In this document: piece by piece, positions 1 through 64,000 of the stretch
How positions within the stretch are numbered: position 1 is the first letter of the stretch
How the letters are laid out: the number at the start of each line of letters is the position of its first letter
Source: Bacteroidales bacterium
GTDB lineage: Bacteria > Bacteroidota > Bacteroidia > Bacteroidales > VadinHA17
Direction of reading: 5' to 3'
DNA length: 64,000 nt
Assembly (NCBI GenBank): GCA_963662685.1
Contig: OY759745.1
Coordinates: 2,309,799-2,373,798, forward strand
Position numbers and translations under genes: made by a program
Notes under the pieces: generated by a model
Seen by the model: the letters and a program-made list of their open reading frames with translations, nothing else
Database searches by the model: none
What the model was told of the DNA's origin: nothing

Positions 1-624
1 GTCTTTGTAAGCCGAGATAACACTGTTTGGATTTCGCAGAGTTGTCTCTTTTATCATCCTGAAGAGGGTTTTCTCTTTCTCTCTTCCATCAATAACAAAG
101 GAGCCGTTGAATATTTTATGCCTGCAGTGTTCGGAGTTGACCTGTGAAAATCCAAATACCTCGCTATCGGTAAGTTTTCGTCCTATTTTTGAAGAGAGTT
201 CCTCAAGGTAAGCAATTTCTTCATCGTTCAGGGCCAGACCTTCCTGTTTGTTGTATGATATTATATCGTTTATATAGATTACCGGTTCCGGTTTTCTGTC
301 AATTGTGAAAATGTGCTGCCCCAGTCCTTTGTAATATGATTGCAGCATTGGATCCCATGACGGGTCTTCACCTGCGGGATAAAATTTCTCTATTCTGGTA
401 ATATTTTTCACACCCATGTTCTGTGTTATCTCTACAGCGTTTGTGCTCCATGGGGTTACCATCTCTTTTCTCGGACCAATGAAGTTCCCCTCCACGGTTT
501 CTGCTCCCATAAACGAAGCTTCTCCGAAAAGCCATTTAAGTTTCTCTATATCGTTAATCACGGGTTGCGAGTAAATACCTACCGCATATATGCTTTCTTC
601 CTTGTCTTTAAAAAAGAGAATCAT
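1..624 (-). CDS. purL: Phosphoribosylformylglycinamidine (FGAM) synthase, N-terminal part. The gene continues past the window start.
   Basis: My own minus-strand translation from the ATG (complement of 622-624) gives MILFFKDKEESIYAVGIYSQ...SEVFGFSQVNSEHCRHKIFNGSFVIDG. FSQxNSEHCRHKIF is the hallmark N-terminal motif of large PurL. The frame is open to position 1. It is absent from the ORF track because it is truncated. Confidence 0.85.
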   Translation of the reverse strand, partial: MILFFKDKEESIYAVGIYSQPVINDIEKLKWLFGEASFMGAETVEGNFIGPRKEMVTPWSTNAVEITQNMGVKNITRIEKFYPAGEDPSWDPMLQSYYKGLGQHIFTIDRKPEPVIYINDIISYNKQEGLALNDEEIAYLEELSSKIGRKLTDSEVFGFSQVNSEHCRHKIFNGSFVIDGREKEKTLFRMIKETTLRNPNSVISAYKD

Positions 625-671
625 GCTTTTTTATTTATTATTGATTGATAATATAAATGTTAAATATAAGT

Positions 672-1931
672 TCATTTTCGTTCATGTTTATATCTGAAGA
701 TTATGGCGAAGAGAATTGTAACTACCAAAGCGTAACCGGCGAAAATATACCATGCCGAACTCCATCCCGATTCCTGGGACGTGATTTCACTTTGTGAGTA
801 GACCAGTTTGTTGACTACAAATTGAGCCCCAAGGGTCCCTATTGTCGCTCCAAATCCATTGGTCATAAGCATAAAAAGTCCCTGAGCGCTTGACCGTATT
901 GATTCGTCTGTTTCATTGTTAACAAACAGGGAGCCTGATATGTTGAAGAAGTCGAAAGCTACTCCGTAGACAATCATCGACAATATAAACATCCATGCTT
1001 CGCTGCCTGGATTTCCGGCACCGAAGAGTCCGAACCGGAATACCCATGCCACCATTGCTATAAGCATAACTTTTTTAATACCGAACTTTCGCAGGAAGAA
1101 CGGAATGAGAAGAATGCAAAGGGTCTCAGATATCTGCGAGAGAGATATCAGCGCGTTGGCGTGGTTGGCGCCAAAAGTGTCGGCATACGCCGGAATGTCT
1201 TTAAAGCTTGTAATAAAAGGGTTGGCGAAACCATTGGTTATCTGCAAAGAGACCCCCAGTAACATAGAGAAGATAAAGAAAACGGCCATCTTCTTTTCCT
1301 TGAAAAGGGTAAAGGCTCTAAGCCCCATGGCATCAACGAACGATTTTGTATCCTTATATCTGTTTACCCGGCATTTGGGAAGGGTGAAAGCATATAAAGC
1401 CAACGCTACCCCTATAGACGCCGATAGAATAAACTGGGAAAAATTATATTGAAAACCGGTAGCATCTACTACCAGCATCGCGCAAATAAAACCTATGGTA
1501 CCGAAGATTCTGATAGGAGGGAAGTCCTTTATCGGGTCCATCCCGGCACCTTCAAGTGAGGAGTAGGCCACGGAATTGGATAAAGCTATCGTTGGCATAT
1601 AGAACATGACACTCAAAGAATAGAGAGTGAAAAGCCTGCCAAACTCAACACTGTCACCGGCAGCTAATCCATATGAACCCGCAGCGAACATAAAGATCGC
1701 CGCAACGCCATGACAAATTCCAAGCATCTTTTGTGCCGGTACCCAACGGTCGGCTACAATACCTATCAATGCCGGCATGAACAGGGAGACTATTCCCTGC
1801 ATCGCGTAGAACAGACCAATGTTGGACGACATGTTCACGGAGACCAGACAAGATCCCATTGATGTAAGATAAGCTCCCCATACGGCAAACTGGAGGAAAT
1901 TCATTACTATTAGTCTGATCTTTAGGTTCAT
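672..1931 (-). CDS. nupG: Nucleoside:H+ symporter, MFS NupG/XapB family
   Basis: From the internal Met (MNLKIRLIVMNFLQFAVWGAYLTSMG...) the protein is collinear with E. coli NupG along its length (DFPPIRIFGTIGF, FFIFSMLLG, ISQISETL, YGVAFDFFNISGS, SAQGLFMLMTNGFG). The 29-codon upstream extension in the track overlaps the neighbouring gene and was trimmed. Confidence 0.9.
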   Translation of the reverse strand: MNLKIRLIVMNFLQFAVWGAYLTSMGSCLVSVNMSSNIGLFYAMQGIVSLFMPALIGIVADRWVPAQKMLGICHGVAAIFMFAAGSYGLAAGDSVEFGRLFTLYSLSVMFYMPTIALSNSVAYSSLEGAGMDPIKDFPPIRIFGTIGFICAMLVVDATGFQYNFSQFILSASIGVALALYAFTLPKCRVNRYKDTKSFVDAMGLRAFTLFKEKKMAVFFIFSMLLGVSLQITNGFANPFITSFKDIPAYADTFGANHANALISLSQISETLCILLIPFFLRKFGIKKVMLIAMVAWVFRFGLFGAGNPGSEAWMFILSMIVYGVAFDFFNISGSLFVNNETDESIRSSAQGLFMLMTNGFGATIGTLGAQFVVNKLVYSQSEITSQESGWSSAWYIFAGYALVVTILFAIIFRYKHERK

Positions 1932-1959
1932 GTCGTCAAATTGCTGAAATATGTGACAT

Positions 1960-3525
1960 TTATTCTTCACTATAAAGGCCATCCCTGGACAGCAGATGGT
2001 CAATATTCGCCAGGCCATAGACTACAACCGCGGTAACTGTTGCTGAATGTTCCTGGTATTCAGGTATGCTTTTATTGTAGGTATCCCTTTCGGTATGCCA
2101 TATCTCCTGGTAATTAAAGTTATATCCTTTATAGTCTGGTATGTCGAATGAAAGCGTCGGCACTCCGTTCATGGCGAAATAGGCATGATCCGATCCGCTG
2201 GCGGTCGTTGGCTTTGGCCTTGCTTCTCTTTCTCGTTCCTTGAGTGTGAACGGAAAATCCGGATTTATCCGGTTAAGAGGTTCGCATATTTTTTCGAAAT
2301 CCTTTAGCATAGATGGAGGAACCGTCAGTCCTGTCGCCACGGTAGGACCACTGTCCCTGTTGAAATAATTACTGATCCTTGGAAGATCGCTTTTATGGTT
2401 TTCAACCCATTTTTTTGATCCCCAGAGACCAAATTCCTCAGCCGTCCATAAACAGACAAGTATAGTTCTTTTGGGTTTGCCTCCTGCTTCCATGATAAGT
2501 CTTGCCGCCTCCATGGTTGGAGAAACCCCTGAACCATCGTCAACGCCGCCTGTAGCCACGTCATATGAATCCAGATGACCTCCCATCATCACATACTGAT
2601 CAGGATATTTGCTGCCCTTGATGACACCAATCAGGTTATATAGCTTTACTGGACCCATCCTGAAATGATTACGGATGTCGAACTCCAACTGGAAATAACG
2701 GTGCTCCCTGACCAGTTGTTCTATGATCTCGTATTGATGTTCATCGAGTTTAATGTCGGGAACAGACGGCAGGTTGTCAAATGACATCTTTTCAATGTTT
2801 TTCCTGTCGTATAACGCACGGATAGGAACCGCCGATGATTGAATTATTCCCAGTATACCGGCTTCTACCATCTCTTTATAAAATAGTGCGGGCTCTTCTT
2901 TCAACGGGAGTATCTCGCCTTCTTCCGGTGTAGTGCCGGCATCGCGGTGAGCCTGTCTGATCTCATTGTTACTTTTTGTTATAGCTATGTTTTCTTCGAT
3001 GATGGAGGCACGTATCGAATCGCCTGTAGCCGACCAGTCTATTGGCCAGCCTGTATTAGTTCCGGATATAAGTACCCATGCCCCGTTGAGTGCTCCTTTC
3101 ATCCTCTCGAACTCCTCCCTGGTTTTTGGTTCTATGAGTACAGTGCCTCTCTGCGCACCTTTAGTTCCGGAAGTATAGGAAGGTGTAGCGAAATGTAGTG
3201 ACATCCCGTTTTGATCATCGAGTAACCTACCGGACCACGGACCCCTGTTAAATCCTACGGGAAGTTCCGTTACCTCTTCTCTGTATGTCTCCATGCCCCA
3301 GCTCCTGAACTGTGAATCGCACCAGTCATAAGCGTTATCCAGGGCATCAGATCCTGCTATCCTCCCTCCGAATCTGTTGGAGATAACATCAAGATGGTTC
3401 ATTGAGCGGTTATCCGTTTGTCCTGTCTCTATGATTTTATCAATAACTTTTGATTCCTGGGAGACTAATATGGAAGAATGAAACAGGATAAGAAGCAGTC
3501 CCGTTATGAGGGTTTTGACTTTCAT
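1960..3525 (-). CDS. M28 family metallo-aminopeptidase with PA-type insert, secreted
   Basis: The start was chosen at MKVKTLITGLLLILFHSSILVSQ, a signal peptide. M28 zinc-ligand context is present: GGHLDSYDVATGGVDDGSG and WTAEEFGLWGS. Confidence 0.8.
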   Translation of the reverse strand: MKVKTLITGLLLILFHSSILVSQESKVIDKIIETGQTDNRSMNHLDVISNRFGGRIAGSDALDNAYDWCDSQFRSWGMETYREEVTELPVGFNRGPWSGRLLDDQNGMSLHFATPSYTSGTKGAQRGTVLIEPKTREEFERMKGALNGAWVLISGTNTGWPIDWSATGDSIRASIIEENIAITKSNNEIRQAHRDAGTTPEEGEILPLKEEPALFYKEMVEAGILGIIQSSAVPIRALYDRKNIEKMSFDNLPSVPDIKLDEHQYEIIEQLVREHRYFQLEFDIRNHFRMGPVKLYNLIGVIKGSKYPDQYVMMGGHLDSYDVATGGVDDGSGVSPTMEAARLIMEAGGKPKRTILVCLWTAEEFGLWGSKKWVENHKSDLPRISNYFNRDSGPTVATGLTVPPSMLKDFEKICEPLNRINPDFPFTLKEREREARPKPTTASGSDHAYFAMNGVPTLSFDIPDYKGYNFNYQEIWHTERDTYNKSIPEYQEHSATVTAVVVYGLANIDHLLSRDGLYSEE

Positions 3526-3620
3526 CTGACAATTACTAATAGAGTTTAAGAATCTTAATTTTCTGGAGTAATAATAACTCTGATTCAAGGTCATAAAGGT
3601 AATAAATATTGCCGACTACA

Positions 3621-5933
3621 TTACAACTTTGTCAACCTGGCGAAACGAAGTAGTAGTTTTTTGCTCCCAGCCTCTTTAAAATCAACTGTCGCCTTATTGT
3701 TGGGGGCTTCTCCTTCAATGGAGAGTACAACACCTTTGCCAAATCTTTCATGCTCTACTTTATCGCCAGGGGATAAGATTGTATCTCCGAAACCCGTAGT
3801 TCCGCCTGTGGCTTTTTGAGGAGAAATCTTCTTCAGATTCTTCCTTTTGGGTATCTCTATTGCCGGTTGGTTTAACGGCTTTCCGCTGGTTATGTAGGAG
3901 CTTTTCTTTTTTTCTGTCTTTCCCCATTGCTCCCGGCCAGGTACGGAGTGTTTTTCTCTTTCTCCGGATTGTGGATAGCATAACAGCCCTTTGTCCAGTT
4001 CCTTAAGAAACCGGCTGGGACGGCTGAATTCCAGGTTCCCCCACTTGTACCTGTTCATGGCGTAACTGATGGTAACCTGTTTTTCCGCCCTTGTCAGCGC
4101 AACATAAAATAGACGGCGTTCCTCTTCCAGTTCTTTCACTGAATCCACCGACATCGGAGAGGGGAATAGAGTGTCTTCAAAACCTACAATATATACCTGC
4201 TTAAACTCCAGGCCCTTGGCCGAATGGATAGTCATAAGCGTCACTTTATCGGAATCACCCTCCTTTTCATTATCCTGATCGGTCAGTAACGCCACTCCTT
4301 CCATATAGTCACCCAGAAATGAAGGATCCCCGTTTGTAACAGCTTCTTCCGTAAATATTTTGATGCCGTTCAAAAGCTCTTCAATATTATCGATTCGGTT
4401 GAGATCTTCTATTTCCCTGCTCTCTTTCAATTCTCGTTTAATGCCCGATATATCAACTATCTCAACAGCTTTGGTATATGCCTCTTTTTCGTCCAGTCCC
4501 GTTGCGAGTTTATTTATCGTTTCCGCTAATTGATTTAATCTGGAAATAGTACCGTTGCTGAAATAGGAGTGGTACATATGCGCCTTGGTGATACTATCCC
4601 ACAACGTTGAATTGTTTTGTTTGGAAATTTCAAGGAGCCTGTTTACCGTTGTATCTCCAATGCCCCTTTTGGGATAATTTATGATCCTTCTCAGGGCTTC
4701 CTCGTCGTTGTGGTTTATAACCACCCTGAAATAGGCCAGAACATTCCGGATCTCTTTTCTGTCGTAAAAAGACTGTCCTCCATATATCTTATACGGAATG
4801 TTTTTCTTTCTTAATGTCTCCTCGAAAATACGGCTTTGAGCGTTGGTGCGGTAAAGAATAGCGAAATCGTGCCAGTCAAGGTCGCTTGCTTTCTTCTTGC
4901 TGTTTATGTCTGAGGAGACTATTATCCCTTCCTCTATATCTGTTATCGCCTGTAATATGGAAATCTTGTCCCCGCATTCGTTTTTTGAATATACAGTTTT
5001 CTGTATCTGATCTATATTATTAGAGATAACCCTGTTAGCAGCGTTGACTATAGTTTGTGTGGACCTGTAGTTTTGTTCAAGTTTAAAAATCTTGTGTTCG
5101 GGGTAATCTTTTTTAAAGTTCAGTATATTCTCTATACGGGCCCCCCTGAAGGAGTATATGCTCTGGGCATCGTCACCAACAACGCACAGATTGTTGTGCT
5201 TAGCCGCTAATTTGTTGACTATGAGATATTGTGAGTAATTGGTATCCTGGTATTCGTCAACGAGTATATATCCGAATCTTTGCTGATAAGATTCAAGCAC
5301 TGCCGGGAAATCTCTGAACAATATGTTCGTGTTCAGCAAAAGATCATCAAAATCCATTGTGTTGGATCTGAAACATCTTTCCTGGTATGTTTTGTATATC
5401 TCGCGGAAAAGAGGAATCCTGTTGGCTTTGTCGCTTTCCACATAGTTATTGTCAGTTTCGTACCTGTTAGCGGTAATGAGATTGTTCTTGGCGGAGGAGA
5501 TACGTGAAGCTATCGCTCCAGGTCTATATACCTTATCGTCGAGTTGCATATCCTTGATGATGCTCCTGACAAGGCTTTTTGAGTCGGATGCGTCGTATAT
5601 CGTGAAATTGGATTGGTATCCGAGTTTTTCTCCTTCAAGACGTAAAATACGGGCGAAAATGGAGTGAAATGTACCCATCCACAGATACCTGGCTGTCTCT
5701 GTTCCCGCGATCCCGGCAATTCTACCCTTCATCTCGCCGGCTGCTTTGTTAGTAAAGGTAAGGGCCAGGATGTTTCCCGGTTTGATTCCGCATTTTAGCA
5801 GGTAGGCTATACGATAGGTGAGAACCCGGGTTTTTCCGGATCCGGCTCCGGCAATTACCAGAACAGGACCGTCAATGGCTGTAACTGCTTGCTGTTGAGT
5901 TTCGTTTAGGTCGGCTAAAAAATCAATGTCCAT
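3621..5933 (-). CDS. ATP-dependent DNA helicase, UvrD/PcrA/Rep family (SF1)
   Basis: Walker A AGAGSGKTRVLTYRIAYL, motif II VDEYQDTN, TIHSAKGLEF and YVALTRAEK. The C-terminal KVEHERFGKGVV segment looks like a Tudor-like tail. Confidence 0.92.
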   Translation of the reverse strand: MDIDFLADLNETQQQAVTAIDGPVLVIAGAGSGKTRVLTYRIAYLLKCGIKPGNILALTFTNKAAGEMKGRIAGIAGTETARYLWMGTFHSIFARILRLEGEKLGYQSNFTIYDASDSKSLVRSIIKDMQLDDKVYRPGAIASRISSAKNNLITANRYETDNNYVESDKANRIPLFREIYKTYQERCFRSNTMDFDDLLLNTNILFRDFPAVLESYQQRFGYILVDEYQDTNYSQYLIVNKLAAKHNNLCVVGDDAQSIYSFRGARIENILNFKKDYPEHKIFKLEQNYRSTQTIVNAANRVISNNIDQIQKTVYSKNECGDKISILQAITDIEEGIIVSSDINSKKKASDLDWHDFAILYRTNAQSRIFEETLRKKNIPYKIYGGQSFYDRKEIRNVLAYFRVVINHNDEEALRRIINYPKRGIGDTTVNRLLEISKQNNSTLWDSITKAHMYHSYFSNGTISRLNQLAETINKLATGLDEKEAYTKAVEIVDISGIKRELKESREIEDLNRIDNIEELLNGIKIFTEEAVTNGDPSFLGDYMEGVALLTDQDNEKEGDSDKVTLMTIHSAKGLEFKQVYIVGFEDTLFPSPMSVDSVKELEEERRLFYVALTRAEKQVTISYAMNRYKWGNLEFSRPSRFLKELDKGLLCYPQSGEREKHSVPGREQWGKTEKKKSSYITSGKPLNQPAIEIPKRKNLKKISPQKATGGTTGFGDTILSPGDKVEHERFGKGVVLSIEGEAPNNKATVDFKEAGSKKLLLRFARLTKL

Positions 5934-6164
5934 GGGATTTACTTACGGCTTGCTTATCCGGCAAATTTAATCCATATATTCACCATATTATACCGCTATA
6001 ACTTATAGTTTTTAACAATCAGTGGATTTAATAAAAACCTGTGGAGAATAGTCATACTACGGACCGCGGCTGTTTCGTTATCAAACTAAGTGCCCGTTTT
6101 GATTTTTTTGCTAACATTGTGGTCTGTTAATACGAATAACCTGAACTGTCCGTTATTATAGATT

Positions 6165-7391
6165 ATGAGGAGAACCCTGGTTCCGTTTTTTATCATTTGT
6201 TTGGGGATGCCTATATCCCTTTGTGCCCAGATACTGGCACCTGGTGCGGATGCCGTGAGATTTTCCCGGTATAGTGCATCAACGGAAAAAGATCCCATTT
6301 TTATATTTTGCAATTCCTTGGGCTATGTTACTGGTACACTGGTAGCTCAGGATGATGCGGGACATGTTATAAATGATTTTAACTGGTATAAGTGGGACGA
6401 AGAGACAAACAGTTTCAGTGTCTATGTAAAGAGTGAGTATTCAGTAAACACCTCTACACTTGATAATGTTGATGAAGGAGGCTACAGGGTTGAGGTTTCA
6501 AACGTTTCAGGTAGTTCAGTGTTTACCTGTTGGGTTTTTATCGATAAGCCGTATGCTTTGGCCAAACTGATGAATAATGGTTGCGATTACGTGGCACTGG
6601 ACGGAACAGCGGCAGTTGATACATTCTATTATTATGATCCATTATCGGGCGACAAGATAGATCTTCCCAACGCTGTCAGGCATCTTTGGTCGTCTGCTCC
6701 TCAAAGTTCAATACCATATCCTGATCTGAGGATAGATCCTTACACTTTTGACCCGCCCCTTGATGATGTAACTTATAAGCTTGTTGTTACAGATAGTATG
6801 ACTTGTGTTGGTGAATCCTCTTTTTATTACGAGTCCATCCATGTAAAAGCCGGCTTATCTGCTGATGTGGAAGAGGGAGAGGCCCCGTTGGAAGTAAATT
6901 TATCTAACGAATCCATAAGAGGATATAACTATACCTGGGATTTCGGCGATGATACGGAGAATTCCTCACTGGAGGTTCCGGAAACACATATTTTTTATCG
7001 TCCCGGGAGTTATACCGTAACCCTGAATATTGAAAGCGAATTACTCTGTGAAGATTCTGATAGCCTTGTTATTACAGTAACACCTTCGTTGCTCTCGATA
7101 CCAAATGCCTTTACTCCAAATGAAGACGGATATAACGACAGGTTTCTTGTTGATAAGCAATCACTCAGATACCTGAATATTCAGATTTTCAGTAATACAG
7201 GGGTAAAGGTTTATGGCTTTGCCGGTGATACGGAGAGCATTCAAAGCTGGGAGGGGTGGGATGGTAATATCAACAATTCAAACCGTAAAGCTGGTCCCGG
7301 TGTTTACTACTACATCATTAATGCTATAGGATGGGATGATGAGAGATACAATGGAAAAGAGTACCGGGGGTTCTTATACCTTTATCGCTGA
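6165..7391 (+). CDS. Secreted PKD-domain protein with T9SS type-B (gliding-motility C-terminal, CHU_C) sorting domain
   Basis: N-terminal signal peptide. A PKD-like YTWDFGDD...GSYTVTLNI motif is present. The C-terminal IPNAFTPNEDGYNDRF motif is typical of T9SS type-B sorting domains. Confidence 0.8.
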   Translation: MRRTLVPFFIICLGMPISLCAQILAPGADAVRFSRYSASTEKDPIFIFCNSLGYVTGTLVAQDDAGHVINDFNWYKWDEETNSFSVYVKSEYSVNTSTLDNVDEGGYRVEVSNVSGSSVFTCWVFIDKPYALAKLMNNGCDYVALDGTAAVDTFYYYDPLSGDKIDLPNAVRHLWSSAPQSSIPYPDLRIDPYTFDPPLDDVTYKLVVTDSMTCVGESSFYYESIHVKAGLSADVEEGEAPLEVNLSNESIRGYNYTWDFGDDTENSSLEVPETHIFYRPGSYTVTLNIESELLCEDSDSLVITVTPSLLSIPNAFTPNEDGYNDRFLVDKQSLRYLNIQIFSNTGVKVYGFAGDTESIQSWEGWDGNINNSNRKAGPGVYYYIINAIGWDDERYNGKEYRGFLYLYR

Positions 7392-7592
7392 CGTTATTTT
7401 GAGTCCTCCTGCCTTGTGAACTTCAATTAATATTACGAATGAAAAAGCCATTTCATCAATAATCTGGATACATATCCGTTTTTTTAATTAACTTTGGTTA
7501 ATTGGTTTTATTATATTTTGTATCTTCGAAATCATATTTGGTACTTCATAATTCCTAAATAATGTAGGATGGTTCCTTAATAATTTGAAAAT

Positions 7593-7976
7593 ATGAAGCA
7601 AGAGATAATTATTGAAGAGACTAGGTTCACTCCTGCGGTATATTTTGAGCAGGATAATAAATTATTGGTAATAAGCGGACGGTCTATACCGGAAAATCCT
7701 GAGAAGATTTATGGCAAAATACAGGATTGGATAGAGAATTATCTTAATAATAATGATGATCTGGATATTGATATAAGGTTTGACTATCTCAACAGCGGCT
7801 CTTCAAAATATCTGTTTTACATAATTAAGCATCTCTCCTCATTACAAAAGAAGAATAAAAATATAAAAGTTGTGTGGTATTATGAGGAAGATGACGAGTC
7901 GATGCAGGAGTTGGGTGAATATATAAGCGCTGCTTTCGATATTCCCGTAAAGCTCGAAGTTTTTGAGGAAAATTGA
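7593..7976 (+). CDS. DUF1987 / SiaC-family protein (partner-switch phosphoprotein family)
   Basis: 127 aa. The pattern TPxVxF....L.ISGRSIPENP...Y..I.DW...Y...........F.YLNSGSSKYL......L.......K.I.V.WYYEEDDE matches my recollection of DUF1987. Confidence 0.65.
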   Translation: MKQEIIIEETRFTPAVYFEQDNKLLVISGRSIPENPEKIYGKIQDWIENYLNNNDDLDIDIRFDYLNSGSSKYLFYIIKHLSSLQKKNKNIKVVWYYEEDDESMQELGEYISAAFDIPVKLEVFEEN

Positions 7977-7996
7977 CAATAATAGGATAATACAAC

Positions 7997-8027
7997 AAAA
8001 AAGGTGGGATAAAAGCCCACCTTTTTT
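7997..8027. terminator. Bidirectional intrinsic terminator between the convergent DUF1987 and gap genes
   Basis: aaaaaaGGTGGGataaaagCCCACCtttttt: a 6-bp GC stem flanked by an A-run and a T-run. Confidence 0.75.
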
Positions 8028-8049
8028 AGTTTATGTATAGTCTATTTTA

Positions 8050-9081
<1,032 letters not shown>

Positions 9082-9120
9082 TCAGACGCGAATTTAGTTA
9101 AATTCGATCAATAAACAATA

Positions 9121-9939
9121 CTAATAGGCGGCAACTTCTTCTCTATTTCTTCTGAAAATATTAAAAAAGCCGCTTTTTTCCCTGGAGAGGGGATCAACAA
9201 TTACTCCTACCCTGTAACTGACAAATAATGAAAAAAATATTGCTTTGTTAATGTCGCCAGTCATTATGGGAATCTGTTTGGGAAAACCGCTGATCTGAGC
9301 GCCGATCTCTATGGCCTGGATAGATTTGTCAGCGATACTGTACTCAAAATTCAGACCGGTTTTGGCATAAACGCCCGGAAGTACCTTTATTTCGCTCAAT
9401 CCCTTGGTAAATGATGATTTACTATATATATCCTCAGGTGACTGTATGGACTCCTCAAATTTTTCTTCGGTTATGTCGATATAATAATTATCGGACCCGG
9501 GAGGTATATAGACGTTGGCGACTTTATAATAGACCGGTTTGTAAAGAGTAAGCGAGAGCCCACCGGTATAGAAATACCTGACCGCTATGCCTCCAAGATC
9601 CGCCTTTTTGAAAATCTCATGTTGTGCTCCGATTCCTCCACTTAGGTAAAACGCTGAATTAATTTTTCCGAAGATGTATGAGGAATTCACATAATAGCTG
9701 GTGGTTTTGAATTCTTTTGGGTGTTTGAAGGTGCCAAAATCAAACTCATAAAGCCTTTTATTCAGATAATCAATTCTTTTGCCTTCCCTGTATCCAAGTC
9801 CAAAGCCATCAGTGCGCAATGACAGGGAAAAAGATTTTTCGTTACGAAAAAAAACTTTTTCCTGATCATCGATCTCTCCCTGACCAGATAAAAATGTGGT
9901 AAATAAGACTGAAATAAATAACAGAAGCAACTTTTTCAT
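9121..9939 (-). CDS. Hypothetical secreted protein, possibly an outer-membrane beta-barrel
   Basis: Signal peptide MKKLLLLFISVLFTTFLSGQ and alternating aromatic/Gly-rich strands. I do not recognise the family. Confidence 0.6.
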   Translation of the reverse strand: MKKLLLLFISVLFTTFLSGQGEIDDQEKVFFRNEKSFSLSLRTDGFGLGYREGKRIDYLNKRLYEFDFGTFKHPKEFKTTSYYVNSSYIFGKINSAFYLSGGIGAQHEIFKKADLGGIAVRYFYTGGLSLTLYKPVYYKVANVYIPPGSDNYYIDITEEKFEESIQSPEDIYSKSSFTKGLSEIKVLPGVYAKTGLNFEYSIADKSIQAIEIGAQISGFPKQIPIMTGDINKAIFFSLFVSYRVGVIVDPLSREKSGFFNIFRRNREEVAAY

Positions 9940-10089
9940 CTGTTCAAAATTTTTTGATTTGACGCGAGTTCAAAAAATTTAAGTACAATCAGTAACTGAC
10001 ATAAATTTTAATATTATCCGGAATAATTAAAATTCATGTTCGTTTCATAATGTTGATTACAAAATAAAAAAGTGCCAGGAAGGCCTAAA

Positions 10090-10215
10090 CTAGGCGACAG
10101 TGCTAGACTGCTCGATATCAACGTTGCTATAAGCCGGACAGGCTTTTGTGTTGCATGAACTTACAGCAATAGCCGTCACGAAAATAACGATACAAATGAT
10201 AGCAATTCTCTTCAT
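10090..10215 (-). CDS. Unlisted 41-aa putative lipoprotein
   Basis: My own translation gives MKRIAIICIVIFVTAIAVSSCNTKACPAYSNVDIEQSSTVA*. It has a signal peptide with a lipobox (VSSC). An exact TAnnTTTG box lies 23 nt upstream on the same strand. It is below the 60-aa track cut-off. Confidence 0.5.
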   Translation of the reverse strand: MKRIAIICIVIFVTAIAVSSCNTKACPAYSNVDIEQSSTVA

Positions 10216-10238
10216 CTTTCCATTTTTTTATTGATTTA

Positions 10239-10246
10239 CAAAAATA
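10239..10246 (-). promoter_or_regulatory. Bacteroidota -7 promoter box (TATTTTTG on the minus strand) for the 41-aa lipoprotein ORF
   Basis: Exact match to TAnnTTTG, 23 nt upstream of the ATG at 10215. Confidence 0.45.
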
Positions 10247-10480
10247 GATTTTTCCTTGTAAAAACAATACTTTGGCACAAATAATTTTTAAAATTACCAA
10301 TAATTATAATCTTCCTTTAATACGATGTTTTGATTCTGTTTATTGCCTGTTAACATCAAATAGCGTAAATTTGTCGGTCCCGGGGATCTGTTGGTTACGG
10401 GATCAAACGGTTAGTCTGTTCTGTGTTTTATGTTACGATTTTTTTTATGGAACTTAAAAATAGAATAAATCAACTATAAT

Positions 10481-12592
10481 ATGAATAAAAATCTATTAAT
10501 ATTTTTAGCTATGATCTTGATGGGTTCTTGTGGTACAGCAACTGAAAAACTCGACTATCCGGTAACAAGGAGAGGAGACCTTGTTGACACGATTTTCGGT
10601 ATTCCCGTTCCTGATCCATACAGATGGCTTGAGGATGATATGTCGGCAGAGACAGCCGAATGGGTAAAAGATCAGAATAATGTAACTTTTGGGTATCTCG
10701 GGGAAATTCCGTACCGCGAAGAAATATTGAAAGGCCTGACGGAATTATACAACTATGAGAAGTTTGGAATGCCCTTTAAAAGGGGTGATTATACATACTT
10801 CGCAAAAAATGATGGTTTGCAGAACCAATATGTATATTATCGTCAAAAAGATGGAGAAGATACTGAACTCTTCCTTGATCCCAACACCTTCTCCCCAGAT
10901 GGTACGACCTCTCTGGGAGAGATGGGATTCTCCAGGGATGGAAGCATGTTCGCATATTCTATTTCAGAGGGAGGATCGGACTGGAGAAAAATAATAGTGA
11001 TGGATGCTATTACCAAAGAGGTACTGGGGGATACTATCAAAGATGCAAAGTTTACCTCAATATCATGGCTGGGAAACGATGGCTTCTTTTACTCAAGCTA
11101 CGATAAACCTGACGGGAGTCAGCTTTCGGCGATGACCGACAGGCATAAACTCTATTTTCATCAAATAGGTACACCCCAGTCGGCAGATAAGGTAATCTTT
11201 GGAAACGGTGAGGCCCGCCGTTATGTTGATGGTTATGTTACCGAGGATCAAAGATTTCTTGTTATTACCGCAGCTATATCGACTACAGGTAATGAACTTT
11301 ATATAAAAGACCTGTCAAAGGAATCAAATCCGATAAAAACTGTCGTTGACAATTTTGGCAGTGATAGTTACGTCATAGATAATGAAGGTTCCGAGCTTTT
11401 TATACAGACAAATTATCAGGCACCAAACATAAGGGTCGTTAAGGTTAACGCATCATCACCCGGAATGGAAAACTGGACCGATCTGATACCTGAAACCGAA
11501 AATGTACTTCAACCTTCTGCAGGTGCGGGTTATCTGTTCGCCAACTATCTTGTTGACGCTATTTCCAGTGTTAAGCAATACGATACTGACGGAAATTTTG
11601 TCAGGGAGATAGCGTTGCCTGGGCCGGGATCAGCCGCTGGCTTCAGCGGAAGAATGGTTGACGATGAATTATATTACTCCTTTACTAATTATATAACGCC
11701 GGGATCGATATACAGGTTTGATCCAGCGACAGGTGATGCGGAGCTTTATAAGAAGCCTGATATAAACTTTAGCAGCGACGATTACCTCTCGGAACAGATT
11801 TTTTATTCGTCAAAAGATGGCACCAGGGTTCCTATGATCATTACCTATAAAAAGGGTACAAAACTTAACGGGAAAAACCCGACGATTCTTTATGGTTACG
11901 GTGGGTTTAATATCAGTGAAACTCCGGCTTTCAGTACTACAGCAGCATGGTGGATGAGGAACGGCGGTATTTATGCCGTGGCCAACATCAGGGGAGGTGG
12001 AGAGTATGGTGAAGCGTGGCATCTGGCGGGGACAAAGATGAACAAGCAGAATGTCTTTGACGATTTTATTGCCGCCGCGGAATATTTGATCGACAATAAT
12101 TATTCTTCAGCGGATTACCTGGCGATCAGGGGAGGGTCCAACGGTGGATTGCTTGTAGGCGCCGTGGCTAACCAGCGTCCCGGGCTTTTTAAGGTTGCCC
12201 TGCCAGCTGTAGGTGTGATGGATATGCTTCGCTATCATAAGTTTACCGCTGGTGCGGGATGGGCATACGACTATGGGACCGCGGACGACAGTAAGGAGAT
12301 GCTGGAATATCTTCTGGGTTATTCTCCGGTACATAATGTAAGGGAAGGCGTAAATTATCCGGCTACGCTGGTTACAACAGGTGACCACGACGACAGGGTG
12401 GTGCCGGCTCACTCGTTCAAATATATAGCAAACCTGCAACTCAAACAGTCGGGTCCTAATCCTGTATTGATTCGTATTGAGACCAATGCGGGACATGGTG
12501 CGGGAACACCGGTAAGTAAAGCACTCGAACAATACGCCGATATCTATGGATTTACTCTATGGAACATGGGAATAAAGAGGCTTCAGGAATAA
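10481..12592 (+). CDS. Prolyl oligopeptidase (S9A serine endopeptidase), lipoprotein/secreted
   Basis: The N-terminus contains DPYRWLED and a beta-propeller region follows. Catalytic GGSNGGLL is present, and D and H sit in the C-terminal GDHDDRV...NAGHG segment. Confidence 0.92.
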
Positions 12593-12613
12593 TAATTTTA
12601 AAGTGAATTAGTT

Positions 12614-13369
12614 ATGGGTGATATACAAGATATTCTTAGAAACAGAAGAAGTATCAGATCTTATACCGATAAACCGGTAGGTGATGATCTGCTGAACGAT
12701 ATTCTGGAGATGGGTTGCAGGGCGTCAACAACAGGTAACATGCAGGCTTATAGTATCGTGGTGACAAGAGACGGGGATAAGAAAAAAGAACTTTCTCCGT
12801 GTCACTTTAATCAACCTATGATTGTAGGGGCTCCTGTTGTGCTGACTTTTTGCGCGGATTTTAACCGGGTCAACAAATGGTGCGCCGGGCGGGAGGCTGA
12901 ACCAGGATTTGATAACTTCCTCTCTTTTTTTACCGCGGCGATCGATGCGCTATTGGTGGCCCAAACAGTTTGCGTGGCAGCTGAATCTTTTGGTTTGGGA
13001 ATCTGTTATCTTGGTACAACTACCTATACTGCCGGTAAGATAATTGATATTCTTAAACTTCCCCGCGGGGTGGTTCCTGTAACGACCGTGACATTAGGGT
13101 GGCCGGCGGAAGATCCTGAACAGGTAGACAGATTACCATTGGAGGCTGTTGTTCACCGTGAAGAGTATGCAGATTATTCCGCTGAAATGATAGATACTTT
13201 TTATAAAGATAAAGAGGCCAGAAACGATTCAAGAATGTTTATTGAAGAAAACAACAAGAAAACACTGGCACAGGTATTTACGGATGTCAGGTACAAGAAA
13301 AGCGACAATGAACATTTTTCTGAAGTGTTGCTTGATGTTCTCAGGAACCAGGGTTTTCTTGACGACTGA
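12614..13369 (+). CDS. Nitroreductase-family NAD(P)H oxidoreductase (NfsA-like)
   Basis: RRSIRSYTDKP start motif. Length and layout are typical of NfsA-type nitroreductases. It lies 21 nt after the preceding gene, so it is probably co-transcribed. Confidence 0.8.
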   Translation: MGDIQDILRNRRSIRSYTDKPVGDDLLNDILEMGCRASTTGNMQAYSIVVTRDGDKKKELSPCHFNQPMIVGAPVVLTFCADFNRVNKWCAGREAEPGFDNFLSFFTAAIDALLVAQTVCVAAESFGLGICYLGTTTYTAGKIIDILKLPRGVVPVTTVTLGWPAEDPEQVDRLPLEAVVHREEYADYSAEMIDTFYKDKEARNDSRMFIEENNKKTLAQVFTDVRYKKSDNEHFSEVLLDVLRNQGFLDD

Positions 13370-13465
13370 ATACCGGGGGGCTGATTATCAGGCAAGAGCT
13401 GAGAAGGTATAGCCACACTGAGCCCTGTTTTGTTCATAAGTCAATTGGAATTAAATTATATTGTT

Positions 13466-13882
13466 ATGAAATCGTATAGAAAAGAACTCTATTTTAATAC
13501 ATCTACACGCAGGGCGTTTATAAATATTACGGGTCAGGTCGATGATGCGCTTCTGGAAAGCGGAATAAAAGAAGGTCTTTGTCTGGTTAACGCCATGCAT
13601 ATCTCGGCCAGCGTTTTTATAAATGACGATGAATCGGGTCTGCACCACGATTTCGAGGTTTGGCTGGAAAAACTTGCTCCTGAAAAGCCATATTCACAGT
13701 ATAAACACAATGGTTTTGAGGACAATGCGGACGCTCATATAAAACGTACCCTGATGGGAAGGGAAGTGGTTGTAGCTATTACCAACGGAAAACTGGACTT
13801 AGGGCCGTGGGAACAGATATTTTATGGTGAGTTTGACGGCAAAAGAAGTAAGAGGGTACTTATAAAAATTATAGGCGATTAA
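13466..13882 (+). CDS. yjbQ: YjbQ/UPF0047 family protein (secondary thiamine-phosphate synthase)
   Basis: The protein starts [12 protein letters not shown] and contains [56 protein letters not shown]. The start was moved to the internal ATG at 13466. Confidence 0.8.
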
Positions 13883-15308
13883 CGTCGTCACCCGTGAACC
13901 ATTCTTCCGGAAAGTTAACCAGGTATATTTTTCCGGTTGCTCTTGTAAGTGCTGTGTAGAACCATCTCAGATAATCCATGGAAATCTCTCTCTTACTGAA
14001 AAAACCCTGGTCTATAAAGACCCTTTCCCACTGTCCACCCTGGGATTTGTGGCATGTCACGGCATATGCGAACTTAATCTGGAGAGCATTATAATATGGA
14101 TCTGTTTTAATTGCTTCATATTTCTTTTTCTTTGTTTTTATACCAATGTAATCGGCCTCAACGCTGAAATAAAATTCCCTGGCTTTGTCGGACGGTAAAG
14201 CCGGAGAATCAAGATGCAATACGTCAAGCATAACCTTGGATTCCACTAAAAGATCATAATCGGTGAAATAAAGTTCCATGGTGGCGAACCTCATTCCGTA
14301 ACGCTCCTCGTACCTCCTGATCCTTTTTATTTCAGCTATGTCGCCGTTTGCTATGAAGCCAGGGCCGCTTTCATCCTCTTCATCGATCAAAAAATAATTA
14401 TTTTTTACAACCATGACAATATCACCGGTAGAGATCTCTTCCTCCCTGAAGAATATTGAATTTCTTATTCCCTGGTTATACCGGTTCGCCAGCTTATTGG
14501 AACTGACCACAATGGCCGTACCGTCAGTACCGCATGAAGAATAGGCTGAGGAGAGTTCATCCAGCAGCTCATTGCCCTGAAGTCTTATAATATCGTTATA
14601 CCCGTTACTATCAATTTTTGGCGTTGACATATCTTTTCCGGCTATCTGTACCCTAACCCCAGTGGCGTTCATCAATATGCCCGAATCCTTGCTCTGCCTG
14701 ACAACCTGGCGTAGTTGTACGGACTCGACAAAAAAACCGAAGCCGCCTAATGTTGATATATCAAGAGCCGGGCTTATTTCGGACCCGACAGGAGGTAACT
14801 GGGCGGTATCGCCTACAAGTATCAATTTGCACTCTTTACCCATATATACATACTCAACAAGATCCTCTAACAAACGGCCACTGCCAAATATCGCGTTTTC
14901 AGGGGAACTGTTCGCGATCATTGAAGCCTCGTCTACAATAAACCATGTGTTCTGGTTCATGTTTCTGTCGAGTACGAACTGCCCCTCTCCATCTTTATAG
15001 GTTTTTTGCCGGTAGATTTTTTTATGTATTGTATAAGCTTTTTTGCCTGAGTATGAGGAGAGCACTTTTGCCGCTCTTCCGGTAGGCGCCAGCAGAACCG
15101 ATTTCATTCGTAAGACTTCAAGACTTTTAACAAGTGAAGAGATTATACTGGTCTTTCCGGTTCCGGCGTAACCCGTTATCAATAGAATGGTGTCATTAGA
15201 GTTTTTCTGTATGACAGATGATAGTTTTTGTAAAACGTTTGACTGATCTTCCGTAGGGGGATAACCCAGATTATCGGCTAGAAGTTTATGTATAGGGTTG
15301 ATTGTCAA
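13869..15308 (-). CDS. RecD/Pif1-like SF1 DNA helicase (AAA_30/UvrD_C_2 type)
   Basis: Walker [10 protein letters not shown], Walker [20 protein letters not shown] and [12 protein letters not shown]. The only in-frame start is the TTG at 15308. The 3' end overlaps yjbQ by 14 nt in convergent orientation. Confidence 0.85.
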
Positions 15309-15474
15309 TCTGATTATAAAAAATACCTGCTAATCTAAAGAAGATTCGATGTATATAAAGGATCAAAAGTACTTGTAAACGCATTCTTAAACAAATATGC
15401 ATCCAACAAACATCGATTTTCATCCTTCAAGTCTTTTTGTTATGTCTAAATAGTGCAATTAGTAATTCAGTTTT

Positions 15475-15482
15475 TATATTTG
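15475..15482 (+). promoter_or_regulatory. -7 promoter box TATATTTG upstream of the 15501 gene
   Basis: Exact TAnnTTTG, 18 nt upstream of the ATG. Confidence 0.45.
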
Positions 15483-15500
15483 CGTTATTATAATTAAGAG

Positions 15501-16343
15501 ATGCCTTTTTTTGAGCTATTCGACGAGACATTGGACATAAACGCCACTGGAAATTATTCTCTATTGATGCAAATGGACAAAGATGAGCTTTCATTCGCTA
15601 TAATAGATAATTTAAGGGCAAAATATATTCTGTTGAGGTCGTATGTGCCTGATAACGGGGACATATTTTCTATTGGAGAGATAAAGGATATTCTTCTTGA
15701 AGATGATTTTCTTGGGAAGAGATACAGATCAGTGAAGATTTGTCTTTCATCTTTAAAGTACTCACTTGTTCCCTCGCCTATAATGGATCCGGCCAAAAAA
15801 GAGTCGCTTTTAGGCCTTAGTCATGACCTGTGTGAGGAAGAGGTCGTGTCGATTAACAGGCTTGATAATCCCGATGCCTATCTTCTTTTTGCTGTTGATC
15901 GTGAAACTGCCGGACTTTCGGATATACTGACTCCGGGACAGCCGCCTGTTCATTATATCAAACCATTTATCGCCAATGCTCTTGTTTATGCGAAAAGAAA
16001 ATCATATGATTCTGTTTTTCTTTTTGTGGGTCAAGGTGTTGTCACTATTGCGGTAGTTTCTAATGATATATTGAAATTTTGTAATAGCTATGTGTTTAAG
16101 AACGCTCATGATATACTTTACTATCTTCTAAAAGTATACAAGGCCCTTGGGCTTTCAAATGGTATCCCGGTATATTGCTCCGGTAAAATCAGCCAGAATG
16201 ACGAAATTTTTGTCTTTCTCTCCGAATATATAAAAGAAGTGCTGTTTATAAATCCTGTTGGTAATTTTTCTTTCAGTTACGTATTTGATGAGGATATGCT
16301 TCACAGATATATTAATCTTTTTTCCCTGATAAGTTGCGAATAA
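15501..16343 (+). CDS. Hypothetical protein, DUF3822-like by recollection of its usual pairing with rsmD in Bacteroidota
   Basis: 280-aa ORF with no overlapping alternative and its own promoter box. It overlaps the rsmD start by 10 nt. The family name is from memory only. Confidence 0.6.
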   Translation: MPFFELFDETLDINATGNYSLLMQMDKDELSFAIIDNLRAKYILLRSYVPDNGDIFSIGEIKDILLEDDFLGKRYRSVKICLSSLKYSLVPSPIMDPAKKESLLGLSHDLCEEEVVSINRLDNPDAYLLFAVDRETAGLSDILTPGQPPVHYIKPFIANALVYAKRKSYDSVFLFVGQGVVTIAVVSNDILKFCNSYVFKNAHDILYYLLKVYKALGLSNGIPVYCSGKISQNDEIFVFLSEYIKEVLFINPVGNFSFSYVFDEDMLHRYINLFSLISCE

Positions 16344-16870
16344 TTGGAGGTAAATACAGGGGAAGGAGGGTTGAACCTCCGGCAGGTTTAAGGGCAAGGC
16401 CAACGACTGATTTCGCAAGGGAAGGTCTGTTCAATATTTTGTGTAACAGATTTGATTTTAGCGATATTATGGTTCTGGATCTTTTTGCCGGTACGGGAGC
16501 AATAAGCTTTGAATTCAGTTCCAGGGGGGCTAAAGAGGTACACCTTGTTGAAAAGGATATCAGACATATTAACGGTATCCGTAAAATGATAGATGACATC
16601 GGGTTTGAAAACATCAGGCCAATTCATATTGATGTGTCGGCTTACCTTAAGGCGTGCAATATAGAATATGACTTTGTCTTCGCCGATCCTCCTTATGATT
16701 TGAAGTGGTTCTCGGAGATACCGGGAATGGTGCTTAACTCAGGAATAATCAGAAAGAGAGGATTATTTGTTCTGGAACATCCAAAGGAGATGAACTTCTC
16801 TGATGTTGAGTTTTTCATGGAGCGAAGAAACTATGGAGGAGTTAACTTTTCATTCTTTATTAAGGAATAA
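16334..16870 (+). CDS. rsmD: 16S rRNA (guanine966-N2)-methyltransferase RsmD
   Basis: RIIGGKYRGRRV..P.GLRARPTTD.AREGLFNIL plus the DLFAGTGA SAM motif and DPPY. It starts at a TTG that overlaps the upstream ORF. Confidence 0.9.
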   Translation: MRIIGGKYRGRRVEPPAGLRARPTTDFAREGLFNILCNRFDFSDIMVLDLFAGTGAISFEFSSRGAKEVHLVEKDIRHINGIRKMIDDIGFENIRPIHIDVSAYLKACNIEYDFVFADPPYDLKWFSEIPGMVLNSGIIRKRGLFVLEHPKEMNFSDVEFFMERRNYGGVNFSFFIKE

Positions 16871-16885
16871 TTCATCCTTTTTTAG

Positions 16886-16920
16886 TGTCTTCTTTATTTA
16901 GGAAGACAACAGTTTTTTTT
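16886..16920 (+). terminator. Intrinsic terminator after rsmD
   Basis: TGTCTTCtttatttagGAAGACA (7-bp stem) followed by acagtttttttt. Confidence 0.65.
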
Positions 16921-16955
16921 ATCGGCCTCTTTTTATATTTTTGCTACACCTCATT

Positions 16956-19541
16956 ATGAGCCGCATTATGACAAGGTATACGATTTTATTGGTTGTGTTG
17001 TTGTGTTTGACTTGCTTTCAGCTTGTTGTAGGACAGACACGAAGGGTGGTTCATTTGAATGAGGATTTTGGTTACGATGAGAATATATATTTAATATCCG
17101 ATTTCTCCGGATATTTTTCGGATACCCCTGAACAACTCTCTTTGGCTACGTTGTTGACAAGAAATGTTGATGGGTTTATCTTTGATACCAGAATTGATCC
17201 TGAAAACAATATCTTTATCATTAATAAAAAAAGTGATAACACGATTTCTTTATCTGACGCTTTCGATGAAATAGGAAATTACCTGAAACGTGACTCATCA
17301 AAAATCCTCACAATACTTATTGATTATAATTCAGATTTTCAAAGTCTCGAAGCTGTTATTGAAAGTTCGGGACTTAAACCATATGTATATGAATATACCA
17401 AAGGCACGGATTGGCCATTAGTTTCCCAAATGGTTGATTCCGGAAAACAACTGGTGATTTTCTTGTTAAACAACAGGGAAGATGTTCCGTCATGGATCAA
17501 CAACCTTAATGATTATGCGGTTTGGCAGTCAGACCCCTATATCCAGGTTCCTTCAAACGTAAGTGAAATTCAGGATGAGGGGGAAGAAAAGGGTCTTTTT
17601 GTATTCAATACTTATTCCGATATTGAAGAGAGGTGGAACAGGGAGAGTAGCGTTAATAACATAAGACTGCCATTTTTTATTGAGCCTTTCAAGGAAGCCT
17701 GGATAAGGAACGGCATGATTCCGAATTTTCTTATTATCGAGAATTGGAATTACAGGGTCAACGAGTTTTTAGCTACCGTGCGGGATTTTTCATTGGTTAA
17801 AGGTTCGGTAACTTATAACAACGAATTATTGGACGATCTCTACTGGCTTGGACTTAACAGTTTTACATACGGTGACTTTTGTTTTCCTTTGATGACAGGG
17901 GAGAAGCTGACGCTTACCCCAACAAGCCCGGGCTATAGAATTACTCCGGAAAGTGTCACAGTTGGGGAAGGAACAGAATTGTCGCCGGACTTTAAAGCGG
18001 TTCCTTTAAATATAACCGATAATCTGGAACTGTTTCTGCGACTGGATGACAACACTGACAATTATGACCCTAAAGTATACAGGGGGGAGGATGAGAACGT
18101 CACTTTCATTAACGACCCCAACAGGGGTAAGGTTGCCTCTTTTGGGGATAACAGTATTATTGTATTGCCTACATCCAGTGATTTAAATCTTACTGATCAC
18201 GATTTTACTATATCCGTATGGGTTAAGATATCCAGATTTTCTCCTGGAAAATCTGATTATTGTATAATAGGTTCCGCTGTTCCTGATAGTTATGCGTATC
18301 TACAGGAGATGCATCTGCTCGTCAGAAACAGGATACCCTATTTCGGTTTTTTTGCCAACGATATTACGGGAAAGACAGTTATTGAAGCTGGAAGATGGTA
18401 CAATATTACATGCCGTTATAACAGTGCGAACGGAGAGCAGGCTATTTTTGTTAATGGCAAGCTTGATTCGAGATCTTATTACAGACCTTCATATAAAGGA
18501 ACAGACAGTCTGTTTGTTGGTGTTTTTGGCTTAAGAAACGATACTTATATGCATGGAGAGATGGATAATCTCTCGATATGGTCCAGAGCTTTAGGAGATA
18601 AAGAGATTCTTGGTTTGAGTAATGGATTAATCTCAATCGATACTTACCATAAGGCCTTTGATATAAAAGATTTGTTTTATATAGCTGGAGGGCTAATATT
18701 GGTTTTATCTTTGATTTTCACAGTACTTTACATAAGTAGCCGTAAATCCGGAGGAAAGAAGCAGATATCGGTCATACAGAAAGACACCCAGCCTCTCTCA
18801 AGACATAAGAATTATATCAGGTTTTTTGGAGACTTCCTGGTTTTGGATCGGGAGGGTAATGATATAACATCCAGATTTTCACCAAAAGTAAAGCAGTTGT
18901 TTATGGCTATTTTAGTCAATTCTGGATACGAAAATTCCGGTATAACCAGTGCCGATCTTACAAAACAATTATGGGGACAGGATTTGTCCAAGAATTTGGA
19001 TAATGTCAGAGGAGTAACTACCAGAAAACTTCGCGGAATACTTGAGGATCTGGATAAGGTTGAGATTGTCTTTCATAACGACAGATGGTTTGCTAAGATA
19101 TATGAGCCGGTATACTGCGACTATTGTGAATGCCTTGATATTGTTCATAATGGAAAGGCATATGATAGTAGATATTTTAATAGGTTTCTACGGATAGTAC
19201 AGGAAGGAGAACTCTTTAAAAATGAATCCTTTGAGTGGTTGGACTCGACTAAAGGGTTTATTAATAATAGTATAGTTGACGTCCTTTCGCGTTATCTTGG
19301 GGAAAATGAGATCGGTAAAGATTTGAGGATCAGGATAGCAGATATTATTCTTACTAATGATCCGGTGAATGATGCCGCTATGACGTATAAAATAAAAGGA
19401 ATGGTAGATATGAATAACCATAAACTTGCCAGATACAGTTTCGAGCAGTTCTGCTCACTTTACCATAAGATGTATGGAGAGAAATACCCTAAATCTTTTG
19501 AGCAGTTCACATCTGTTACTCCAAACGGTAATCATACATAG
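16956..19541 (+). CDS. Single-pass membrane protein: exported N-terminal region plus LamG (concanavalin-A-like) domain, TM helix, and cytoplasmic SARP/OmpR-like winged-helix DNA-binding domain
   Basis: - Signal peptide: TILLVVLLCLTCFQLVVGQ.
- LamG_3-type block: DHDFTISVWVK...GRWYNITCRYNSANGEQAIFVNGKL...HGEMDNLSIWSRALGDKEI, about 18020-18610.
- TM helix FYIAGGLILVLSLIFTVLYI followed by RKSGGKK, about 18675-18760.
- Winged-helix signature IRFFGDFLVLDREGNDIT..F.PK.KQLF..IL......GITS.DL...LWGQD....L.N.RGV...KLR..LEDL, about 18800-19080.
- The start is ambiguous among TTG 16941, ATG 16956 and ATG 16968. Confidence 0.75.
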   Translation: MSRIMTRYTILLVVLLCLTCFQLVVGQTRRVVHLNEDFGYDENIYLISDFSGYFSDTPEQLSLATLLTRNVDGFIFDTRIDPENNIFIINKKSDNTISLSDAFDEIGNYLKRDSSKILTILIDYNSDFQSLEAVIESSGLKPYVYEYTKGTDWPLVSQMVDSGKQLVIFLLNNREDVPSWINNLNDYAVWQSDPYIQVPSNVSEIQDEGEEKGLFVFNTYSDIEERWNRESSVNNIRLPFFIEPFKEAWIRNGMIPNFLIIENWNYRVNEFLATVRDFSLVKGSVTYNNELLDDLYWLGLNSFTYGDFCFPLMTGEKLTLTPTSPGYRITPESVTVGEGTELSPDFKAVPLNITDNLELFLRLDDNTDNYDPKVYRGEDENVTFINDPNRGKVASFGDNSIIVLPTSSDLNLTDHDFTISVWVKISRFSPGKSDYCIIGSAVPDSYAYLQEMHLLVRNRIPYFGFFANDITGKTVIEAGRWYNITCRYNSANGEQAIFVNGKLDSRSYYRPSYKGTDSLFVGVFGLRNDTYMHGEMDNLSIWSRALGDKEILGLSNGLISIDTYHKAFDIKDLFYIAGGLILVLSLIFTVLYISSRKSGGKKQISVIQKDTQPLSRHKNYIRFFGDFLVLDREGNDITSRFSPKVKQLFMAILVNSGYENSGITSADLTKQLWGQDLSKNLDNVRGVTTRKLRGILEDLDKVEIVFHNDRWFAKIYEPVYCDYCECLDIVHNGKAYDSRYFNRFLRIVQEGELFKNESFEWLDSTKGFINNSIVDVLSRYLGENEIGKDLRIRIADIILTNDPVNDAAMTYKIKGMVDMNNHKLARYSFEQFCSLYHKMYGEKYPKSFEQFTSVTPNGNHT

Positions 19542-19669
19542 GTGTAATCTTGTTTTATATCTGAACCATATTTTTCAATAAATGGAAAATTTATTGTTAA
19601 AAAATGTTTAATATTTATATGTCTGACATGTAGCGTATTGACTGTAATGGTTGTGTGTCGCAGACATGA

Positions 19670-19702
19670 AATTAATTCAGAATTAATTCAAAATTAATTC
19701 GA
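19670..19702 (+). promoter_or_regulatory. Three tandem 11-bp direct repeats (AATTAATTCAG / AATTAATTCAA / AATTAATTCGA), a candidate activator binding array
   Basis: Read directly from the sequence: a 9-nt core AATTAATTC repeated three times at exact 11-bp phase. The array ends 8 nt upstream of a near-consensus -7 box, TATATTTA at 19711-19718. It lies 118 nt upstream of the ATG at 19820. Confidence 0.5.
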
Positions 19703-19819
19703 CGTTTACCTATATTTAATTATAAATTATGGGTTTTGCGCTACATTAGAAAATGTTTTGGAATCCGAATAACTTTAATTTATTTTTCGTACAACAACTA
19801 ACTAATATCAATTAAAGAA

Positions 19820-21313
19820 ATGAACAACAAAAAAACAGATGGAAACAACATTTCCAGGAGGAATTTTTTGGGAAAATCTGCCGCCGCCGCCGCTGGTTTG
19901 ACAATAATTCCACGTCACGTAATGGGCGGTCAGGGATATAAAGCTCCCAGTGATATTCCAAACATTGCCGGTATCGGTGTCGGCGCCCAGGGTGGCGGCG
20001 ATATTCGTAATATTGCCAGCAAGGATGTTCCAACAACCCAGGAATACCAGCGTGCAGAGACTGAGGGAAAAGGTTGGGCCGGAATTCAGCCCCCACCGAG
20101 GCCAAGACCCACCGGTTTTGACCCGAATGCTGCCGTTCAGGTTGGTAATGCCGATATGGAAACGGTAAGGCATGGTAATATCTATGCTCTTTGCGATGTC
20201 GACAAAGACTATGCAGCGCATATGTTCAAAGGCTATCCAAACGCCAAGCAGTATACCGATTTTCGTAAGATGATCGATACAGAAAAGAGCCTTGACGGTG
20301 TTGTTATTGGTACTCCAGATCATACTCATGCTGTTATTGCGGCTTATGCTATGGCTGCTGGTCTGGCGGTATTTGTAGAGAAGCCTATGACAAAAACAAT
20401 TTATGAAGCACGAAAGCTTGCTTCTCTGGCCAAAAAGTTTAACGTAGTTACACAGATGGGTAATCAAGGTCATAACATCGAAGGTACCTATAGAACAATG
20501 GAGTGGATACAATCAGGCAAAATAGGATTTGTCAGGGAGGTCCATATGTGGTCTAACCGACCAAGCTGGCCCCAAGGTTATATGACACGTCCTCCAGCTG
20601 AAAAAGTACCCAAAAACCTGGATTACGATCTTTGGCTTGGTCCCGCACCGGAGAAACCATATACACCTACCGCTCTCCATTTTAACTGGAGAGGTCTGCG
20701 TGATTATGGAACAGGTGCTATGGGTGATATGGGTGCCCATACTTTTGATGCCCCGATACTTGCTCTAAACTTGGGCATGCCAACAGAAATTCAGGCCACA
20801 TCGACTCCGTATAGTGAGGATTATCTGCCTCAGGGCGAAAGTGTTACTTATAAGTTCCCTGCTCGCGGCGCCTCACCGGAAGTTACAGTTACATGGCAGG
20901 ATGGTGGCATAAAACCGGCTCGTCCTTATTCTCTTGAGGATGACCGTCAGTTAAGGGAAGCCCTTTATATAGGCGACAAGGGTATGATCATGCACGGTAC
21001 TCATGGTGCTGACCCGGAATTGATTCCTAATGAACCTGACTTTGCTGTTGAGCCCTGGCTTGAAAGGCCAAAGAGTGTTTATGTGGATTTCTGTGAAGCT
21101 ATTACTGAAGGCAGGAAAGCTAAAAATGATTTCGAGATTTCCTCAAAACTTACTGAAATAATGTTGCTCACAAATATCGCTGTTGTATCGCAACAGATCA
21201 ACACAACGTTGAAATATGACGCGGAGAACATGAAAATAACAAATCTGCCTGAAGCTAACGATTACTTCCACTACGAATATCGGAATGGTTGGGAGAAGTA
21301 TCTTGAGGTGTGA
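19820..21313 (+). CDS. TAT-exported Gfo/Idh/MocA family oxidoreductase
   Basis: Twin-arginine signal SRRNFLGKSAAAAAGLTIIP. Gfo/Idh/MocA core: ALCDVD...VVIGTPDHTHA...AGLAVFVEKPM. Confidence 0.88.
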   Translation: MNNKKTDGNNISRRNFLGKSAAAAAGLTIIPRHVMGGQGYKAPSDIPNIAGIGVGAQGGGDIRNIASKDVPTTQEYQRAETEGKGWAGIQPPPRPRPTGFDPNAAVQVGNADMETVRHGNIYALCDVDKDYAAHMFKGYPNAKQYTDFRKMIDTEKSLDGVVIGTPDHTHAVIAAYAMAAGLAVFVEKPMTKTIYEARKLASLAKKFNVVTQMGNQGHNIEGTYRTMEWIQSGKIGFVREVHMWSNRPSWPQGYMTRPPAEKVPKNLDYDLWLGPAPEKPYTPTALHFNWRGLRDYGTGAMGDMGAHTFDAPILALNLGMPTEIQATSTPYSEDYLPQGESVTYKFPARGASPEVTVTWQDGGIKPARPYSLEDDRQLREALYIGDKGMIMHGTHGADPELIPNEPDFAVEPWLERPKSVYVDFCEAITEGRKAKNDFEISSKLTEIMLLTNIAVVSQQINTTLKYDAENMKITNLPEANDYFHYEYRNGWEKYLEV

Positions 21314-21784
21314 TTATAATTTGTCCTGAAATCCAATATATAAAAGCCAGATAACTCGGATGCGATAAGATTCTAATAAACAAATGATCATTTCATTGAC
21401 TTACAGGGTGGTAATTCTTATATGAATCTTTGAGCATCCGACGTTATCTGAAAATCAGGATTGAGCGAGGAGATGCGATTAGTTAAAGTATTGGATTTTA
21501 TGACTGGAATTTTGGGAATGACCAAATTATTCAGTTAAAGGATTATTATGGTTAAACAACATAAGAGTTATTCTTAAAAAGTAATGAAGAATTAAGGATG
21601 CCAGTTAGAATTTTTGTATTAATAGGGTTGCTGAGGTTAAGATATAGATATCATTTGGGTGGTTAAAGGATTGAGTTGTGGTTACGTCAGCAACCCTTTT
21701 ATTATATGTTTTAGACTCCTGTACGGATATTACTGGTAATTATTATATTTACGAAATAAACATCAACAATTAATTCCAATTTCA

Positions 21785-22942
21785 ATGAAAAACGAAAAGA
21801 ACAATCAAATTTCAAGAAGGGGGTTTTTGGGCAGTGCGGCTGTTGTTGCCGCGGCCGCGACAATGGTCCCATCATTGGTTTCATGCGGCGGAGGCAAGGA
21901 TGATCCTTACGCCAATGCTCTTATAAAAGAGGATGGTAAACCAAATTCTAAATTTAATGGGGTCCAGGTAGGCGCTATTACTTATAGTTTTAAAGGAGTT
22001 AGCGGTTCAGACGCAACAATAAAGGCATGTATGGAGGCCAACGTAAGTTCTATAGAATTAATGGGAAACGGTCTGGAAGAAGAGGTTGGCGCACCAACTA
22101 ACCCAGTTCAGAGAAGAGGTGGATTTGGAGGCGGTCCGATGCCGGGCGGCCCAATGCCGGGTGGTCCAATGCCGGGTGGTGCTCCCGGTGGTGGTGGAAT
22201 GCCGGGCGGTCCTCCCGCTGGCGGCGCTATGCCGCAGATGCAACAGCCTGAGTTGACCGAAGAAGAAAAGGCCCTTCAGGCTAAGTACGAAGAAGATTTG
22301 GCGGCTTTCCGAAAAGATCCGGCAACAATGGAAAAATGGGCGGCACTCGCTAAAAAATTCTCAGATGCGGGAATAGATGTTCATATTTTCAAATGGACAG
22401 CCGGAGATACAGACGAACTAATGGATTACTCGTTCAGTGTAGCTAAACTATTTGGAGCGGTAGGAATAACAACCGAGGGAAGTGAAGAAACCTGTAAGAC
22501 TTTTGGCGCTCATGCTGAACGAAATGGAATGTTGGCTATTTATCATAACCATGGTCAATACGCTCCGTTGCAAATATCGGATATTGACAGATGGCTCGCA
22601 TATTCGCCCGCTAACAGGCTTAATTTTGATTGCGGACACTATTTTGGTTTCGGTTATGATACACCTGGACTTGATCCTATACAGTTCATAGATCATTTTG
22701 CCGATAAAATAGCGAGTGTGCATTTCAAGGACAAAACCAAGCTTACTAATGAGTTCGCCAGTAACCAGAACCAGGTATGGGGCCAGGGCGAAACCCCGGT
22801 CAGGGAAATATTACAGCATATCCGCGATAATTATCCTTATATGTATTGTGATATCGAACTTGAATATTCGGTACCCGCATGGTCTGATTCAGCAAAAGAG
22901 GTTGCCACATGCGTTCGCTATGCGAGAGAAGCTTTGATCTAA
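21785..22942 (+). CDS. TAT-exported, possibly lipidated, sugar phosphate isomerase/epimerase family protein (xylose-isomerase-like TIM barrel) with a Gly/Pro/Met-rich insertion
   Basis: Twin-arginine signal SRRGFLGSAAVVAAAATMVPSLVSC. TIM-barrel blocks: IELMGN, DAGIDVHIFKW, AIYHNHG, NFDCGHY, HFKD and CDIELEY. The insertion reads GGFGGGPMPGGPMPGGPMPGGAPGGGGMPGGPPAGGAMPQMQQ. Confidence 0.85.
   Translation: MKNEKNNQISRRGFLGSAAVVAAAATMVPSLVSCGGGKDDPYANALIKEDGKPNSKFNGVQVGAITYSFKGVSGSDATIKACMEANVSSIELMGNGLEEEVGAPTNPVQRRGGFGGGPMPGGPMPGGPMPGGAPGGGGMPGGPPAGGAMPQMQQPELTEEEKALQAKYEEDLAAFRKDPATMEKWAALAKKFSDAGIDVHIFKWTAGDTDELMDYSFSVAKLFGAVGITTEGSEETCKTFGAHAERNGMLAIYHNHGQYAPLQISDIDRWLAYSPANRLNFDCGHYFGFGYDTPGLDPIQFIDHFADKIASVHFKDKTKLTNEFASNQNQVWGQGETPVREILQHIRDNYPYMYCDIELEYSVPAWSDSAKEVATCVRYAREALI
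22130..22174 (+). repeat. 3 x 15-bp in-frame tandem repeat encoding (GGPMP)3, the core of a longer low-complexity tract at about 22112-22232
   Basis: ggcggtccgatgccg / ggcggcccaatgccg / ggtggtccaatgccg, read directly. Degenerate copies follow. Confidence 0.9.
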
Positions 22943-22971
22943 TAAGTTAATACTCTATTCTCATAATACGG

Positions 22972-23021
22972 ACTGTCCCTTTATGGTTACTTTAAATTGA
23001 CCTGAGGGACAGTTTTGTTTG
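22972..23021 (+). terminator. Hairpin terminator after the TIM-barrel gene
   Basis: ACTGTCCCT...(24-nt loop)...AGGGACAGT, a 9-bp stem followed by tttgtttg. Confidence 0.55.
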
Positions 23022-23121
23022 TTATATGACCACGCTGATCAAAGTTTATATGAGGTTTAGTTCACATATTTGTTGAGTGATAAATTTTTTCGTTTTTTGT
23101 ATTTCATTACCAAAAAACGAT

Positions 23122-23129
23122 TATCTTTG
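23122..23129 (+). promoter_or_regulatory. -7 promoter box TATCTTTG for tRNA-Asp
   Basis: Exact TAnnTTTG ending 14 nt before the tRNA 5' end. A TTTG (-33-like) lies at 23096-23099. Confidence 0.5.
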
Positions 23130-23143
23130 CCCCACTTAAAAAT

Positions 23144-23218
23144 GGTGCGGTAGTTCAGTTTGGTTAGAATACCGGCCTGTCACGCCGGGGGTCGCGGGTT
23201 CGAGTCCCGTCCGCACCG
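23144..23218 (+). tRNA. tRNA-Asp (anticodon GTC)
   Basis: Folded by hand.
- Acceptor stem GGTGCGG/CCGCACC.
- D stem GTTC/GAAT with G10-U25.
- Anticodon stem CCGGC/GCCGG, loop CTGTCAC.
- T arm GCGGG-TTCGAGT-CCCGT, discriminator G.
CCA is not encoded. Confidence 0.95.
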
Positions 23219-23232
23219 CTTATATGACTTAA

Positions 23233-23266
23233 AAACCTCTCGATTCCCGGGAGGTTTTGTTTTTTA
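23233..23266 (+). terminator. Hairpin plus T-run after tRNA-Asp
   Basis: aAACCTCtcgattcccggGAGGTTttgtttttt. Confidence 0.6.
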
Positions 23267-23348
23267 TCATTTAAGTTTTTTTGTAAGTTAACCAGTAAGC
23301 GTACCTTCTTTTATAAGAGTATACTTATCCGTTCTCGTAAAGAATTTT

Positions 23349-23386
23349 ATAGCAGTAATAGTTGGAATTCCAACTATTACTGCTAT
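23349..23386. promoter_or_regulatory. 38-bp perfect palindrome, candidate MarR operator overlapping the marR -7 box
   Basis: ATAGCAGTAATAGTTGGAA|TTCCAACTATTACTGCTAT has 19-nt arms with no mismatch. The right arm overlaps TATTTTTG (23384-23391), an exact TAnnTTTG box 16 nt upstream of the MarR ATG. Confidence 0.6.
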
Positions 23387-23407
23387 TTTTGCACAAACAA
23401 ATCTATC

Positions 23408-23854
23408 ATGAAAAACATTTCTGCGGGAAAATGTATTAATGAGCTTTCCCGGGCTGCCAGTGTTTACTTTCAGCATGAATTCAAGAAATATAATATAGGT
23501 CATGCCCAGATCAGGACACTGCTTTTTATTGCTCAAAATGAATGCAAAACACAAATGGATGTAGCTCAATATCTGAATCTGGATAAGTCATCTGTAACTT
23601 CTCAACTGAATGTGTTGGAAAAAAACGGGTATATAATCAGGCATAAATCTGAAAGGGACGGAAGAAAGCACCAGTTAAATATAACTGATAAGACAAGGGA
23701 GATATTAGATCCATTAAAAATGGTGTTTATGTCGTGGACCGAAATTTTGCTTGATGGTTTTAGTGAGAGCGAGAGAACGGAAGTTTTTAACTATCTGTTC
23801 AGAATGAGAGATAACGCAAAGAACGGACTAAATATGATAAAGAATCAGGATTAA
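23408..23854 (+). CDS. MarR family transcriptional regulator
   Basis: 148 aa with a winged-helix core: Q...L..I......Q.D.A..L.LDKSSVT..L..LE..GYI.R.....D.R. Confidence 0.88.
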   Translation: MKNISAGKCINELSRAASVYFQHEFKKYNIGHAQIRTLLFIAQNECKTQMDVAQYLNLDKSSVTSQLNVLEKNGYIIRHKSERDGRKHQLNITDKTREILDPLKMVFMSWTEILLDGFSESERTEVFNYLFRMRDNAKNGLNMIKNQD

Positions 23855-23872
23855 TTTTAAAAGGATCATTAT

Positions 23873-25213
23873 ATGTCAGGAAGAGGAAAAAATCTAACAG
23901 AAGGGAGTATTAACCGGCAGCTTTACGATTTAACGTGGCCTATGGTGCTTGGGATGATGGGAATTGTGATTTTTAATCTTGTTGACACATATTTTGTTGG
24001 CAAACTTGGAGTTCAGGAACTCGCCGCTATCAGTTTCAGTTTTCCGGTTATTATGTTTATCAATAGTTTATCCCAGGGAGTTGGTGTTGGGATAAGCTCT
24101 TTGATTTCAAGAAATATCATTGATACCAGTCGTGACGAAGTTAAGATGATGGCAAGTCGTGCCATTTTATTGGGAGTACTTGTTGTCCTGTTCTTTGTGA
24201 TTGTTGGCCTGCTCACAATTCAGCCTGTATTCGGTGTGCTTGGTGCGGGAAACGATATCTTCCCTTATATAAAGGATTATATGGTCATTTGGTATTTAGG
24301 TGTTCCTTTTGTTGTTATTCCAATGGTTGGAAACAATATCGTGCGCGCGACCGGAGATACTTTTACTCCCGGTATGATAATGGTTGTTAGCGGTCTTGTT
24401 AATGTCATACTTGATCCTCTGTTTATTTTTGGATATGGACCATTTCCTGAAATGGGAATAAAGGGGGCGGCGCTCGCTACTCTGATCTCCAGAGGGGTAA
24501 GTTTAATATTAATATTGGTAGTTTTGATCAAGCGGGAAAAATTGTTCACTTTTCATTTTGGTAAGTTTAGCAGTATAATATCAACATGGAAGAATGTTCT
24601 TTACATTGCGGGTCCAGCTTCACTAACGTTGCTGATCACGCCGGTATCGACAGGATTAATTACAAGAATTCTGGCAGGATTTGGGACAGAAGCTGTTGCC
24701 GCTTTTGGGGTCACTTCAAGAATAGAAATGTTTGCCTTAATGGTTGTTATGTCCATGGGCTCAGTATTGGTTATATTCGTCGGTCAAAATTTAAGTAAAT
24801 TAAAATTCCAACGTATATTCGATGTCTTAAAAATCTCCGCTAAATTTTCGGTTATATGGGGAATATCTGTATACCTGATACTTTTATTCTTGGGAAGATT
24901 GATCATATCTGCCTTTACGAGCGATATTGATGTAATCGAAATAGCAGTAAAATATTTTTATATTATTGGCGCGAGTTACGGATTTCAGGGACTTGTGATG
25001 CTGAGCACTTCAAGCTTTAACGGGTTAAATAAACCATATCCCTCTTCTTTCTTTTCTATTGTCCGGATGTTGGTTTTGTACGTTCCTCTGGCATGGTTAG
25101 GATCCAGGATATTTGATGTTAATGGAGTGTTCTGGGCCGGATTTATAGCTAATGTGATTGTAGGTCCTGTTTCGTTCCTGTATTTAAATAGGACCGTTAA
25201 GAGTCTGAGGTGA
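23873..25213 (+). CDS. MATE family efflux transporter
   Basis: 446 aa and about 12 TM segments. The MATE N-terminal signature is L..L..P...G......L...VDT.FVG.LG...LAA. It lies 18 nt downstream of marR, so an operon is likely. Confidence 0.9.
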   Translation: MSGRGKNLTEGSINRQLYDLTWPMVLGMMGIVIFNLVDTYFVGKLGVQELAAISFSFPVIMFINSLSQGVGVGISSLISRNIIDTSRDEVKMMASRAILLGVLVVLFFVIVGLLTIQPVFGVLGAGNDIFPYIKDYMVIWYLGVPFVVIPMVGNNIVRATGDTFTPGMIMVVSGLVNVILDPLFIFGYGPFPEMGIKGAALATLISRGVSLILILVVLIKREKLFTFHFGKFSSIISTWKNVLYIAGPASLTLLITPVSTGLITRILAGFGTEAVAAFGVTSRIEMFALMVVMSMGSVLVIFVGQNLSKLKFQRIFDVLKISAKFSVIWGISVYLILLFLGRLIISAFTSDIDVIEIAVKYFYIIGASYGFQGLVMLSTSSFNGLNKPYPSSFFSIVRMLVLYVPLAWLGSRIFDVNGVFWAGFIANVIVGPVSFLYLNRTVKSLR

Positions 25214-25448
25214 TTCATTGACTTTTATCTTTTAATATCTTTGGATTATAGAATAACTGATATGGATGACCGGTGAAAATTCAGGAGTAAGCTTGCAGCT
25301 TTATTATGTATATATAATATTTATTCGCGATAGAGCCAGAAATCACTCTCAGAAAGGAGTATCAATGGGAAAATTTTTTATTTTTAATCTGATGTTTTCA
25401 TATGACGTTAAATTTTATTCAAGTAACTGTTAGATAAGTCTATTTACT

Positions 25449-26288
25449 ATGGAAAAGATAAACAATATACTAAATTTTGTAATTTTGAGTTCCGATAAGT
25501 TTGAACTCAGGCTGGTAAATTTACTTTGGGTATTCCTGATTATTGTGGCGACCAGATTATTGCTATATATTATCAGGTTTAGTATTTTCAGAAAGCATAA
25601 ATACAGTAAGCTGGATCAAAGCAGCTTATATTCCATATACCAGATAATTAAATACATTATCTGGGTAATTTCCATAGCAATCATTCTGGAAACACTTGAT
25701 ATTAGTATTACAGTGTTGGTAGCAGGCTCTGCCGCTTTATTGGTTGGAATAGGAATGGGCCTGCAACAGACCTTCAATGATTTTATATCAGGTATTATTT
25801 TACTTATTGAAGGTACAACAAAAATAGGTGATGTATTGCAAATTGATGGGGATGTAGTGATTGTTCAGAAAATTGGGTTAAGAACATCTAAAGTGTTAAA
25901 CAGGGACGAAATTATTGTGATCATTCCTAATTCATTGATAAACAACAATAAAGTTATTAATTGGAGTCACCAGTCAAAGAAAACAAGATTTAAAATAGAT
26001 GTCGGAGTCGCTTATGGAAGTGACGTTGATCTTGTAATAGAGATCCTTGAAGATAGTGTTAAGGAAAACAATGCAGTGGCGGAGAAGGACAATATTGAAG
26101 TAAGATTGACAGATTTTGCCAGTTCTTCTCTAAACTTTCAGATACTCTTCTTTAGCGATGATGTATTCAGAATTGAAAGAATCAAAAGCGAAATAAGAAA
26201 GTCTATCAACAGGAAATTCGCCGAAAACGGCGTAGTCATTCCGTTTCCACAAGTTGACATACATTATAAAAAAGAGGAGAGGGATTGA
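25449..26288 (+). CDS. Mechanosensitive ion channel, MscS family
   Basis: Three N-terminal TM helices. The pore/beta-domain block reads GSAALLVGIGMGLQQTFNDFISGIILLIEGTTKIGDVLQIDG..V.V.KIGLRTS. Confidence 0.9.
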   Translation: MEKINNILNFVILSSDKFELRLVNLLWVFLIIVATRLLLYIIRFSIFRKHKYSKLDQSSLYSIYQIIKYIIWVISIAIILETLDISITVLVAGSAALLVGIGMGLQQTFNDFISGIILLIEGTTKIGDVLQIDGDVVIVQKIGLRTSKVLNRDEIIVIIPNSLINNNKVINWSHQSKKTRFKIDVGVAYGSDVDLVIEILEDSVKENNAVAEKDNIEVRLTDFASSSLNFQILFFSDDVFRIERIKSEIRKSINRKFAENGVVIPFPQVDIHYKKEERD

Positions 26289-26363
26289 ATATTGGAATTA
26301 TTCCAACAAAGATTAGATATAATGGCCGTTTAAACCAGAGCTTATGTTTTGGTTAAAGACAGG

Positions 26364-26774
26364 TCATATAATAGTATTTTCTTGGAGATAGTCCATGACG
26401 ATGTTTTTCAGGATATTAGCGAATTTTATACTTTTTATCTCATTTTTAGAAAAGTATTGTGGGTAATCACCTTCCAGGAGAGTGATTTCATCAACAGGGA
26501 TATCAATTATTGCTTTAAAAATGTACTTTATATTATGGTACGCATCACCGTCAACACAGAGGTACTCCTTGAAGAATGAGATATTAATGACATTTATCCC
26601 CAATTCTTCTTTTATCTCTCTGACAAGTGCCTCCTCCGGTGTCTCTCCCTCTTCAACGTGTCCACCAATCAAATCCCAGTGGCCCGGAAACGGAATGCCC
26701 GGTTTGTTGTCCCTTTTATAAAACAGTAGTTGCCCCTCCGGATTTTCCAGAATAATCGCTGCTATTTTCTTCAT
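26364..26774 (-). CDS. NUDIX hydrolase
   Basis: Nudix box GGHVEEGETPEEALVREIKEELG. The start was set at MKKIAAIILE because the longer track ORF would run through the upstream gene's terminator hairpin. Confidence 0.85.
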   Translation of the reverse strand: MKKIAAIILENPEGQLLFYKRDNKPGIPFPGHWDLIGGHVEEGETPEEALVREIKEELGINVINISFFKEYLCVDGDAYHNIKYIFKAIIDIPVDEITLLEGDYPQYFSKNEIKSIKFANILKNIVMDYLQENTII

Positions 26775-26781
26775 CTTATTT

Positions 26782-26814
26782 AAAAAAGTCGCGCCGCGAA
26801 GATTCTCGCGGCGC
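26782..26814 (-). terminator. Intrinsic terminator of the GH3 gene
   Basis: Minus strand: GCGCCGCGAgaatctTCGCGGCGC, a 9-bp GC stem followed by ACTTTTTTA. Confidence 0.8.
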
Positions 26815-26843
26815 AACATGTTTAGGTTGGTTAGTTGAATTGG

Positions 26844-29156
26844 TCATTTAGCATACATTGCTGTTCTTTCGTCATTGATCACTCCGCTCCAGTTCATGCC
26901 AAAACCGAAGTCGTATACATTTTCCTCACTATCAACATAGCAATCCATATCAAAGGGAACATCTTCATACTGTTCTTCAACGGTTTTCATATTTTTTGGC
27001 ATTTGGAAGGGCAACAAGCCTGAAGGTTCGTATGTGCCGCTCAATACATCAAGAAAAGCCTGGTTTTGTATACCAAAACCTACTAATATCGCATCGGCAT
27101 ACCCTTCAATTTCGCTGAATACCATCTGTTTCGACATACTGACCATAACAACAACGGGTTTGTCTCCCATCTTTCCCTTCATGCTGATAACAGCATCCAT
27201 ATCCGACTTATTAGAGGTAGTTACGGTTTTGTTCTTGTAGCTTCTATTGGTGAAATCTTCATATATGTCGCCTCCGGCGATGCTTACAGCCCTGGCATTT
27301 GTAGCTTTGTAGTCGTTGTATTGAAGACTTATTGGCATATAACCATTCCCACCTTTTTTGGTTTCATTTACATCGTAGCCGGATCCGGAGGAGGGGCTTT
27401 GGATAAATACTATACCGAAATCCGCTTCTTCCGGTGAGTCGACAACTGTGAAATAAGTTTTCAGTGTTTCAGTATTTACCGCATATTCATTGTTCAGGTC
27501 TGGCCTGTTTGCGGTCGTTTGACTTCCGGGTCTTTTTTCAATGTATACTTTTGCCTGTTTAGTTACAGGTAAGGTGTTGTCTTTATTTTTCAGCATCACG
27601 ATGGATTTAACCTGCGCATCATAACCCTCTTTCATAAATTCACTGTTGCCGACAATCTTTTCTGATTCCGACGGGTCAACATATGGATTCTCAAAAAGTC
27701 CGGTGCGGAATATGTTTCTCAGCAATCTTACGGCAGACGTTTCGAACCTTTGGCGCATTGCTTCTTCTCCAAATTCATCAACTCCCATCTGATATGCTTC
27801 AAGTACAGGAACTTTGTCGTTATTGCCACCAAATTGGTCGACTCCCGCCATTATTACCTGAAAGTGCCTTTCAGCTACTGTCTTTGTCTCCATACCCCAA
27901 CATTTTCCAGTAAAAGCCTCTACTGCTTCTTCGTCGGCGGTAATCATCCAGTCGGTGCACACAACTCCATCGTATCCGTATTTGTCTCGTAAAAGGTCGG
28001 TAATAATATAACTGCTGTAGCTGTTTCCAACATTATTGCCTTCTGGATCCACTCCATATGATATAGTGTAGTATGGCATGACCGCTGCCGCCATTTCTGT
28101 CCCATCTTCAAGCCTCATTGCGCCCTCAACAAAGGGGATGATATGCTGACTCAAATTATCGCCCGGGTAAACCGCATATTTACCGTAACCATAGTGAGCG
28201 TCCCTGCCTCCTTCGCCAGAACCTCCACCGGGCCAGTGTTTTATCATAGCGTTTACACTTTGATTTCCCCATTTACCTTCAACAATGTTGCCATCGTATG
28301 TAGTCTGAAAACCATCAGCATAAGCTCTTGCCATATCAGTTGATATCTTGGGGTCTTCTCCAAAAGTGCCGGAAGTTCGACTCCATCGGGGTTCAGTGGC
28401 TATATCAATCTGGGGGGATAAAGCGGTAGAAATGCCAAGAGCCCTGTATTCTAAAGAGGCTATTTGTCCGAACCGCTTAACCAATGATGGGTCAAAAGTA
28501 GCCGCCATACCTAAAGATCCGGGCCACATGGAAATCTTACCACCGTTACCGGCATTATATTCGGCATCTACCGATGCTCCGTTCCGGGGATCGGAGCTGT
28601 TGTTCGCTGGTATTCCCAGGCCCGTTCCTTCAACAAGGGACTGAACTTTGTTGTTCCATTCAGCTGCTATTCTGGGAGATTCGACACTCGTAACCAACAC
28701 ATGTCTGACATTGTCTTCGGTCAGGAATATTTTCTGTTGGTCCGTAATGTCTGAAGCAACGGCACCACTCTCGTTGTACTGTTTGCCATTGTATGTTGCG
28801 CCTCCTCCAAAACCGGAACCAGAGGATGGTATGCTCTGATGACTACTGTAAAGCATCAATCCCGCTATCTGTTCAACAGACATTTTTGATGCCAGGTCCT
28901 TGGCCCTGTCATCGACCGGTAGTCGCCAATCCTCATATACGTCGAGTTCTCCGTTTCTGTTCATATCTTTGAAAGCGAAGCCTTTGTCAGTTATTAACGC
29001 GATGCCTGATGATTGGCTATAGCCAAGGGTTTTACCTCCATTTTGGATTACTTCAACATAACCATCTTTTTCCACTTCTCTCCATTTTGTACAGGACGTA
29101 AAAACAGAGAGAAGTGACACAGCTCCAATGACAGTGGCAATAATTCTGGGTTTCAT
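26844..29156 (-). CDS. Glycoside hydrolase family 3 (beta-glucosidase/BglX-like), lipoprotein
   Basis: The start was chosen at MKPRIIATVIGAVSLLSVFTSC, which carries a lipobox. GH3 blocks: GIPANNSSDPRNG, IKHWPGGG and the nucleophile context GVVCTDWM. Confidence 0.9.
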   Translation of the reverse strand: MKPRIIATVIGAVSLLSVFTSCTKWREVEKDGYVEVIQNGGKTLGYSQSSGIALITDKGFAFKDMNRNGELDVYEDWRLPVDDRAKDLASKMSVEQIAGLMLYSSHQSIPSSGSGFGGGATYNGKQYNESGAVASDITDQQKIFLTEDNVRHVLVTSVESPRIAAEWNNKVQSLVEGTGLGIPANNSSDPRNGASVDAEYNAGNGGKISMWPGSLGMAATFDPSLVKRFGQIASLEYRALGISTALSPQIDIATEPRWSRTSGTFGEDPKISTDMARAYADGFQTTYDGNIVEGKWGNQSVNAMIKHWPGGGSGEGGRDAHYGYGKYAVYPGDNLSQHIIPFVEGAMRLEDGTEMAAAVMPYYTISYGVDPEGNNVGNSYSSYIITDLLRDKYGYDGVVCTDWMITADEEAVEAFTGKCWGMETKTVAERHFQVIMAGVDQFGGNNDKVPVLEAYQMGVDEFGEEAMRQRFETSAVRLLRNIFRTGLFENPYVDPSESEKIVGNSEFMKEGYDAQVKSIVMLKNKDNTLPVTKQAKVYIEKRPGSQTTANRPDLNNEYAVNTETLKTYFTVVDSPEEADFGIVFIQSPSSGSGYDVNETKKGGNGYMPISLQYNDYKATNARAVSIAGGDIYEDFTNRSYKNKTVTTSNKSDMDAVISMKGKMGDKPVVVMVSMSKQMVFSEIEGYADAILVGFGIQNQAFLDVLSGTYEPSGLLPFQMPKNMKTVEEQYEDVPFDMDCYVDSEENVYDFGFGMNWSGVINDERTAMYAK

Positions 29157-29422
29157 TTTTACGGGATTTAATTTTGTTAACAAAAACAAAATTAACAAAA
29201 AGAAATTAATCGCCAACTATTTCGGTAAAGTAGATTCATTATCGGTTTGTTTACGCGGTAATAGCTCTGTTTTAAAAAAAAGAATATATTTGTCGGGTTA
29301 ATTTTAGCTTGTCTGTTAATGTTATGAGTGGTATGGATTGATAGATATGCTGTTTATTGAAATGTAAGAAAATCTGTATTGTTAAATAATCAGGAAATGT
29401 TGAATTATCCAATAGAAATTAT

Positions 29423-30034
29423 ATGAAGAAGGAATTAATGATCATTGGAGCCTTATTGGTGTTGGCCGTGAACGTTGAGGCTCAAAGAATAGGAGGCAAA
29501 GTTGGTATATCTTTGTCAAATGCAAGTGCCGTTGTATCGGGTGATGCACAGGTCTCCGATAATATTATTGGTATGCAGGCCGGTATAATTGGAGAAGCTA
29601 AACTTTTCCCGGCCATTCATGTAAATTCGGGATTACTATTTACGCAGAAAGGTTTTAGCAATGATGTATACGCCCAGCAATTTTATCCTGGTCATATTCA
29701 GGTGAATTATCTTGAAGTTCCTTTGAACTTAGCCGTGAAAGTAGGGGTGGGTTCGTTGAAGATATTTGCCCAGGCGGGTCCTTATGTTGATTACGGTATT
29801 AATGCTAAACACATTTTCGACGATTCGTCAGTAGACCCCTTCAATGTCAGTTTTAATGATGATACTTACCAGATCAAGAGATTGGACTATGGTGCCAATA
29901 TTGGTGCCGGAGTGGAAATAAGCGTTTTACAGATCGGTGCCAATTATAGTTTTGGTATGGATGATATATCTGATGCCGAGAACATTGAAATCACTAACGG
30001 TGTTTTTGGTGTTTGGGCGGCTATGTTGTTTTGA
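29423..30034 (+). CDS. Small outer-membrane beta-barrel protein (porin-family / OMP_b-brl_2 type)
   Basis: Signal peptide, VNYLEVPLNLAVKVG motif, alternating hydrophobic strands and a C-terminal aromatic residue (F). Confidence 0.7.
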   Translation: MKKELMIIGALLVLAVNVEAQRIGGKVGISLSNASAVVSGDAQVSDNIIGMQAGIIGEAKLFPAIHVNSGLLFTQKGFSNDVYAQQFYPGHIQVNYLEVPLNLAVKVGVGSLKIFAQAGPYVDYGINAKHIFDDSSVDPFNVSFNDDTYQIKRLDYGANIGAGVEISVLQIGANYSFGMDDISDAENIEITNGVFGVWAAMLF

Positions 30035-30050
30035 TATGAAGATATTATTT

Positions 30051-30090
30051 AAAAATTAAGGCTTCCTGGTTTTTGGAAGCCTTAATTTTT
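30051..30090. terminator. Bidirectional terminator between the OMP gene and corA
   Basis: AAAAATTAAGGCTTCCtggtttttGGAAGCCTTAATTTTT, a 16-bp stem including the A/T runs. Confidence 0.8.
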
Positions 30091-30125
30091 GTCCTGTATC
30101 TCTGTTTATTCTGTAATTTAGTCGT

Positions 30126-31055
30126 TTATAGCCACTGTCGTTTTTTAAAGACAAGTACAAATGTACTTACAATTAGTATTGAACCGAAGATAATCGCGGG
30201 CAAAGCCCATATGGTATGCTCCATAAAGTTAGGTACGTTCATCCCGAAAATACTGGCTACAAGTGTTGGTATCATCATGATAATCGAGATTAGCGTTAAC
30301 TGCTTCATAACTACATTAAGATTATTGGAAATAATCGATGCGAAAGCATCCATCATGCCGCTCTGTATATCGGAATATATCTGGGCCATCTCCAATGCCT
30401 GTTTGTTTTCAATTATCGCGTCTTCCAACAGATCCTCGTTAATCTCCGTGGTAATCTTTTTAGACGTCCTCAACCTGGCCAGCACTATTTCATTTGCCTT
30501 TATGGATGTAATAAAATAGACAAGACACTTTTCCATTTTAAGCAGTTTGTTCAACTCTTTGTTTTTTATGGATTTTTCAAGGTCCTGTTCAATTGCGGAT
30601 GTCATTTGATTAATCTGTTTCAAATAGGTGAGATACAGACTGCCGGATCTGAGAAAGAGACGAAGAATAAAATTAATATTATCGGAGATCTGTTTATACT
30701 GTTCTCTTAGTGGCGTTGGTTGTCCGATAGGCAGAATGTCGTTATCCTGGAGACAGAGCGTAAGAGTCAGATTTTCGGTAATGAAAATTCCCAGTGGCAT
30801 TGTGTGAAACGGCAGGCCGTTATTCTTAACAACTACCGGAATACGCATGATAATTAGTGTCCAGTTGTCCTCAAACTCAATACGCGGACGTTCATCAACA
30901 TCAAGAATGTCGTTGATCGAATCAATAGGCATTCCGAACTCATCCTCAATCTGCTTAATCTCATTCTGGCTTGGATTGGTCACATTTATCCAACAACCAT
31001 GTTCTAGTTCCGGTACCTCAATATACCCTCCAAATGTTTTGAAGATTTTAATCAT
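30126..31055 (-). CDS. corA: CorA family magnesium/cobalt transporter
   Basis: The C-terminus has two TM helices with the signature FGMNVP (GMN motif). Length is 309 aa. Confidence 0.9.
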   Translation of the reverse strand: MIKIFKTFGGYIEVPELEHGCWINVTNPSQNEIKQIEDEFGMPIDSINDILDVDERPRIEFEDNWTLIIMRIPVVVKNNGLPFHTMPLGIFITENLTLTLCLQDNDILPIGQPTPLREQYKQISDNINFILRLFLRSGSLYLTYLKQINQMTSAIEQDLEKSIKNKELNKLLKMEKCLVYFITSIKANEIVLARLRTSKKITTEINEDLLEDAIIENKQALEMAQIYSDIQSGMMDAFASIISNNLNVVMKQLTLISIIMMIPTLVASIFGMNVPNFMEHTIWALPAIIFGSILIVSTFVLVFKKRQWL

Positions 31056-31061
31056 GATATC

Positions 31062-31104
31062 TCTCCTTACATTATATCCGTAAGGAGACGCGACGACCCC
31101 TTAC
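31062..31104 (-). promoter_or_regulatory. corA 5' leader switch: two mutually exclusive hairpins, one sequestering a strong SD
   Basis: Minus strand: GTAAGGGG-tcgtcgcg-TCTCCTTAC-ggatataat-GTAAGGAGA-gatatc-ATG. The middle segment can pair either upstream (8 bp including one G-U) or downstream (9 bp). The downstream pairing buries AAGGAGA, which sits 6 nt before the ATG. Confidence 0.5.
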
Positions 31105-31177
31105 AGATGTGTTATTATTATTTTCTGACTATGATACGGGCCTTCGTCCATTTTGATCATTATTCTGATTTCGGTTG

Positions 31178-31185
31178 CAAAAGTA
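31178..31185 (-). promoter_or_regulatory. -7 promoter box TACTTTTG (minus strand) for corA
   Basis: Exact TAnnTTTG about 120 nt upstream of the corA ATG. This implies an unusually long leader compared with the 16-46 nt from box to ATG at the other box-containing genes here. Confidence 0.4.
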
Positions 31186-31590
31186 CACTTTTTTCGCGGA
31201 AATCCTCGTTTATAGCTTTTTTTTTGAGCTATATGTCATCTCAGGTAATTATTAATCCTTCAGAAAATATACAGCCGTGGAGACAACTCGTAATGTTTTG
31301 ATATGTGGAGTATTCTGGTCGTGGTTAGAGATCGACATCTGTCCTTTACTGGCGCTTTTTATTTTTAGCGCTTTTGTAATTACATATTAACAGGCCGATC
31401 ATCAATTTAAAACTCATATAGCCGTTTTAATAACAGATGAAGTTTATTCATTTACACTTATCTAATAACCGGATGAAAAATTCTATGATCGTTTTAAGAT
31501 TCACATAATTAAGCTAAAGGTATTACTTATAAGGGACACTATAATCATATTTATTATATTTTTTTAGTAAGCGCAACCAAAGCTCTTTAG

Positions 31591-31598
31591 TATATTTG
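31591..31598 (+). promoter_or_regulatory. -7 promoter box TATATTTG for the glycosyltransferase gene
   Basis: Exact TAnnTTTG, 34 nt upstream of the ATG at 31633. Confidence 0.45.
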
Positions 31599-31632
31599 AA
31601 GGTCATACAGATGGCGGTATTTTTTCTATAAT

Positions 31633-32760
31633 ATGATATTTATGACTGATTCTGAGCGTTACGGCAATGATGGGATTTTGGGGAATGTGCTTTTTCTCAG
31701 CAACTTCACCGGGGCTACTTTTACGTTTATAGCGGACAGGGAGTTGATTATCGGACTGACGAGAAAAGGATTCAATATGTTTACCGTTGCCTATGAAAAA
31801 CGTCCGGAAATCAAATTAATGGAGGATAACGGCGTTTCTGTCGCTTATCTTGACGCTGGTTCCGATAACATGAGCAATCATGAAGAATTGCGTTCATTGA
31901 TTGTTAACAATGGGATAGATATTGTCCATGTTACTTATAGCAAGGCTCTCAAAAGCGTGCTTAAAGCTACAAAAGGTCTGGACACTAAAATTGTTACTTT
32001 TTATGGGTCTTTCGGCCTCCATTGGCACGATCCTTCAGCATGGTTCTCATATCTGCACCCCAGGATAGATAAGATAATTTGTGTAAGCGATGCGGTGGAA
32101 AATCATGTAAAGAAGCAGCTTCCCAGGGGACGAAGAAACAAAACCGTAAGAATATACAGAGGTTATGATGTTTCCTGGTTTTCAGGTTTGGAGCCGGTGA
32201 GCAGGAAAGACCTCGGTGTTTCCATCGATGATTTTCTGGTTTGTTCTATAGCTATAGTCAGAAAGATTAAGGGAATGGAGTTTCTGATCGATACGGCCAA
32301 CTATATTCCCAATGATATACCTGTTAAAATAATGTTGGTGGGTACTGGAACTGACTCGGAGAAGATAAGAAGGAGAGTAGCTTTAACGAAAAGACCGGAT
32401 ATTTTTTTGTTGATTGGCCACGCTTCACTCTCTCCACGCTATGCGGCCGCATGTGATCTATATATCCAGCCTTCTGTCAGCGAGGGTCTTGGGAGGGCAA
32501 TAATTGAGGCTATGTGTCTCGGTAAACCTGTGATAGCGACAAACGGAGGCGGCCTGGTAGAGCTATTCGATAAAGGTGACAGCAATATAGTTCCGCACTC
32601 GAACGCAAAGGCTTTGGCTGATAAAATTGTTGAGTGCTTTCATGATAGTTACAATCTTGAAGAGAGAGGAGTCAGGGCAAAAGAGAGGATTAACACATAT
32701 TTTAATTTAGCGTCGACTGTTCAAATGACAGGCTCCGTTTATAAGGATCTTCTTGGATAA
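31633..32760 (+). CDS. Glycosyltransferase family 4 (GT-B fold)
   Basis: C-terminal GT1/GT4 signature PSVSEGLGRAIIEAMCLGKPVIATNGGG. Confidence 0.82.
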   Translation: MIFMTDSERYGNDGILGNVLFLSNFTGATFTFIADRELIIGLTRKGFNMFTVAYEKRPEIKLMEDNGVSVAYLDAGSDNMSNHEELRSLIVNNGIDIVHVTYSKALKSVLKATKGLDTKIVTFYGSFGLHWHDPSAWFSYLHPRIDKIICVSDAVENHVKKQLPRGRRNKTVRIYRGYDVSWFSGLEPVSRKDLGVSIDDFLVCSIAIVRKIKGMEFLIDTANYIPNDIPVKIMLVGTGTDSEKIRRRVALTKRPDIFLLIGHASLSPRYAAACDLYIQPSVSEGLGRAIIEAMCLGKPVIATNGGGLVELFDKGDSNIVPHSNAKALADKIVECFHDSYNLEERGVRAKERINTYFNLASTVQMTGSVYKDLLG

Positions 32761-32875
32761 TTAGTAAGCTATTACTGTTTTATTAACATCAAAAAATGTT
32801 AATGTGGGTATTTTTTGCTTTATAGTTAGCCGTTAAATACTAGAATCATATATTTTTGCGAAAATCAAAAAAGCG

Positions 32876-34174
32876 ATGGCCGCTAAAAGAAAGTTGATAC
32901 TGTTTGTTTTATTGATTATTGTTACCAGTTATAATCCAATTGCGCTTGAGACGGCCGTTGCTCCGGACTATCTGTTGGTGCCTGAAAATATCAGACTTAT
33001 TAATAGCTATTCATCTTCCCCTGATTTCGCTTCAGCGGAAAAGAACATCTTTTCATTAATGCGGAAATGGTCCATGACCGGGGCATCAGTGGTTATTGCC
33101 AAAGATGGAAAAATAGTATATGCCAAAGGCTTTGGAGTTACTGATACTGCGACTCGTGAAGAAGTTCAGCCATATCACCGTTTCAGGGTTGCCAGTATAT
33201 CGAAACTTGTTACGGCGACAGCTATTATGAAAATGGTCGAGGAGGGTAAAGTATCCCTGGATGACAAGGTGTTCGGGCCGTTGGCCATATTGAATGATCC
33301 ATATTTCGGCCAACCTAAAGATAAGAGGGTGTATGAAATAACCGTGGAGAATTTGCTTACTCATGAGGGGGGGTGGTCTCAACGTTATGGCGACCAGATG
33401 TTTATGCCCGTAACGGTTGCCGAAAAAATGGGAGTGAGGCCCCCCGCGGATACTAAGACTATTGTCCGTTTCGCTCTTGACAGGAATCTGCATTTTACTC
33501 CCGGGAAGGGAAGATCATATTCTAACCTTGGTTACAGCATTCTTGGACTGGTTATTGAAAAAGTTTCCGGGATGCCTTATGAGAAGTATTGCAGGGAGGA
33601 GGTACTTGAACCGATTGGTATTTTTGATATGTGGCTTGGGCATAACCTTCAAACTGATAAAGCCCCCTATGAGGTTTCTTATTTTACTCCGTCAGATATA
33701 TTATTGAAGCCATCTATCTATGGCACGGGAGAGTTGTTGAATCCATGCGATGGAGGGAACGACATTGAAGCTCTGGGTGGTGCCGGTGCATGGATAGCTA
33801 CCGCATCTGATCTTATGAGACTTCTTTTGTCTCTTGATGGCTTTGATAGTTTTCCTGATATTTTATCTTCTGAAAGTCTGGCTTTTATGACAAGTCAGGT
33901 TAACGGTGAGGGTCCTATTGGATGGAAGTCAACCCTGAATAACGGTGTTTGGACCAGAACCGGTTCATTCCCCGGCACTTCAGGTATGATGCGCAGGATG
34001 CCTGACGGTACGGAATGGGTTATATTGTTCAACAGCAGTTCGTGGAACGGTCCGCAGATACAATCTTACGTGAGTGCCGCTATGTCGAGGTTTATACGCC
34101 AGGTAAAGGAGTGGCCTACGACAGATTTAAATGACCATTATCTGCCTGTACCATTAATGGCCGATTTCGACTGA
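32876..34174 (+). CDS. Serine hydrolase, beta-lactamase/transpeptidase-like (class C-related) family
   Basis: SxxK motif in FRVASISKLVTATAIM, followed by YSNLGY (the Y-x-N region). An N-terminal hydrophobic anchor is present. Confidence 0.82.
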   Translation: MAAKRKLILFVLLIIVTSYNPIALETAVAPDYLLVPENIRLINSYSSSPDFASAEKNIFSLMRKWSMTGASVVIAKDGKIVYAKGFGVTDTATREEVQPYHRFRVASISKLVTATAIMKMVEEGKVSLDDKVFGPLAILNDPYFGQPKDKRVYEITVENLLTHEGGWSQRYGDQMFMPVTVAEKMGVRPPADTKTIVRFALDRNLHFTPGKGRSYSNLGYSILGLVIEKVSGMPYEKYCREEVLEPIGIFDMWLGHNLQTDKAPYEVSYFTPSDILLKPSIYGTGELLNPCDGGNDIEALGGAGAWIATASDLMRLLLSLDGFDSFPDILSSESLAFMTSQVNGEGPIGWKSTLNNGVWTRTGSFPGTSGMMRRMPDGTEWVILFNSSSWNGPQIQSYVSAAMSRFIRQVKEWPTTDLNDHYLPVPLMADFD

Positions 34175-37120
34175 TCACCCAATTATTCCGAGTACAGACT
34201 TTTTATCAAGGTCAGCGATAGGATTATTGGAAGCGACAAAATTTTCGGCCAGACTTGATTTCTTCGACTGTAATGTATGTATCTTTTCTTCAATAGTCCC
34301 TTCCGAAATATATCTGTAAACGAAAACGGCCTTGCTCTGTCCAATCCTATGGGCTCTGCCTATAGCCTGATGTTCGGAAGCCGGATTCCACCACGGATCC
34401 AGTATCAGTACATAATCGGCCCTGGTAAGATTTAATCCTACTCCTCCTGCTTTTAATGAGATCAGGAACACCTGTTTTGACTTGTCATTGTTGAATTCTG
34501 ATATCACCTTTTCTCTTCCTGTTGTCGTTCCGGTCAGATATGAATAACCGATCCCTTGTATTTTTAGCCATTCGGCGAACCGATCCAGATGTTTTACGAA
34601 CGAAGAGAAAATAAGTATTTTGTGTTTTTCTGAGGTAATGCTAACGATATCTTCTTTAACTCTTTGGAACTTACCGGACAAGGATCTGTAATCAGGGTCA
34701 ATCAGTATAGGATGGTTCGCTATCTGTCTCAATTTTGTAAGTCCTTGTATAATAACAATAGCCGGATTCCCGGTTTCATTGCTGTTGAAACTTTCGAGAA
34801 TAGTGTTTCTGACAGCTGACTTCTCACGGTCGTACACTTTTGATTGCTCTTCCGTCATATCGCATAGGATTGTGTATTCGGTAACCGGTGGCAGTTCTTT
34901 TTCGACCATCTCTTTTGTTCGGCGCATTATAAATGGCTTGATGATTTTTTGGAGTTTGGCCTTTTTTCCATTATCATTCTGGCTCTCTATCGGCGTGACA
35001 AATTCCCTTTTGAAGTAATTAAAAGAGCCAAGTAATCCGGGGTTGATAAAGTTTAGCTGCGACCAAAGGTCCATTAACGAATTTTCCATTGGGGTACCGG
35101 AAAGGACTATTCTGTGTTTGCCTCTGAGTTTAACGACAGCTTTGTATATTAGTGAAGATGGGTTTTTAATTTGTTGACTTTCGTCGAGTATTATGCTGTC
35201 AAATCTAAAGCAGTTCAACAGCTCTATGTCGGCTCTGACGATATTGTATGTAGAGATAATGATATCATATAAGGCGAAAGTCGAGGTGGTTTTTGTCCTT
35301 GTTGGTCCCTGGTGAATGAGAACACTCATATCGGGACAAAACCGGTGGATTTCATTGAACCAGTTATGCGCCAATGAAGCGGGAACAACTATTAGTGAAG
35401 TTGGATGTTTATCTGTTTTGTTGAACAATGAGAGTTGTCCCCCGAACATATCAGTTTGAAAATCTTCTTCCTTTTTATTTTCCCTGTTCCATTGCATCAG
35501 GGCCAGCACTTGTAATGTTTTTCCCAGTCCCATATCATCGGCCAAGCATCCTCCAAGGTTATTCTCCCGTAAAAGGTGTAGCCATCTGAATCCCTCTTTC
35601 TGGTAATCGCGAAGTTTCGCTTTAAAACGGGAAGGAGTAGCAATTTTTTGTAAATTCTCCGGCAGGAGTAGTTTTTTGAGTTTTAATGACAACTCGTTGT
35701 CTTCGTTTTCTATTACCTCCTTGAAAATGCCGAAGTGTTGTTTATGCAGTCTGATAGATTCCTCTCTCTCCTGACCCATTTCAAAAAGTCCTTTATAACG
35801 CTGAAACCACTCTGCGGGAAGAACGGCATAGGTACCGTCGGGTAACAGGTATTCCCTTTCACCAGACAGAATATTTTTTTTTAGTTTTATAAACGGAAAA
35901 GAATACTCGCCAACCTTTACAATAGCTTTCAGGTCGAACCAGTCATTTGCCGCGGCGTGTTTTATTTCAAGATTTACCGGAAGCAGGGAAAATGACCGGT
36001 CGAGACTACCCGTCCTTATAATTAATCCTTTATTCGTAAGGGCATCGTTGTTTTCCGCTATTGTCTCTATCAGTGCTAACAATAAAACTTTTGTATCGTC
36101 ATTGTTATTTGAGGCAGTATAGTTAATGCCATCTTCAGAGTTTAATCCTATTTCTTCCAGTAATGCCGCACAATCCGATTCCCATTGGTGGTCCCTTTTG
36201 ATTCTGGAAAACAGAAACTCTCCGGAAGATGAAGAGAAGTCGGTGAACCCGTCGCTGGTATCATAAAAAAAGACAGTGTGCCTCCCGTATAAAAATTTAA
36301 GGATTGCTACGGGTAATCCTTTTATATCCTGCTCAATAGTCAGCACCGCCTGTTTTGAGGGGATTTCTTCCCTGACAGAAAATCCTTCAGCGACAACTTT
36401 GTGCCTGTTTATTATTCCCTTGACAAAAGTGTCGTAATACTTTTTTTCCGCGGTTGCCGGTATATTGATCACCCTGTTTTTGAAGAACGGCTTTAGTTTG
36501 TTGCCGTCTATGTCAGCTACATTAAAAATAGTCTTATTTAGCCTGATATTGCACTGATTGTTGGTAATTATCTCCGCATCACCTTTATATATCTCTACTT
36601 TTTCACCTGAATGTTCAATTGTAAGATTATAATGGCTGAAACCCTCTCCTCTTGAAAAGCTGAACAGGGGTGTAGCCTGCTCTGTTGGAATTGATAGCTG
36701 GTCGCCGAAGTGTAAGGTTTGTCCGGTCCGTTGTTTAAGGAAAATGGGTGTTGATTCATTACGGGCGATTTCCAGTGCCAGATAAATCTGTTTTTCAATG
36801 TAAGGCCTTATCCTTCCGGAAATGAACTCCTGGGACACCGTTTCCGAGAACTCCTTTATATTTTTATGCTTTGAAAAAATTTTGAACAAATTTTGTTCGT
36901 TATATTTGTTAATATACGAATAAATCTCCAGTTCCTCAGGTGTGAGAAAAGAGAGGGCATTGTCGCCGGAAGATGGCGTTATTGTGGAATATATCTCAAA
37001 GAATTTCTTATTCGCCGAATATTTTATTATACAAGGAGTTAGCACTGATCCCCATCTTCTGCTGGCTGAGAGCGTGAGCCCGAAGAAACTTTGTGGTGGA
37101 ATTGCGTGCCCGTTATACAT
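34175..37120 (-). CDS. SNF2-family (RapA/HepA-like) DEAD/H helicase-ATPase
   Basis: LADDMGLGKTLQ (motif I), ILDESQQIKN (motif II), and SLKAGGVGLNLT...DPWWNPA.E.QA.GRAHRIGQ (motifs V-VI). Its stop codon abuts the stop of the convergent hydrolase gene with a 0-nt spacer. Confidence 0.9.
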   Translation of the reverse strand: MYNGHAIPPQSFFGLTLSASRRWGSVLTPCIIKYSANKKFFEIYSTITPSSGDNALSFLTPEELEIYSYINKYNEQNLFKIFSKHKNIKEFSETVSQEFISGRIRPYIEKQIYLALEIARNESTPIFLKQRTGQTLHFGDQLSIPTEQATPLFSFSRGEGFSHYNLTIEHSGEKVEIYKGDAEIITNNQCNIRLNKTIFNVADIDGNKLKPFFKNRVINIPATAEKKYYDTFVKGIINRHKVVAEGFSVREEIPSKQAVLTIEQDIKGLPVAILKFLYGRHTVFFYDTSDGFTDFSSSSGEFLFSRIKRDHQWESDCAALLEEIGLNSEDGINYTASNNNDDTKVLLLALIETIAENNDALTNKGLIIRTGSLDRSFSLLPVNLEIKHAAANDWFDLKAIVKVGEYSFPFIKLKKNILSGEREYLLPDGTYAVLPAEWFQRYKGLFEMGQEREESIRLHKQHFGIFKEVIENEDNELSLKLKKLLLPENLQKIATPSRFKAKLRDYQKEGFRWLHLLRENNLGGCLADDMGLGKTLQVLALMQWNRENKKEEDFQTDMFGGQLSLFNKTDKHPTSLIVVPASLAHNWFNEIHRFCPDMSVLIHQGPTRTKTTSTFALYDIIISTYNIVRADIELLNCFRFDSIILDESQQIKNPSSLIYKAVVKLRGKHRIVLSGTPMENSLMDLWSQLNFINPGLLGSFNYFKREFVTPIESQNDNGKKAKLQKIIKPFIMRRTKEMVEKELPPVTEYTILCDMTEEQSKVYDREKSAVRNTILESFNSNETGNPAIVIIQGLTKLRQIANHPILIDPDYRSLSGKFQRVKEDIVSITSEKHKILIFSSFVKHLDRFAEWLKIQGIGYSYLTGTTTGREKVISEFNNDKSKQVFLISLKAGGVGLNLTRADYVLILDPWWNPASEHQAIGRAHRIGQSKAVFVYRYISEGTIEEKIHTLQSKKSSLAENFVASNNPIADLDKKSVLGIIG

Positions 37121-37275
37121 TGTCCTGTTCCTTCTGTTTCTTGATACCTTATTCAGGAAGAAAAAAAATATAAGCCGTACTATTCATGAGTAGATTATAA
37201 TACGTTACTTCCTTCCTTGCTGGCGCCCAGGAAGCCGTTGGAGGTTCTTTTCCCGGCGACTATTTTAGAATATAG

Positions 37276-37875
37276 TTAAAAACCTATATTGACCCCGGCC
37301 GAAGCACCTATATTTTTGTTTTTATAAACAGCATCGCCATTATATATATCCAACAGGCCAAGAGAATAATCTCCCTGGACAAAAACATGAAAAGGGCCTA
37401 ATCCGATCTGGAAGCCGAGACCAAATTTTAATCCGTAATCCTCTTTACGGAATTGGTCGCTTTCAAAATTCACATCTGTGCTGGTTTCGGAAGTCGCATT
37501 AAGTATATCTATGCTTCCATTCAATGCATAGGCTCCATATGCCCCTCCAAGGGCATATACCGGACCTAATTTGACCTTAGCCTGAACGGGTACCTCAATA
37601 TAATTCAGACAGGTTTTGTTATAATAATCATCCGTTGCGAAATGAGAACCCTTAGGAGAATAGAAGGCACCGATTCGTAAATCAATCAGAGGAATAAGAT
37701 CTTTATCAAAATAAATACCGCCACTGAAGTTTGTAAGATATTTCTCATCATAACCAGCAACTGCGCTGCCGTCAATCTTAGCGAAATTTTGTCCGATTTG
37801 AACGCCAAGCTGCGCTTTTGCCTGTACAGACAGAAGTAAGGAAACCGCTACGATTAATAATACTTTTATCTTCAT
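37276..37875 (-). CDS. Small outer-membrane beta-barrel protein (porin-family / OMP_b-brl_2 type), paralogous in design to 29423-30034
   Basis: Signal peptide MKIKVLLIVAVSLLLSVQAKAQ, LNYIEVPVQAKVKLGP motif and a terminal F. Confidence 0.7.
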   Translation of the reverse strand: MKIKVLLIVAVSLLLSVQAKAQLGVQIGQNFAKIDGSAVAGYDEKYLTNFSGGIYFDKDLIPLIDLRIGAFYSPKGSHFATDDYYNKTCLNYIEVPVQAKVKLGPVYALGGAYGAYALNGSIDILNATSETSTDVNFESDQFRKEDYGLKFGLGFQIGLGPFHVFVQGDYSLGLLDIYNGDAVYKNKNIGASAGVNIGF

Positions 37876-38126
37876 ACTATATCTGTTTAGTGAAATTATC
37901 AGAACTCTATCGGGATATAAAATTAAATATTTTCATTAAAAAACCGGCAGACGTGTAAAAAATGTGATCAGAATAGGATCATTACCATTCCCGGAAAATT
38001 ATTATTACCTGACGCAAAAATAATCCACATCCTTAAAATACATATTTTCAGATAAATATCGAATTAAATAATAAATGTTTCAAAAATTTTCAAATAAATG
38101 GTTGTATTTGTATTTAATAATATTAT

Positions 38127-38134
38127 ATATTTGC
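38127..38134 (+). promoter_or_regulatory. -7 promoter box TATATTTG for the padR operon
   Basis: Exact TAnnTTTG, 23 nt upstream of the ATG at 38158. Confidence 0.45.
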
Positions 38135-38157
38135 AATATTAAAGAAACTTATATATT

Positions 38158-38502
38158 ATGATTTCATCTGAATTATTAAAAGGATCGTTAAAAACGATAA
38201 TTCTGAAGTTATTGGAAGAAAACGGAAGAATGTATGGATATGAAATTACCCGGAGGGTAGAGAAACTGACCGGAGGAAAAATGAAGCTTACATATGGTGC
38301 TCTTTACCCGGTTTTACATAAACTGGAGGCTGAGGGGGTATTGATTACCGAATCGGAGAATTTCAATAACAGGATAAGGATATACTATCGCCTTACGCCC
38401 AAAGGGCATTCTGTTGTGGAAGAGAAGATAAAGGAATTGAATGAATTCATTGAGTCTTTACAGAGTATTATTGATCCCAAAACAGGATTGAGCCATGCCT
38501 GA
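38158..38502 (+). CDS. PadR family transcriptional regulator
   Basis: LKGSLKTIILKLLEE..RMYGYEI...VE..T.G......GALYP.LHKLE.EG. Confidence 0.9.
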   Translation: MISSELLKGSLKTIILKLLEENGRMYGYEITRRVEKLTGGKMKLTYGALYPVLHKLEAEGVLITESENFNNRIRIYYRLTPKGHSVVEEKIKELNEFIESLQSIIDPKTGLSHA

Positions 38503-39925
38503 GTTAACCCTGAAAAATGTCGATCAGATTATACGGGATATAAGAGAACAGGATATTGTATTCTCTCATTTAGCCGATGATCTGATTGATCATGTCTGTT
38601 GTGATGTAGAGTATGAGATGACGGATAATCTCTCGTTTGAAGAGGCATATAAAAAAGTGAAATTAAAAATTGGAACAAGGAGAATACAGGAGATACAGGA
38701 GGAGACTCTTTACGCTGTCGATACAAAATATAGAAATATGAAAAATACAATGAAAATTTCGGGTGTCATCGCTACGGTGCTGCTCGGCTTCTCGGCAATT
38801 CTCAAGATACAGCATTTGCCTTTTGCTGGGATCTTATTGACTCTTGGGGCTATAGGGCTTGCTTTAGTCTTTATGCCATCGGCTTTGAACGTACTTTGGA
38901 AGGAATCAAAAAGTGGTAGAAAAATTTTTCTGTTCATTTCGGCTTTTTTCTCCTCCCTGTTTTTTATTCTTGGAATGTTGTTCAAGATTCAGCATTGGCC
39001 GGGTTCGGGGATCATGATTCTGATCGCTGTACTTGTTGCTGGCTTGTTGTTTATTCCGGCGCTTTTGGTTTTTAAGATGCGCGACACTGATAACAAGAGG
39101 AAAAGACCTCTTTATGTTTCAGGAGCCATAGCGCTTTTGTTTTATGTGGCCGCATTTTTGTTCAGGATAATGAATTGGCCATTTGCCGGAATTATGGGCT
39201 TGATCGGATGGTTGGGACTGGTATTTGTGACTTTTCCGTGGTATACGGTATTAAACTTTAAGGATGATAAAAATATATCCGCCAGATTCATTTTTATTTC
39301 TATAGCTATACCGCTAATAGTTGTGCCATCTGCTTTGATAAACCTGAACCTTGGTAATTCTTACGAAAAAGATTTTTTTGACCATCTAAATGGTCAGGAG
39401 GCATTATTGGAATACCAGACAGGCATGTATGATTCATACCGTGCAGCATATGAAACAGACTTACCGGATACTGTTCTGATCGGGTTGGAGAATCAAAGAG
39501 ACAGGACAATATCAATAATAAACGATATTGAAAAGAGAATGATATCCATGGCAGAAGGAGAAGCAGGGATACCTGTGGCGTCACCTCGCCAGATAAGTTT
39601 TTCGGGAAATATGATGAAGGTAGATTACCGGATGTTGAGTGAACCGTTCATGCGCGGGCCATTTAACTCTTTAATTATGAGTGGGACAGAAGGCAGGATA
39701 TCCTTGGAAAACGCATTATCTGATTATATGAATTCTTTATCGGAAACGGCAGGATACCAGGTTACCGGGGATCTTGGCGACTTATTGACAGTGTCAACTT
39801 ATATAGGCAATGATGTGGAAGATAAAGAAATCTCTTTAGTCACCGCCCTGCATTCGCTGGATCTGATGAAAAACAGCGTTATGGCGGTTCATTCGTATGT
39901 AATCGGGAAAATAACAGATAAATAA
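38495..39925 (+). CDS. PadR-associated polytopic membrane protein with three repeated K-x-x-H/N-W/L-P-x-A/S-G-I TM hairpins and a C-terminal extracytoplasmic domain
   Basis: The start overlaps the padR stop (ATGCCTGA). The N-terminal helical module reads DDLIDHVCCDVEYEM..NLSFEEAYKKV. The repeats are LKIQHLPFAGILL, FKIQHWPGSGIMIL and FRIMNWPFAGIMGL. Confidence 0.7.
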   Translation: MPELTLKNVDQIIRDIREQDIVFSHLADDLIDHVCCDVEYEMTDNLSFEEAYKKVKLKIGTRRIQEIQEETLYAVDTKYRNMKNTMKISGVIATVLLGFSAILKIQHLPFAGILLTLGAIGLALVFMPSALNVLWKESKSGRKIFLFISAFFSSLFFILGMLFKIQHWPGSGIMILIAVLVAGLLFIPALLVFKMRDTDNKRKRPLYVSGAIALLFYVAAFLFRIMNWPFAGIMGLIGWLGLVFVTFPWYTVLNFKDDKNISARFIFISIAIPLIVVPSALINLNLGNSYEKDFFDHLNGQEALLEYQTGMYDSYRAAYETDLPDTVLIGLENQRDRTISIINDIEKRMISMAEGEAGIPVASPRQISFSGNMMKVDYRMLSEPFMRGPFNSLIMSGTEGRISLENALSDYMNSLSETAGYQVTGDLGDLLTVSTYIGNDVEDKEISLVTALHSLDLMKNSVMAVHSYVIGKITDK

Positions 39926-39934
39926 ATCAAGATC

Positions 39935-40879
39935 ATGAAAGAGAAAAAATACATATTAGGATTGATATCAATCGGAACACTAGTTTTGGGCGCTGTATTT
40001 AAGGTTAACCATTGGCCCGCGGCCGGGATAATGATAACAATAGGAACGTTATTGGTAGTGTTCGCGTTTCTTCCCCTGGCACTTATATCAAATTACAGGA
40101 TAGAGAAAAACAGGGCCAACCTGCCCCTGTATTATACTACATGGGTAACTTGTCTGATTGTCATGAGCGCTATGTTGTTCAAAATAATGCACTGGCCGGG
40201 GGCCGGTATTCTTGTCGTTGTCTCTCTTCCTTTTCCTTTCGTGGTTTTTCTTCCGGTATATCTGTACGTGACTTCGAAAAACAAAAACTACAATATGTAC
40301 AATATGGTTTTTGTGCTTTTTCTTTTGGCTGTTCAGGCTATGTTCGCGGCTTTACTGGCATTAAACGTATCACGGGAACGCATCGACGACAGTCTCACAT
40401 TTGCGGCAGATTATAACAGGGTAGAAGAGAAAATCAGACCTGTAGTTAAGGATAGCGGCGCCGATGATTCAAAGATAGTTGTCGATATTAACGCTACTCT
40501 GAAAATAATAGATGAATGTCAGGATATGCTCTTTACGGGTATAGGAGTTACGGAAAAGACGTGGGAGGAGGACCCATTTAAGGTACCTTATATGGATAGT
40601 AGGGGTTATCTGGCTAATTTGTTGATATATAATAATGATAATGCGCCTGGAATAATGTTGGGAAAGAGCCTTGACAACCTGTTTAATGACTTTAAGGAAA
40701 TGAAAGGAAGTGGCGCATCATACGATACTTTTGCTTCAATTATTAATTATCAACGTGAAGAAGACGACGTAAATTCATGGTCGGAGACCCTGTTCACAGA
40801 TAATTATTTGTCGTGGGTACTTATATATCTTGATGAACTGGAGGTAAATCTACTGTTTTTAAAATCTGTTTTTATCTAA
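39935..40879 (+). CDS. Membrane protein with two further copies of the same TM-hairpin motif plus a C-terminal soluble domain
   Basis: FKVNHWPAAGIMITIG and FKIMHWPGAGILVVV. It starts 9 nt after the preceding gene. Confidence 0.7.
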   Translation: MKEKKYILGLISIGTLVLGAVFKVNHWPAAGIMITIGTLLVVFAFLPLALISNYRIEKNRANLPLYYTTWVTCLIVMSAMLFKIMHWPGAGILVVVSLPFPFVVFLPVYLYVTSKNKNYNMYNMVFVLFLLAVQAMFAALLALNVSRERIDDSLTFAADYNRVEEKIRPVVKDSGADDSKIVVDINATLKIIDECQDMLFTGIGVTEKTWEEDPFKVPYMDSRGYLANLLIYNNDNAPGIMLGKSLDNLFNDFKEMKGSGASYDTFASIINYQREEDDVNSWSETLFTDNYLSWVLIYLDELEVNLLFLKSVFI

Positions 40880-41250
40880 GTACAATTTATTTACCTTCGG
40901 ATGTTACCCCTTGATAATGAGAACTATATTCCTGCGGCACAAATTATAGCGAAGACCCAAAAAGAGACCATACTGTTCCCTGGCGACTGAACTCATAATG
41001 GTATTCATGTTCGGGGAAGAGAAGAGAGAAAAGCCTGGTCCCAGGTAAACCGAGGATACTGAAATTTCCGGCACTTTGCCTCTTTGTTTCGTTGCGGCGA
41101 AAATCAAAACTCCAAAACGAAATATTTTTTTAACCCCCACAAAGTCGACCCATCTTCCCAATGGTAAAAGAAGAATAACGGAAGAGCCAGATTAACTGAA
41201 GATGTAAGAAATGGATTAAGAAAGGATGTAACGGCGACAACCTAAAGAAA

Positions 41251-41802
41251 TCAGGTTAACGCTACCTCCTGGACCATTCTTGTTCCGGTAATCAAAGCTC
41301 TGATATTGAGTCGCATCAGATTATAATGACGTACAGGAATTGATTTTTTCAGGCCCTGTAATACACTTTTCATAGATACGACAGGTTTAAGTTTTAGGTA
41401 TGCGCCGAGTATTATCATGTTGAAAATTCTGACGTTACCCAATTTAGCTGCCTCCTCTGAAGCATCGACCCTTATTATTTTAATGTCTTTCCGTTCCGGG
41501 TGACGCGATATGCCGTTACCATCGTATATTAACAGACCACCGGGCTTTATGCAATTCTCGAATTTGTCCAGAGACTGCTGGTTGAGGATTATTCCCGTGT
41601 CGAACATTTTTAATGAAGGAGAACTGATCCGTTTATCGCTTAAAATAACTGTTACGTTGGCTGTCCCTCCACGCATCTCAGGTCCGTACGAAGGCATCCA
41701 GGAAACTTCCATGTCCTGTGCCAGACTGGAGTATGCAAGTATTTTCCCCATTGAAAGAACGCCTTGTCCCCCGAATCCCGCAATAATAATTTCTTCGTTC
41801 AT
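41251..41802 (-). CDS. 2-oxoacid:ferredoxin oxidoreductase, gamma subunit
   Basis: IIIAGFGGQGVLSMGKILA start motif, 183 aa. It is the last gene of the four-gene operon. Confidence 0.88.
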   Translation of the reverse strand: MNEEIIIAGFGGQGVLSMGKILAYSSLAQDMEVSWMPSYGPEMRGGTANVTVILSDKRISSPSLKMFDTGIILNQQSLDKFENCIKPGGLLIYDGNGISRHPERKDIKIIRVDASEEAAKLGNVRIFNMIILGAYLKLKPVVSMKSVLQGLKKSIPVRHYNLMRLNIRALITGTRMVQEVALT

Positions 41803-41842
41803 GATCTATGTTATTTCTTCGTTTTGGTTAGAATATTGTTCT

Positions 41843-42616
41843 TTAAATATCTTTTAAATCACCTATTGGGTAAAATGGAAACATGTTTTCCTCCATCCAC
41901 TTATTGGCGCTCACAGGATCCATTTTCCAACCTGAGCCGCACGTGGACACTATCTCGATAAACGATGTCCCTTTTTCCTCTTTTTGATTATTGAACGCTT
42001 TTAACATTGCTTTTTTTGTCTTTCTGACGGCGGCGGCGGTATGGACAGATTGTCGGGTAACATAACAGGTTCCCGGAAGCGTGGCTACAATATCTGTTAT
42101 TTTCAAAGGATTTCCTTCACGCTTTATATCCCTTCCGAACGGAGATGTGGATGTTCGCATACCGGGTAGGGTTGTAGGGGCCATCTGGCCTCCTGTCATA
42201 CCATATATGCCGTTGTTAATGAAAACAATAAGTATGTTTTCCCCCCTGTTGCATGTATGAATAGTTTCGGAAGTACCTATAGCTGCCAGATCCCCGTCTC
42301 CCTGATATGTGAAAACGTATCTGTCGGGCCGAAGCCTTTTCATTCCTGTCGCCACTGCCGGTGCCCTGCCGTGGGCTGCCTCCTGCCAATCGATATCAAT
42401 GAAGTTATACAGGAACACCGAACAACCTACAGGTGTCACTCCCATGGTTTCTTTCTCAATTCCCAACTCTTCTATTACCTCGGCCAAAATCTTGTTGGCT
42501 ACTCCGTGACTGCAACCCGGACAATAGTTCATAACATTGTCGGTTAGTAGTTTACTTTTGGAGTAAACAAGGTTTTCCGGTTTTATTATATCGTTTTCTT
42601 TAATGTCAGCAATCAT
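41843..42616 (-). CDS. 2-oxoacid (2-oxoglutarate-type):ferredoxin oxidoreductase, beta (TPP-binding) subunit
   Basis: CPGCSHG cluster motif and TPP motif GDGD....G......NNGIYGMTGGQ. Confidence 0.9.
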   Translation of the reverse strand: MIADIKENDIIKPENLVYSKSKLLTDNVMNYCPGCSHGVANKILAEVIEELGIEKETMGVTPVGCSVFLYNFIDIDWQEAAHGRAPAVATGMKRLRPDRYVFTYQGDGDLAAIGTSETIHTCNRGENILIVFINNGIYGMTGGQMAPTTLPGMRTSTSPFGRDIKREGNPLKITDIVATLPGTCYVTRQSVHTAAAVRKTKKAMLKAFNNQKEEKGTSFIEIVSTCGSGWKMDPVSANKWMEENMFPFYPIGDLKDI

Positions 42617-42618
42617 TT

Positions 42619-43704
42619 TTATTTACCTCCAATGATATTGAGTTTCATAGCATCAACAACCTCCTCGGGGGAGTGAATAATGCCGCCCATTCTTCCGAAA
42701 TGTCTCACTTTGATGTTTTCTGGGACAGACAGTCTTATGTCTTCTATCATCTGACCGGCGCTCATCTCTACCGATAATATACCTTTTAAATTGACAGACA
42801 GTTCCCTGATTCTCTTTGACGGAAATGGGAACAGAGTTATTGGTCTGAGCAAACCGACTTTTTTCCCTGTTTGTCTGAGTAGCTGCACAGATTTCTGGCA
42901 AATTCTGGCACTGGAACCGTAAGCTATGAAAAGATATTCAGCGTCTTCTGTTTCGAACTCTTCGTAACGAACTTCCTCTTCCTGTATTTTCCTATATTTT
43001 TCCTGAAGCTTCTGGTTGAAACGTTCGAACCTATTTGAATCAAGATCTACCGAGGTTATAATGTTTCTTTCCCTTGATTCAGGTTTTCCTGTTGTTGCCC
43101 ACGGGCTTAAACGTTCAATATCTTCATCCGTCCATCTGGTTTTAAATGGTTTTAGCTCCACTTTCTCCATCATCTGACCTATCATTCCGTCGCTCAGTAT
43201 CATAGCGGGATTTCTGTATTTAAAGGCAAGGTCAAAAGCCAGTTCCACAAAATCTGCCATTTCCTGAACCGAAGCCGGAGCAAGTACTATCAGCTTGTAA
43301 TCGCCATGTCCGCCCCCTTTGACGGCTTGAAAATAGTCGGATTGGGCTGGTTGTATCGTTCCTAATCCCGGACCGCCCCTGACAACATTTACGATCAGAC
43401 AGGGCAATTCAGCGCCCGCCATATAGGTGATACCTTCCTGCATGAGACTTATACCGGGACTTGAAGATGATGTCATAACCTTTTTACCGCAACCGGCGCC
43501 ACCATATACCATATTTATGGAAGCAATTTCACTTTCGGCCTGTAGTACCACCATTCCTGTACTTTCCCATGGTTTCAAAGTCGTAAGTGTCTCCATTACT
43601 TCTGATTGTGGCGTTATAGGGTAACCGAAGTAACCGTCAGTCCCGCAACGTATAGCGGCTTCGGCCAAAGCTTCGTTCCCTTTCATCAACCTTATTTCTT
43701 TCAT
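42619..43704 (-). CDS. 2-oxoacid:ferredoxin oxidoreductase, alpha subunit
   Basis: GNEALAEAAIRCG...YPITPQSE start and a typical KorA/VorB layout. It ends 2 nt before the beta subunit. Confidence 0.9.
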   Translation of the reverse strand: MKEIRLMKGNEALAEAAIRCGTDGYFGYPITPQSEVMETLTTLKPWESTGMVVLQAESEIASINMVYGGAGCGKKVMTSSSSPGISLMQEGITYMAGAELPCLIVNVVRGGPGLGTIQPAQSDYFQAVKGGGHGDYKLIVLAPASVQEMADFVELAFDLAFKYRNPAMILSDGMIGQMMEKVELKPFKTRWTDEDIERLSPWATTGKPESRERNIITSVDLDSNRFERFNQKLQEKYRKIQEEEVRYEEFETEDAEYLFIAYGSSARICQKSVQLLRQTGKKVGLLRPITLFPFPSKRIRELSVNLKGILSVEMSAGQMIEDIRLSVPENIKVRHFGRMGGIIHSPEEVVDAMKLNIIGGK

Positions 43705-43817
43705 ACCAGCGTTTCCTGTTTTTTAAGTATCAGTATCCTCTGCATTAATAGTTTCTGTTCTTCATCCGAAGAGCGGGCACTTCATGTTTAATCTCTGAAT
43801 AATTGATGATATATCTC

Positions 43818-44054
43818 CTAAGCCGCATGGTCTATCTTTATTTTGTAAACAGTGATGCAACTATCGGGACAAACTAACGCACAGTTGGCGCAACCAATAC
43901 ATGTGTCAGGATTCACGGATTCCGCGAAGTTATAGCCTTTACCGTTAACTTCATCACTCAGACTGATTACGTCGTAGGGACATGCTTTAACGCATAGCGC
44001 GCAACCTTTACAGGTAACTGTGTCGACAACTATTGCTCCTTTTATTTTCGCCAT
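43818..44054 (-). CDS. 4Fe-4S dicluster ferredoxin-type delta subunit of the oxidoreductase
   Basis: The start was set at MAKIKGAIVV. Two CxxCxxCxxxCP motifs are present: CKGCALCVKACP and CIGCANCALVCP. Confidence 0.85.
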   Translation of the reverse strand: MAKIKGAIVVDTVTCKGCALCVKACPYDVISLSDEVNGKGYNFAESVNPDTCIGCANCALVCPDSCITVYKIKIDHAA

Positions 44055-44500
44055 ATACGATATATTTAATAAAATATAAGAATAATGACCGGCTATTGTC
44101 GCGGCAAACATAATCAAGAGGAGCATAGATTATGTCGCTATGTTTGCTGATTTCGTACCATTATGTGTATATATCTGTTTAGTAGTGTATTATAAATAGA
44201 TACTGTAAGGGTCCGATTTGTCCAATGGGATAAAATAAAGATAATAGGGATAAAATGGTGTTTATTGTTGGCGAAAATTCCGTCTCGGCCAGAAAAAAGT
44301 GGCGAAATTTCCAGATAATGCTTTTTTGTAGTTAAAGCCGGGATCTTTATGTTGGTCTACTATTATAGTAGTCGTTAAGTGGTTTGTAATAAAGTTATAA
44401 AAGATTAAATAATTGATACATTTAGTTTTATAATAGTTTTTTGATAATAAAAAGGCTATATTTATCGAACAATTGTTTATGTTTAAAGAGGAGGTATATT

Positions 44501-45520
44501 ATGGATAATGCAAAAATTGCCTTTTTTGATTCGAAGCCATATGATATGGAGGTCTTTAAAACCTTGAACGAAAAACATGGTTATGAAATCAGATTTTATA
44601 AGAACCATTTGAACATTGAGAATAGTATTCTAGCAAATGGTTTTGATGTTGTTTGCGTTTTTGTAAACGACTCTTTGGACAAAGAGATGATAGATATCCT
44701 TTATGGGTATGGAGTCAAATTGGTAGCGTTGCGTTGTGCCGGGTTTAACAATGTTGACCTGAAAGCAGCTCAAGGTAAATTAAGAGTGGTCAGGGTTCCT
44801 GCCTATTCTCCTCATGCTGTTGCTGAGTATAACGCTGCTTTGATTCTTACTCTTAATCGTAAGATTCACAGGGCATACTATAGAACACGCGATCTTAACT
44901 TCGCTTTGAGCGGGTTGATGGGATTCGATCTGTTTGGCAAGTGCGCCGGTATTATAGGAACAGGTAAGATCGGAAAAGTTCTTGTGCGGATATTAAAAGG
45001 ATTTGGTATGGAGGTTCTTCTGTTCGACAAATATCCTGACGAGGCTTTTGCCCTGGAGGCTGGAGCGAGATATGTCGGTTTGGATGAAATTTTCAGAGGA
45101 TCAGATATTATTTCGTTAAACTGCCCCCTTACCAAAGAGACAGAGTATATGATAAACGCTGCCACAATCGATATGATGAAAAAAGGGGTAATGTTGATCA
45201 ATACGGGTAGGGGCAAATTAATAAACACAAAAGACCTTATCGAAGGTTTGAAAGATGGAAAGATTGGTTCGGCCGGACTGGATGTATATGAGGAGGAGGG
45301 TAACTATTTTTACGAGGATCATTCAGACAGATTGTTACCCGATGATGTGCTGGCGCGGTTGCTTACTTTCAATAACGTGATAATCACTTCACATCAGGGA
45401 TTTTTCACAAGAGAGGCGTTAACAAACATAGCGACAACTACTTTGGATAATATAAAAGAGTACTTCCTGAACCCTGAAAAAGAAAAGTATCCTAACGAGG
45501 TTTGTTATAAATGCCAATAA
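44501..45520 (+). CDS. ldhA: D-lactate dehydrogenase (D-isomer-specific 2-hydroxyacid dehydrogenase)
   Basis: From MDNAKIAFFDSKPYD the protein is collinear with E. coli LdhA: LRCAGFNNVDL, VVRVPAYSPHAVAE, TLNRKIHRAYYRTRD.NF, GIIGTGKIG and MLINTGRG. It is preceded by AGAGGAGG plus a 6-nt spacer. Confidence 0.92.
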   Translation: MDNAKIAFFDSKPYDMEVFKTLNEKHGYEIRFYKNHLNIENSILANGFDVVCVFVNDSLDKEMIDILYGYGVKLVALRCAGFNNVDLKAAQGKLRVVRVPAYSPHAVAEYNAALILTLNRKIHRAYYRTRDLNFALSGLMGFDLFGKCAGIIGTGKIGKVLVRILKGFGMEVLLFDKYPDEAFALEAGARYVGLDEIFRGSDIISLNCPLTKETEYMINAATIDMMKKGVMLINTGRGKLINTKDLIEGLKDGKIGSAGLDVYEEEGNYFYEDHSDRLLPDDVLARLLTFNNVIITSHQGFFTREALTNIATTTLDNIKEYFLNPEKEKYPNEVCYKCQ

Positions 45521-45527
45521 AAACAGT

Positions 45528-45576
45528 TATCCCGAAGCCGGTATTTATAGGACTTCGGGATACTTGCCTTTTTTGC
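45528..45576. terminator. Bidirectional terminator between ldhA and the TolC-family gene
   Basis: TATCCCGAAG...(15-nt loop)...CTTCGGGATA, a 10-bp stem. T-runs follow on both strands. Confidence 0.75.
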
Positions 45577-45597
45577 TATTAATGCTTATAAAGTGTT

Positions 45598-46953
45598 TTA
45601 TTTTTGAAATGTGACCTCACTGGAGGATCTCCTTCCGGTAGATTGCAGGTAAGTTGTCAGCTTCATATAATAGTCCGTACATGAGTCCACATATTGATCC
45701 CTGTTTTGCTGCAACAGGGTCTGGGCTTCCAACATATCGGTAAGCGAGACGGTTCCGGCATTATAGTAGTCTTTTAAATTGTGCAGGTTTTCTGTCGCTG
45801 ATTCAATAGATTTTTGCGCGATTAATGTCTGTTGATAGGCTTCGGTTAATTGATTCCATTTAGATTCAATGTCAACAGACATCAGTTCCCTCATGTTTTG
45901 TAATTGGTTCTCAGCCTTTTCTTTGTTGAGCTTTTGGGCTTTTATCGCATGGGATCCTTCCCACCATGAACTTAAAGGTATTGATACTGTCCCGAAAACT
46001 ACTCCCATATCTACATCTCTTTCAAGTACGTTATGGTACATATATCCGGCACCGGCAGCGATTGTAGGCATGTATTTACCAACAGTTATTTTGTTTTGTA
46101 GCCTGGCCGCCTCTACACCTTTACCAAGTAGTTGGGTTTCTATCCTGTCGTTTACTCCTTCTTCAGGTGACAGGTAAAAAGCTTCCGGATCCCGAACAAC
46201 AGGAAACTCAGATATACTTATATCAAAACTGTCTTCGCTGGCACCAGTTTGGTTTCGCAGCAACAATTTATATACTTTGATACCGTTCTCAACTTTTATC
46301 CGGCTACTTTCAATATTCTGCTGTTGTAGTTCCACTCTAAGGAGGTCGTTTTGTCTCGTTACACCAGCATCTACGGCAGCGACGACAGTCTTATGCAGTT
46401 CGTCAAGCTGCTCTGTAACGGCATCCAGAGTCTTAAGCTTTTCCGTAAGCGATACGATGTCCCAAAAATACTCTTCGGTTTTCATGATCACATCATTCTC
46501 TGTAAGAGAGATATTGAGCTCACTGACATCGCGGCCAACCCGTGCCAGCTTGTTTCCATTAATAATCTGTCCTCCCGCGAATATTGGTTGTGTCGCTGAC
46601 ACCATGCCAACAACACCGTCCTTGATTTTCTGTATCGGTATAGATGAAGGTATTGATGGCACTATAGCGCCCATGCCAATACTGGTCAATATTGATCCTA
46701 CCATAGAAAGATCTACGGTTTCATCTATTAGATATTCATTTGACCGGAATGCCACTCCCGAAGCCGACACTGATGGAAAGTACTTTGTAAAAGCCTCCTT
46801 TTTGGTTTGATCAGCCATCTCATAGTCGATATGACTGTTTTTTATGTCGTAGCTGTTTGTGAGTGACATCTCTATGCACTGTTCCAGTGTGTAGTTCTGC
46901 GCTGTGGCTATGAGCGGGCAGAACAATAAAACAATATATACGATTTTTTTCAT
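45598..46953 (-). CDS. TolC-family outer-membrane efflux protein
   Basis: Signal peptide, NYTLEQCIEMSLTNSYDIKN start and two-repeat coiled-coil organisation. The start overlaps the RND gene by 4 nt (ATGA). Confidence 0.88.
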   Translation of the reverse strand: MKKIVYIVLLFCPLIATAQNYTLEQCIEMSLTNSYDIKNSHIDYEMADQTKKEAFTKYFPSVSASGVAFRSNEYLIDETVDLSMVGSILTSIGMGAIVPSIPSSIPIQKIKDGVVGMVSATQPIFAGGQIINGNKLARVGRDVSELNISLTENDVIMKTEEYFWDIVSLTEKLKTLDAVTEQLDELHKTVVAAVDAGVTRQNDLLRVELQQQNIESSRIKVENGIKVYKLLLRNQTGASEDSFDISISEFPVVRDPEAFYLSPEEGVNDRIETQLLGKGVEAARLQNKITVGKYMPTIAAGAGYMYHNVLERDVDMGVVFGTVSIPLSSWWEGSHAIKAQKLNKEKAENQLQNMRELMSVDIESKWNQLTEAYQQTLIAQKSIESATENLHNLKDYYNAGTVSLTDMLEAQTLLQQNRDQYVDSCTDYYMKLTTYLQSTGRRSSSEVTFQK

Positions 46954-49900
46954 TTTTTCTTGTCATTAAGTTTCCAATATAGAACAGGTAGTATGGTGAT
47001 TGTCATCAGTAACAGGAAAATGCCACCACCGAACATAACCACGCCAACGGGAGCCCAGAAAGAACTGCCAGAGATGATCATAGGAACAACACCCACTGAT
47101 GCTGCCGCTGATGTCAAAAAGATAGGGATCATCCTGCGTCTTCCGGCATCGAATGCGGCATCTTTGGCCGACCATCCTTCTACTACAAATTTTTGCTCGG
47201 CATGCTGGAACATAAGTATTACGTTTCGTACCGTGATTCCAAAAAGACCGATAAGTCCCAGAACGCCTGTCAAACCTATTGTTATCTTAGATATCCAAAG
47301 TCCGAATACCGATCCGAACATGAATAACAATAGTGTGAACATCGAGATGATCGTCAGACCGAATTTGCCGTATGTGAACAACAAGAAAAAGAAAATAACC
47401 AGAAAAGCCGCAATGATTGCGTAGAGTACGGGCATAAGGGTATCGTGGTTATCTTCAGGTTCCCCGCCTACCTGATATTTAACATTATCTGGCAGGGATG
47501 GCATTATTTCTCCTTTTATCATTTTTTGAATAGACGTTAACAACTTTCCTGGCAAAACTCCTCGCTTGGTATCGGCTGTTACTGTAATAGTACGCATTCC
47601 GTTGCGGTGGACTATCTTGCTCTCGCTCCAAACAGGGTTGACCGACGCTATCTGCCGTAATGGTACGCTAACTGTTGGAATCAATGTGGATACATAGGTG
47701 TTTCCAATATCCTCAAGGGTCATCTCATCGCCTTTACTTCTCGATTTGAGTACAATAGGTATATTGTCGTTGTTTTCGGTAATTGACCCCATCGATATTT
47801 CATCAGTAGCCAGCATAAGGTTAGCGGCGGTAAGGATGCGCATGGCTCCAAGCTGAGAAGCTTTAACATGATCAATATCTACATCCAATACAGGTACCAT
47901 ATCCCCCCAGTCGGTGTGTACGTTGGTCAGGCCTGGCATCTCTTCCATACGAGCCGACAATAATTGAGCGGCATTTTTCAGCTCTTCTGTATTATCTCCA
48001 TAGAAACGGAACTCAAAAGTAGGAACATGTTGATAATCTATCTGCTTGAATTTTATGTAAGCATTTGGGAAATAGTGCGCATAATAATCGGTATATTCAT
48101 CAAGCACGGCTTCTGTCTCTTCCGTTGATCCTGTATTGACTATGAACTGGGCATAGCTGTCTGATGGCATTTTGGGAGCGTATGTGATCTGGAAACGGGG
48201 AGAGGACATTCCTATGAACTCGGTAACCGATTTGATTCTCTCGTCTTTGGAAAGCATATGCATAAGCGAGTCAGCTACCTCAGCTGTACAGTTCAATGGA
48301 GTACCATCAGGCAAATATATCTCTACGGCGAACTGGTCACGCTCGGCGTAAGGCATCATACGGAAGTTTATATGAGGCACTATTATCAATGAGATAATTA
48401 TAGATAACACTCCGATAGAGATTGTAAGCCATGCATGTCTGAAGTTCCATTCAAGCAGTCTCACGTAATATGCGTGCATCTTCTCCGTGAATCTTTTTTT
48501 GTTTGCGTTGGGATCTTCTCCTTCCCGGGGCTTGATGATCGCTACTTCGAGATATGGTATTACCATAACTGCGAGGACTAACGAGATCATCAGGTTTATC
48601 GTTATGGTGAACGGGAAGTAATATGTAAACTCGGCTACCAGACCTTTGAAAAGTGCCAGTATAGGATAAAAAATAAGGCAGATGCAAAGCGTAGCCAAAA
48701 ACATTGGCATGAAATATTGCCGTGCGCTATTTACCGCGGCATCCCGCGGTGATGAACCTTCTCCAAGAAGATGAATATACCCATCTATCATCACAATGGA
48801 ATTGTCCACTGTCATACCTAGGACAACTACAAGTGCCGCGAATGTCACTGTATTAAGTGGTATTCCGAAGAGATACATCAATCCTATAGAGATAAAACTG
48901 TTCAACGGGATGACAATGGCAGCGACAAGTGCTGAGCGTAACGGGAATAGCAGCATCATAACTATAATGATTACCAGAATGGCAAGAATAAGATCCCGCA
49001 GGAACGACAGAACCGATGTGTTTACTACATGGGCCTGATCAGTGATACGTTCGAGTCTGACATCATCAGGTAATGCGCTGTTTTTATATTCGTTCAGAAC
49101 TTTGTCGACATCCTTACCGAATTTCACAATGTTGTATCCATCTCTCATTTCGAGCGAGAGAACAAGACATGTGTTGCCATTATAAGTTACGTAACTTTCA
49201 TTTGTGGGGTATTCTCTTACAACATCGGCGACATCCTTGACCCTTATCATATTTCCTTCGGGATCGCTGTATATTATCTGATCCTCCACTTCCCGCACAC
49301 TACTGTATGTGGGCCTGACATGTACCGGCACCTCTATCTGTTCGTTATCTATACTACCACCGGGAGCGAGTGATTGGGCGAAGATTTCCGACATCAACAG
49401 CTTATCGTTTATTCCGTACGAGGATAGTTTGTCGCGGTTTACATAAACAGATACCTGCTCTTCAATGTCTCCATACAACCTGACGTTGGATATTGATTCG
49501 ATGCGGCGAAGCCTGTCGCTCAACCCATCCGCATACTCCTTCAAATCCTTTTGTGAACGGTTTTCCGATTCCATGGCCAGAAGCAATGCTGAAGTATCAC
49601 CAAAATCATCCTGGGCTACAAGGGCAATTACGCCTGACGGCAACTCAAGTTTCAGTGTTGTGAGACCATGTTTGATCTTCGACCACACCTCATCTTTGTT
49701 TTTGACGTTATCATTCAGTTCTACCATCGCGTAACACATTCCGTTTTCGGAAGTGGTAGTTGTATAACCTCGCTTTATTTCAGGGAAGGAGAACAAAAAC
49801 TCTTCCAATGGCTCCGCGAGCTGTTTCTCTACCTCTTCAGAGGTAGCGCCAGGGTAGATACCTACAATAACGCCCTGACGTATGGTGTATTCAGGAAATT

Positions 49901-50018
49901 CCTGTTTTGGCATAATAACTAGGGCAATAATTCCGAACGCCACCATCAACCCGACCAGCAGGAAGATGATAGAAGGATGTTTCATCGCCCATTCGATTAA
50001 ATCGTGTTTCCGTTTCAT
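46950..50018 (-). CDS. RND efflux pump permease (AcrB/HAE1-like)
   Basis: 1022 aa in a 12-TM RND layout: FPEYTIRQGVIVGIYPGATSEEVE, GMTVDNSIV and FGITVRNVILM. Confidence 0.93.
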   Translation of the reverse strand: MKRKHDLIEWAMKHPSIIFLLVGLMVAFGIIALVIMPKQEFPEYTIRQGVIVGIYPGATSEEVEKQLAEPLEEFLFSFPEIKRGYTTTTSENGMCYAMVELNDNVKNKDEVWSKIKHGLTTLKLELPSGVIALVAQDDFGDTSALLLAMESENRSQKDLKEYADGLSDRLRRIESISNVRLYGDIEEQVSVYVNRDKLSSYGINDKLLMSEIFAQSLAPGGSIDNEQIEVPVHVRPTYSSVREVEDQIIYSDPEGNMIRVKDVADVVREYPTNESYVTYNGNTCLVLSLEMRDGYNIVKFGKDVDKVLNEYKNSALPDDVRLERITDQAHVVNTSVLSFLRDLILAILVIIIVMMLLFPLRSALVAAIVIPLNSFISIGLMYLFGIPLNTVTFAALVVVLGMTVDNSIVMIDGYIHLLGEGSSPRDAAVNSARQYFMPMFLATLCICLIFYPILALFKGLVAEFTYYFPFTITINLMISLVLAVMVIPYLEVAIIKPREGEDPNANKKRFTEKMHAYYVRLLEWNFRHAWLTISIGVLSIIISLIIVPHINFRMMPYAERDQFAVEIYLPDGTPLNCTAEVADSLMHMLSKDERIKSVTEFIGMSSPRFQITYAPKMPSDSYAQFIVNTGSTEETEAVLDEYTDYYAHYFPNAYIKFKQIDYQHVPTFEFRFYGDNTEELKNAAQLLSARMEEMPGLTNVHTDWGDMVPVLDVDIDHVKASQLGAMRILTAANLMLATDEISMGSITENNDNIPIVLKSRSKGDEMTLEDIGNTYVSTLIPTVSVPLRQIASVNPVWSESKIVHRNGMRTITVTADTKRGVLPGKLLTSIQKMIKGEIMPSLPDNVKYQVGGEPEDNHDTLMPVLYAIIAAFLVIFFFLLFTYGKFGLTIISMFTLLLFMFGSVFGLWISKITIGLTGVLGLIGLFGITVRNVILMFQHAEQKFVVEGWSAKDAAFDAGRRRMIPIFLTSAAASVGVVPMIISGSSFWAPVGVVMFGGGIFLLLMTITILPVLYWKLNDKKK

Positions 50019-51055
50019 CTCTCACTTATTTTGTCGCCTTCACTTATTTTTTGATAACCTTCAGTGATTACCCGGTCGCCTGCTTTAAGGCCACCAGTGA
50101 TCTCTATGCTGTTACCTTTTATATTACCGGTAATTACTGGTTTGCTCATGGCTGTTCCGTTTTCAACACACCACACATATTTGTCTCTGTTAACCGATGT
50201 GTTTATAATATTGATGGGTACGATTATGCTTTTTGTGTTTTCATTAATGGTTATCTCAACATTACAGACCATTCCGGGTAATAATTCGTATTGCGGATTA
50301 GCTATGGAGATATGGGCGGGATAGGTGTGTGAAATAGCATTCGCTTCTACACCCTTTTCGATATTTTGTCCTGAAAATTCTTTATCACCCAACGCTGAGA
50401 TATTTATTTTTGAGGAGCAACCGATAGGAATTGTCGATATCTCGTTTTCAGGTACAGAGATATTTACTTTTACCGGATTTATGTCGAGTATTGTCAACAC
50501 TGTCTTTCCTATAATAGCTGATTCTCCGGCCTCTGCCATTTTTTTGCCGACAACTCCGTCCATGGGGGCGTATAGAACACAGTTTTCAAGGTTTTTACTG
50601 GCAATGTTATATGCCGATTGAGCCTGTTGAAGTTTTGTCTCAATGTCAATAAGCTGTATTTCAGGTAAGCTGCCGTTGTCGTGTATCGACTTCAGACGCC
50701 CATACCCATCCTGGGCCTGTTTTAACGTCGATTCGGCCGCATCCAGAACGTTTTGTGCCGAGGTCTGATCCAGTTTTGCCAACAGTTGCCCTTTCTTTAC
50801 GTATTCCCCTTCTGAGACATAAATACTTTCGATAGTCCCTATCGAAGGAAAACTGAGGGCTACAGAAGATTCTTCTTCTATTACCCCAACATAATCCAGT
50901 GTACTGAGTAAATTAGACTCCACTACCGTTTCGGTTTTTACCTTAACAGTTTCGTTTGCTTGCCGTATAATATCTTCCGATGAACAACGGCACAAAATGA
51001 CGGCTAATATGCCCGTCGTTAATGGTAATAATTTTACCGATACCAATCCTTTCAT
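50015..51055 (-). CDS. RND efflux periplasmic adaptor (membrane fusion protein)
   Basis: Lipoyl/hairpin/beta-barrel order is preserved, e.g. YVSEGEYVKKGQLLAKLD. The ATG at 51055 is preferred over the GTG at 51061. It overlaps the pump gene by 4 nt. Confidence 0.88.
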   Translation of the reverse strand: MKGLVSVKLLPLTTGILAVILCRCSSEDIIRQANETVKVKTETVVESNLLSTLDYVGVIEEESSVALSFPSIGTIESIYVSEGEYVKKGQLLAKLDQTSAQNVLDAAESTLKQAQDGYGRLKSIHDNGSLPEIQLIDIETKLQQAQSAYNIASKNLENCVLYAPMDGVVGKKMAEAGESAIIGKTVLTILDINPVKVNISVPENEISTIPIGCSSKINISALGDKEFSGQNIEKGVEANAISHTYPAHISIANPQYELLPGMVCNVEITINENTKSIIVPINIINTSVNRDKYVWCVENGTAMSKPVITGNIKGNSIEITGGLKAGDRVITEGYQKISEGDKISER

Positions 51056-51222
51056 GTTCACGATCCTTTTATTATTTTTAATTTGATCGCGAATGTCATA
51101 TTTATTACCTGATAGGTAGTGTCTTGTTTTTCGTCAAAATTGTTCAATTAGTCGACAATATGTTATTTTTAAAATAAATTAACAAAAAAATTTATTCAAT
51201 TTGTCGCTTTAAATACTTTGCT

Positions 51223-52140
51223 ATGTATGAGACGCAGATCACAAGTTTTTCCCTTGAATCGTTAGAATCAAGTAATTCATTTGTTGAACCAGGGGACCAC
51301 CTATACAACGATTGTTTTTTTGCGCACCGGGATATGAGTTCGAGCGATCAACTTGGTATATTCAAATATCCATGCCGTTTTGATGCATATATAGCTATTC
51401 TTTGCATTGCTGGAGATGCTGAAGTCGTTCTTAACCTGAGGCGTTACCTGATAAAGAAAAACACAATATTTTTCAGTAAGCCTAATGATATTATTCAACT
51501 GGAGAAGTGGAAGGATAGTGAATTTTATGTAATAGCGTTTAACGATAACTTTATAAGGTGCGTCAATATTGATTACAAAATGTTGCTTTCAGCATTTCTT
51601 GAAATGAGAAAACGTCCATGTATAGAGATAACTGATGAAGAGACCAATAGTTTGTCAGAGACGTTTCACAATTTATCGGAAGACCTGAAATTATATATGG
51701 CTACCAGATATTCTGATGAGATATTAATGACATATATAAGTCTTTCCGCTTATAAAGCTTTTTCTATTGTAGGAAGGCACCAGGAAGCTTCAGTTGATAA
51801 TCTGGATAATCTTTCGCATAGAAATGAGGACTATCTGAATAAGTTTATGGAATTGCTGGGAAAAAACTTTTACAAGGAACGTAATATCGGGTTTTATGCT
51901 TCGCAGATTTGCGTTACTCCAAAATACCTGACGTCGCTGATAAAGAGGGTAAGCGGCAAATCGGCAGGTCAGTGGATTGATGAATCAATAGTACTTGAAG
52001 CGAAACATCTACTCAAGTACTCTAATATGACGGTACAAGAGATAGCCGATTATCTGAATTTTCCGAACCAGTCTTTTTTTGCGCAGTATTTCAGGAGGCA
52101 GACAGGCATGACGCCAAGCAATTACAAAAAGCAGCCTTGA
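51223..52140 (+). CDS. AraC family transcriptional regulator, divergent from the efflux operon
   Basis: C-terminal double HTH: YASQICVTPKYLTSLIKRVSGKSAGQWI and VQEIADYLNFPNQSFFAQYFRRQTGMTPSNY. Confidence 0.9.
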   Translation: MYETQITSFSLESLESSNSFVEPGDHLYNDCFFAHRDMSSSDQLGIFKYPCRFDAYIAILCIAGDAEVVLNLRRYLIKKNTIFFSKPNDIIQLEKWKDSEFYVIAFNDNFIRCVNIDYKMLLSAFLEMRKRPCIEITDEETNSLSETFHNLSEDLKLYMATRYSDEILMTYISLSAYKAFSIVGRHQEASVDNLDNLSHRNEDYLNKFMELLGKNFYKERNIGFYASQICVTPKYLTSLIKRVSGKSAGQWIDESIVLEAKHLLKYSNMTVQEIADYLNFPNQSFFAQYFRRQTGMTPSNYKKQP

Positions 52141-52192
52141 TGTAATTCCGGCACATATATTCTCCTAACGTAAACATATAAGTATTAACTAA

Positions 52193-52228
52193 AAAGGTGC
52201 GGCAATCCACATAAGACGCCGCACCTTT
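52193..52228. terminator. Terminator hairpin shared by fba (minus) and the AraC gene (plus)
   Basis: AAAGGTGCGGC...GCCGCACCTTT, an 11-bp stem. A T-run follows on the minus strand. Confidence 0.75.
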
Positions 52229-52278
52229 GAATTTGTATCACTACCCCCTGAAAAGTGACTCAGGATCAGTAGGTTTGG

Positions 52279-53241
52279 TTATGCTTTGTTGTCGCTTCCC
52301 AATACGTTTATAACTTTATTTATGTAAAGTTCTTTGAGTTTGTCGCGGGCAGGGCCCAGATATTTTCTGGGGTCAAATTCTTCCGGTTTTTCGACAAAAA
52401 CTTTGCGGACAGCGGCGGTCATGGCCAGACGTCCGTCAGAGTCGATATTTATTTTGCAGACAGCTGATTTAGCAGCATCTCTTAACTGTTCCTCAGGGAT
52501 ACCAATAGAATCATTGAGTTTGCCACCATACTGATTGATTTCAGCAACTATATCTTGTGGCACGCTTGAAGAACCGTGAAGAACGATAGGGAATCCAGGA
52601 ATGCGTTTTTCAATTTCAGCCAGAATGTCCAACCTTATCTGGGGTTTTTGTCCCGGTTTGAATTTGAATGCGCCATGTGATGTCCCGATAGATATAGCAA
52701 GTGAGTCAACACCGGTACGTTTTACGAAATCTTCAACCTCTTCAGGTTGGGTGTAAGTATGGGACTCAGCTACAACGTCGTCTTCAACGCCGGCAAGGAC
52801 ACCTAATTCACCCTCAACGGTAACATCGTATTTATGAGCGTATTCAACAACTTTAGCGGTAAGGTCTACGTTAACATCGTATGGATGGTGCGAACCGTCG
52901 ATCATGACAGAAGAAAAGCCGTATTCAATACATGATTTGCATAATTCAAAGGTATCACCATGATCGAGATGCAATACTATTGGAATATTATAACCAAGCT
53001 CTTTTGCGTATTCTACCGCTCCCTGAGCCATATAACGAAGCAGAGTCTGGTTGGCATATTTGCGAGCGCCACTTGATACCTGAAGAATAACAGGTGACTT
53101 TGTCTCTACACAAGCCGCTATAATAGCCTGCATCTGTTCCATGTTGTTAAAATTGAAAGCGGGAATGGCGTATCCGCCGGCTACTGCGTTTTTAAAAAGT
53201 TCGCGTGAGTTTACTAACCCCAAATCTTTGTAATTTACCAT
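52279..53241 (-). CDS. fba: Class II fructose-1,6-bisphosphate aldolase
   Basis: YAIPAFNFNNMEQ, PVILQVS.GA, HLDHG and GELG. Confidence 0.93.
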   Translation of the reverse strand: MVNYKDLGLVNSRELFKNAVAGGYAIPAFNFNNMEQMQAIIAACVETKSPVILQVSSGARKYANQTLLRYMAQGAVEYAKELGYNIPIVLHLDHGDTFELCKSCIEYGFSSVMIDGSHHPYDVNVDLTAKVVEYAHKYDVTVEGELGVLAGVEDDVVAESHTYTQPEEVEDFVKRTGVDSLAISIGTSHGAFKFKPGQKPQIRLDILAEIEKRIPGFPIVLHGSSSVPQDIVAEINQYGGKLNDSIGIPEEQLRDAAKSAVCKINIDSDGRLAMTAAVRKVFVEKPEEFDPRKYLGPARDKLKELYINKVINVLGSDNKA

Positions 53242-53355
53242 AATAGATATATTAAAATGTTTGATATTTATATTAATTGTAATATTTTACAATAAAAAGT
53301 ACAAGATTAATCGATTTAATTGAAAATATTGCTATATACGGTACTTTTTTTATCG

Positions 53356-53529
53356 CTAATTTTCATCTGATTTGTCGGTAATACGGCCTCCTTTATGTTT
53401 CTTTTTCCGGTTGTAATTTTTTTTGCTGGAGAAGACCTTGTTTACCGATTTCCATCCATGTTCATTATCCAGGGCAGCATCACGACTTCCTTTGCGTACA
53501 GCTTTTATATAATCCTTAAATTTGTCCAC
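53356..53529 (-). CDS. Unlisted 57-aa highly basic small ORF (GTG start)
   Basis: My own translation gives (M)DKFKDYIKAVRKGSRDAALDNEHGWKSVNKVFSSKKNYNRKKKHKGGRITDKSDEN*. It resembles small lysine-rich KSKK.Y.RK.KH proteins I recall from Bacteroidota, but I cannot name a family. There is no consensus promoter box, and it competes with a poor 85-aa plus-strand ORF. Confidence 0.3.
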   Translation of the reverse strand: MDKFKDYIKAVRKGSRDAALDNEHGWKSVNKVFSSKKNYNRKKKHKGGRITDKSDEN

Positions 53530-53778
53530 CTTTTACCGCTTTTCAGTATCTTCGCGAAGATAATAAAAAGAGGCCGACCCATTTATGATCTGTTTGTTTC
53601 TGATCGGCACCATTTGGCTATAAATGTTCTTTATTGTATAACTAAATTATAATCAGCGACTAATGATAGACAATTTAAGTATATGAAATCCACATCTTAT
53701 ATTCAAACGGCATCAGAACCACAATAATTTTTTAATATATGGGTTACATGTGCCATTGGAAATCAAAATTTTATACAC

Positions 53779-55830
53779 ATGAAAATAATAATGAAAATAA
53801 TGATTACAGCAACATTGGTAGCGGCCATGTCGTGTCAGAACCGCGATCAGGCAAAAAATGAAGAGGATAACTTTATATATTCTGTTGACAGATTCGCTGA
53901 TATTGAAGTTTTACGTTATCAGGTACCTGGTTTTGAGGAATTATCATTAAGTCAGAAACAACTGTTATACCATTTGTCGGAGGCCGCACTTATGGGTCGT
54001 GATATCCTGTTTGATCAGAATAACAGATATAATCTGGCTATAAGAAGGGCACTGGAGGTTGTTTATTCTACTTATGATGGAGACAGGAACGATGAACAGT
54101 TTCAGGCACTGGAGACCTATCTTAAAAGGGTTTGGTTCTCCAACGGTATTCATCACCATTACTCAATGGACAAGTTTGTGCCGGGATTTTCAAAGGAATT
54201 TTTTGAGGCATATATTCGCAACGCCGACGCTTCGGGGTTGCCCCTGAGGGAGGGCCAGAGTGTTGACCAATGGCTGGATGAGATTACTCCGGTGATATTC
54301 GACAAGGATGTGATGTCGAAGAGGGTGGTGCAGAGCGGAGATAAAGATCTTATAACAAGTTCCGCCAATAACTATTATGGCGAGGGTATAACCCAGGCCG
54401 AAGTCGATGCTTTTTACGACAGGACGAAAGATCCAAACGATGCTACTCCTGTATCATATGGTTTGAACAGCAGGCTGGTAAAAGAGGATGGTGTATTGAA
54501 AGAGGTTGTCTGGAAAGTTGGTGGACTTTATACGGAGGCACTTGAGAAGATAGTGGATGAGTTGCGGAAAGCCGCTTCTTTTGCTGAAAACGAAGCACAG
54601 AAGGCAGTTATTGACAAATTAATAGAGTTTAATATGTCGGGCGACCTTGTGGTTTTTGATGAGTATGCTATTTTATGGGTGGAAGACCTTGATTCGGAAG
54701 TTGATTTTGTTAATGGTTTTACAGAGACTTACGGTGATCCTTTGGGAATGAAGGCAAGTTGGGAGTCGGTTGTCAATTTCAAAAACAATGAAGCGACCAA
54801 AAGAACCAGGATAATAAGCGGTAATGCCCAGTGGTTTGAAGATAACTCTCCGACAGACGAAAAGTTTAAAAAAGAAGAGGTAAAAGGCGTTTCGGCAAAG
54901 GTTATTACCGTAGCTATGCTTGGAGGAGATTGTTATCCGGCTACACCAATAGGCATAAATCTTCCCAATTCAAACTGGATACGATCCACTCACGGATCCA
55001 AGTCGGTTACCATTGAAAATATTACCCAGGCGTATGATAAGGCTACCCAGGGTAGTGGATTCGCTCCGGAGTTTTATTGGAGTGACGTTGAGAGAAATAT
55101 GGTTAAAAAATATGGTTTTATAACCGACAACCTTCACACTGATTTACATGAATGTCTTGGACACGGTTCCGGTAAATTGCTTCCCGGTGTTGATCCGGAT
55201 GCTTTGAAGGCCTATGGCTCTACGCTTGAAGAAGCGAGAGCTGATCTTTTCGCTCTCTATTATCTGGCTGATGATAAGATGGTAGAACTTGGCCTGGTTG
55301 ACGATAAGGATGCATATAAGGCTGAGTATTATACGTATATGATGAATGGTATGATGACCCAGCTTGTACGTGTCGAATTGGGAAAAGATGTAGAGGAGGC
55401 ACATATGCGTAATCGTCAGCTTATAGCTATGTGGGCGTATGAGAAAGGCAAAGCCGATAATGTTGTTGAGTACCGGGTACGTGATGGTAAGAAATATGTT
55501 GTTATCAATGATTACGAAAAATTACGTGATCTGTTCGGACAACTGCTCGTTGAAGTTCAGAGAATAAAGAGTGAGGGCGATTTTGAGGCTGGCAAGGCTT
55601 TGGTCGAAAATTATGGTGTTAAAGTCGATCAGAAACTTCATGCCGAGGTACTGGAGCGTTATGCGGGACTGAACCTTGCGCCCTATAAAGGCTTCGTAAA
55701 TCCTGTTATGAAAGAGATAACGGACGTCAGCGGCAACGTGACTGATGTTGTGCTTGACTACACCGAGGGATATGTGGACCAGATGATGCGTTACAGCAGG
55801 GATTATTCATATCTGCCAACATATAACTAA
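53779..55830 (+). CDS. M49 family (dipeptidyl-peptidase III-like) zinc peptidase, lipoprotein
   Basis: Lipobox AAMSC. M49 zinc motifs are HECLGHGSG (HExxGH) and EEARAD (EExRAE/D). Confidence 0.85.
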   Translation: MKIIMKIMITATLVAAMSCQNRDQAKNEEDNFIYSVDRFADIEVLRYQVPGFEELSLSQKQLLYHLSEAALMGRDILFDQNNRYNLAIRRALEVVYSTYDGDRNDEQFQALETYLKRVWFSNGIHHHYSMDKFVPGFSKEFFEAYIRNADASGLPLREGQSVDQWLDEITPVIFDKDVMSKRVVQSGDKDLITSSANNYYGEGITQAEVDAFYDRTKDPNDATPVSYGLNSRLVKEDGVLKEVVWKVGGLYTEALEKIVDELRKAASFAENEAQKAVIDKLIEFNMSGDLVVFDEYAILWVEDLDSEVDFVNGFTETYGDPLGMKASWESVVNFKNNEATKRTRIISGNAQWFEDNSPTDEKFKKEEVKGVSAKVITVAMLGGDCYPATPIGINLPNSNWIRSTHGSKSVTIENITQAYDKATQGSGFAPEFYWSDVERNMVKKYGFITDNLHTDLHECLGHGSGKLLPGVDPDALKAYGSTLEEARADLFALYYLADDKMVELGLVDDKDAYKAEYYTYMMNGMMTQLVRVELGKDVEEAHMRNRQLIAMWAYEKGKADNVVEYRVRDGKKYVVINDYEKLRDLFGQLLVEVQRIKSEGDFEAGKALVENYGVKVDQKLHAEVLERYAGLNLAPYKGFVNPVMKEITDVSGNVTDVVLDYTEGYVDQMMRYSRDYSYLPTYN

Positions 55831-55926
55831 AATCACCTAAATTCCCGAACAAGGAGATTATGTTGACCGCACGGTGGTTGATGGCATTATTACTGGTCTG
55901 GGAACGTCGTTTTGAACGTTCTTTTC

Positions 55927-57141
55927 TTATTTCAAGATCTTACTTACAACCTGAGTGTCACCATCGTTAGGCGCTGGGTCTATTCCAAGGATGTTAGCTA
56001 TAATAAGATGTAAATTAAGATTTTGCATCGTTTCTCCCTTATACCCGTTTTTTAGCGCCGGGCCAGCCGCATAAAATATACCTTCCATCTCTTTCTCGAA
56101 ATTATCATATCCGTGCGAACCACCCGTAAAGGCCCTGTCGGTATCTCTGAACTGAACATAAGTCCCAATATTTGGTAATACTATCAGTTCGCCTATACGT
56201 TCGTTTGTTCCGTATACATATTTCGCTGGCATCTCCTCTTTCTTGTAAACAGTTATATTGGGGACTTCTTTAAGAATACCGTAAGCCGTTTCCGTATATG
56301 TTGGTTTTGGGTAAAGATACGTTGGCACGCCATCAAATACATAGTTAAAACTGTCCCTGGGGAGATATTTGTAAAGGTTTACATATTTGTCCGGAGTGTA
56401 TGTGGCCATACCATGATCCGATACAATAATAAAATTTATTTTTTTGAAGATATCCAGTTTTCTGGCTTTTATGAAGAAATAGTTCAGTATCTGGTCCAGT
56501 TCTTCCGCTTTCGCGATTACCTTCTCCGAGTCCGGAGTTTCGTCGTGTCCGATGGCATCAGGCTCCTCAATGTACCACATGATAAGATGCGGACGTTTTT
56601 CTTTTGGAAGCTGAAGCCATGTAATAACAGAATCGGCCCTGTCCCTGTACGGAACCGAACTGTCATATTTTTTCCATATTGAAGCCTGATGTCCTCCAAC
56701 AGCGGTTTCGCTTCCAACCCAGAAGAATGTTGCTGCTTTTACCCCTTGTCTTTCAGCGGTATTCCAGATAGGTTCACCTCCATAAAAAGCAGGGTTTTCA
56801 ACCGCTTCACGATTACCTATTGTGTAGATCAGATCCAAATCGGGGGCATAAAAAGAGTTATTGATCAATCCATGATGATCTGGGTATAGTCCGGTTGCCA
56901 TGGCGTAGTGGCTGGGAAACGTATTGCTTGGAAACTCGGGTCTGAAACCTGCCTGTACTCCTATAGCGGCCAAAGAATCGAGAGTTGGAGTATTGCTTCT
57001 GGATGCGTAATCATAACGAAACCCGTCAAGAGAGAGAACAACCGCGTATTTGTCATTTTTTGAAGAAGTTCTGTTGCATGAGAATAATACTAACGACAAA
57101 ATTATAAATAGGCATGAAAATATTCTGCTTTTCATCGGCAT
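55927..57141 (-). CDS. Ectonucleotide pyrophosphatase/phosphodiesterase (NPP, alkaline-phosphatase superfamily), lipoprotein
   Basis: Signal/lipobox LVLFSC. NPP blocks: LSLDGFRYDY, FPSNTFPSHYAMATG, PDAIGH and VSDHGM. Confidence 0.87.
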   Translation of the reverse strand: MPMKSRIFSCLFIILSLVLFSCNRTSSKNDKYAVVLSLDGFRYDYASRSNTPTLDSLAAIGVQAGFRPEFPSNTFPSHYAMATGLYPDHHGLINNSFYAPDLDLIYTIGNREAVENPAFYGGEPIWNTAERQGVKAATFFWVGSETAVGGHQASIWKKYDSSVPYRDRADSVITWLQLPKEKRPHLIMWYIEEPDAIGHDETPDSEKVIAKAEELDQILNYFFIKARKLDIFKKINFIIVSDHGMATYTPDKYVNLYKYLPRDSFNYVFDGVPTYLYPKPTYTETAYGILKEVPNITVYKKEEMPAKYVYGTNERIGELIVLPNIGTYVQFRDTDRAFTGGSHGYDNFEKEMEGIFYAAGPALKNGYKGETMQNLNLHLIIANILGIDPAPNDGDTQVVSKILK

Positions 57142-57224
57142 GAGTTTTAATGTATTCGGAAAATGATCTGTTTGATAGCAATCCCGAAGGTGTTGTCAAT
57201 AACGTTATATGTAGTAAATATAGT

Positions 57225-57265
57225 AAAAAAGGGACGCCGTTAAAAACTTACGGCTTCCCTTTTTT
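57225..57265. terminator. Bidirectional terminator between the TonB-dependent receptor gene and the NPP gene start region
   Basis: AAAAAAGGGACGCCGTtaaaaacttACGGCTTCCCTTTTTT, a 10-bp stem with one mismatch flanked by A and T runs. Confidence 0.75.
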
Positions 57266-57281
57266 ACTTGCTTATATATAA

Positions 57282-60200
57282 TTAATTAAATATATAACGG
57301 ACTCCAATCTGTAACTGCCAGCAGTTGGTGTAGACTTTATCATTGGTAAAACTGGTGGATGGCAAGTAATCTGTGCCATTAGAGTCTGTTTGGTAGTACA
57401 TTGAATAAGTGGGGACGTTCGAGGCAGTTTTTCCTTCATATCTCAATATTCTGCCGTAGTTAGATGGTGAAGATGACTGCATCAGTCCCCAGTTACTACT
57501 TATCAGGTTACCGAAATTCAGTATATCTAAGCTGACCTGGAGAGTGTTAGTACTATTTCCGGCTTTTATTTTGAACTCTTCGGTCAGTTTAAGATCTAAT
57601 CTGTTCAACCATGGCATTTTTGCCCCGTAAGCTTCAGCATATTCACCTTTATGCTTGCTAAGATATTTGTCCTGTTCAACAAAATTCCAGAAAGCTGAGG
57701 CCTGTTCATCCGCTGTAAATCCATTGGCATCAACAAATGTAAGGTCATTGGCGGAAGTCGGGATATATATAAGGTCATATGTCTGACCGTCCTGATTCAT
57801 GTCATTGGAATACATATAGCTAATCATCCCTGAGTTATATCCTGAATAGTATAGACCTATATTTGTCGCCAGGTTTTTAGCGTACTCAAATTTATAACTG
57901 AACGAACCGATAACCTTATCAGGTGTCAGATATTGAGAGTTGTGGAGATCCACGAGGTTAGGACCGTCTACCGATGGAAGATTGTTCCATGCGGAATAAG
58001 CCTGTGATCCGGGATTACCAGATATTTCTTTAGCTATTGTATGGGTATATGATGCCATCAGGTTCATATTTGTCATTGGTTGTGCTGTAACCATTATGTT
58101 GGCTGTCCCACTATAGCCTTTACTGGTGTTTTTAAGAACTACAGCGCCGCTGGTAACTCTTGAAGAGATCATTGCGGCGGAACTGCTACCATAATCCAGC
58201 CTGTTATCGGGGCCGGAAAAGGTGGGCAGGCCTGAAGGATCAACAACGTTGTAGTTTTCCATGCATACAGCGTTAATATCTTTGTTGAACATGCCTTCTA
58301 CCGTAACGGTAACCGGCATCTCAACGGGTAACTGGTAATCAATGGCAATGGCGTTTTTCCAAAGCTGCGGCAATTTGAAGCTGGGATCTATTCCAACAAC
58401 CGTAGCTCTTGAAATATCATCTTCTGTCGCGTAACTCGGTGCGGTAGGAAGTCCCAATGTAGATATCATTTCATTGACATCAGTAATCATACCGCCGGTG
58501 AGTGTAGCCAGGTCCGCGGCTGAAGTAATGGAGACGGTGTTCTGCAACATCCCGGAATTAGTAGGCATGTTGGTGAAGAATACGAGAGGTATTCTTCCTG
58601 TAAACACTCCTGTTCCGCCACGCAGGATCAGGCTCTTGTCTCCGTTGATATCCCAGTTGAAACCGACGCGCGGGGAAAGCTGAACGGATACGTCGGGCCA
58701 TCTACCGTTATCAATATGTCTTCCGTTAAAATCAATGTCGAGTACTCCTTCATTGGTTTCAAGGTCGTTGAGGTAGTTCAGCATGTCGGCTCTCAATCCG
58801 TACGTGAGTTTTAATTTTTTTGTTATGTTCCATTCGTCCTGAGCGTAAACACCGGATTGAGCGAACGCGACTTCAGCGGCCGGACTCAGTTCCCCGCCAT
58901 AACCATAGGTAAGACCGAAAGCTATCGGCGCTGCTCCGCTAATAAAATCATCAAGTGAAACGTATTTATAATAACCTGTTCCATAACGCATAAAGTTATT
59001 TACCGCATTTTGGTATTCAAATGAAGCGCCTGCCGTTATATTGTGGCTTCCTGAGATGATTGTTATATAGTCGTTGGCGTTGAAAATGGTATTACCAACT
59101 TTATTGTTCCACGAAAAGAGTTCGTAACCCGCGCTCATGAAAGCGTTGCCATCTTTCCATATATCTACATGAGGGAACGGATCAGAGTTGGAACTTCGCT
59201 CATCAACAATATTTGAATAGGTAACCAGCAACTTATTGGATATCTGGTCGTTTAGCTTGCTGTTCAACTCACCGGCGATTGACAGAACATTGTTATCCAT
59301 GAAATAACAGTTATCCAGAAAAGCCATAGCATCTTTTGATATACGTCCCGACGCTGCTTTGGTTCCGACTGTCGAGGTAGCGTTAGTTGGGTAGGCTGTG
59401 GAATTTGTTGTATAATTGAATCTTACACTCAGTTTGTTCGCATTGTTTATGTTCCAGTCGATCTTTGCCAATGCTTTGTAGTTTTTTGTGCCTCCGTCGT
59501 AGTTGCTGTACGATCCCGGATCATAACCATAATCGTTTTTTAAAACATTAGCGAACGCGTCCATATCAGCCGAGGTAACCCTGCTAATGTAATTATCGGT
59601 AGAAATCCCGTCAGTGGATAGCTTCCAGTTATGGATAGGAGAGGGCGAATTTTCATATTCACCGTTAACAAAGAAGAAAAGTTTATTTTTGATTATGGGC
59701 CCTCCAACTGTAAATCCGTAGGTAGAAAGGGATTCCTCGGCCCTGTCGCCCATATCCTCTCCGGCTATCTTATTTCCTCTCATATCCTGGTTTCTTTGAT
59801 ATGTATAGGCGCTGGCTTTAAAGGTATTTGTACCACTTTTGGTAATGGCGTTTATACCTCCACCAATAAAGTTGGTCTGTCGTACATCAAACGGAGCTAT
59901 AACAACCTGGACCTCTTCTATGGCGTCCAGGGAGATTGGGTTACCACCTCCGGGCAGATTGGATGATAGTCCGAAGTTATTGTTAAGATTCGCTCCGTCA
60001 ATGGTGAAGGAACTCATCCTGCCATCGCGACCGGCAAAGTCATTCCCCCCTCCCGAGTATGGAGAAAGACGGGTAAAGTCTTCCAGGCTCCTGTCGATTG
60101 TAGGCATAATACCCAGCTGAGTATTGCTGATGTTGGTAATGGCCCCGTTTTTTTTACCAGAGAATTTGGACCTGTCGCCAACTACCGTAACCTCAGATAA

Positions 60201-60536
60201 CTGGGTAGCGGATTCATTAAGCTCTACATCGAGCATATAAGTTTCGCCCAGTTTAAGCGTAACTTCTTCAAAAACGGCAGTCGCATACCCGATGAAGGAG
60301 ACTTCGACTGTATAAGGTCCGCCAACGCGCATACCTTGAATGTCAAACAGACCGTTCCCACTGCTGATAGCGCCATACCGTGTTCCTGATGGTCCGTGCA
60401 CGGCTACGATGGTGGCACCGGATATGGTTTCGTTACCAGAAGAGACCACGCCACTCAAGCTGGCGGTAGTAACCTGTGCGTATACCCCAAAAAAGGTAAA
60501 TAACAGAAGCGCAAACAAAGATGTGATTCTTTTCAT
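57282..60536 (-). CDS. TonB-dependent receptor with N-terminal carboxypeptidase-regulatory-like domain (Oar-like). No SusD partner is present.
   Basis: Signal peptide. CarboxypepD_reg-like block: SLSGVV....E.ISGATIVAVH.PSGT.YG..S...G.F.I.GMRVGGPY.V.VSFIGY. A plug domain and a large barrel follow, ending YIFN. Confidence 0.88.
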   Translation of the reverse strand: MKRITSLFALLLFTFFGVYAQVTTASLSGVVSSGNETISGATIVAVHGPSGTRYGAISSGNGLFDIQGMRVGGPYTVEVSFIGYATAVFEEVTLKLGETYMLDVELNESATQLSEVTVVGDRSKFSGKKNGAITNISNTQLGIMPTIDRSLEDFTRLSPYSGGGNDFAGRDGRMSSFTIDGANLNNNFGLSSNLPGGGNPISLDAIEEVQVVIAPFDVRQTNFIGGGINAITKSGTNTFKASAYTYQRNQDMRGNKIAGEDMGDRAEESLSTYGFTVGGPIIKNKLFFFVNGEYENSPSPIHNWKLSTDGISTDNYISRVTSADMDAFANVLKNDYGYDPGSYSNYDGGTKNYKALAKIDWNINNANKLSVRFNYTTNSTAYPTNATSTVGTKAASGRISKDAMAFLDNCYFMDNNVLSIAGELNSKLNDQISNKLLVTYSNIVDERSSNSDPFPHVDIWKDGNAFMSAGYELFSWNNKVGNTIFNANDYITIISGSHNITAGASFEYQNAVNNFMRYGTGYYKYVSLDDFISGAAPIAFGLTYGYGGELSPAAEVAFAQSGVYAQDEWNITKKLKLTYGLRADMLNYLNDLETNEGVLDIDFNGRHIDNGRWPDVSVQLSPRVGFNWDINGDKSLILRGGTGVFTGRIPLVFFTNMPTNSGMLQNTVSITSAADLATLTGGMITDVNEMISTLGLPTAPSYATEDDISRATVVGIDPSFKLPQLWKNAIAIDYQLPVEMPVTVTVEGMFNKDINAVCMENYNVVDPSGLPTFSGPDNRLDYGSSSAAMISSRVTSGAVVLKNTSKGYSGTANIMVTAQPMTNMNLMASYTHTIAKEISGNPGSQAYSAWNNLPSVDGPNLVDLHNSQYLTPDKVIGSFSYKFEYAKNLATNIGLYYSGYNSGMISYMYSNDMNQDGQTYDLIYIPTSANDLTFVDANGFTADEQASAFWNFVEQDKYLSKHKGEYAEAYGAKMPWLNRLDLKLTEEFKIKAGNSTNTLQVSLDILNFGNLISSNWGLMQSSSPSNYGRILRYEGKTASNVPTYSMYYQTDSNGTDYLPSTSFTNDKVYTNCWQLQIGVRYIFN

Positions 60537-60794
60537 GTTGTCTGGTTTTATTGTTTTTTAGATTTACAAAACTAAGTCCACTCTGTTTCAAAATAGTTAT
60601 AGATATGTTACGAAAAAATCAAATCTGACATATAAGAAGGAAATCACACCTCAAAAATATAGCAATTTTATTTTGGGTATAATACAGCTTCACCGAAACT
60701 TACTAACAGAAATTGTTAATATGTTCCGGTGAAACCTGTTGGGAATGATTGTGATGTTAATTCAGCAATATCCCGGGATATAGTTTAAGATTTT

Positions 60795-62141
60795 TTATCT
60801 GGGGGGTCCGTCACCGGGGTAGCCGCCACCACCGCTGTAGCCGCCACCACCGCTGTAGCCGCCACCACCGTAGCCACCGCCACCTTGAGTGGCGCCTCTT
60901 AGACGTGTATTGATAACGTTGTTGTACATTGATCCAAAGGTAAATGAAAAGCCGGTGTTGAATGACAATGACTGTGATGTGGATAGCTGGCGTATACCTA
61001 AATACAGATCCTCTGGACTGAGACTCTTTTTAGAAATGTTCACGTCGTCGTTGATAAGCGAGAAGCTACCAGACATGTTCCAAGAGAGTCCTTTCCAGAT
61101 ACGGATATTCAAACCAGCGGTTATGTTAACGTTGTTTTCGCTGAAATCTCTCAGGAAATTGCTGAAAGTAATGCTTGAAAATACATCTCCCCATTGTTCT
61201 CTCTGGAAATATCCAACAGAAATCTGTTCATAAGTTATAAGTTCTTCAGTTTGTTCAAATATAGTTGTATCAATATAATTTCTTCCATCTATACCAACAT
61301 AGTAGCCTATAGTTGCCTGTCGGCGACTTGACATCTCGTATGGGAAGAAGTTATATTCAAATGCGGCTGTAAGCTTATAATTAAAATCCAGATTATCAAC
61401 AGTATTTCTTTCAAGATGACCTAATATACCTACACCAGCGTTGGGTCCAAGTGATTTTACGGTTTCAGCGCTTAATATTGCTTTACTGGTCTTATTTATA
61501 GAGCTAAAATCATCAGAAATGAATTCCTGATTTTCGTATTCATAGTGAGTTCTTAACTCATGTCGCCATGCGGGGGTTATCCTTGAAACGTCAAGTCCTC
61601 CATTGTAATTTTGCGTTTTTCTGGTATCAACAGCTGAATAGTTTGCTCTCAAATCGGCTTCAAACACCCAACTGTCCCATGGATCATCGGTAACTACATT
61701 ACCTCCCCTTGGTATCTCATTAGAAGTTATATTGATATCCAGAATATTATTGGATAGAGCCATATAACGCATAAGTCCCATTTTCAAGACTTTAGTGTAT
61801 CCTTCCCTTGTTTCGGTATCTGTAGCCTGACCATTAGCAAAATAGCTAAGTGTATCAGCTTTACCCGCAAACTCTTTGAGGCCCATAAAGTAAAAATCGT
61901 ATTGTGATCCTGCTCCGGTCATGCTTCTGGCTACAAGAACATGTACATCAGATGCATCGCGGGTGCGGACATAGTTTACATAAGGGAATTCCTCCTTAAT
62001 GAAAGTTTCATCAATTTCTCCATCAAGAAATACATTGATTGTATTTTCCTGATTACTTGTCTGTTCTGTGGCGTTTTGTCCGTGGACAAACAAAGGTAAA
62101 AATAGTAGCATAGCTACAAATGGTAACAGTTTTCTTTTCAT
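60795..62141 (-). CDS. Signal-peptide protein of unknown family (probable outer-membrane beta-barrel) with a C-terminal Gly/Tyr-rich tail; paralog A
   Basis: Signal peptide LLFLPLFVHGQ. It shares long identical runs with 62528-63832. A beta-signal-like GFSFTF is followed by a 45-aa extension ending GGGGYGGGGYSGGGGYSGGGGYPGDGPPR. Confidence 0.75.
   Translation of the reverse strand: MKRKLLPFVAMLLFLPLFVHGQNATEQTSNQENTINVFLDGEIDETFIKEEFPYVNYVRTRDASDVHVLVARSMTGAGSQYDFYFMGLKEFAGKADTLSYFANGQATDTETREGYTKVLKMGLMRYMALSNNILDINITSNEIPRGGNVVTDDPWDSWVFEADLRANYSAVDTRKTQNYNGGLDVSRITPAWRHELRTHYEYENQEFISDDFSSINKTSKAILSAETVKSLGPNAGVGILGHLERNTVDNLDFNYKLTAAFEYNFFPYEMSSRRQATIGYYVGIDGRNYIDTTIFEQTEELITYEQISVGYFQREQWGDVFSSITFSNFLRDFSENNVNITAGLNIRIWKGLSWNMSGSFSLINDDVNISKKSLSPEDLYLGIRQLSTSQSLSFNTGFSFTFGSMYNNVINTRLRGATQGGGGYGGGGYSGGGGYSGGGGYPGDGPPR
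60819..60884 (-). repeat. In-frame tandem repeats (2 x 18 bp plus 2 x 15 bp) encoding the Gly/Tyr tail of paralog A
   Basis: Plus strand: gtagccgccaccaccgct / gtagccgccaccaccgct / gtagccgccaccacc / gtagccaccgccacc. Confidence 0.9.
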
Positions 62142-62474
62142 TGTTTTAGTATAATTTTTTTTGGTTTGTTGGATGCTTCAAAACATTTAAACAAGTTTTG
62201 GTATAATTCTTTGACAAAGGACTTTCAAAATGACTGGATTATTCCGATTTTTTTTGAAAACGAAAAAAACATCCCTGAAGGCGAAATATGTCTTATTTTA
62301 TGGAATAGTACTTCAACTTGATAAAATGTAATAAAAACATCGATTCTACTATATTTTTTTAATGTGATCGCGAATATAGCTATATTATCTTTTCCTGAAG
62401 TGAGGTTTTTTCGTTATCAACTATCAAATTTTCGTTTCAGAATGGCCACTGTCGTATGTTTCTGTTGTTATAAG

Positions 62475-62482
62475 TATGTTTG
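62475..62482 (+). promoter_or_regulatory. -7 promoter box TATGTTTG for paralog B
   Basis: Exact TAnnTTTG, 45 nt upstream of the ATG at 62528. Confidence 0.4.
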
Positions 62483-62527
62483 GCAATAGATTGGGGACAT
62501 ATGATGATATAATTAAAAAAATATAAT

Positions 62528-63832
62528 ATGAGAAATTACAGCTTAAAGTATTGTGTTGCGGTCTTGTTTTTGCTTTTATTGCCATTTTCTGTGAAGGGAC
62601 AAGAGGATGTGTCTACCTCTCCGGTTAATGTATTTATAGACGGGAGTATCGATGAGAACTATCTCAAAGAAGAATTTCCACAGGTCAATTATGTGCGCAC
62701 AAAGGAGTCGTCCAACGTTCACCTTCTGGCAACAAGACAATCAACGGGAGCGGGAATGCACTATCAGCTATTTTTTATTGGATATGGAGAATTCGCTGGC
62801 AAGAATGATACCCTTAGCTATTACTCAAATTCTCAGGCAACGTCAACCGAAATTAGGGATGGTTACACTAGGGTTATTGAAGCGGGGTTGATTCGTTACC
62901 TGGCTTTAGCCGATACCTATTATGATTTAAATATTCCGGATTCAGACGATCAGCGCGGAGGAAACTCAGTTGTTGAAGATCCTTGGGACAGCTGGGTATT
63001 TGATATCAGATTAAACGGAAATATGGGAGGAGAAGAATCGAAAAAATCCCAGTCTTTTTCCAGTGGACTTGACGTTTCCAGGGTGACAAACGACTGGCGT
63101 TTTGAGTTTTCTTTCGATTACGAGTCGGAAAAGAAGATTTACGATTATGACGATTATTACTCAGAGAATATTACTCTTGAGACGAGGGGAAAATACTCTG
63201 TTGTAAAGAGTCTGGGCCCACATGCCGGTACCGGTATTATTGGTGAATTACAAAGTAATACCGTGGATAATTATGATATAAACAGTGTAAATGCTTTGGC
63301 CATTGAGTATAACTTCTTTCCATACGATATGTCCAGTCGCCGGCAACTTTATGTAAATTATTTTATAGGAGTGGATTATAGGGATTACACTGATTCTACG
63401 GTATATGATAAGCTATATGAAACTATACCTTATGAAAGGTTTTCCATTGGTTACAGTCAAAGAGAGCAGTGGGGTAACGTGTCTGCTAACATCTCTTTCC
63501 AGAATTTTCTCAATGATTTTTCCAAAAATCATCTCAGGTTGAGTTCGGGTATTAATTTACGCATCTGGAGAGGATTATCGTGGAATTTAAATGCTAGCTA
63601 TTCGTTAATAAATGATGATGTGAATATTGCTAAAACTGAAGTTGATCCTGAGGATATATTGCTTGGACTCAGACAACTATCGACTTCATCTTCGTATAGT
63701 ATAAGAACAGGTATTTCGTTTACCTTCGGTTCCATGTACAATAATATCGTTAACACCCGTCTCCGTCAGGGTAGCAGCGGTGGCAGCGGTGGTAGCGGTG
63801 GTAGCAGTGGCGGCGGTGGCGGCCGATATTAA
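62528..63832 (+). CDS. Signal-peptide protein of unknown family (probable outer-membrane beta-barrel) with a C-terminal Gly/Ser-rich tail; paralog B
   Basis: Signal peptide VAVLFLLLLPFSVKGQ. The domain order matches paralog A. GISFTF is followed by GSMYNNIVNTRLRQGSSGGSGGSGGSSGGGGGRY. Confidence 0.75.
   Translation: MRNYSLKYCVAVLFLLLLPFSVKGQEDVSTSPVNVFIDGSIDENYLKEEFPQVNYVRTKESSNVHLLATRQSTGAGMHYQLFFIGYGEFAGKNDTLSYYSNSQATSTEIRDGYTRVIEAGLIRYLALADTYYDLNIPDSDDQRGGNSVVEDPWDSWVFDIRLNGNMGGEESKKSQSFSSGLDVSRVTNDWRFEFSFDYESEKKIYDYDDYYSENITLETRGKYSVVKSLGPHAGTGIIGELQSNTVDNYDINSVNALAIEYNFFPYDMSSRRQLYVNYFIGVDYRDYTDSTVYDKLYETIPYERFSIGYSQREQWGNVSANISFQNFLNDFSKNHLRLSSGINLRIWRGLSWNLNASYSLINDDVNIAKTEVDPEDILLGLRQLSTSSSYSIRTGISFTFGSMYNNIVNTRLRQGSSGGSGGSGGSSGGGGGRY
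63770..63823 (+). repeat. Degenerate 9-bp in-frame tandem repeats (agcggtggy) encoding the Gly/Ser tail of paralog B
   Basis: ggtagcagcggtggcagcggtggtagcggtggtagcagtggcggcggtggcggc, read directly. Confidence 0.85.
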
Positions 63833-63863
63833 TTGTTGGATGTAATTTACAGATTTTTAGATT

Positions 63864-63900
63864 ATGCCGGGAGGTTCTCATGTAATTGATCTCCCGGCAT
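63864..63900. terminator. Terminator hairpin between paralog B and the convergent partial gene
   Basis: ATGCCGGGAG...(17-nt loop)...CTCCCGGCAT, a 10-bp stem followed by tgttttt. Confidence 0.75.
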
Positions 63901-63906
63901 TGTTTT

Positions 63907-64000
63907 TCAGAAAACTCTGCGGCCTCCCCTTGGGTAGCCAAAACCTCCTGATGATGAACCTGAGACATTGACAAGTGATGAAACAGTAATTCTGGCCAGT
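63907..64000 (-). CDS. 3' end of a gene continuing beyond the window. The C-terminus is Gly-rich and ends in Phe.
   Basis: My own translation of the frame open to the window edge gives ...LARITVSSLVNVSGSSSGGFGYPRGGRRVF*. Only 30 codons are visible. It is followed by the shared terminator. Confidence 0.35.
   Translation of the reverse strand, partial: LARITVSSLVNVSGSSSGGFGYPRGGRRVF

Follow-up and report, generated by a model that had tools for sequence, protein, structure and literature searches.

A membrane-tethered SARP-type regulator of Bacteroidota that very probably switches on neighbouring sugar-oxidising genes through a row of 11-bp repeats

Which promoter would be addressed by a bacterial protein that seems to carry a sensor outside the cytoplasmic membrane and a DNA-binding module inside it? 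The question is raised by a gene on the forward strand of a Bacteroidales contig, analysed here within a stretch of 64 kb (hereafter the window, meaning the whole of this DNA). Periplasmic nutrient sensing in Bacteroidota is usually told as a matter of three regulator classes, and the mechanism of one well-known sensor, SusR, is to our knowledge still unsettled; SARPs, on the other side, are normally treated as actinobacterial antibiotic regulators. A preliminary description of the open reading frame at 16956–19541 had listed a signal-like N-terminus, an exported LamG block, a transmembrane helix, and a C-terminal module, and all four elements are present in that order. The frame extends from 16941 or 16956 to 19541 (forward strand). 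Because a Bacteroidetes −7 box, TATTTTTG (16936–16943, forward strand), overlaps the TTG at 16941, translation starts at ATG 16956 (861 aa) or at ATG 16968 (857 aa), the latter matching the database copy P0001 with its 857 aa. A terminator-like hairpin (16886–16908) precedes this box, which by its position would be the regulator gene's own promoter.

The N-terminus (aa 1–26, 16956–17033, forward strand) resembles a signal peptide, its hydrophobic segment spanning aa 8–26 with a hydropathy of 2.4 and ending at VVG, followed by QT. The exported stretch behind it was computed at ~545 aa, shorter than the ~590 residues given earlier. Its first part, aa ~27–277 (17034–17786, forward strand), is predicted to form a PI-PLC-like (beta/alpha) barrel: precomputed Pfam assignments match it to PI-PLC_X (PF26146) and Rv2075c_cat (PF26178), the AF2 model of this domain reaches a pLDDT of 86, and Foldseek returned 34 matches at E ≤ 1e-3, 34 of 34 being PI-PLCs, at a modest TM-score of ~0.45. 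The earlier impression that the first ~330 exported residues are PLC-like is borne out by these matches, as is the remark that they hold no catalytic His motif, since no invariant or near-invariant His or Arg occurs in aa 27–285 in alignments of 24 and 21 family sequences, where only W, P, G, F, and one D are invariant. Judged by these alignments, the barrel is a non-catalytic PI-PLC-like fold in which the catalytic His pair and Arg are not conserved. A small all-beta sandwich is predicted at aa ~279–350 (17790–18005, forward strand; strands 253–323 of the AF2 model). The LamG/concanavalin-like jelly roll was recovered by an HMM search at aa 408–551 (18177–18608, forward strand; Laminin_G_3, E 7e-16, 59.1 bits against a Pfam gathering cut-off of 27.6).

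Exactly one internal transmembrane segment was found, at aa 573–591 (18672–18728, forward strand; hydropathy 2.55). It is followed by SRKSGGKK, and the residues directly after the segment, YISSRKSGGKKQISV, include four K/R and carry a net charge of +4, compared with −1 on the upstream side. One transmembrane segment with a positive-inside charge pattern is present in 24 of 24 family members, among which the helix is kept as a feature and not as a sequence. The membrane helix and its basic flank are thereby as first described, and the charge distribution in all 24 homologs supports a C-terminus inside the cell. The linker between this helix and the winged helix varies between 20 and 45 aa in the family alignment.

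The cytoplasmic part is predicted to comprise an OmpR/SARP-type winged helix-turn-helix (wHTH; aa ~620–715, 18813–19100, forward strand), with NVRGVTTRKLRGIL as the predicted recognition helix, and a BTAD-like all-helical domain (aa ~722–853, 19119–19514, forward strand). The AF2 model of aa 612–861 (pLDDT 89.8, pTM 0.85) has the layout b-b-H-H-H-hairpin followed by seven helices, in keeping with the helical stretch noted at the outset. Only six PDB entries were matched by this model in Foldseek at E ≤ 1e-3, all of them SARP proteins aligned over ~248 columns; these were AfsR (8hvr_I, 7.5e-8) and EmbR (2fez, 8e-6), matched over the full length with a probability of 1.00, the TM-scores against SARP structures being only 0.57–0.59. 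Pfam and NCBIfam searches with the full protein returned nothing besides LamG, and thus no significant match to Trans_reg_C or BTAD. The best hits of a PDB profile search with the C-terminus were to the TPR of EMC2 and to ToxR (E ~0.25–0.5), the ToxR wHTH being matched at E 0.5 over helices 2–3, and Pfam BTAD gave weak, sub-threshold matches in 7 of 21 family members (best E 1.3e-3). Since the query has no significant Trans_reg_C or BTAD match, its SARP membership rests on predicted structure: the winged helix proposed in the preliminary description stands as a fold and not as a Pfam assignment, and the predicted fold supports reading the C-terminal 250 aa as a SARP module, wHTH plus BTAD. Within the regulator family, conservation is highest in the wHTH. 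The checks on fold and topology that had been named beforehand as able to overturn the preliminary reading came out in its favour.

New here is a conserved 11-bp array behind the gene, which the earlier reading had overlooked. It starts 128 bp past the regulator's stop codon, ends 7 bp before a −7-like box, and consists of six 11-bp-phased units, AAATTAATTCA, GAATTAATTCA, AAATTAATTCG, ACGTTTACCTA, TATTTAATTAT, and AAATTATGGGT (19669–19734, forward strand; TRF period 11), which together form the predicted operator. A triple repeat of the unit is unique within the window, where none is expected; scans that allowed up to 3 mismatches, or that looked for runs of phased TTA, found no further copies there, and in particular none upstream of the second presumed target gene (21785) or of the regulator gene. 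An alignment of 12 loci drawn from different families shows all six TT(A) cores without variation and exactly 11 bp apart; behind the homologous gene, the array recurs in 77 of 82 loci, among them those of Parabacteroides distasonis and Prolixibacteraceae. When 1.36 Mb were scanned on both strands for arrays scoring at least 16 of 18, 86 were found, of which 85 lie within 400 nt past the stop codon of a family gene and the remaining one 2.1 kb past such a stop codon, with zero elsewhere. The array thus occurs behind this gene family only, whichever operon comes next, and in nearly all loci its distance from the end of the regulator's coding sequence is no more than ~130 bp. In shuffle tests the phased TTA runs of single loci were moderately unusual and for several loci marginal, and we therefore rely on conservation across loci and on positional exclusivity. 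From clade to clade, the predicted recognition helix and the unit sequence vary in step: ATTAATTC is paired with NVRGVTTRKLRG in the window clade, ATTAGCC with SLRSVSILKLRK in Bacteroidales, and ATTAACC with NSRGVTIRKLRL in Prolixibacteraceae, a comparison of three clades that is confounded by phylogeny.

The geometry of the array agrees with the published rule for SARP binding sites (PMC10936776). By that rule, direct repeats recur at a spacing of 11 or 22 bp, and the one at the 3′ end is separated from the −10 element by 8 bp; within an 11-bp repeat the protein touches the first 8 bp, and neighbouring protomers sit side by side, dimerising only on DNA. On this sequence evidence, the regulator would bind its own array. 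That array has six units, whereas described SARP sites typically have two or three. Behind the array, a −7-like box, TACATTAG (19742–19749, forward strand), begins 70 nt downstream of unit 1, counted from the first T of that unit. The motif TAnnTTTG stands exactly 70 nt past unit 1 in 46 of 81 loci, and TAnnTTnG at +70/71 in 54 of 81; the window's own box is imperfect and degenerate. A canonical −33 TTTG is not evident at the window promoter and is missing at the array promoters of the loci examined.

The gene right behind the array always opens an operon with a GFO/IDH/MocA oxidoreductase. In the window, the first presumed target (19820–21313, forward strand) encodes a TAT-exported member of this family related to the glycoside 3-dehydrogenase BT_2158 (NF058561 at E 4e-132, which is below the equivalog cut-off; PDB 8tdf at 6e-91), and the second (21785–22942, forward strand) a TAT-signal protein with weak similarity to IolE/sugar-phosphate-isomerase TIM barrels. 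Both genes are co-conserved in 19 loci. The suggested link between the regulator and pairs of a TAT oxidoreductase and a TIM-barrel protein is seen in the window clade and in ~17 Parabacteroides/Bacteroidaceae loci. In Prolixibacteraceae, a cytochrome c-FGE fusion plus a separate GFO/IDH/MocA enzyme take the place of the pair. In Bacteroides thetaiotaomicron, the analogous locus BT2156-59 is activated by the membrane-spanning sensor BT2160 upon exposure to disaccharides (PMC8121099; bioRxiv 10.1101/2025.07.13.664583). The regulator described here very probably switches on its neighbouring sugar-oxidising genes by way of the row of 11-bp repeats.

The computed results cover the folds of the domains, the signals of membrane topology, a phased array that is conserved and tied to this gene family alone, and a clade-level match of array and helix. 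They can be joined in a mechanism for a membrane-spanning one-component transcription activator that we regard as probable. The exported barrel, beta-sandwich, and LamG jelly roll would serve as a periplasmic ligand-binding sensor, which most likely recognises a glycoside or sugar akin to what the neighbouring enzymes act on. A single transmembrane helix and a short basic linker would join this sensor to the cytoplasmic SARP module. Upon ligand binding, which may act as the switch by driving oligomerisation, several membrane-held protomers would settle next to each other along a single face of the DNA, each on its own 11-bp unit between 19669 and 19734; the last unit would occupy the −33 position, 7–8 bp before the −7 box. 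In that place the SARP modules would recruit or adapt RNA polymerase in the manner of AfsR and so induce the operon that encodes the BT2158-like periplasmic glycoside 3-dehydrogenase and its TIM-barrel partner.

The same protein might instead be an inactive membrane-tethered precursor, from which regulated intramembrane proteolysis frees a soluble SARP activator onto the array once ligand is bound. The variable linker of 20–45 aa between membrane helix and wHTH could hold a cleavage site, and stand-alone SARP-module proteins of 228–250 aa do occur in the family (e.g., P0242 and P0216, both on long contigs). We nevertheless consider this unlikely: no protease gene is conserved beside the regulator gene in the loci examined, on published accounts the functional analogues ToxR, CadC, and SusR work while membrane-bound (PMC3878776, PMC6874557), and an operator ~130 bp from the stop codon would be needless for a diffusible protein. 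Such proximity suits a membrane-bound one, whose co-transcriptional insertion would call for a nearby target. A somewhat smaller chance still is given to repression, in which the regulator would sit on the array and block the −33 region until a periplasmic ligand frees the promoter. Unit 6 indeed overlaps the place expected for the −33 element, and a perfect −7 box, as present in 46 of 81 loci, might need no activator; the box is degenerate in the window, however, and the missing −33 TTTG is typical of activator-dependent promoters. Moreover, characterised SARPs are all activators that replace a poor −35 element (PMC10936776), and the analogous sensors SusR, BT2160, and BguR are all activators as well (PMC8121099; bioRxiv 10.64898/2026.01.10.698779).

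Very improbable is an arrangement with an enzyme (phosphodiesterase or lectin-enzyme) as the exported part, a protein scaffold as the helical tail, and some other factor as the user of the array. While the N-terminal domain matches PI-PLC families and folds, the residues by which a PI-PLC would act, the His pair and Arg, are not among its invariant W, P, G, F, and single D. BTAD and TPR-like domains often mediate protein contacts, and the query has no significant sequence-level wHTH match; yet the wHTH is conserved better than any other part of the family, its recognition helix varies with the array, and the array stands solely behind the regulator family, whatever operon comes next. The attachment of the same C-terminal module to unrelated exported domains (Kelch, small jelly roll) is likewise the behaviour of sensors and not of enzymes. 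A membrane-bound activator acting on the array is therefore the reading that we adopt.

The family is large and widespread. Full-length homologs of the regulator number 23 at 30–76% identity, 298 species representatives share its exact architecture, and the cytoplasmic module falls into at least 962 clusters at 50% identity in an exhaustive search, as against 24 family matches in a word-indexed protein search. The module is also found fused to other exported domains, among them Kelch and small jelly-roll domains, and relatives carrying it adjoin susC/susD and GH genes. The hosts range from P. distasonis of the human gut to marine and sediment Prolixibacteraceae. The SARP assignment as such is not new, because IMG names homologs as SARP/SAPR family and a 'SARP-OmpR' class is already named among the regulators of predicted PULs (PMC7641319, citing PUL prediction work). 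That class, an automatic-prediction label, probably belongs to the same protein superfamily as the regulator, and in the literature searched no description of its membrane anchoring, sensors, operator, or targets was found. The searchable literature likewise yielded no experiments on any family member and, on transmembrane-anchored SARPs in Bacteroidota, only this one-line class mention and the non-homologous BguR, an absence that is no proof.

[quoted passage not shown] One SARP module would be combined with interchangeable sensors (PI-PLC-like barrel plus LamG, Kelch propellers, small jelly rolls), several of its membrane-held protomers would assemble on a phased array of 11-bp units standing in for the −33 element, and the subfamily studied here, including the P. 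distasonis homolog, would be a dedicated switch for periplasmic oxidative (3-keto) glycoside cleavage. SARPs would then have a second life as transmembrane receptors. The family may offer a tractable system in which to ask how a membrane-bound SARP activates a sigma-A promoter of Bacteroidetes, an entry point into the control of the recently recognised oxidative glycoside-cleavage pathway, and, as a compact sensor–promoter pair, a potential inducible switch in gut Bacteroidales; its sharply defined predicted operator and target operon make it easily testable.

Comparison with known systems places the regulator at a junction of several. With the SARPs AfsR (SARP domain), EmbR, ActII-ORF4, and DnrI it shares, by predicted fold, an OmpR-type wHTH followed by an all-helical BTAD, and its predicted operator shares with SARP sites the 11-bp direct repeats, the ~8 conserved bp per unit, and a last repeat 7–8 bp from the −10/−7 element (PMC10936776). 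Described SARPs are soluble actinobacterial proteins with an N-terminal module, followed by NOD/TPR or FHA domains, and control antibiotic clusters, whereas here the module is C-terminal in a type-I membrane protein of Bacteroidota, where sigma-A promoters are of the −33/−7 type, and the presumed targets are sugar-oxidation genes; sequence similarity between the two lies below Pfam thresholds. ToxR and CadC are also one-component, membrane-bound winged-helix activators of the OmpR type, but they lack both the signal peptide and the BTAD predicted here and carry the wHTH at a cytoplasmic N-terminus and the sensor at a periplasmic C-terminus, so that the reversed polarity claimed earlier is confirmed. 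None of the HTCS domains (HisKA, HATPase_c, REC, AraC HTH) gave a Pfam match in the regulator.

The reversed topology is not unprecedented in Bacteroidota, because SusR (BT3705) has the same layout of periplasmic sensor, single transmembrane helix, and C-terminal cytoplasmic DNA-binding domain, with no phosphorelay (PMC3878776), and BT2160 controls the same kind of target, a 3-keto-glycoside locus with the BT2158 dehydrogenase and an IolE-like TIM barrel (PMC8121099). The parts were compared by means of a BT2160-like protein, reached from PDB 8tdf through exact metagenomic copies and their contig, which is a SusR-family protein with TPR_SusR and SusR_C/DUF6377 (PF19904; DUF6377 at 3e-87). A simply SusR-like identity was rejected: hhalign of the C-terminal profile against this protein gave a probability of 0.3%, and DUF6377, at a limit as loose as E ≤ 10, matches neither the query nor any of 21 relatives. 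The sites predicted for SusR also differ, consisting of two boxes 67 or 77 bp apart (PMC3878776) in place of a contiguous 11-bp array. BguR of marine Bacteroidota, a membrane-spanning laminarin regulator of the one-component type reported only in 2026, resembles the regulator in its signal peptide, periplasmic sensor, single transmembrane helix, and C-terminal DNA-binding domain, and likewise activates its adjacent locus with no phosphorelay (bioRxiv 10.64898/2026.01.10.698779). Its parts are an HTCS-like double beta-propeller/Y_Y_Y sensor and a GerE/LuxR HTH, for neither of which the regulator has a Pfam match, in contrast to the PI-PLC-like barrel, LamG, and SARP output found here. The departure from known Bacteroidota paradigms proposed in the preliminary description consequently concerns the parts, which are not homologous to those of SusR, and not the layout, which is exactly that of SusR and BguR: with SusR the regulator shares a plan and not an ancestry, and it is the parts that differ, not the logic.

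The C-terminus of the regulator is, by its modelled fold, a SARP module. Profile methods gave little for this part of the protein: Pfam returned no match to Trans_reg_C or BTAD in the query, BTAD matched weakly in only 7 of 21 relatives (best E 1.3e-3), and a PDB profile search aligned helices 2-3 with the ToxR winged helix at E ~0.5 and the distal helices with a TPR protein at E 0.25. For aa 612-861, AlphaFold2 with 21 input sequences gave a model (pLDDT 89.8, pTM 0.85) of two strands, three helices and a beta-hairpin wing followed by seven helices. All six Foldseek matches of this model in the PDB at E<=1e-3 are SARPs, namely the AfsR SARP domain from structures of transcription initiation complexes (8hvr_I at E 7.5e-8; 8k60) and EmbR (2fez, 2ff4); the alignments span ~248 columns each, at a probability of 1.00 and TM-scores of 0.55-0.59. 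Since every significant match is a SARP, the main structural claim of the preliminary description, a SARP/OmpR-type winged helix, withstands the refutation test that it had set itself.

The module is encoded at the end of a single long + strand ORF (16941..19541 in the ORF listing of the window). A terminator-like hairpin after the rsmD-like upstream gene is followed by a canonical Bacteroidetes-type -7 promoter box (TATTTTTG, 16936-16943) directly 5′ of the regulator start. This box overlaps the TTG at 16941, the start in the mechanical ORF list, which thus falls within the promoter, so that the ATG at 16956 originally proposed is reasonable; the identical database protein, of 857 aa, starts at the ATG at 16968. 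Twenty-three full-length homologs (830-890 aa, 30-76% identity) are alignable end to end.

A hydropathy scan found an N-terminal signal-like segment and exactly one internal hydrophobic segment (aa 573-591 in the query) in each of 24 family members, with 3-7 Lys/Arg within the 15 residues C-terminal to the latter in all of them. This positive-inside pattern, read from sequence, places the N-terminal part in the periplasm and the C-terminus in the cytoplasm, and a cytoplasmic C-terminus would hold even with the signal peptide uncleaved. The observation first made at 16956-19541, an exported sensor with one TM helix and positive-inside charge, is confirmed, and its interpretation is supported by the AfsR/EmbR-like fold and by the uniform topology. 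Laminin_G_3 is the sole Pfam match of the query (aa 408-551, E 7e-16), and an NCBIfam search added nothing useful. For the N-terminal 250 aa, precomputed Pfam matches are PI-PLC_X (PF26146) and Rv2075c_cat (PF26178); an AlphaFold2 model of aa 27-350 (pLDDT 86) has 34 Foldseek matches in the PDB at E<=1e-3, all of them phosphatidylinositol-specific phospholipases C with a modest TM-score of ~0.45. The family alignment contains no conserved His or Arg in this region, in which only Trp, Pro, Gly and Phe residues and one Asp are invariant. The PI-PLC-like part is read as a non-catalytic ligand-binding barrel; a small beta-sandwich (aa ~279-350) and then the LamG domain come after it.

Absent from the preliminary description is an array of six units, found here as a conserved predicted operator. 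In the 278-bp spacer between the regulator stop codon and the next gene lies a tandem repeat with a period of 11 bp (AAATTAATTCA x 2.9, 19669-19700), and three weaker units continue it in register to 19734. The triple ATTAATTC pattern is unique within the 64-kb window and had no match in 100 shuffles. From species-representative genomes, a scan in which 298 species had a relative, 80 homologous loci were retrieved; those 298 include Parabacteroides distasonis, Odoribacter, Bacteroidaceae and Prevotellaceae MAGs, Sunxiuqinia, Gaoshiqia, Mangrovibacterium and many Prolixibacteraceae. There the six-unit array lies a median of 100 bp 3′ of the regulator stop codon, and an alignment of 12 loci has as its invariant columns TT(A) cores at positions 12, 23/24, 34, 45, 56 and 67, an exact 11-bp period. 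A search for six phased TTA cores (score >=16/18, both strands, 82 loci, 1.36 Mb) gave 86 matches in 77 of the 82 loci, 85 of them <=400 nt 3′ of a regulator-family stop codon and one 2.1 kb 3′ of it; no array occurred elsewhere than 3′ of a regulator-family gene. The regulator's own promoter (16936-16943 region) carries no such array and thus gives no indication of autoregulation. In the P. distasonis locus (L003), ~8 copies of a TGCCA...TGGCA-type repeat (~10644-10790) lie between stop codon and array, because of which the spacer measures 434 bp instead of ~200-300 bp.

The array is phased with a promoter. Counted from the first T of unit 1, the Bacteroidetes -7 box TAnnTTTG lies at exactly +70 nt in 46 of 81 loci, and the relaxed form TAnnTTnG is found at +70/71 in 54 of 81, including the window (TACATTAG, 19742-19749). 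With this spacing, unit 6 ends 7-8 bp 5′ of the box, in the -33 position. In published SARP sites, direct repeats are spaced by 11 or 22 bp, and 8 bp separate the 3′ repeat from the -10 element; of each 11-bp repeat a protomer touches the first 8 bp, and protomers bind side by side, forming dimers only on DNA (PMC10936776). The array of the regulator family matches these sites in repeat spacing and promoter distance. Unit and predicted recognition helix also change together: ATTAATTC with NVRGVTTRKLRG in the clade of the window, ATTAGCC with SLRSVSILKLRK in the Bacteroidales clade, and ATTAACC with NSRGVTIRKLRL in the Prolixibacteraceae clade. This co-variation, seen in only three clades, supports a link between regulator and putative operator.

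The first gene behind the array (19820-21313) encodes a TAT-signal GFO/IDH/MocA oxidoreductase that scores E 4e-132 with the NCBIfam BT_2158 glycoside 3-dehydrogenase model, below the equivalog cut-off and hence a BT_2158 relative rather than an ortholog, and E 6e-91 with the PDB dehydrogenase 8tdf. It is followed by a TIM-barrel-like TAT-signal protein with weak IolE/sugar-phosphate-isomerase similarity (21785-22942), which has a lipobox-like LVSC directly after the twin-arginine signal and a low-complexity insert rich in Gly/Pro/Met (GGFGGGPMPGGPMPGGPMPGGAPGGGGMPGG..., aa ~100-145). This pair also lies behind the regulator in the closest relative (L001) and in ~17 Parabacteroides/Bacteroidaceae loci, the regulators of the latter being only 36-41% and the oxidoreductases 61-70% identical, but not in two Prolixibacteraceae loci examined. 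In these (L013, 10799-15033; L048, 10761-13657), a NapC/NirT multihaem cytochrome c fused to an FGE-sulfatase-like domain lies directly behind the array, with one or two GFO/IDH/MocA oxidoreductases next in line; such a layout might connect the quinone pool with a periplasmic dehydrogenase. Common to the array-linked loci is an operon for a periplasmic sugar-type oxidoreductase. In the Parabacteroides/Bacteroidaceae loci the two genes are nearly contiguous; in the window they are separated by a 472-bp gap (21314-21784) with no ORF >57 aa, and a pattern search found no copy of the array there. Between the TIM-barrel and mscS-like genes (23144-25213) lie a tRNA gene (23144-23218, Rfam 68 bits), a MarR-like ORF of 148 aa (23408-23854) and a MATE transporter (23873-25213), the last absent at the corresponding place in the 76%-identity relative L001.

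Alongside the computed folds, topology signals, exclusive array, phasing and clade-level co-variation, we infer that the regulator would bind DNA, activate transcription and oligomerise in response to its ligand, and also what kind of ligand this would be. The periplasmic barrel/LamG sensor would bind a glycoside-like ligand, and SARP modules would align along the phased array, which reaches the -33 region of the neighbouring promoter. An ectodomain acting as an enzyme, with a C-terminal tail that does not bind DNA, would draw on the phospholipase-like fold and is not favoured beside the barrel's lack of conserved His or Arg and the SARP-like tail. Nor is repression instead of activation favoured, given an array placed like the sites of SARP activators, or proteolytic release of the SARP module from the membrane.

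The C-terminal profile, used in an exhaustive HMM search, finds the module in 962 clusters (50% identity) at E<=1e-30 and in at least 2,500 at E<=1e-3; most top matches share the 830-890-aa architecture. Other members place Kelch/galactose-oxidase-like propellers or a small jelly roll (in the relative P0052) before TM helix and SARP module, or combine a PI-PLC-like barrel with two LamG domains (~1,030 aa). Gene calls give one Kelch-propeller relative as two overlapping ORFs (L084, 7770-10299; 413 aa Kelch, 432 aa TM plus SARP), either a frameshift or a genuine split, and a susC/susD pair lies divergent to it. A 433-aa member adjoins GH92/GH99/GH95 genes, and from ~20 nt past its stop codon, 5′ of the GH92 genes, 3-4 ATTAAT units recur at 11-bp spacing (L085, 10320-10365), which suggests that this type of operator extends to the superfamily as a whole. 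IMG labels many relatives 'SARP family' or 'SAPR', and 'SARP-OmpR' is a regulator class given for predicted PULs (PMC7641319); a literature search found no paper characterising any family member.

An analogous 3-keto-glycoside locus, BT2156-59 of B. thetaiotaomicron, is activated by BT2160, a SusR-like inner-membrane protein (PMC8121099; bioRxiv 10.1101/626366; bioRxiv 10.1101/2025.07.13.664583). A BT2160-type locus (L083), reached via the 8tdf dehydrogenase and its metagenomic copies, has the order regulator, GFO, TatA, GFO, 3-keto-disaccharide hydrolase, AP_endonuc_2, the small tatA/B/E gene (5759-5923) lying between the two GFO/IDH/MocA genes. Its 550-aa regulator consists of TPR_SusR and SusR_C (DUF6377, E 3e-87). 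Homology of the present regulator to SusR was rejected, as hhalign of the C-terminal profile against the BT2160-type regulator gave a probability of 0.3%, and Pfam found no DUF6377 in the query and 21 relatives. The difference from SusR claimed initially therefore stands for the parts but not for the layout: SusR is described as sensing in the periplasm and binding DNA with a C-terminal domain in the cytoplasm (PMC3878776), so that the reverse-of-ToxR arrangement was already known, and it has recently been reported again for BguR (bioRxiv 10.64898/2026.01.10.698779). New here are a concrete predicted operator and target operon for the regulator, an uncharacterised, new variant that joins two known kinds, SARP activators and the membrane-spanning one-component sensors of Bacteroidota. 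SusR/BT2160 and the present regulator are analogous devices, built from different parts on the same layout.

Follow-up and report, generated by a model that had tools for sequence, protein, structure and literature searches.

A padR-linked operon encoding two membrane proteins of fused GldL- and GldM-like parts in Bacteroidales

The padR-B-C locus and its conservation

The window, i.e. the whole stretch of DNA analysed, comprises 64,000 nucleotides of a Bacteroidales genome, and all features described here lie on its forward strand. It carries a self-contained three-gene operon, padR-B-C, which encodes a PadR repressor and two membrane proteins composed of fused GldL and GldM pieces. The first gene, padR (38158-38502), encodes a 114-aa winged-helix regulator with the winged helix-turn-helix of the PadR family (Pfam PF03551, 66.8 bits against a cut-off of 27, E 1.7e-18), and its C-terminal helix EFIESLQ is kept across 70 orthologues. 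Gene B (38495-39925, 476 aa) begins with an ATG inside the 3' end of padR (ATGCCTGA), resulting in an overlap of 8 nt, and gene C (39935-40879, 314 aa) starts 9 nt past B. Both the translational coupling of padR to the 476-aa gene and the 9-nt gap between B and C, as described in the initial annotation, were confirmed by these coordinates. B and C share a reading frame. A read-through fusion of the two was set aside because a linker of four residues cannot bridge the periplasmic C-terminus of B to the cytoplasmic N-terminus of C. Downstream of C, no terminator was found in a sigma-70 and terminator scan that is ill-suited to Bacteroidota promoters. Sequencing runs that contain the operon sequence were genomic runs only.

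A putative promoter (38101-38133) was located upstream of padR, consisting of a Bacteroidota-type -7 box TATATTTG (38126-38133) and, further upstream, a TTG/TTTG -33-like element. About 66 orthologous loci have the block tttgtATTt...ATATttTATATTTG at a conserved position, 37-40 nt 5' of the padR ATG. We take the -7 box to be a promoter element by its agreement with the Bacteroides consensus TAnnTTTG, and from this consensus the conserved block may serve as the promoter of the operon. Downstream of the -7 box, ahead of the padR ATG, lies an inverted repeat, AATATTAAAG-AAA-CTTATATATT (38135-38157), a putative PadR operator. Its family consensus is AATATATAAG-N3-CTTATATAT, the core TTTGCAATAT / CAATATATAA occurs verbatim in 42-44 of 75 species, and the G and C of AAG/CTT stand out as high-information columns amid an AT-rich context. 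A weight matrix built from other species only scored this site best in the entire 3.1-Mb genome (28.6 bits; next locus 18.6). The inverted-repeat finder run within the window gave other AT-rich pairs and not the operator; cross-species conservation and the genome-wide matrix scan are more telling for such an element, and they suggest that PadR binds the repeat at 38135-38157.

The gene order padR-B-C is near-invariant among 80 species-level Bacteroidales genomes. A lack of conserved synteny with padR, which the initial annotation had named as an outcome speaking against its proposal, was not observed, as 77 of the 78 loci that could be evaluated have padR directly upstream of B. The identical 8-nt overlap is present in 59 loci. 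Overall, about 12% of the sampled genomes of the order carry the system, with 247 species-level genomes matched. Beyond padR-B-C, no neighbour gene is universally conserved across the orthologous loci. A TolC/HlyD/ABC/MacB-type efflux cluster adjoins about one third of them and is absent at this locus.

GldL-type hairpins and GldM-like units

Together, B and C contain five K-x-x-H-W-P transmembrane (TM) hairpins, three in B and two in C, and all repeat motifs quoted in the initial annotation were recovered verbatim. In B, hairpin 1 (38753-38887, residues 87-131, LKIQHLPFAG) reached 22.6 bits against Pfam GldL_N in a genome search and follows the GldL register without gaps, and hairpin 2 (38930-39067, residues 146-191, FKIQHWPGSG) reached 27.1 bits. 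Hairpin 3 (39110-39247, residues 206-251, FRIMNWPFAG) was assigned by alignment and register table; it is locally degenerate, with R and N in place of K and H, and the family consensus at this site reads FKIQHWP. In C, hairpin 1 (39950-40084, residues 6-50, FKVNHWPAAG) reached 29.1 bits and matched GldL 7SAU_C in a PDB profile search (E 1.3e-4), and hairpin 2 (40127-40264, residues 65-110, FKIMHWPGAG) reached 23.4 bits. Four of the five were thus detected individually in the six-frame genome search, and all five align to GldL without a gap, be it the genome's own protein, 7SAU or 7SAT. Per protein, the scores against GldL_N (PF22827) are 45.6 bits for B and 44.4 bits for C, compared with a cut-off of 24. 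The full-length GldL equivalog of NCBIfam, TIGR03513, matched the hairpin region alone, with 27.6 and 33.9 bits against the 68.3 demanded.

The motif is conserved in more than 1000 homologues of each protein. Because of this conservation, the GldL_N scores above cut-off and the individual detection of hairpins, the repeats are not a compositional feature devoid of conservation in orthologues, a possibility that had been raised against them at the outset. A hairpin HMM search, as the initial annotation had advised, led to GldL_N, and the faint resemblance to GldL noted there turns out to be true homology by Pfam match and alignment register. The suggestion that the repeated His/Trp/Pro forms a sensing module did not hold, as the genome's own GldL bears the same FKIQHWP motif. 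Judged by sequence comparison, the motif is an ancestral hallmark of the turn in the GldL hairpin and no special sensing adaptation.

Behind the hairpins, each protein continues with a GldM-like unit. In B (39284-39922), it consists of TM helix 7 (residues 264-285, ...PSALINLNL) and a periplasmic helical domain resembling GldM D1 (residues 286-476). In C (40301-40876), it comprises TM helix 5 (residues 123-144) and a D1-like periplasmic domain (residues 145-314). TM helix 5 of C ends in ...ALLALNVSRE compared with ...AMLALNVSKE in the genome's own GldM. Profile methods were needed to recognise this relationship, and single-sequence Pfam scans were insufficient: the window's own B and C remained below the threshold of GldM_1st (PF12081), and such scans gave nothing useful for the two C-terminal parts or the N-terminal module of B. 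By hhalign, the B family matched authentic GldM with a probability of 89.7% (E 1.9e-6, 186 columns) and the C family with 96.7% (E 4.1e-10, 175 columns). Residues 136-307 of C matched GldM 7SAU_A in the PDB profile search (E 4.2e-4), so that the profile matches cover both chains of this motor entry, GldL (7SAU_C) and GldM (7SAU_A). For the AlphaFold2 (AF2) model of B, the top four Foldseek matches in the PDB were GldM 7SAX_A/B and PorM 6EY0_D and 7CMG_B (target TM at most 0.66), and for C the top matches were GldM 7SAU_B and PorM 6EY0_A/B; these GldM/PorM matches ranked first although their E-values were weak (0.05-0.5). Among relatives, GldM_1st matched 18 of 48 B family members weakly and exceeded its cut-off in sister architectures, and an authentic GldM HMM reached E-values of 1.5e-30 for B-type and 6e-39 for C-type divergent orthologues.

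By four independent routes, the soluble domains and the preceding helix of B and C are homologous to GldM, both proteins showing the TM helix of the ...LNVSKE type together with the helical D1 domain. The soluble C-terminal domains had been seen in the initial annotation and their homology search had been recommended there; profile comparison, PDB profile and Foldseek now define them as GldM-like, whereas the preceding TM helix and the kinship with GldM had been overlooked. Domains D2-D4 were absent from B and C in Pfam scans. The GldM-like units end after D1 and are therefore unable to reach the outer membrane.

The N-terminal module of B

Residues 1-85 of B (38495-38749) form a cytoplasmic three-helix module with the core L..DL.DH.CC..E...F..AY...G...IQ..T. 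In the AF2 model, its helices span residues 6-18, 26-42 and 48-105, the last one passing directly into TM helix 1. L26, D32, H33, E39 and F48 are invariant among diverse relatives and C35 is kept in at least 90%. Outside the TM helices, no part of B is more strongly conserved than this module (0.77 vs 0.52 for the periplasmic domain). A search with the module retrieved 494 clusters at E<=1e-3, and among the 150 matches listed of these, it starts at residues 1-19 of the matched protein, with the exception of one partial match. In all loci and architectures examined, padR is adjacent to the gene of the module protein except at L131, where the N-terminal module is fused to a single TM helix and an M23 peptidase. 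The module is presumed to be the head that docks PadR or transduces the signal to it.

Dyads of HAAS and PadR-like wHTH proteins (PF22564 / HAAS_TM PF08006) have been proposed as an alternative to two-component signalling (PMC11237479). The padR-B pair resembles them in having a short stand-alone PadR gene coupled to a membrane protein, in which a cytoplasmic three-helix module at the N-terminus precedes a multi-TM sensor, and the adjacent stand-alone PadR-like wHTH gene that marks these dyads is present. The module of B differs from HAAS in its own DH-x-CC...E signature and in the lack of a clear GxP kink, and a TM sensor derived from GldL and GldM is a type absent from PMC11237479. The unnamed 6TM, 4TM and 2TM partners in that report would fit three, two and one hairpins.

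No sequence membership of the module in HAAS/DUF1700 was found. Neither PF22564 nor PF08006 matched B, 48 members of its family or 28 diverse N-terminal modules, and a PF22564 genome search hit another gene and not B. No Pfam or PDB match to the module was obtained by Pfam scans or PDB profile search. Aligned by hhalign with 28 authentic HAAS domains taken from the same class of bacteria, the module gave a probability of 0.75% (E 0.075). Pfam HAAS_TM PF08006 was silent throughout the 121 genomes searched, controls included, and is thus uninformative. As the other sequence tests were negative, the module is termed HAAS-like by context only. The initial annotation had regarded the N-terminus of B as a PadR-partner module, and this stands as far as a dedicated, N-terminal and padR-adjacent module is concerned, but not for a HAAS/DUF1700 sequence match. 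The only other PadR of the genome adjoins an authentic HAAS membrane protein.

A motor parts list and its possible use in signalling

GldL5GldM2 and PorL5PorM2 (6YS8, 7SAT, 7SAU, 7SAX, 7SAZ) form a proton-driven motor for gliding motility and type IX secretion (T9SS). B and C share with it the homologous TM hairpin with its FK-x-x-H-W/F-P turn, the homologous axle helix (...LALNVSKE) with the first periplasmic helical domain, and the membrane topology. Counted together, their five GldL hairpins and two GldM units equal the 5:2 stoichiometry of GldLM. An N-in, C-out topology is supported by a fitting positive-inside bias, with 2-6 K/R in each presumed cytoplasmic loop and none in the five-residue periplasmic turns. 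The three-hairpin protein is accompanied by a two-hairpin partner in 75 of 76 close and 14 of 15 divergent loci, and at locus L176 the three-hairpin protein has no partner nearby. This conserved 3+2 pairing and the parts list would fit a 5:2 assembly with a ring of five and an axle of two.

In contrast to the motor, the hairpins are concatenated (three and two per chain) and covalently fused to an axle unit, B carries the additional PadR-partner module, and the genes are linked to padR and not to gld/por genes. In FjoGldL, Glu49 in TM helix 2 is reported as strictly conserved and essential (PMC8986121), and its salt bridge with Arg9 of GldM is conserved in all solved motors. At the equivalent position, 18 residues past the motif Lys, the three hairpins of B and the two of C have Leu, Gly, Leu, Leu and Pro family-wide, with Leu in at least 90% of the family for B hairpin 1. 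A conserved equivalent of FjoGldM Arg9 was not found either: the aligned position of C is Phe, and R264 of B is displaced by one turn and varies (R/K/G/H/M/E). In family alignments, the TM cores of B and C lacked any charged residue that is conserved. The GldL cytoplasmic C-terminal domain is missing as well. The hairpins are joined to the axle helix via cytoplasmic loops of about 12-14 residues, and the AF2 model of B has continuous helices at 48-105 and 263-318. A test of conservation and periodicity did not separate buried-axle from lipid-facing ring helices, no TM helix having significant periodicity. B and C are hence not a canonical motor, being devoid of Glu49, Arg9 and D2-D4 and having ring and axle covalently joined. 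MotAB, ExbBD, TolQR and ZorAB, to which B and C are likened by architecture alone, provide the template of a ring of five and an axle of two that the parts list implies, yet all of them need an acidic residue that is conserved and a ring that rotates freely, the one absent and the other impossible here.

Since the proton-carrying residues of the motor are lacking, a membrane signalling device is the most likely role of the scaffold, and the uncharacterised envelope signalling system of the initial annotation is still the best reading. No description of such a system was found in the literature. On balance, the operon probably constitutes an autoregulated PadR switch under a sensor derived from motor parts, a one-step device from membrane to DNA. 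B and C would form a heterodimer. Its two GldM-like helices, like its D1-like domains, would be paired in the manner of GldM2, with the 3+2 hairpins encircling the paired helices as in GldL5. As ring and axle are joined by short cytoplasmic loops, the assembly cannot rotate, and it might relay conformational changes as a fixed unit. Either the D1-like pair or the TM bundle would read a cue from the periplasm or the membrane, and the helices would repack in response. This would shift the long helix connecting TM helix 1 with the N-terminal module, and the module could then bind or release the PadR dimer. PadR would repress the operon from an operator at the transcription start; repression from the operator of its own promoter would make the system primarily autoregulated. 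It is a more tentative proposal that B and C make up a hard-wired 1:1 pseudo-5:2 complex, in which the 3+2 concatenated hairpins form the ring and the two GldM-like helices fused to them the axle. Having lost ion coupling and rotation, this complex would now be a switch driving a transcription factor directly. The 3+2 split over two genes would solve an odd-number asymmetry that is impossible for a homodimer.

To our knowledge, all 5:2 complexes described so far (MotAB, ExbBD, TolQR, GldLM and ZorAB) are ion-driven motors. If the proposed reading is true, this would be the first rotary 5:2 motor scaffold turned into a transmembrane conformational switch, and such scaffolds would be reusable for signalling once their power source is lost. 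For structural work on ring-axle packing, the concatenated version would be a naturally occurring model of fixed stoichiometry. A widespread and concrete sensor type is added to the poorly understood PadR regulators controlled by membrane partners, and more than 1000 hypothetical proteins of environmental Bacteroidales receive a name.

Other explanations were weighed against the PadR switch. It is rather unlikely that the input is cytoplasmic, with the D32-H33-x-C35(-C36)...E39 cluster binding a metal or sensing thiol-reactive or redox stress and the GldL/GldM part being no more than a membrane anchor or a scaffold for oligomerisation by which PadR is sequestered. The conservation of this cluster whatever the hairpin number, with or without GldM, the top rank of the module among the non-TM regions of B and its occurrence on the M23 peptidase protein would fit this idea; but the same residues could equally be where PadR binds, the module lacks the Cys in at least one relative (L130), and the strong hairpin conservation and strict B-C pairing are hard to square with a mere anchor.

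An unlikely reading is that B and C monitor or modulate the authentic GldLM/T9SS by docking on GldM, GldL or their partners, with PadR reporting on the state of the motor or of secretion. The genome does have a genuine gldL-gldM pair, its GldL bears the very same hairpin motif, and single-hairpin versions without an axle of their own (139-142 aa), found in other lineages, could need a foreign partner. B and C, however, own a complete set of ring and axle parts, and linkage to gld/por genes is absent in all 80 loci. Co-occurrence with T9SS is uninformative, as almost the whole class has T9SS (59/61).

Still harder to sustain is a working, energy-transducing paralogue of GldLM that uses other residues or another ion and whose expression is merely regulated by PadR. 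The match of parts list and topology to a 5:2 motor, the very high conservation of the TM helices and the efflux cluster next to about a third of the orthologous loci are in its favour, whereas the strictly conserved Glu is missing from all five hairpins, the TM cores hold no conserved Arg or other charge, GldM-like units ending at D1 fall short of the outer membrane, the short covalent ring-axle link forbids rotation, and a PadR-docking head is fused straight onto the ring. That the repeat is a chance or compositional trait of hydrophobic proteins, next to a generic PadR and a pair of hypothetical membrane proteins, was in line with the lack of single-sequence Pfam matches to the N-terminal module and to the C-terminal parts but is refuted by GldL_N above cut-off, concordant profile, PDB and fold evidence and the motif kept in over 1000 homologues.

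In the wider family, proteins with one, two or about four hairpins and no GldM occur, as does a stand-alone type of about 400-415 aa that combines two hairpins and GldM in one protein. As the hairpin number varies in this way, five hairpins are not generally required, and the stand-alone type would come to 4:2 as a homodimer.

Layout and composition of the padR operon

The operon starts with padR (window 38158–38502, 114 aa), a true PadR winged helix (Pfam 66.8 bits), followed by gene B (38495–39925, 476 aa), the start ATG of which lies 8 nt within the padR end (ATGCCTGA), and, after a 9-nt gap, by gene C (39935–40879, 314 aa). A check of the ORF coordinates confirmed the three ORFs, the overlap and the gap described in the initial annotation, its PadR identification was correct, and all five repeat motifs quoted there were found in the translations of B and C.

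The repeated hairpins had been said to resemble faintly GldL, the ring protein of the gliding and type IX secretion (T9SS) motor. The kinship holds, but it is not faint, as Pfam GldL_N (PF22827; curated cut-off 24) was matched by B with 45.6 bits and by C with 44.4 bits. When the single-contig genome (3.10 Mb) was searched in six frames, the authentic gldL (111 bits) and, singly, four of the five hairpins were recovered. The genome's own GldL contains ...GALFKIQHWPMAGLMLTVGLLTEAVIFF..., whose FKIQHWP turn is the one seen in the repeats; against this GldL, and against the GldL/PorL chains in 7SAU and 7SAT, each of the five hairpins aligns gaplessly. Thus, the K-x-x-H-W-P motif, previously interpreted as a sensing module, is an ancestral hallmark of the GldL hairpin turn and not a new sensing adaptation.

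Soluble C-terminal domains are present in both proteins as proposed, but the transmembrane (TM) helix preceding them and their homology to GldM, the axle protein, had been overlooked. This extra helix follows the last hairpin (residues 264–285 of B and 123–144 of C) and ends with ...ALLALNVSRE in C, compared with ...AMLALNVSKE in the genome's own GldM. In profile–profile comparison, the helix and first periplasmic domain (D1) of GldM, represented by 29 authentic N-terminal sequences taken from the same class, aligned with residues 136–313 of the C family (96.7%, E 4.1e-10, 175 columns) and residues 277–475 of the B family (89.7%, E 1.9e-6, 186 columns). Among PDB sequences, the C-family profile matched the GldL chain 7SAU_C (E 1.3e-4) and, from the same entry, the GldM chain 7SAU_A (E 4.2e-4, residues 136–307). 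Foldseek ranked GldM 7SAX_A/B, PorM 6EY0_D and 7CMG_B at positions 1–4 of the PDB for the B model (pLDDT 78.4; target TM 0.55–0.66, and 0.26 for the longer 7CMG_B) and GldM 7SAU_B and PorM 6EY0_A/B at positions 1–3 for the C model (pLDDT 80.0; target TM 0.51–0.55), with modest E-values of about 0.05–0.3. Divergent orthologues were matched directly by the authentic GldM HMM (best E 6e-39 for C-like and 1.5e-30 for B-like proteins), and sister architectures by Pfam GldM_1st (46.9 and 50.2 bits; cut-off 25). B consists of an N-terminal module, three GldL hairpins and a GldM helix with D1, and C of two GldL hairpins and a GldM helix with D1; this compositional finding is robust. Lysines and arginines number two to six per presumed cytoplasmic loop and zero in the five-residue periplasmic turns, which fits an N-in, C-out topology; hairpins and axle helices therefore have the orientation seen in GldL and GldM.

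The N-terminal module of B

The first ~85 residues of B, the presumed docking head for PadR, comprise three helices, of which the third enters TM helix 1 unbroken (AF2 helix 48–105). A phmmer search with this module against 1.84 billion representatives yielded 494 clusters at E ≤ 1e-3, and in the 150 matches listed it starts at residues 1–19 of the match, bar one partial match. The conserved core reads L..(D/E)L.DH.C(C)..E...F..AY, with D32, H33, E39, L26 and F48 invariant among 28 diverse members and C35 conserved in at least 90%. This DH-x-CC cluster could conceivably sense a metal or the redox state in the cytoplasm, with the membrane part as a scaffold, but that is unlikely.

Directly upstream of the module gene, padR was found in every examined locus except L131. 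The padR-linked proteins combine the module with one hairpin (139–142 aa), two hairpins (210 aa), about four hairpins without a GldM part (355–392 aa) or, as a single stand-alone protein, two hairpins and a GldM unit (390–432 aa). In L131, from another phylum-level relative (6463–7188, minus strand, 241 aa), the module is fused to a single TM helix and an M23 peptidase and therefore represents a portable unit.

By gene context, the padR–B pair conforms to the HAAS-PadR dyad as defined in PMC11237479, and the unnamed 6TM, 4TM and 2TM partners mentioned in that paper may be these hairpins. Tests for HAAS membership by sequence were negative: Pfam HAAS scans of B, family members and diverse N-terminal modules gave zero matches, a genome search with PF22564 matched not B but a PspC-type gene beside the other PadR, and hhalign of the module against 28 authentic HAAS domains (0.75%, E 0.075) found no homology. 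As the context fits, yet the sequences do not, the module is treated as a functional analogue of HAAS and possibly a very divergent relative. The only other PadR-like gene of the genome (C1:1020220–1021142, 109 aa) adjoins the gene for a protein of 198 aa in which Pfam detects a true HAAS domain (36.3 bits) and which has a PspC-type N-terminus (MKKTVNINLGGYPFHVDEDAF...); both PadRs of the genome therefore have a membrane partner.

Parts count and motor function

Between them, B and C encode five hairpins of the GldL type and two GldM units, a parts count equal to the GldL5GldM2 stoichiometry. That they monitor or modulate the real GldLM/T9SS is improbable. In every solved motor, GldM Arg9 pairs with the TM-helix-2 Glu of GldL (Glu49), reported to be strictly conserved and essential (PMC8986121), whereas in the B/C hairpins this Glu is replaced family-wide by L, G, L, L and P, and a conserved equivalent of Arg9 is absent from both proteins. 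GldM D2–D4 and the GldL cytoplasmic domain are missing as well, and in each chain a cytoplasmic loop of ~12 residues ties the hairpins to the axle helix, so that a ring would be unable to rotate about the axle. These four features argue against motor function, and a working motor with non-canonical coupling is highly improbable.

In 14 of 15 divergent 3-hairpin loci, a 2-hairpin+GldM partner lies directly downstream, and this strict 3-with-2 pairing favours a B–C heterodimer with five hairpins. B hairpins 2–3 and helix 7 align with C hairpins 1–2 and helix 5, and hairpin 1 of B is therefore the 'extra' one. Five 2-hairpin proteins carry the N-terminal module and have no partner; since such stand-alone proteins exist (4:2 if dimeric), five hairpins are not obligatory. 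An analysis of conservation by helical face saw significant periodicity in none of the TM helices. A 5:2 assembly of B and C is thus a serious but tentative proposal. The remaining divergent locus, L176, encodes a B-like 3-hairpin protein with padR upstream (3376–4842, minus strand, 488 aa; GldM HMM 4e-16) and a convergent 619-aa secreted protein in place of a C-like partner, which may be located elsewhere or lost.

Synteny, putative operator and proposed switch

Relatives were detected in 247 genomes when one genome of each species was scanned with a degenerate pattern, and the 80 loci retrieved all came from Bacteroidales MAGs of fens, peat, lakes and soils. B-like proteins occurred in 37 of 301 genomes evenly sampled from the order (~30 families); in a phylum-wide even sample, the full-length match came solely from the window's own genome. 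The synteny that the initial annotation had proposed to check is conserved: 77 of the 78 loci that could be evaluated have padR directly 5' of B, 59 show the identical 8-nt overlap, and C is directly 3' of B in 75 of 76; no further universal neighbour was seen among the 80 loci.

A block 5' of padR is positionally conserved across species and contains a -33-like TTG, a -7 box (38126–38133, TATATTTG) and, directly after it, an inverted repeat abutting the padR ATG (38135–38157, consensus AATATATAAG-N3-CTTATATAT) as putative operator. A 23-nt weight matrix made from other species only gave the padR site the best score of the whole genome (28.6 bits; 99.999th percentile 8.6), consistent with a mainly autoregulatory circuit and a repressor site, presumably bound by PadR, that covers the transcription start. 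The next locus (C1:1513921–1513943, TTTATATAAGAAAATTATATAAA, 18.6 bits) lies 31 nt 5' of three small, clustered minus-strand genes for lipoprotein-like or secreted proteins (225, 244 and 298 aa) and is a possible, weak candidate for an extra PadR target.

In the mechanism we infer, the GldM-like helices and D1 domains of B and C would pair, with the hairpins packed around them, and a periplasmic or membrane cue would change the packing of this fixed bundle; GldLM itself couples TM packing to the periplasmic conformation of GldM (PMC8986121). The continuous helix would transmit the repacking to the N-terminal module, which would hold or release PadR, and PadR would repress the operon from the putative operator. 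Both underlying kinds, the PadR-plus-membrane-partner switch and the GldLM scaffold, are known, and their combination is a new variant; full-text literature searches for GldL/PadR combinations, for GldL-like or GldM-like paralogues and for GldL_N outside the motor found no description.

Divergent from padR lies an OMP_b-brl_2 beta-barrel gene (37276–37875, minus strand, 199 aa; Pfam 3.5e-15), which is probably unrelated, as just 2 of the 80 loci have it beside the operon. Downstream of C follows a convergent kor operon, and a consensus scan of the 370-bp spacer (40880–41250) detected a terminator-like hairpin for neither side. In about one third of the loci (about 28 of 80; for example L047:7820–11964), genes for a TolC-like OEP, an HlyD-type adaptor, an ABC ATPase and a MacB-type permease lie directly 3' of C on the same strand, and TetR+OEP lie upstream in another ~28. 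Neither arrangement is present in this window; they may hint at efflux or envelope stress as a physiological theme.

Follow-up and report, generated by a model that had tools for sequence, protein, structure and literature searches.

We propose, with fair confidence, that the divergently transcribed genes A and B encode lineage-specific paralogues from a large, uncharacterized family of outer-membrane (OM) barrels, that these proteins act as a scaffold at the periplasmic face, that their glycine-rich tails are resizable appendices, and that the two do not form a dedicated system. The predicted architecture, the size of the family, the variability of its tails and the absence of a conserved genomic context are established from sequence comparison and structure prediction. 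The function, most likely that of an outer-membrane scaffold acting at the periplasmic face, is deduced from the positions of conserved residues. All coordinates refer to the window, the entire 64,000-nucleotide stretch of Bacteroidales DNA that was analyzed; the gene pair occupies positions 60795–63832.

57282–60536, minus strand: Oar-like TonB-dependent receptor (Pfam CarboxypepD_reg and OMP_b-brl_4)
60795–62141, minus strand: gene A, 448 aa (ORF, AF2 model and homologues)
60798–60896, minus strand: Gly/Tyr-rich tail of A, GATQGGGGYGGGGYSGGGGYSGGGGYPGDGPPR, aa 416–448 (from sequence; predicted disordered)
60819–60870, no strand: perfect 18-nt tandem repeat, 2.9 copies (TRF, 100% matches, score 104)
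60897–60938, minus strand: post-barrel motif of A, FGSMYNNVINTRLR, aa 402–415 (conservation over 188 sequences)
60936–61685, minus strand: barrel region of A, aa 153–402 (AF2 DSSP, weak DUF481 match, Foldseek)
61752–62045, minus strand: N-terminal alpha/beta domain of A, aa ~33–130, probably periplasmic (AF2)
62079–62141, minus strand: signal peptide of A, aa 1–21, MKRKLLPFVAMLLFLPLFVHG/Q (read from sequence, putative cleavage site)
62142–62527, no strand: divergent spacer, 386 bp, AT-rich (27% GC), conserved in two related taxa
62528–63832, plus strand: gene B, 434 aa (ORF; paralogue of A with the same architecture)
62528–62599, plus strand: signal peptide of B, aa 1–24, …LLLPFSVKG/Q (read from sequence, putative)
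62978–63727, plus strand: barrel region of B, aa 151–400 (BLASTP register A minus 2; DUF481 match)
63725–63766, plus strand: post-barrel motif of B, FGSMYNNIVNTRLR, aa 400–413 (alignment to A, conservation mapping)
63767–63829, plus strand: Gly/Ser-rich tail of B, QGSSGGSGGSGGSSGGGGGRY, aa 414–434 (from sequence; 9-nt repeat)

Predicted architecture of A and B

The two proteins share 53% identity over 412 aa (BLASTP, E = 4e-164). The alignment contains every shared motif listed in a preliminary description of this DNA, whose account of divergent paralogues, with 386 bp between the ORFs, also holds. Both proteins are of the secreted type that it proposed: their leaders, of the signal-peptidase-I kind and ending VHG/Q and VKG/Q, combine a basic n-region with a hydrophobic core and carry no lipobox Cys, and Gln stands at +1 of the putative cleavage site in A.

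The AF2 model of A (mean pLDDT 74.6, with a low-confidence C-terminus) places, behind the signal peptide, an N-terminal alpha/beta domain, a 12-stranded barrel, a conserved C-terminal motif and the Gly/Tyr tail. The N-terminal domain, ordered beta-alpha-beta-beta-beta-beta-alpha, reaches pLDDT 77–92 in the full-length model, and pLDDT 86 with a pTM of 0.75 when modeled alone. It has no Pfam match, a PDB search with its profile returned nothing, and Foldseek finds no match for it at E ≤ 1e-3, the best being LptE, HPF/YfiA, GNA1162 and the TolB N-domain.

The barrel of A consists of a DPWDSW lead-in and 12 predicted strands spanning aa 158–400 (AF2 DSSP), mostly at pLDDT 82–92. Foldseek searches with the A model retrieve outer-membrane barrels only, namely NanC (target-normalized TM-score 0.57), OmpG, PcoB, FapF, EspP and BrkA, autotransporter barrels being included. 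The strand count, these matches and a weak DUF481 match bear out, at the level of prediction, the earlier suspicion that A and B are outer-membrane beta-barrels. In both proteins the sequence proceeds as described, from GFSFTF (A) or GISFTF (B) through GSMYNN(V/I)(I/V)NTRLR to the Gly-rich tail, so the chains indeed run past the last strand, by 46 residues in A and 34 in B. What had been called a terminal beta-signal is the last predicted barrel strand, but it is internal and does not lie at the extreme C-terminus. An even strand number would leave the tail on the periplasmic side, as previously expected; this topology, which has both termini in the periplasm, is an assumption based on strand number and loop lengths.

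Against the DUF481 HMM (PF04338; gathering score 21.1 bits), A scores 18.1 bits (aa 175–364) and B 20.6 bits (aa 173–366), both sub-threshold. The same HMM matches 12 of 37 relatives at E < 0.01, with a best E of 1.9e-6; three relatives carry a precomputed PF04338 match, and two are named ‘DUF481 domain-containing protein’ at source. Comparison of the family profile with E. coli YdiY by hhalign gave a probability of 0.4% (E = 0.15, 19 columns), its sensitivity being limited because YdiY was used as a single sequence. NCBIfam contains no match for A or B, single-sequence searches of the PDB match GGS linkers only, and a PDB search with the family profile found no solved relative. Judged by the HMM scores and the YdiY comparison, a remote relationship of the A/B barrel to DUF481 is borderline. 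The preliminary description had been unable to assign a family; a remote, DUF481-like assignment is possible, although neither A nor B has an above-threshold Pfam match. The literature on DUF481 and YdiY yielded no characterized function.

A conserved post-barrel motif and variable tails

The family comprises 3445 representatives at 50% identity with E ≤ 1e-3, 1471 of them at E ≤ 1e-30, and at least 569 loci from Bacteroidota, Gemmatimonadota, Acidobacteriota, Calditrichota, KSB1 and Balneolaceae. No member has been characterized, and none has an experimentally known function. Across 188 sequences conservation is highest in the post-barrel motif, FGSxYNN(V/I)VNxR(F/L). Its conservation, in A numbering, is 1.00 at F402, G403 and R413, 0.99 at N411, 0.98 at V410 and 0.97 at S404; AF2 places the motif poorly in A (pLDDT about 46–56). 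Near-invariant residues (DPWDSW, EYNxFPY, WG and the C-terminal motif) gather at the barrel rim that carries the N and C termini, which in the model is probably the periplasmic rim. Most loops at the other rim are short, with five measuring 2–9 residues and one 23. An outer-membrane enzyme was considered and set aside, given the lack of an invariant His/Ser-type catalytic set and the location of conservation at the periplasmic rim.

The tails are encoded by short in-frame repeats. The 18-nt repeat in A encodes the SGGGGY units of its tail, which AF2 models at pLDDT 22–31, and in B a 9-nt unit recurs 5.7 times (63770–63820, TRF). In a set of 193 members, 33% lack a tail, 29% have one that is short and non-Gly, 38% show a Gly run and 5% extend into a long Gly-rich tail; the chains of a third of members end 0–2 residues past the conserved motif. 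Tail length differs even between sequences that are more than 90% identical (inside 90%-identity clusters), and members of the A and B clades themselves (P0005, P0012 and P0013) carry no Gly tail. The Gly-rich tail cannot serve as a family hallmark. On present evidence, the tails of A and B are fast-changing, dispensable additions and do not single out a special envelope system.

Known C-terminal sorting signals do not account for the tails. GlyGly-CTERM and PEP-CTERM signals, defined by a motif, a transmembrane helix of ~20 residues and a basic cluster, and T9SS signals, defined by a CTD domain of 80–100 aa, were rejected, the tails having no transmembrane helix or CTD (Pfam finds none). The longest hydrophobic stretch in any tail is 4–6 residues and occurs in distant relatives only.

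Genomic context, proposed role and rival readings

The tree places the A and B clades as sisters, and the pair derives from a lineage-specific duplication. Most family loci contain a single copy, and in another genome with two paralogues neither lies within 10 kb of the other. The divergent pair with its adjacent Oar-like receptor is kept in close relatives only (loci L082, L084 and L091) and is absent from about 80 other loci. Clustering of ORFs from 82 loci revealed no neighbor common to more than 10 of them. About six Bacteroidales loci, and no others, have PadR and PspC genes upstream. The spacer contains three copies of TTTTCGTT, and a TAnnTTTG box lies 45 nt upstream of gene B's ATG; Rfam finds no family in the spacer or the genes, and a sigma-70 promoter scan performed no better than on shuffled sequence.

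The preliminary description had read the pair as a dedicated envelope system in which A and B, perhaps as a heteromeric pore or anchor, would work with the adjacent receptor. The pair, the receptor and a phosphodiesterase do retain their order in three related taxa, and the conserved spacer with its repeated TTTTCGTT suggests co-regulation of A and B. The relatives concerned are close, however (62–78% identity), and synteny is expected among them anyway. Elsewhere a receptor homologue occurs within 6 kb in one of 81 other loci and the phosphodiesterase in none, and against a dedicated system there also stand the prevalence of single copies and the lineage-specific nature of the duplication. 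We regard such a system as very unlikely; the pairing and the adjacent receptor are local synteny in one Bacteroidales lineage. The scaffold that we favor draws instead on where conservation falls. Since conserved residues cluster at the N/C-terminal rim and the opposite loops are short, the barrel would mainly anchor the protein in the outer membrane, and the N-domain, the turns and the C-terminal motif on the periplasmic face would form the working surface, as a scaffold or docking site rather than a nutrient channel. The Gly-rich tails would hang from this face as disordered appendices, generated and resized by in-frame repeat slippage and tolerated, or possibly weakly selected, as flexible spacers ending in Arg or an aromatic residue.

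A rival reading is a passive channel: A and B could be small diffusion pores gated from the periplasmic side by the N-domain or the C-terminal motif. The 12-stranded barrel resembles NanC and OmpG in Foldseek searches, DUF481 is classed as a putative 12-strand, pore-forming outer-membrane family (TCDB 1.B.75; PMC4827864), and a Pseudoalteromonas DUF481 mutant shows altered fusidic-acid sensitivity (bioRxiv 10.1101/2024.12.11.627208). Yet conservation falls at the periplasmic rim and in the post-barrel motif, not in the lumen or loops, no substrate-related genes are conserved nearby, and the relation to DUF481 is itself borderline, and we consider such pores unlikely. The ends of the tails invite a different reading, in which the Gly run would serve as a flexible linker that presents a short hydrophobic or aromatic element. 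That element might insert into its own barrel as a plug or an additional strand, or else be a displaced beta-signal or PDZ ligand for BAM or periplasmic quality-control proteases, with the long GGGY/GGS tails as an expanded version of the device. In 19% of family sequences, three to five Gly are followed by 4–6 hydrophobic or alternating residues (for example GGGGMTIIMN, GGGSFFFF, GGGGYSISFSN and MSFSMSY). Of the tails longer than 2 aa, 51% have F, Y or W as their last residue and 76% carry an aromatic somewhere within the last three, tail-less members end in R-F/L/M, and the Arg/aromatic end is retained in the A/B clade despite indels, B ending in RY. These ends are non-random, a sign that the tail is under some selection, which a view of it as a neutral appendix underrates. 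Weighing against a terminal element, a third of the family is tail-less, A, whose last residues are GDGPPR, lacks a terminal aromatic, and AF2 gives the tail no structure (pLDDT < 35) and no docking site was identified; we think it improbable. Bolder still, and a long shot in our estimate, is the proposal that post-barrel motif, Gly linker and terminal aromatic or basic residues constitute a tethered periplasmic effector of a new kind, of which A and B are specialized variants. If this were true, a strand or plug might dock in BamA, in a partner barrel or in the barrel from which it extends; alternatively, the GGGY-expanded clade might provide a low-complexity ‘velcro’ between the outer membrane and the cell wall in phyla without Lpp.

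Significance and comparison with known systems

These proteins represent a very large unstudied outer-membrane family, with thousands of sequence clusters in the FCB group, Gemmatimonadota and Acidobacteriota. The stretch that varies least follows the barrel, on the side predicted to be periplasmic, and hints at a part in envelope organization rather than transport. To our knowledge, these phyla lack several proteobacterial envelope components, and a conserved outer-membrane protein with a periplasmic working face is of interest for that reason. The Gly-rich tails, in turn, provide a clean example of a low-complexity extension driven by repeat slippage on a bacterial envelope protein.

In composition the tails do resemble, as had been remarked, eukaryotic Gly-rich or GGY low-complexity regions, which share repeats of G with Y, F or S and Arg near the end, but no homology is involved: the A/B tails are short, bacterial, presumably periplasmic and variable in length among near-identical sequences. 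The N-domain model is closest to the two-layer alpha/beta sandwiches of LptE, the TolB N-domain and GNA1162, all periplasmic, outer-membrane-associated modules. This likeness is weak and at the level of fold only (E ≥ 2.5e-3, query-normalized TM-score 0.28–0.51), the ribosomal HPF/YfiA fold matches equally well, and the A/B domain, unlike LptE-type modules, carries no lipobox and is fused to its own barrel. Membership of the LptE-like group was rejected because no Foldseek match reached E ≤ 1e-3 (E = 2.5e-3 to 5.3e-3, query-normalized TM-score 0.28–0.43) and the lipobox is absent. The Bacteroidota BAM subunits BamG, BamH, BamM and BamP were likewise dismissed, their architectures being unrelated (PMC12611786).

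DUF481 proteins such as E. coli YdiY share with A and B a signal peptide and a predicted 12-stranded outer-membrane barrel, and the Pfam HMM covers the A/B barrel region (aa ~175–365) at 18–21 bits, with significant matches for some relatives. The DUF481 type is a barrel of ~250–280 aa with no other domain. The A/B family has the same number of predicted strands and is ~170 aa longer, adding an N-terminal alpha/beta domain for which Pfam has no model, the invariant post-barrel motif and, in some members, a tail; its range takes in the FCB group, Gemmatimonadota and Acidobacteriota.

OmpA carries an internal beta-signal followed by a folded, peptidoglycan-binding periplasmic domain. A chain that runs past its beta-signal therefore has a precedent, and A and B resemble OmpA-type proteins in that the last strand is internal and the chain continues into the periplasm. 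Pfam finds no OmpA_C match in either protein; where OmpA-type proteins have a folded domain, A, B and their relatives have an invariant motif of 12 residues, after which the chain either ends or runs on as a low-complexity tail.

The divergent gene pair and its spacer

Two divergently transcribed open reading frames separated by a 386-bp spacer were recovered from the window, part of a Bacteroidales-like contig assembled from a metagenome (ENA ERZ25042269), with positions, lengths and orientation exactly as first described. In each, a tandem DNA repeat encodes the Gly-rich tail.

60795..62141, minus strand: gene A, 448 aa
60819-60870, in A: tail repeat, perfect 18-nt unit, 2.9 copies, in-frame, encoding SGGGGY units
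62528..63832, plus strand: gene B, 434 aa
63770-63820, in B: tail repeat, 9-nt GGTGGCAGC unit, 5.7 copies, in-frame

BLASTP aligns the two proteins over 412 residues with 53% identity and 72% positives (E = 4e-164), and this alignment contains every shared motif listed in the preliminary description. As also reported there, each chain runs from GFSFTF (A) or GISFTF (B) through GSMYNN(V/I)(I/V)NTRLR into its Gly-rich tail. The leaders, ...FVHG-Q in A and ...SVKG-Q in B, read as signal-peptidase-I type with no lipobox in either, the hyphens marking the likely cleavage sites.

The spacer (62142-62527) has counterparts in two related taxa, with which it is conserved at 69% column identity. Within it lie three of the window's 10 copies of TTTTCGTT (62259 on the minus strand, 62408 and 62429 on the plus strand) and a Bacteroidota-type TAnnTTTG box at 62475, 45 nt upstream of B; no Rfam family was found in it. 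The spacer is a plausible candidate for an operator/promoter region shared by the pair.

On a neighbor-joining tree of family proteins (P-numbers) the A and B clades are sisters, and the duplication is therefore lineage-specific. A neighboring lineage duplicated independently (P0006/P0009 vs P0008/P0010/P0011); the 10 kb around P0006 contain no second family copy, though P0008 shares its 787-kb contig. A further independent duplication occurs in a distant phylum, at a Gemmatimonadaceae locus (L027) with two same-strand copies 4.6 kb apart (7171 and 11831), both with GGGG plus hydrophobic tails (...GGGGNIIFF and ...GGGGSIIFS).

Variation of the C-terminal tails

Residues following the post-barrel motif, FGSxYNN(V/I)VNxR(F/L), which directly succeeds the last barrel strand, were surveyed in 193 family sequences.

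Tail classes among 193 family sequences
No tail (0-2 residues): 33%; several stop exactly at ...NPRF or ...NTRL
Short non-Gly tail: 29%
Gly-run tail: 38%
Gly-run subset, G3-5 plus 4-6 hydrophobic/alternating residues (GGGGMTIIMN, GGGSFFFF, GGGGYSISFSN): 19% of all
Gly-run subset, long (at least 20 aa) Gly-rich tail of A/B type: 5% of all

The Gly-rich tail is consequently not a family-wide feature. Long tails are mostly confined to the A/B clade, within which a Gly-rich tail is nonetheless missing from P0005 (A clade) and from P0012 and P0013 (B clade). Both length and sequence vary inside clusters of >90% identity, as in P0001 (33 aa) vs P0198 (23 aa) and in the P0015 cluster, with tails RGGGGYGGGGGGRY, RGGGGYSGGGRY and RSGGGYSGGGGGRR. 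The tandem repeats, together with this within-cluster variation, show the tail to be a slippage-driven, fast-changing appendix. Its sequence is nevertheless not entirely random: among tails of more than 2 aa, 51% terminate in F, Y or W and 76% have an aromatic among the last three residues, and the A/B clade keeps an Arg/aromatic end (RY in B, GDGPPR in A).

Two other Gly-rich arrangements were seen. P0027, P0028 and P0058, from other metagenomes, carry a Cys-rich variant after the motif, GGGG(G)NCECFGGSCFCN, which could form disulfides or bind metal. In the window itself, a protein of 385 aa whose leader is twin-arginine-like (21785-22942, plus strand) contains the Gly/Pro/Met low-complexity insert GGFGGGPMPGGPMPGGPMPGGAPGGGGMPGG, another instance in this genome of a Gly-rich low-complexity stretch in an exported protein.

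Predicted barrel, conserved face and genomic context

A full-length AlphaFold2 model of A (37-sequence alignment, mean pLDDT 74.6, pTM 0.56) comprises an N-terminal alpha/beta domain (aa 36-129), a low-confidence linker and twelve long beta-strands (aa 158-400). Beyond residue 401 confidence is low throughout (pLDDT ~46-56 for the post-barrel motif, 22-31 for the tail). Foldseek against the PDB returned outer-membrane barrels exclusively (NanC, target-normalized TM-score 0.57; OmpG, PcoB, FapF and autotransporter beta-domains), none a specific relative. The predicted strands and these matches support the outer-membrane barrel originally proposed.

Modeled alone, the N-domain (pLDDT 86, pTM 0.75; beta-alpha-beta-beta-beta-beta-alpha) reads as a generic two-layer alpha/beta sandwich. 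Its best Foldseek matches, to LptE, HPF/YfiA, GNA1162 and the TolB N-terminal domain, are too weak for membership in any of these families (E >= 2.5e-3, query-normalized TM-score <= 0.51). Most of the distant family members carry a CxxC-like pair in the first strand and helix of this domain (FLDCxxCD, columns ~95-105 of family alignment A1); both Cys are replaced in A (FLDGEID) and B (FIDGSID), so that this clade has lost a probable disulfide.

Conservation was mapped over 188 full-length sequences in A numbering. No contiguous block is more conserved than the post-barrel motif (F402, G403, S404, N407, N408, V410, N411 and R413, each 87-100% identical), and all near-invariant positions outside it lie at the barrel rim bearing both termini.

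Near-invariant residues outside the motif (n = 188)
D153, W155, W158: directly before strand 1
E262, P267, Y268: turn following strand 6
W317, G318: strand 8-9 turn
G351: strand 10-11 turn

In the model, strand connections at this rim total 19 residues, against 46 at the opposite rim, including one loop of 23, which fits the usual periplasmic turns and external loops. The conserved working surface would then be periplasmic, formed by N-domain, turns and C-terminal motif, with the barrel mainly a membrane anchor; the periplasmic position first suggested for the tails is likewise supported. Chains running past the last strand are topologically unexceptional, as in OmpA-type proteins.

Downstream of A lie an Oar-like TonB-dependent receptor (Pfam CarboxypepD_reg and OMP_b-brl_4) and a type I phosphodiesterase. 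The full order (Cthe_2159, B-like, spacer, A-like, Oar-like receptor, phosphodiesterase, Gate) is kept at 78% identity in two loci (L091, L092) and at 62% in L084, where a divergent B-like N-terminus is located 385 bp upstream; it is partly visible in L082. Across 82 family loci, no neighbor is conserved (every neighbor family occurs in 10 or fewer), a TonB-dependent-receptor homolog lies within 6 kb at one other locus only, and the phosphodiesterase at none of the others.

Two further features of other loci were noted. Three independent assemblies (L084, L085, L086) break at the identical base (position 2) of a B-like gene, a short way ahead of its DPWDSW region, where we suspect that the paralog repeat collapses short-read assembly. 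In six Bacteroidales loci (L016, L044, L055, L062, L065, L069), PadR-like regulator and PspC-domain genes, as read from the sequences, adjoin the family gene, directly upstream on the same strand in four and inverted in two; this may reflect clade-specific synteny or an envelope-stress link.

We favor, with moderate confidence, the reading of A and B as duplicated members of a large family of predicted outer-membrane barrels that have 12 strands and a conserved face toward the periplasm, their tails being disordered, slippage-generated periplasmic appendices. Such tails may act as flexible spacers, which the family does not require. That the tail instead functions as a tethered strand or signal at the terminus gains some support from the terminal-aromatic bias, and yet seems unlikely. 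Passive channel function, which the resemblance of the A model to NanC and OmpG favors, we consider about equally improbable. Least probable is a heteromeric system of A, B and the receptor, kept together in the close relatives but largely contradicted by the context survey. The same survey leaves the dedicated envelope system of the preliminary description unsupported, while its underlying observation is real and its barrel and periplasmic-tail proposals hold.

Family distribution and remote relatives

An exhaustive HMM search over representatives of 50%-identity clusters returned 3445 at E <= 1e-3, of which 1471 reach E <= 1e-30, with at least 569 loci in species-representative genomes. The family spans Bacteroidota (Bacteroidales, Prolixibacteraceae, Rikenellaceae, Flavobacteriales, Saprospiraceae) and extends to Balneolaceae, Kapaibacterium, Calditrichaceae, KSB1, Gemmatimonadota and Acidobacteriota. 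Members are labeled 'hypothetical' or 'DUF481 domain-containing protein'; we found no characterized member, and the DUF481/YdiY literature offers no function. The interest of the pair is moderate, and stems chiefly from a family so large yet unstudied.

No relative of A or B was found in NCBIfam, or in the PDB by sequence or profile search. The recently described Bacteroidota BAM subunits were rejected as an identity, their architectures being different (PMC12611786). Pfam matched DUF481 alone, over the central 190 residues, at 18.1 bits (A) and 20.6 bits (B), both just below the gathering score of 21.1; it is also the sole recurrent match in the family (12 of 37 members scanned singly, best E = 1.9e-6). 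Because hhalign of the family profile to E. coli YdiY detected nothing, the link is remote, at the superfamily level. A and B are DUF481-like barrels with added modules. TCDB lists DUF481 among putative pore-forming families of the outer membrane, with 12 strands (PMC4827864), and the twelve strands predicted for A agree with that number.
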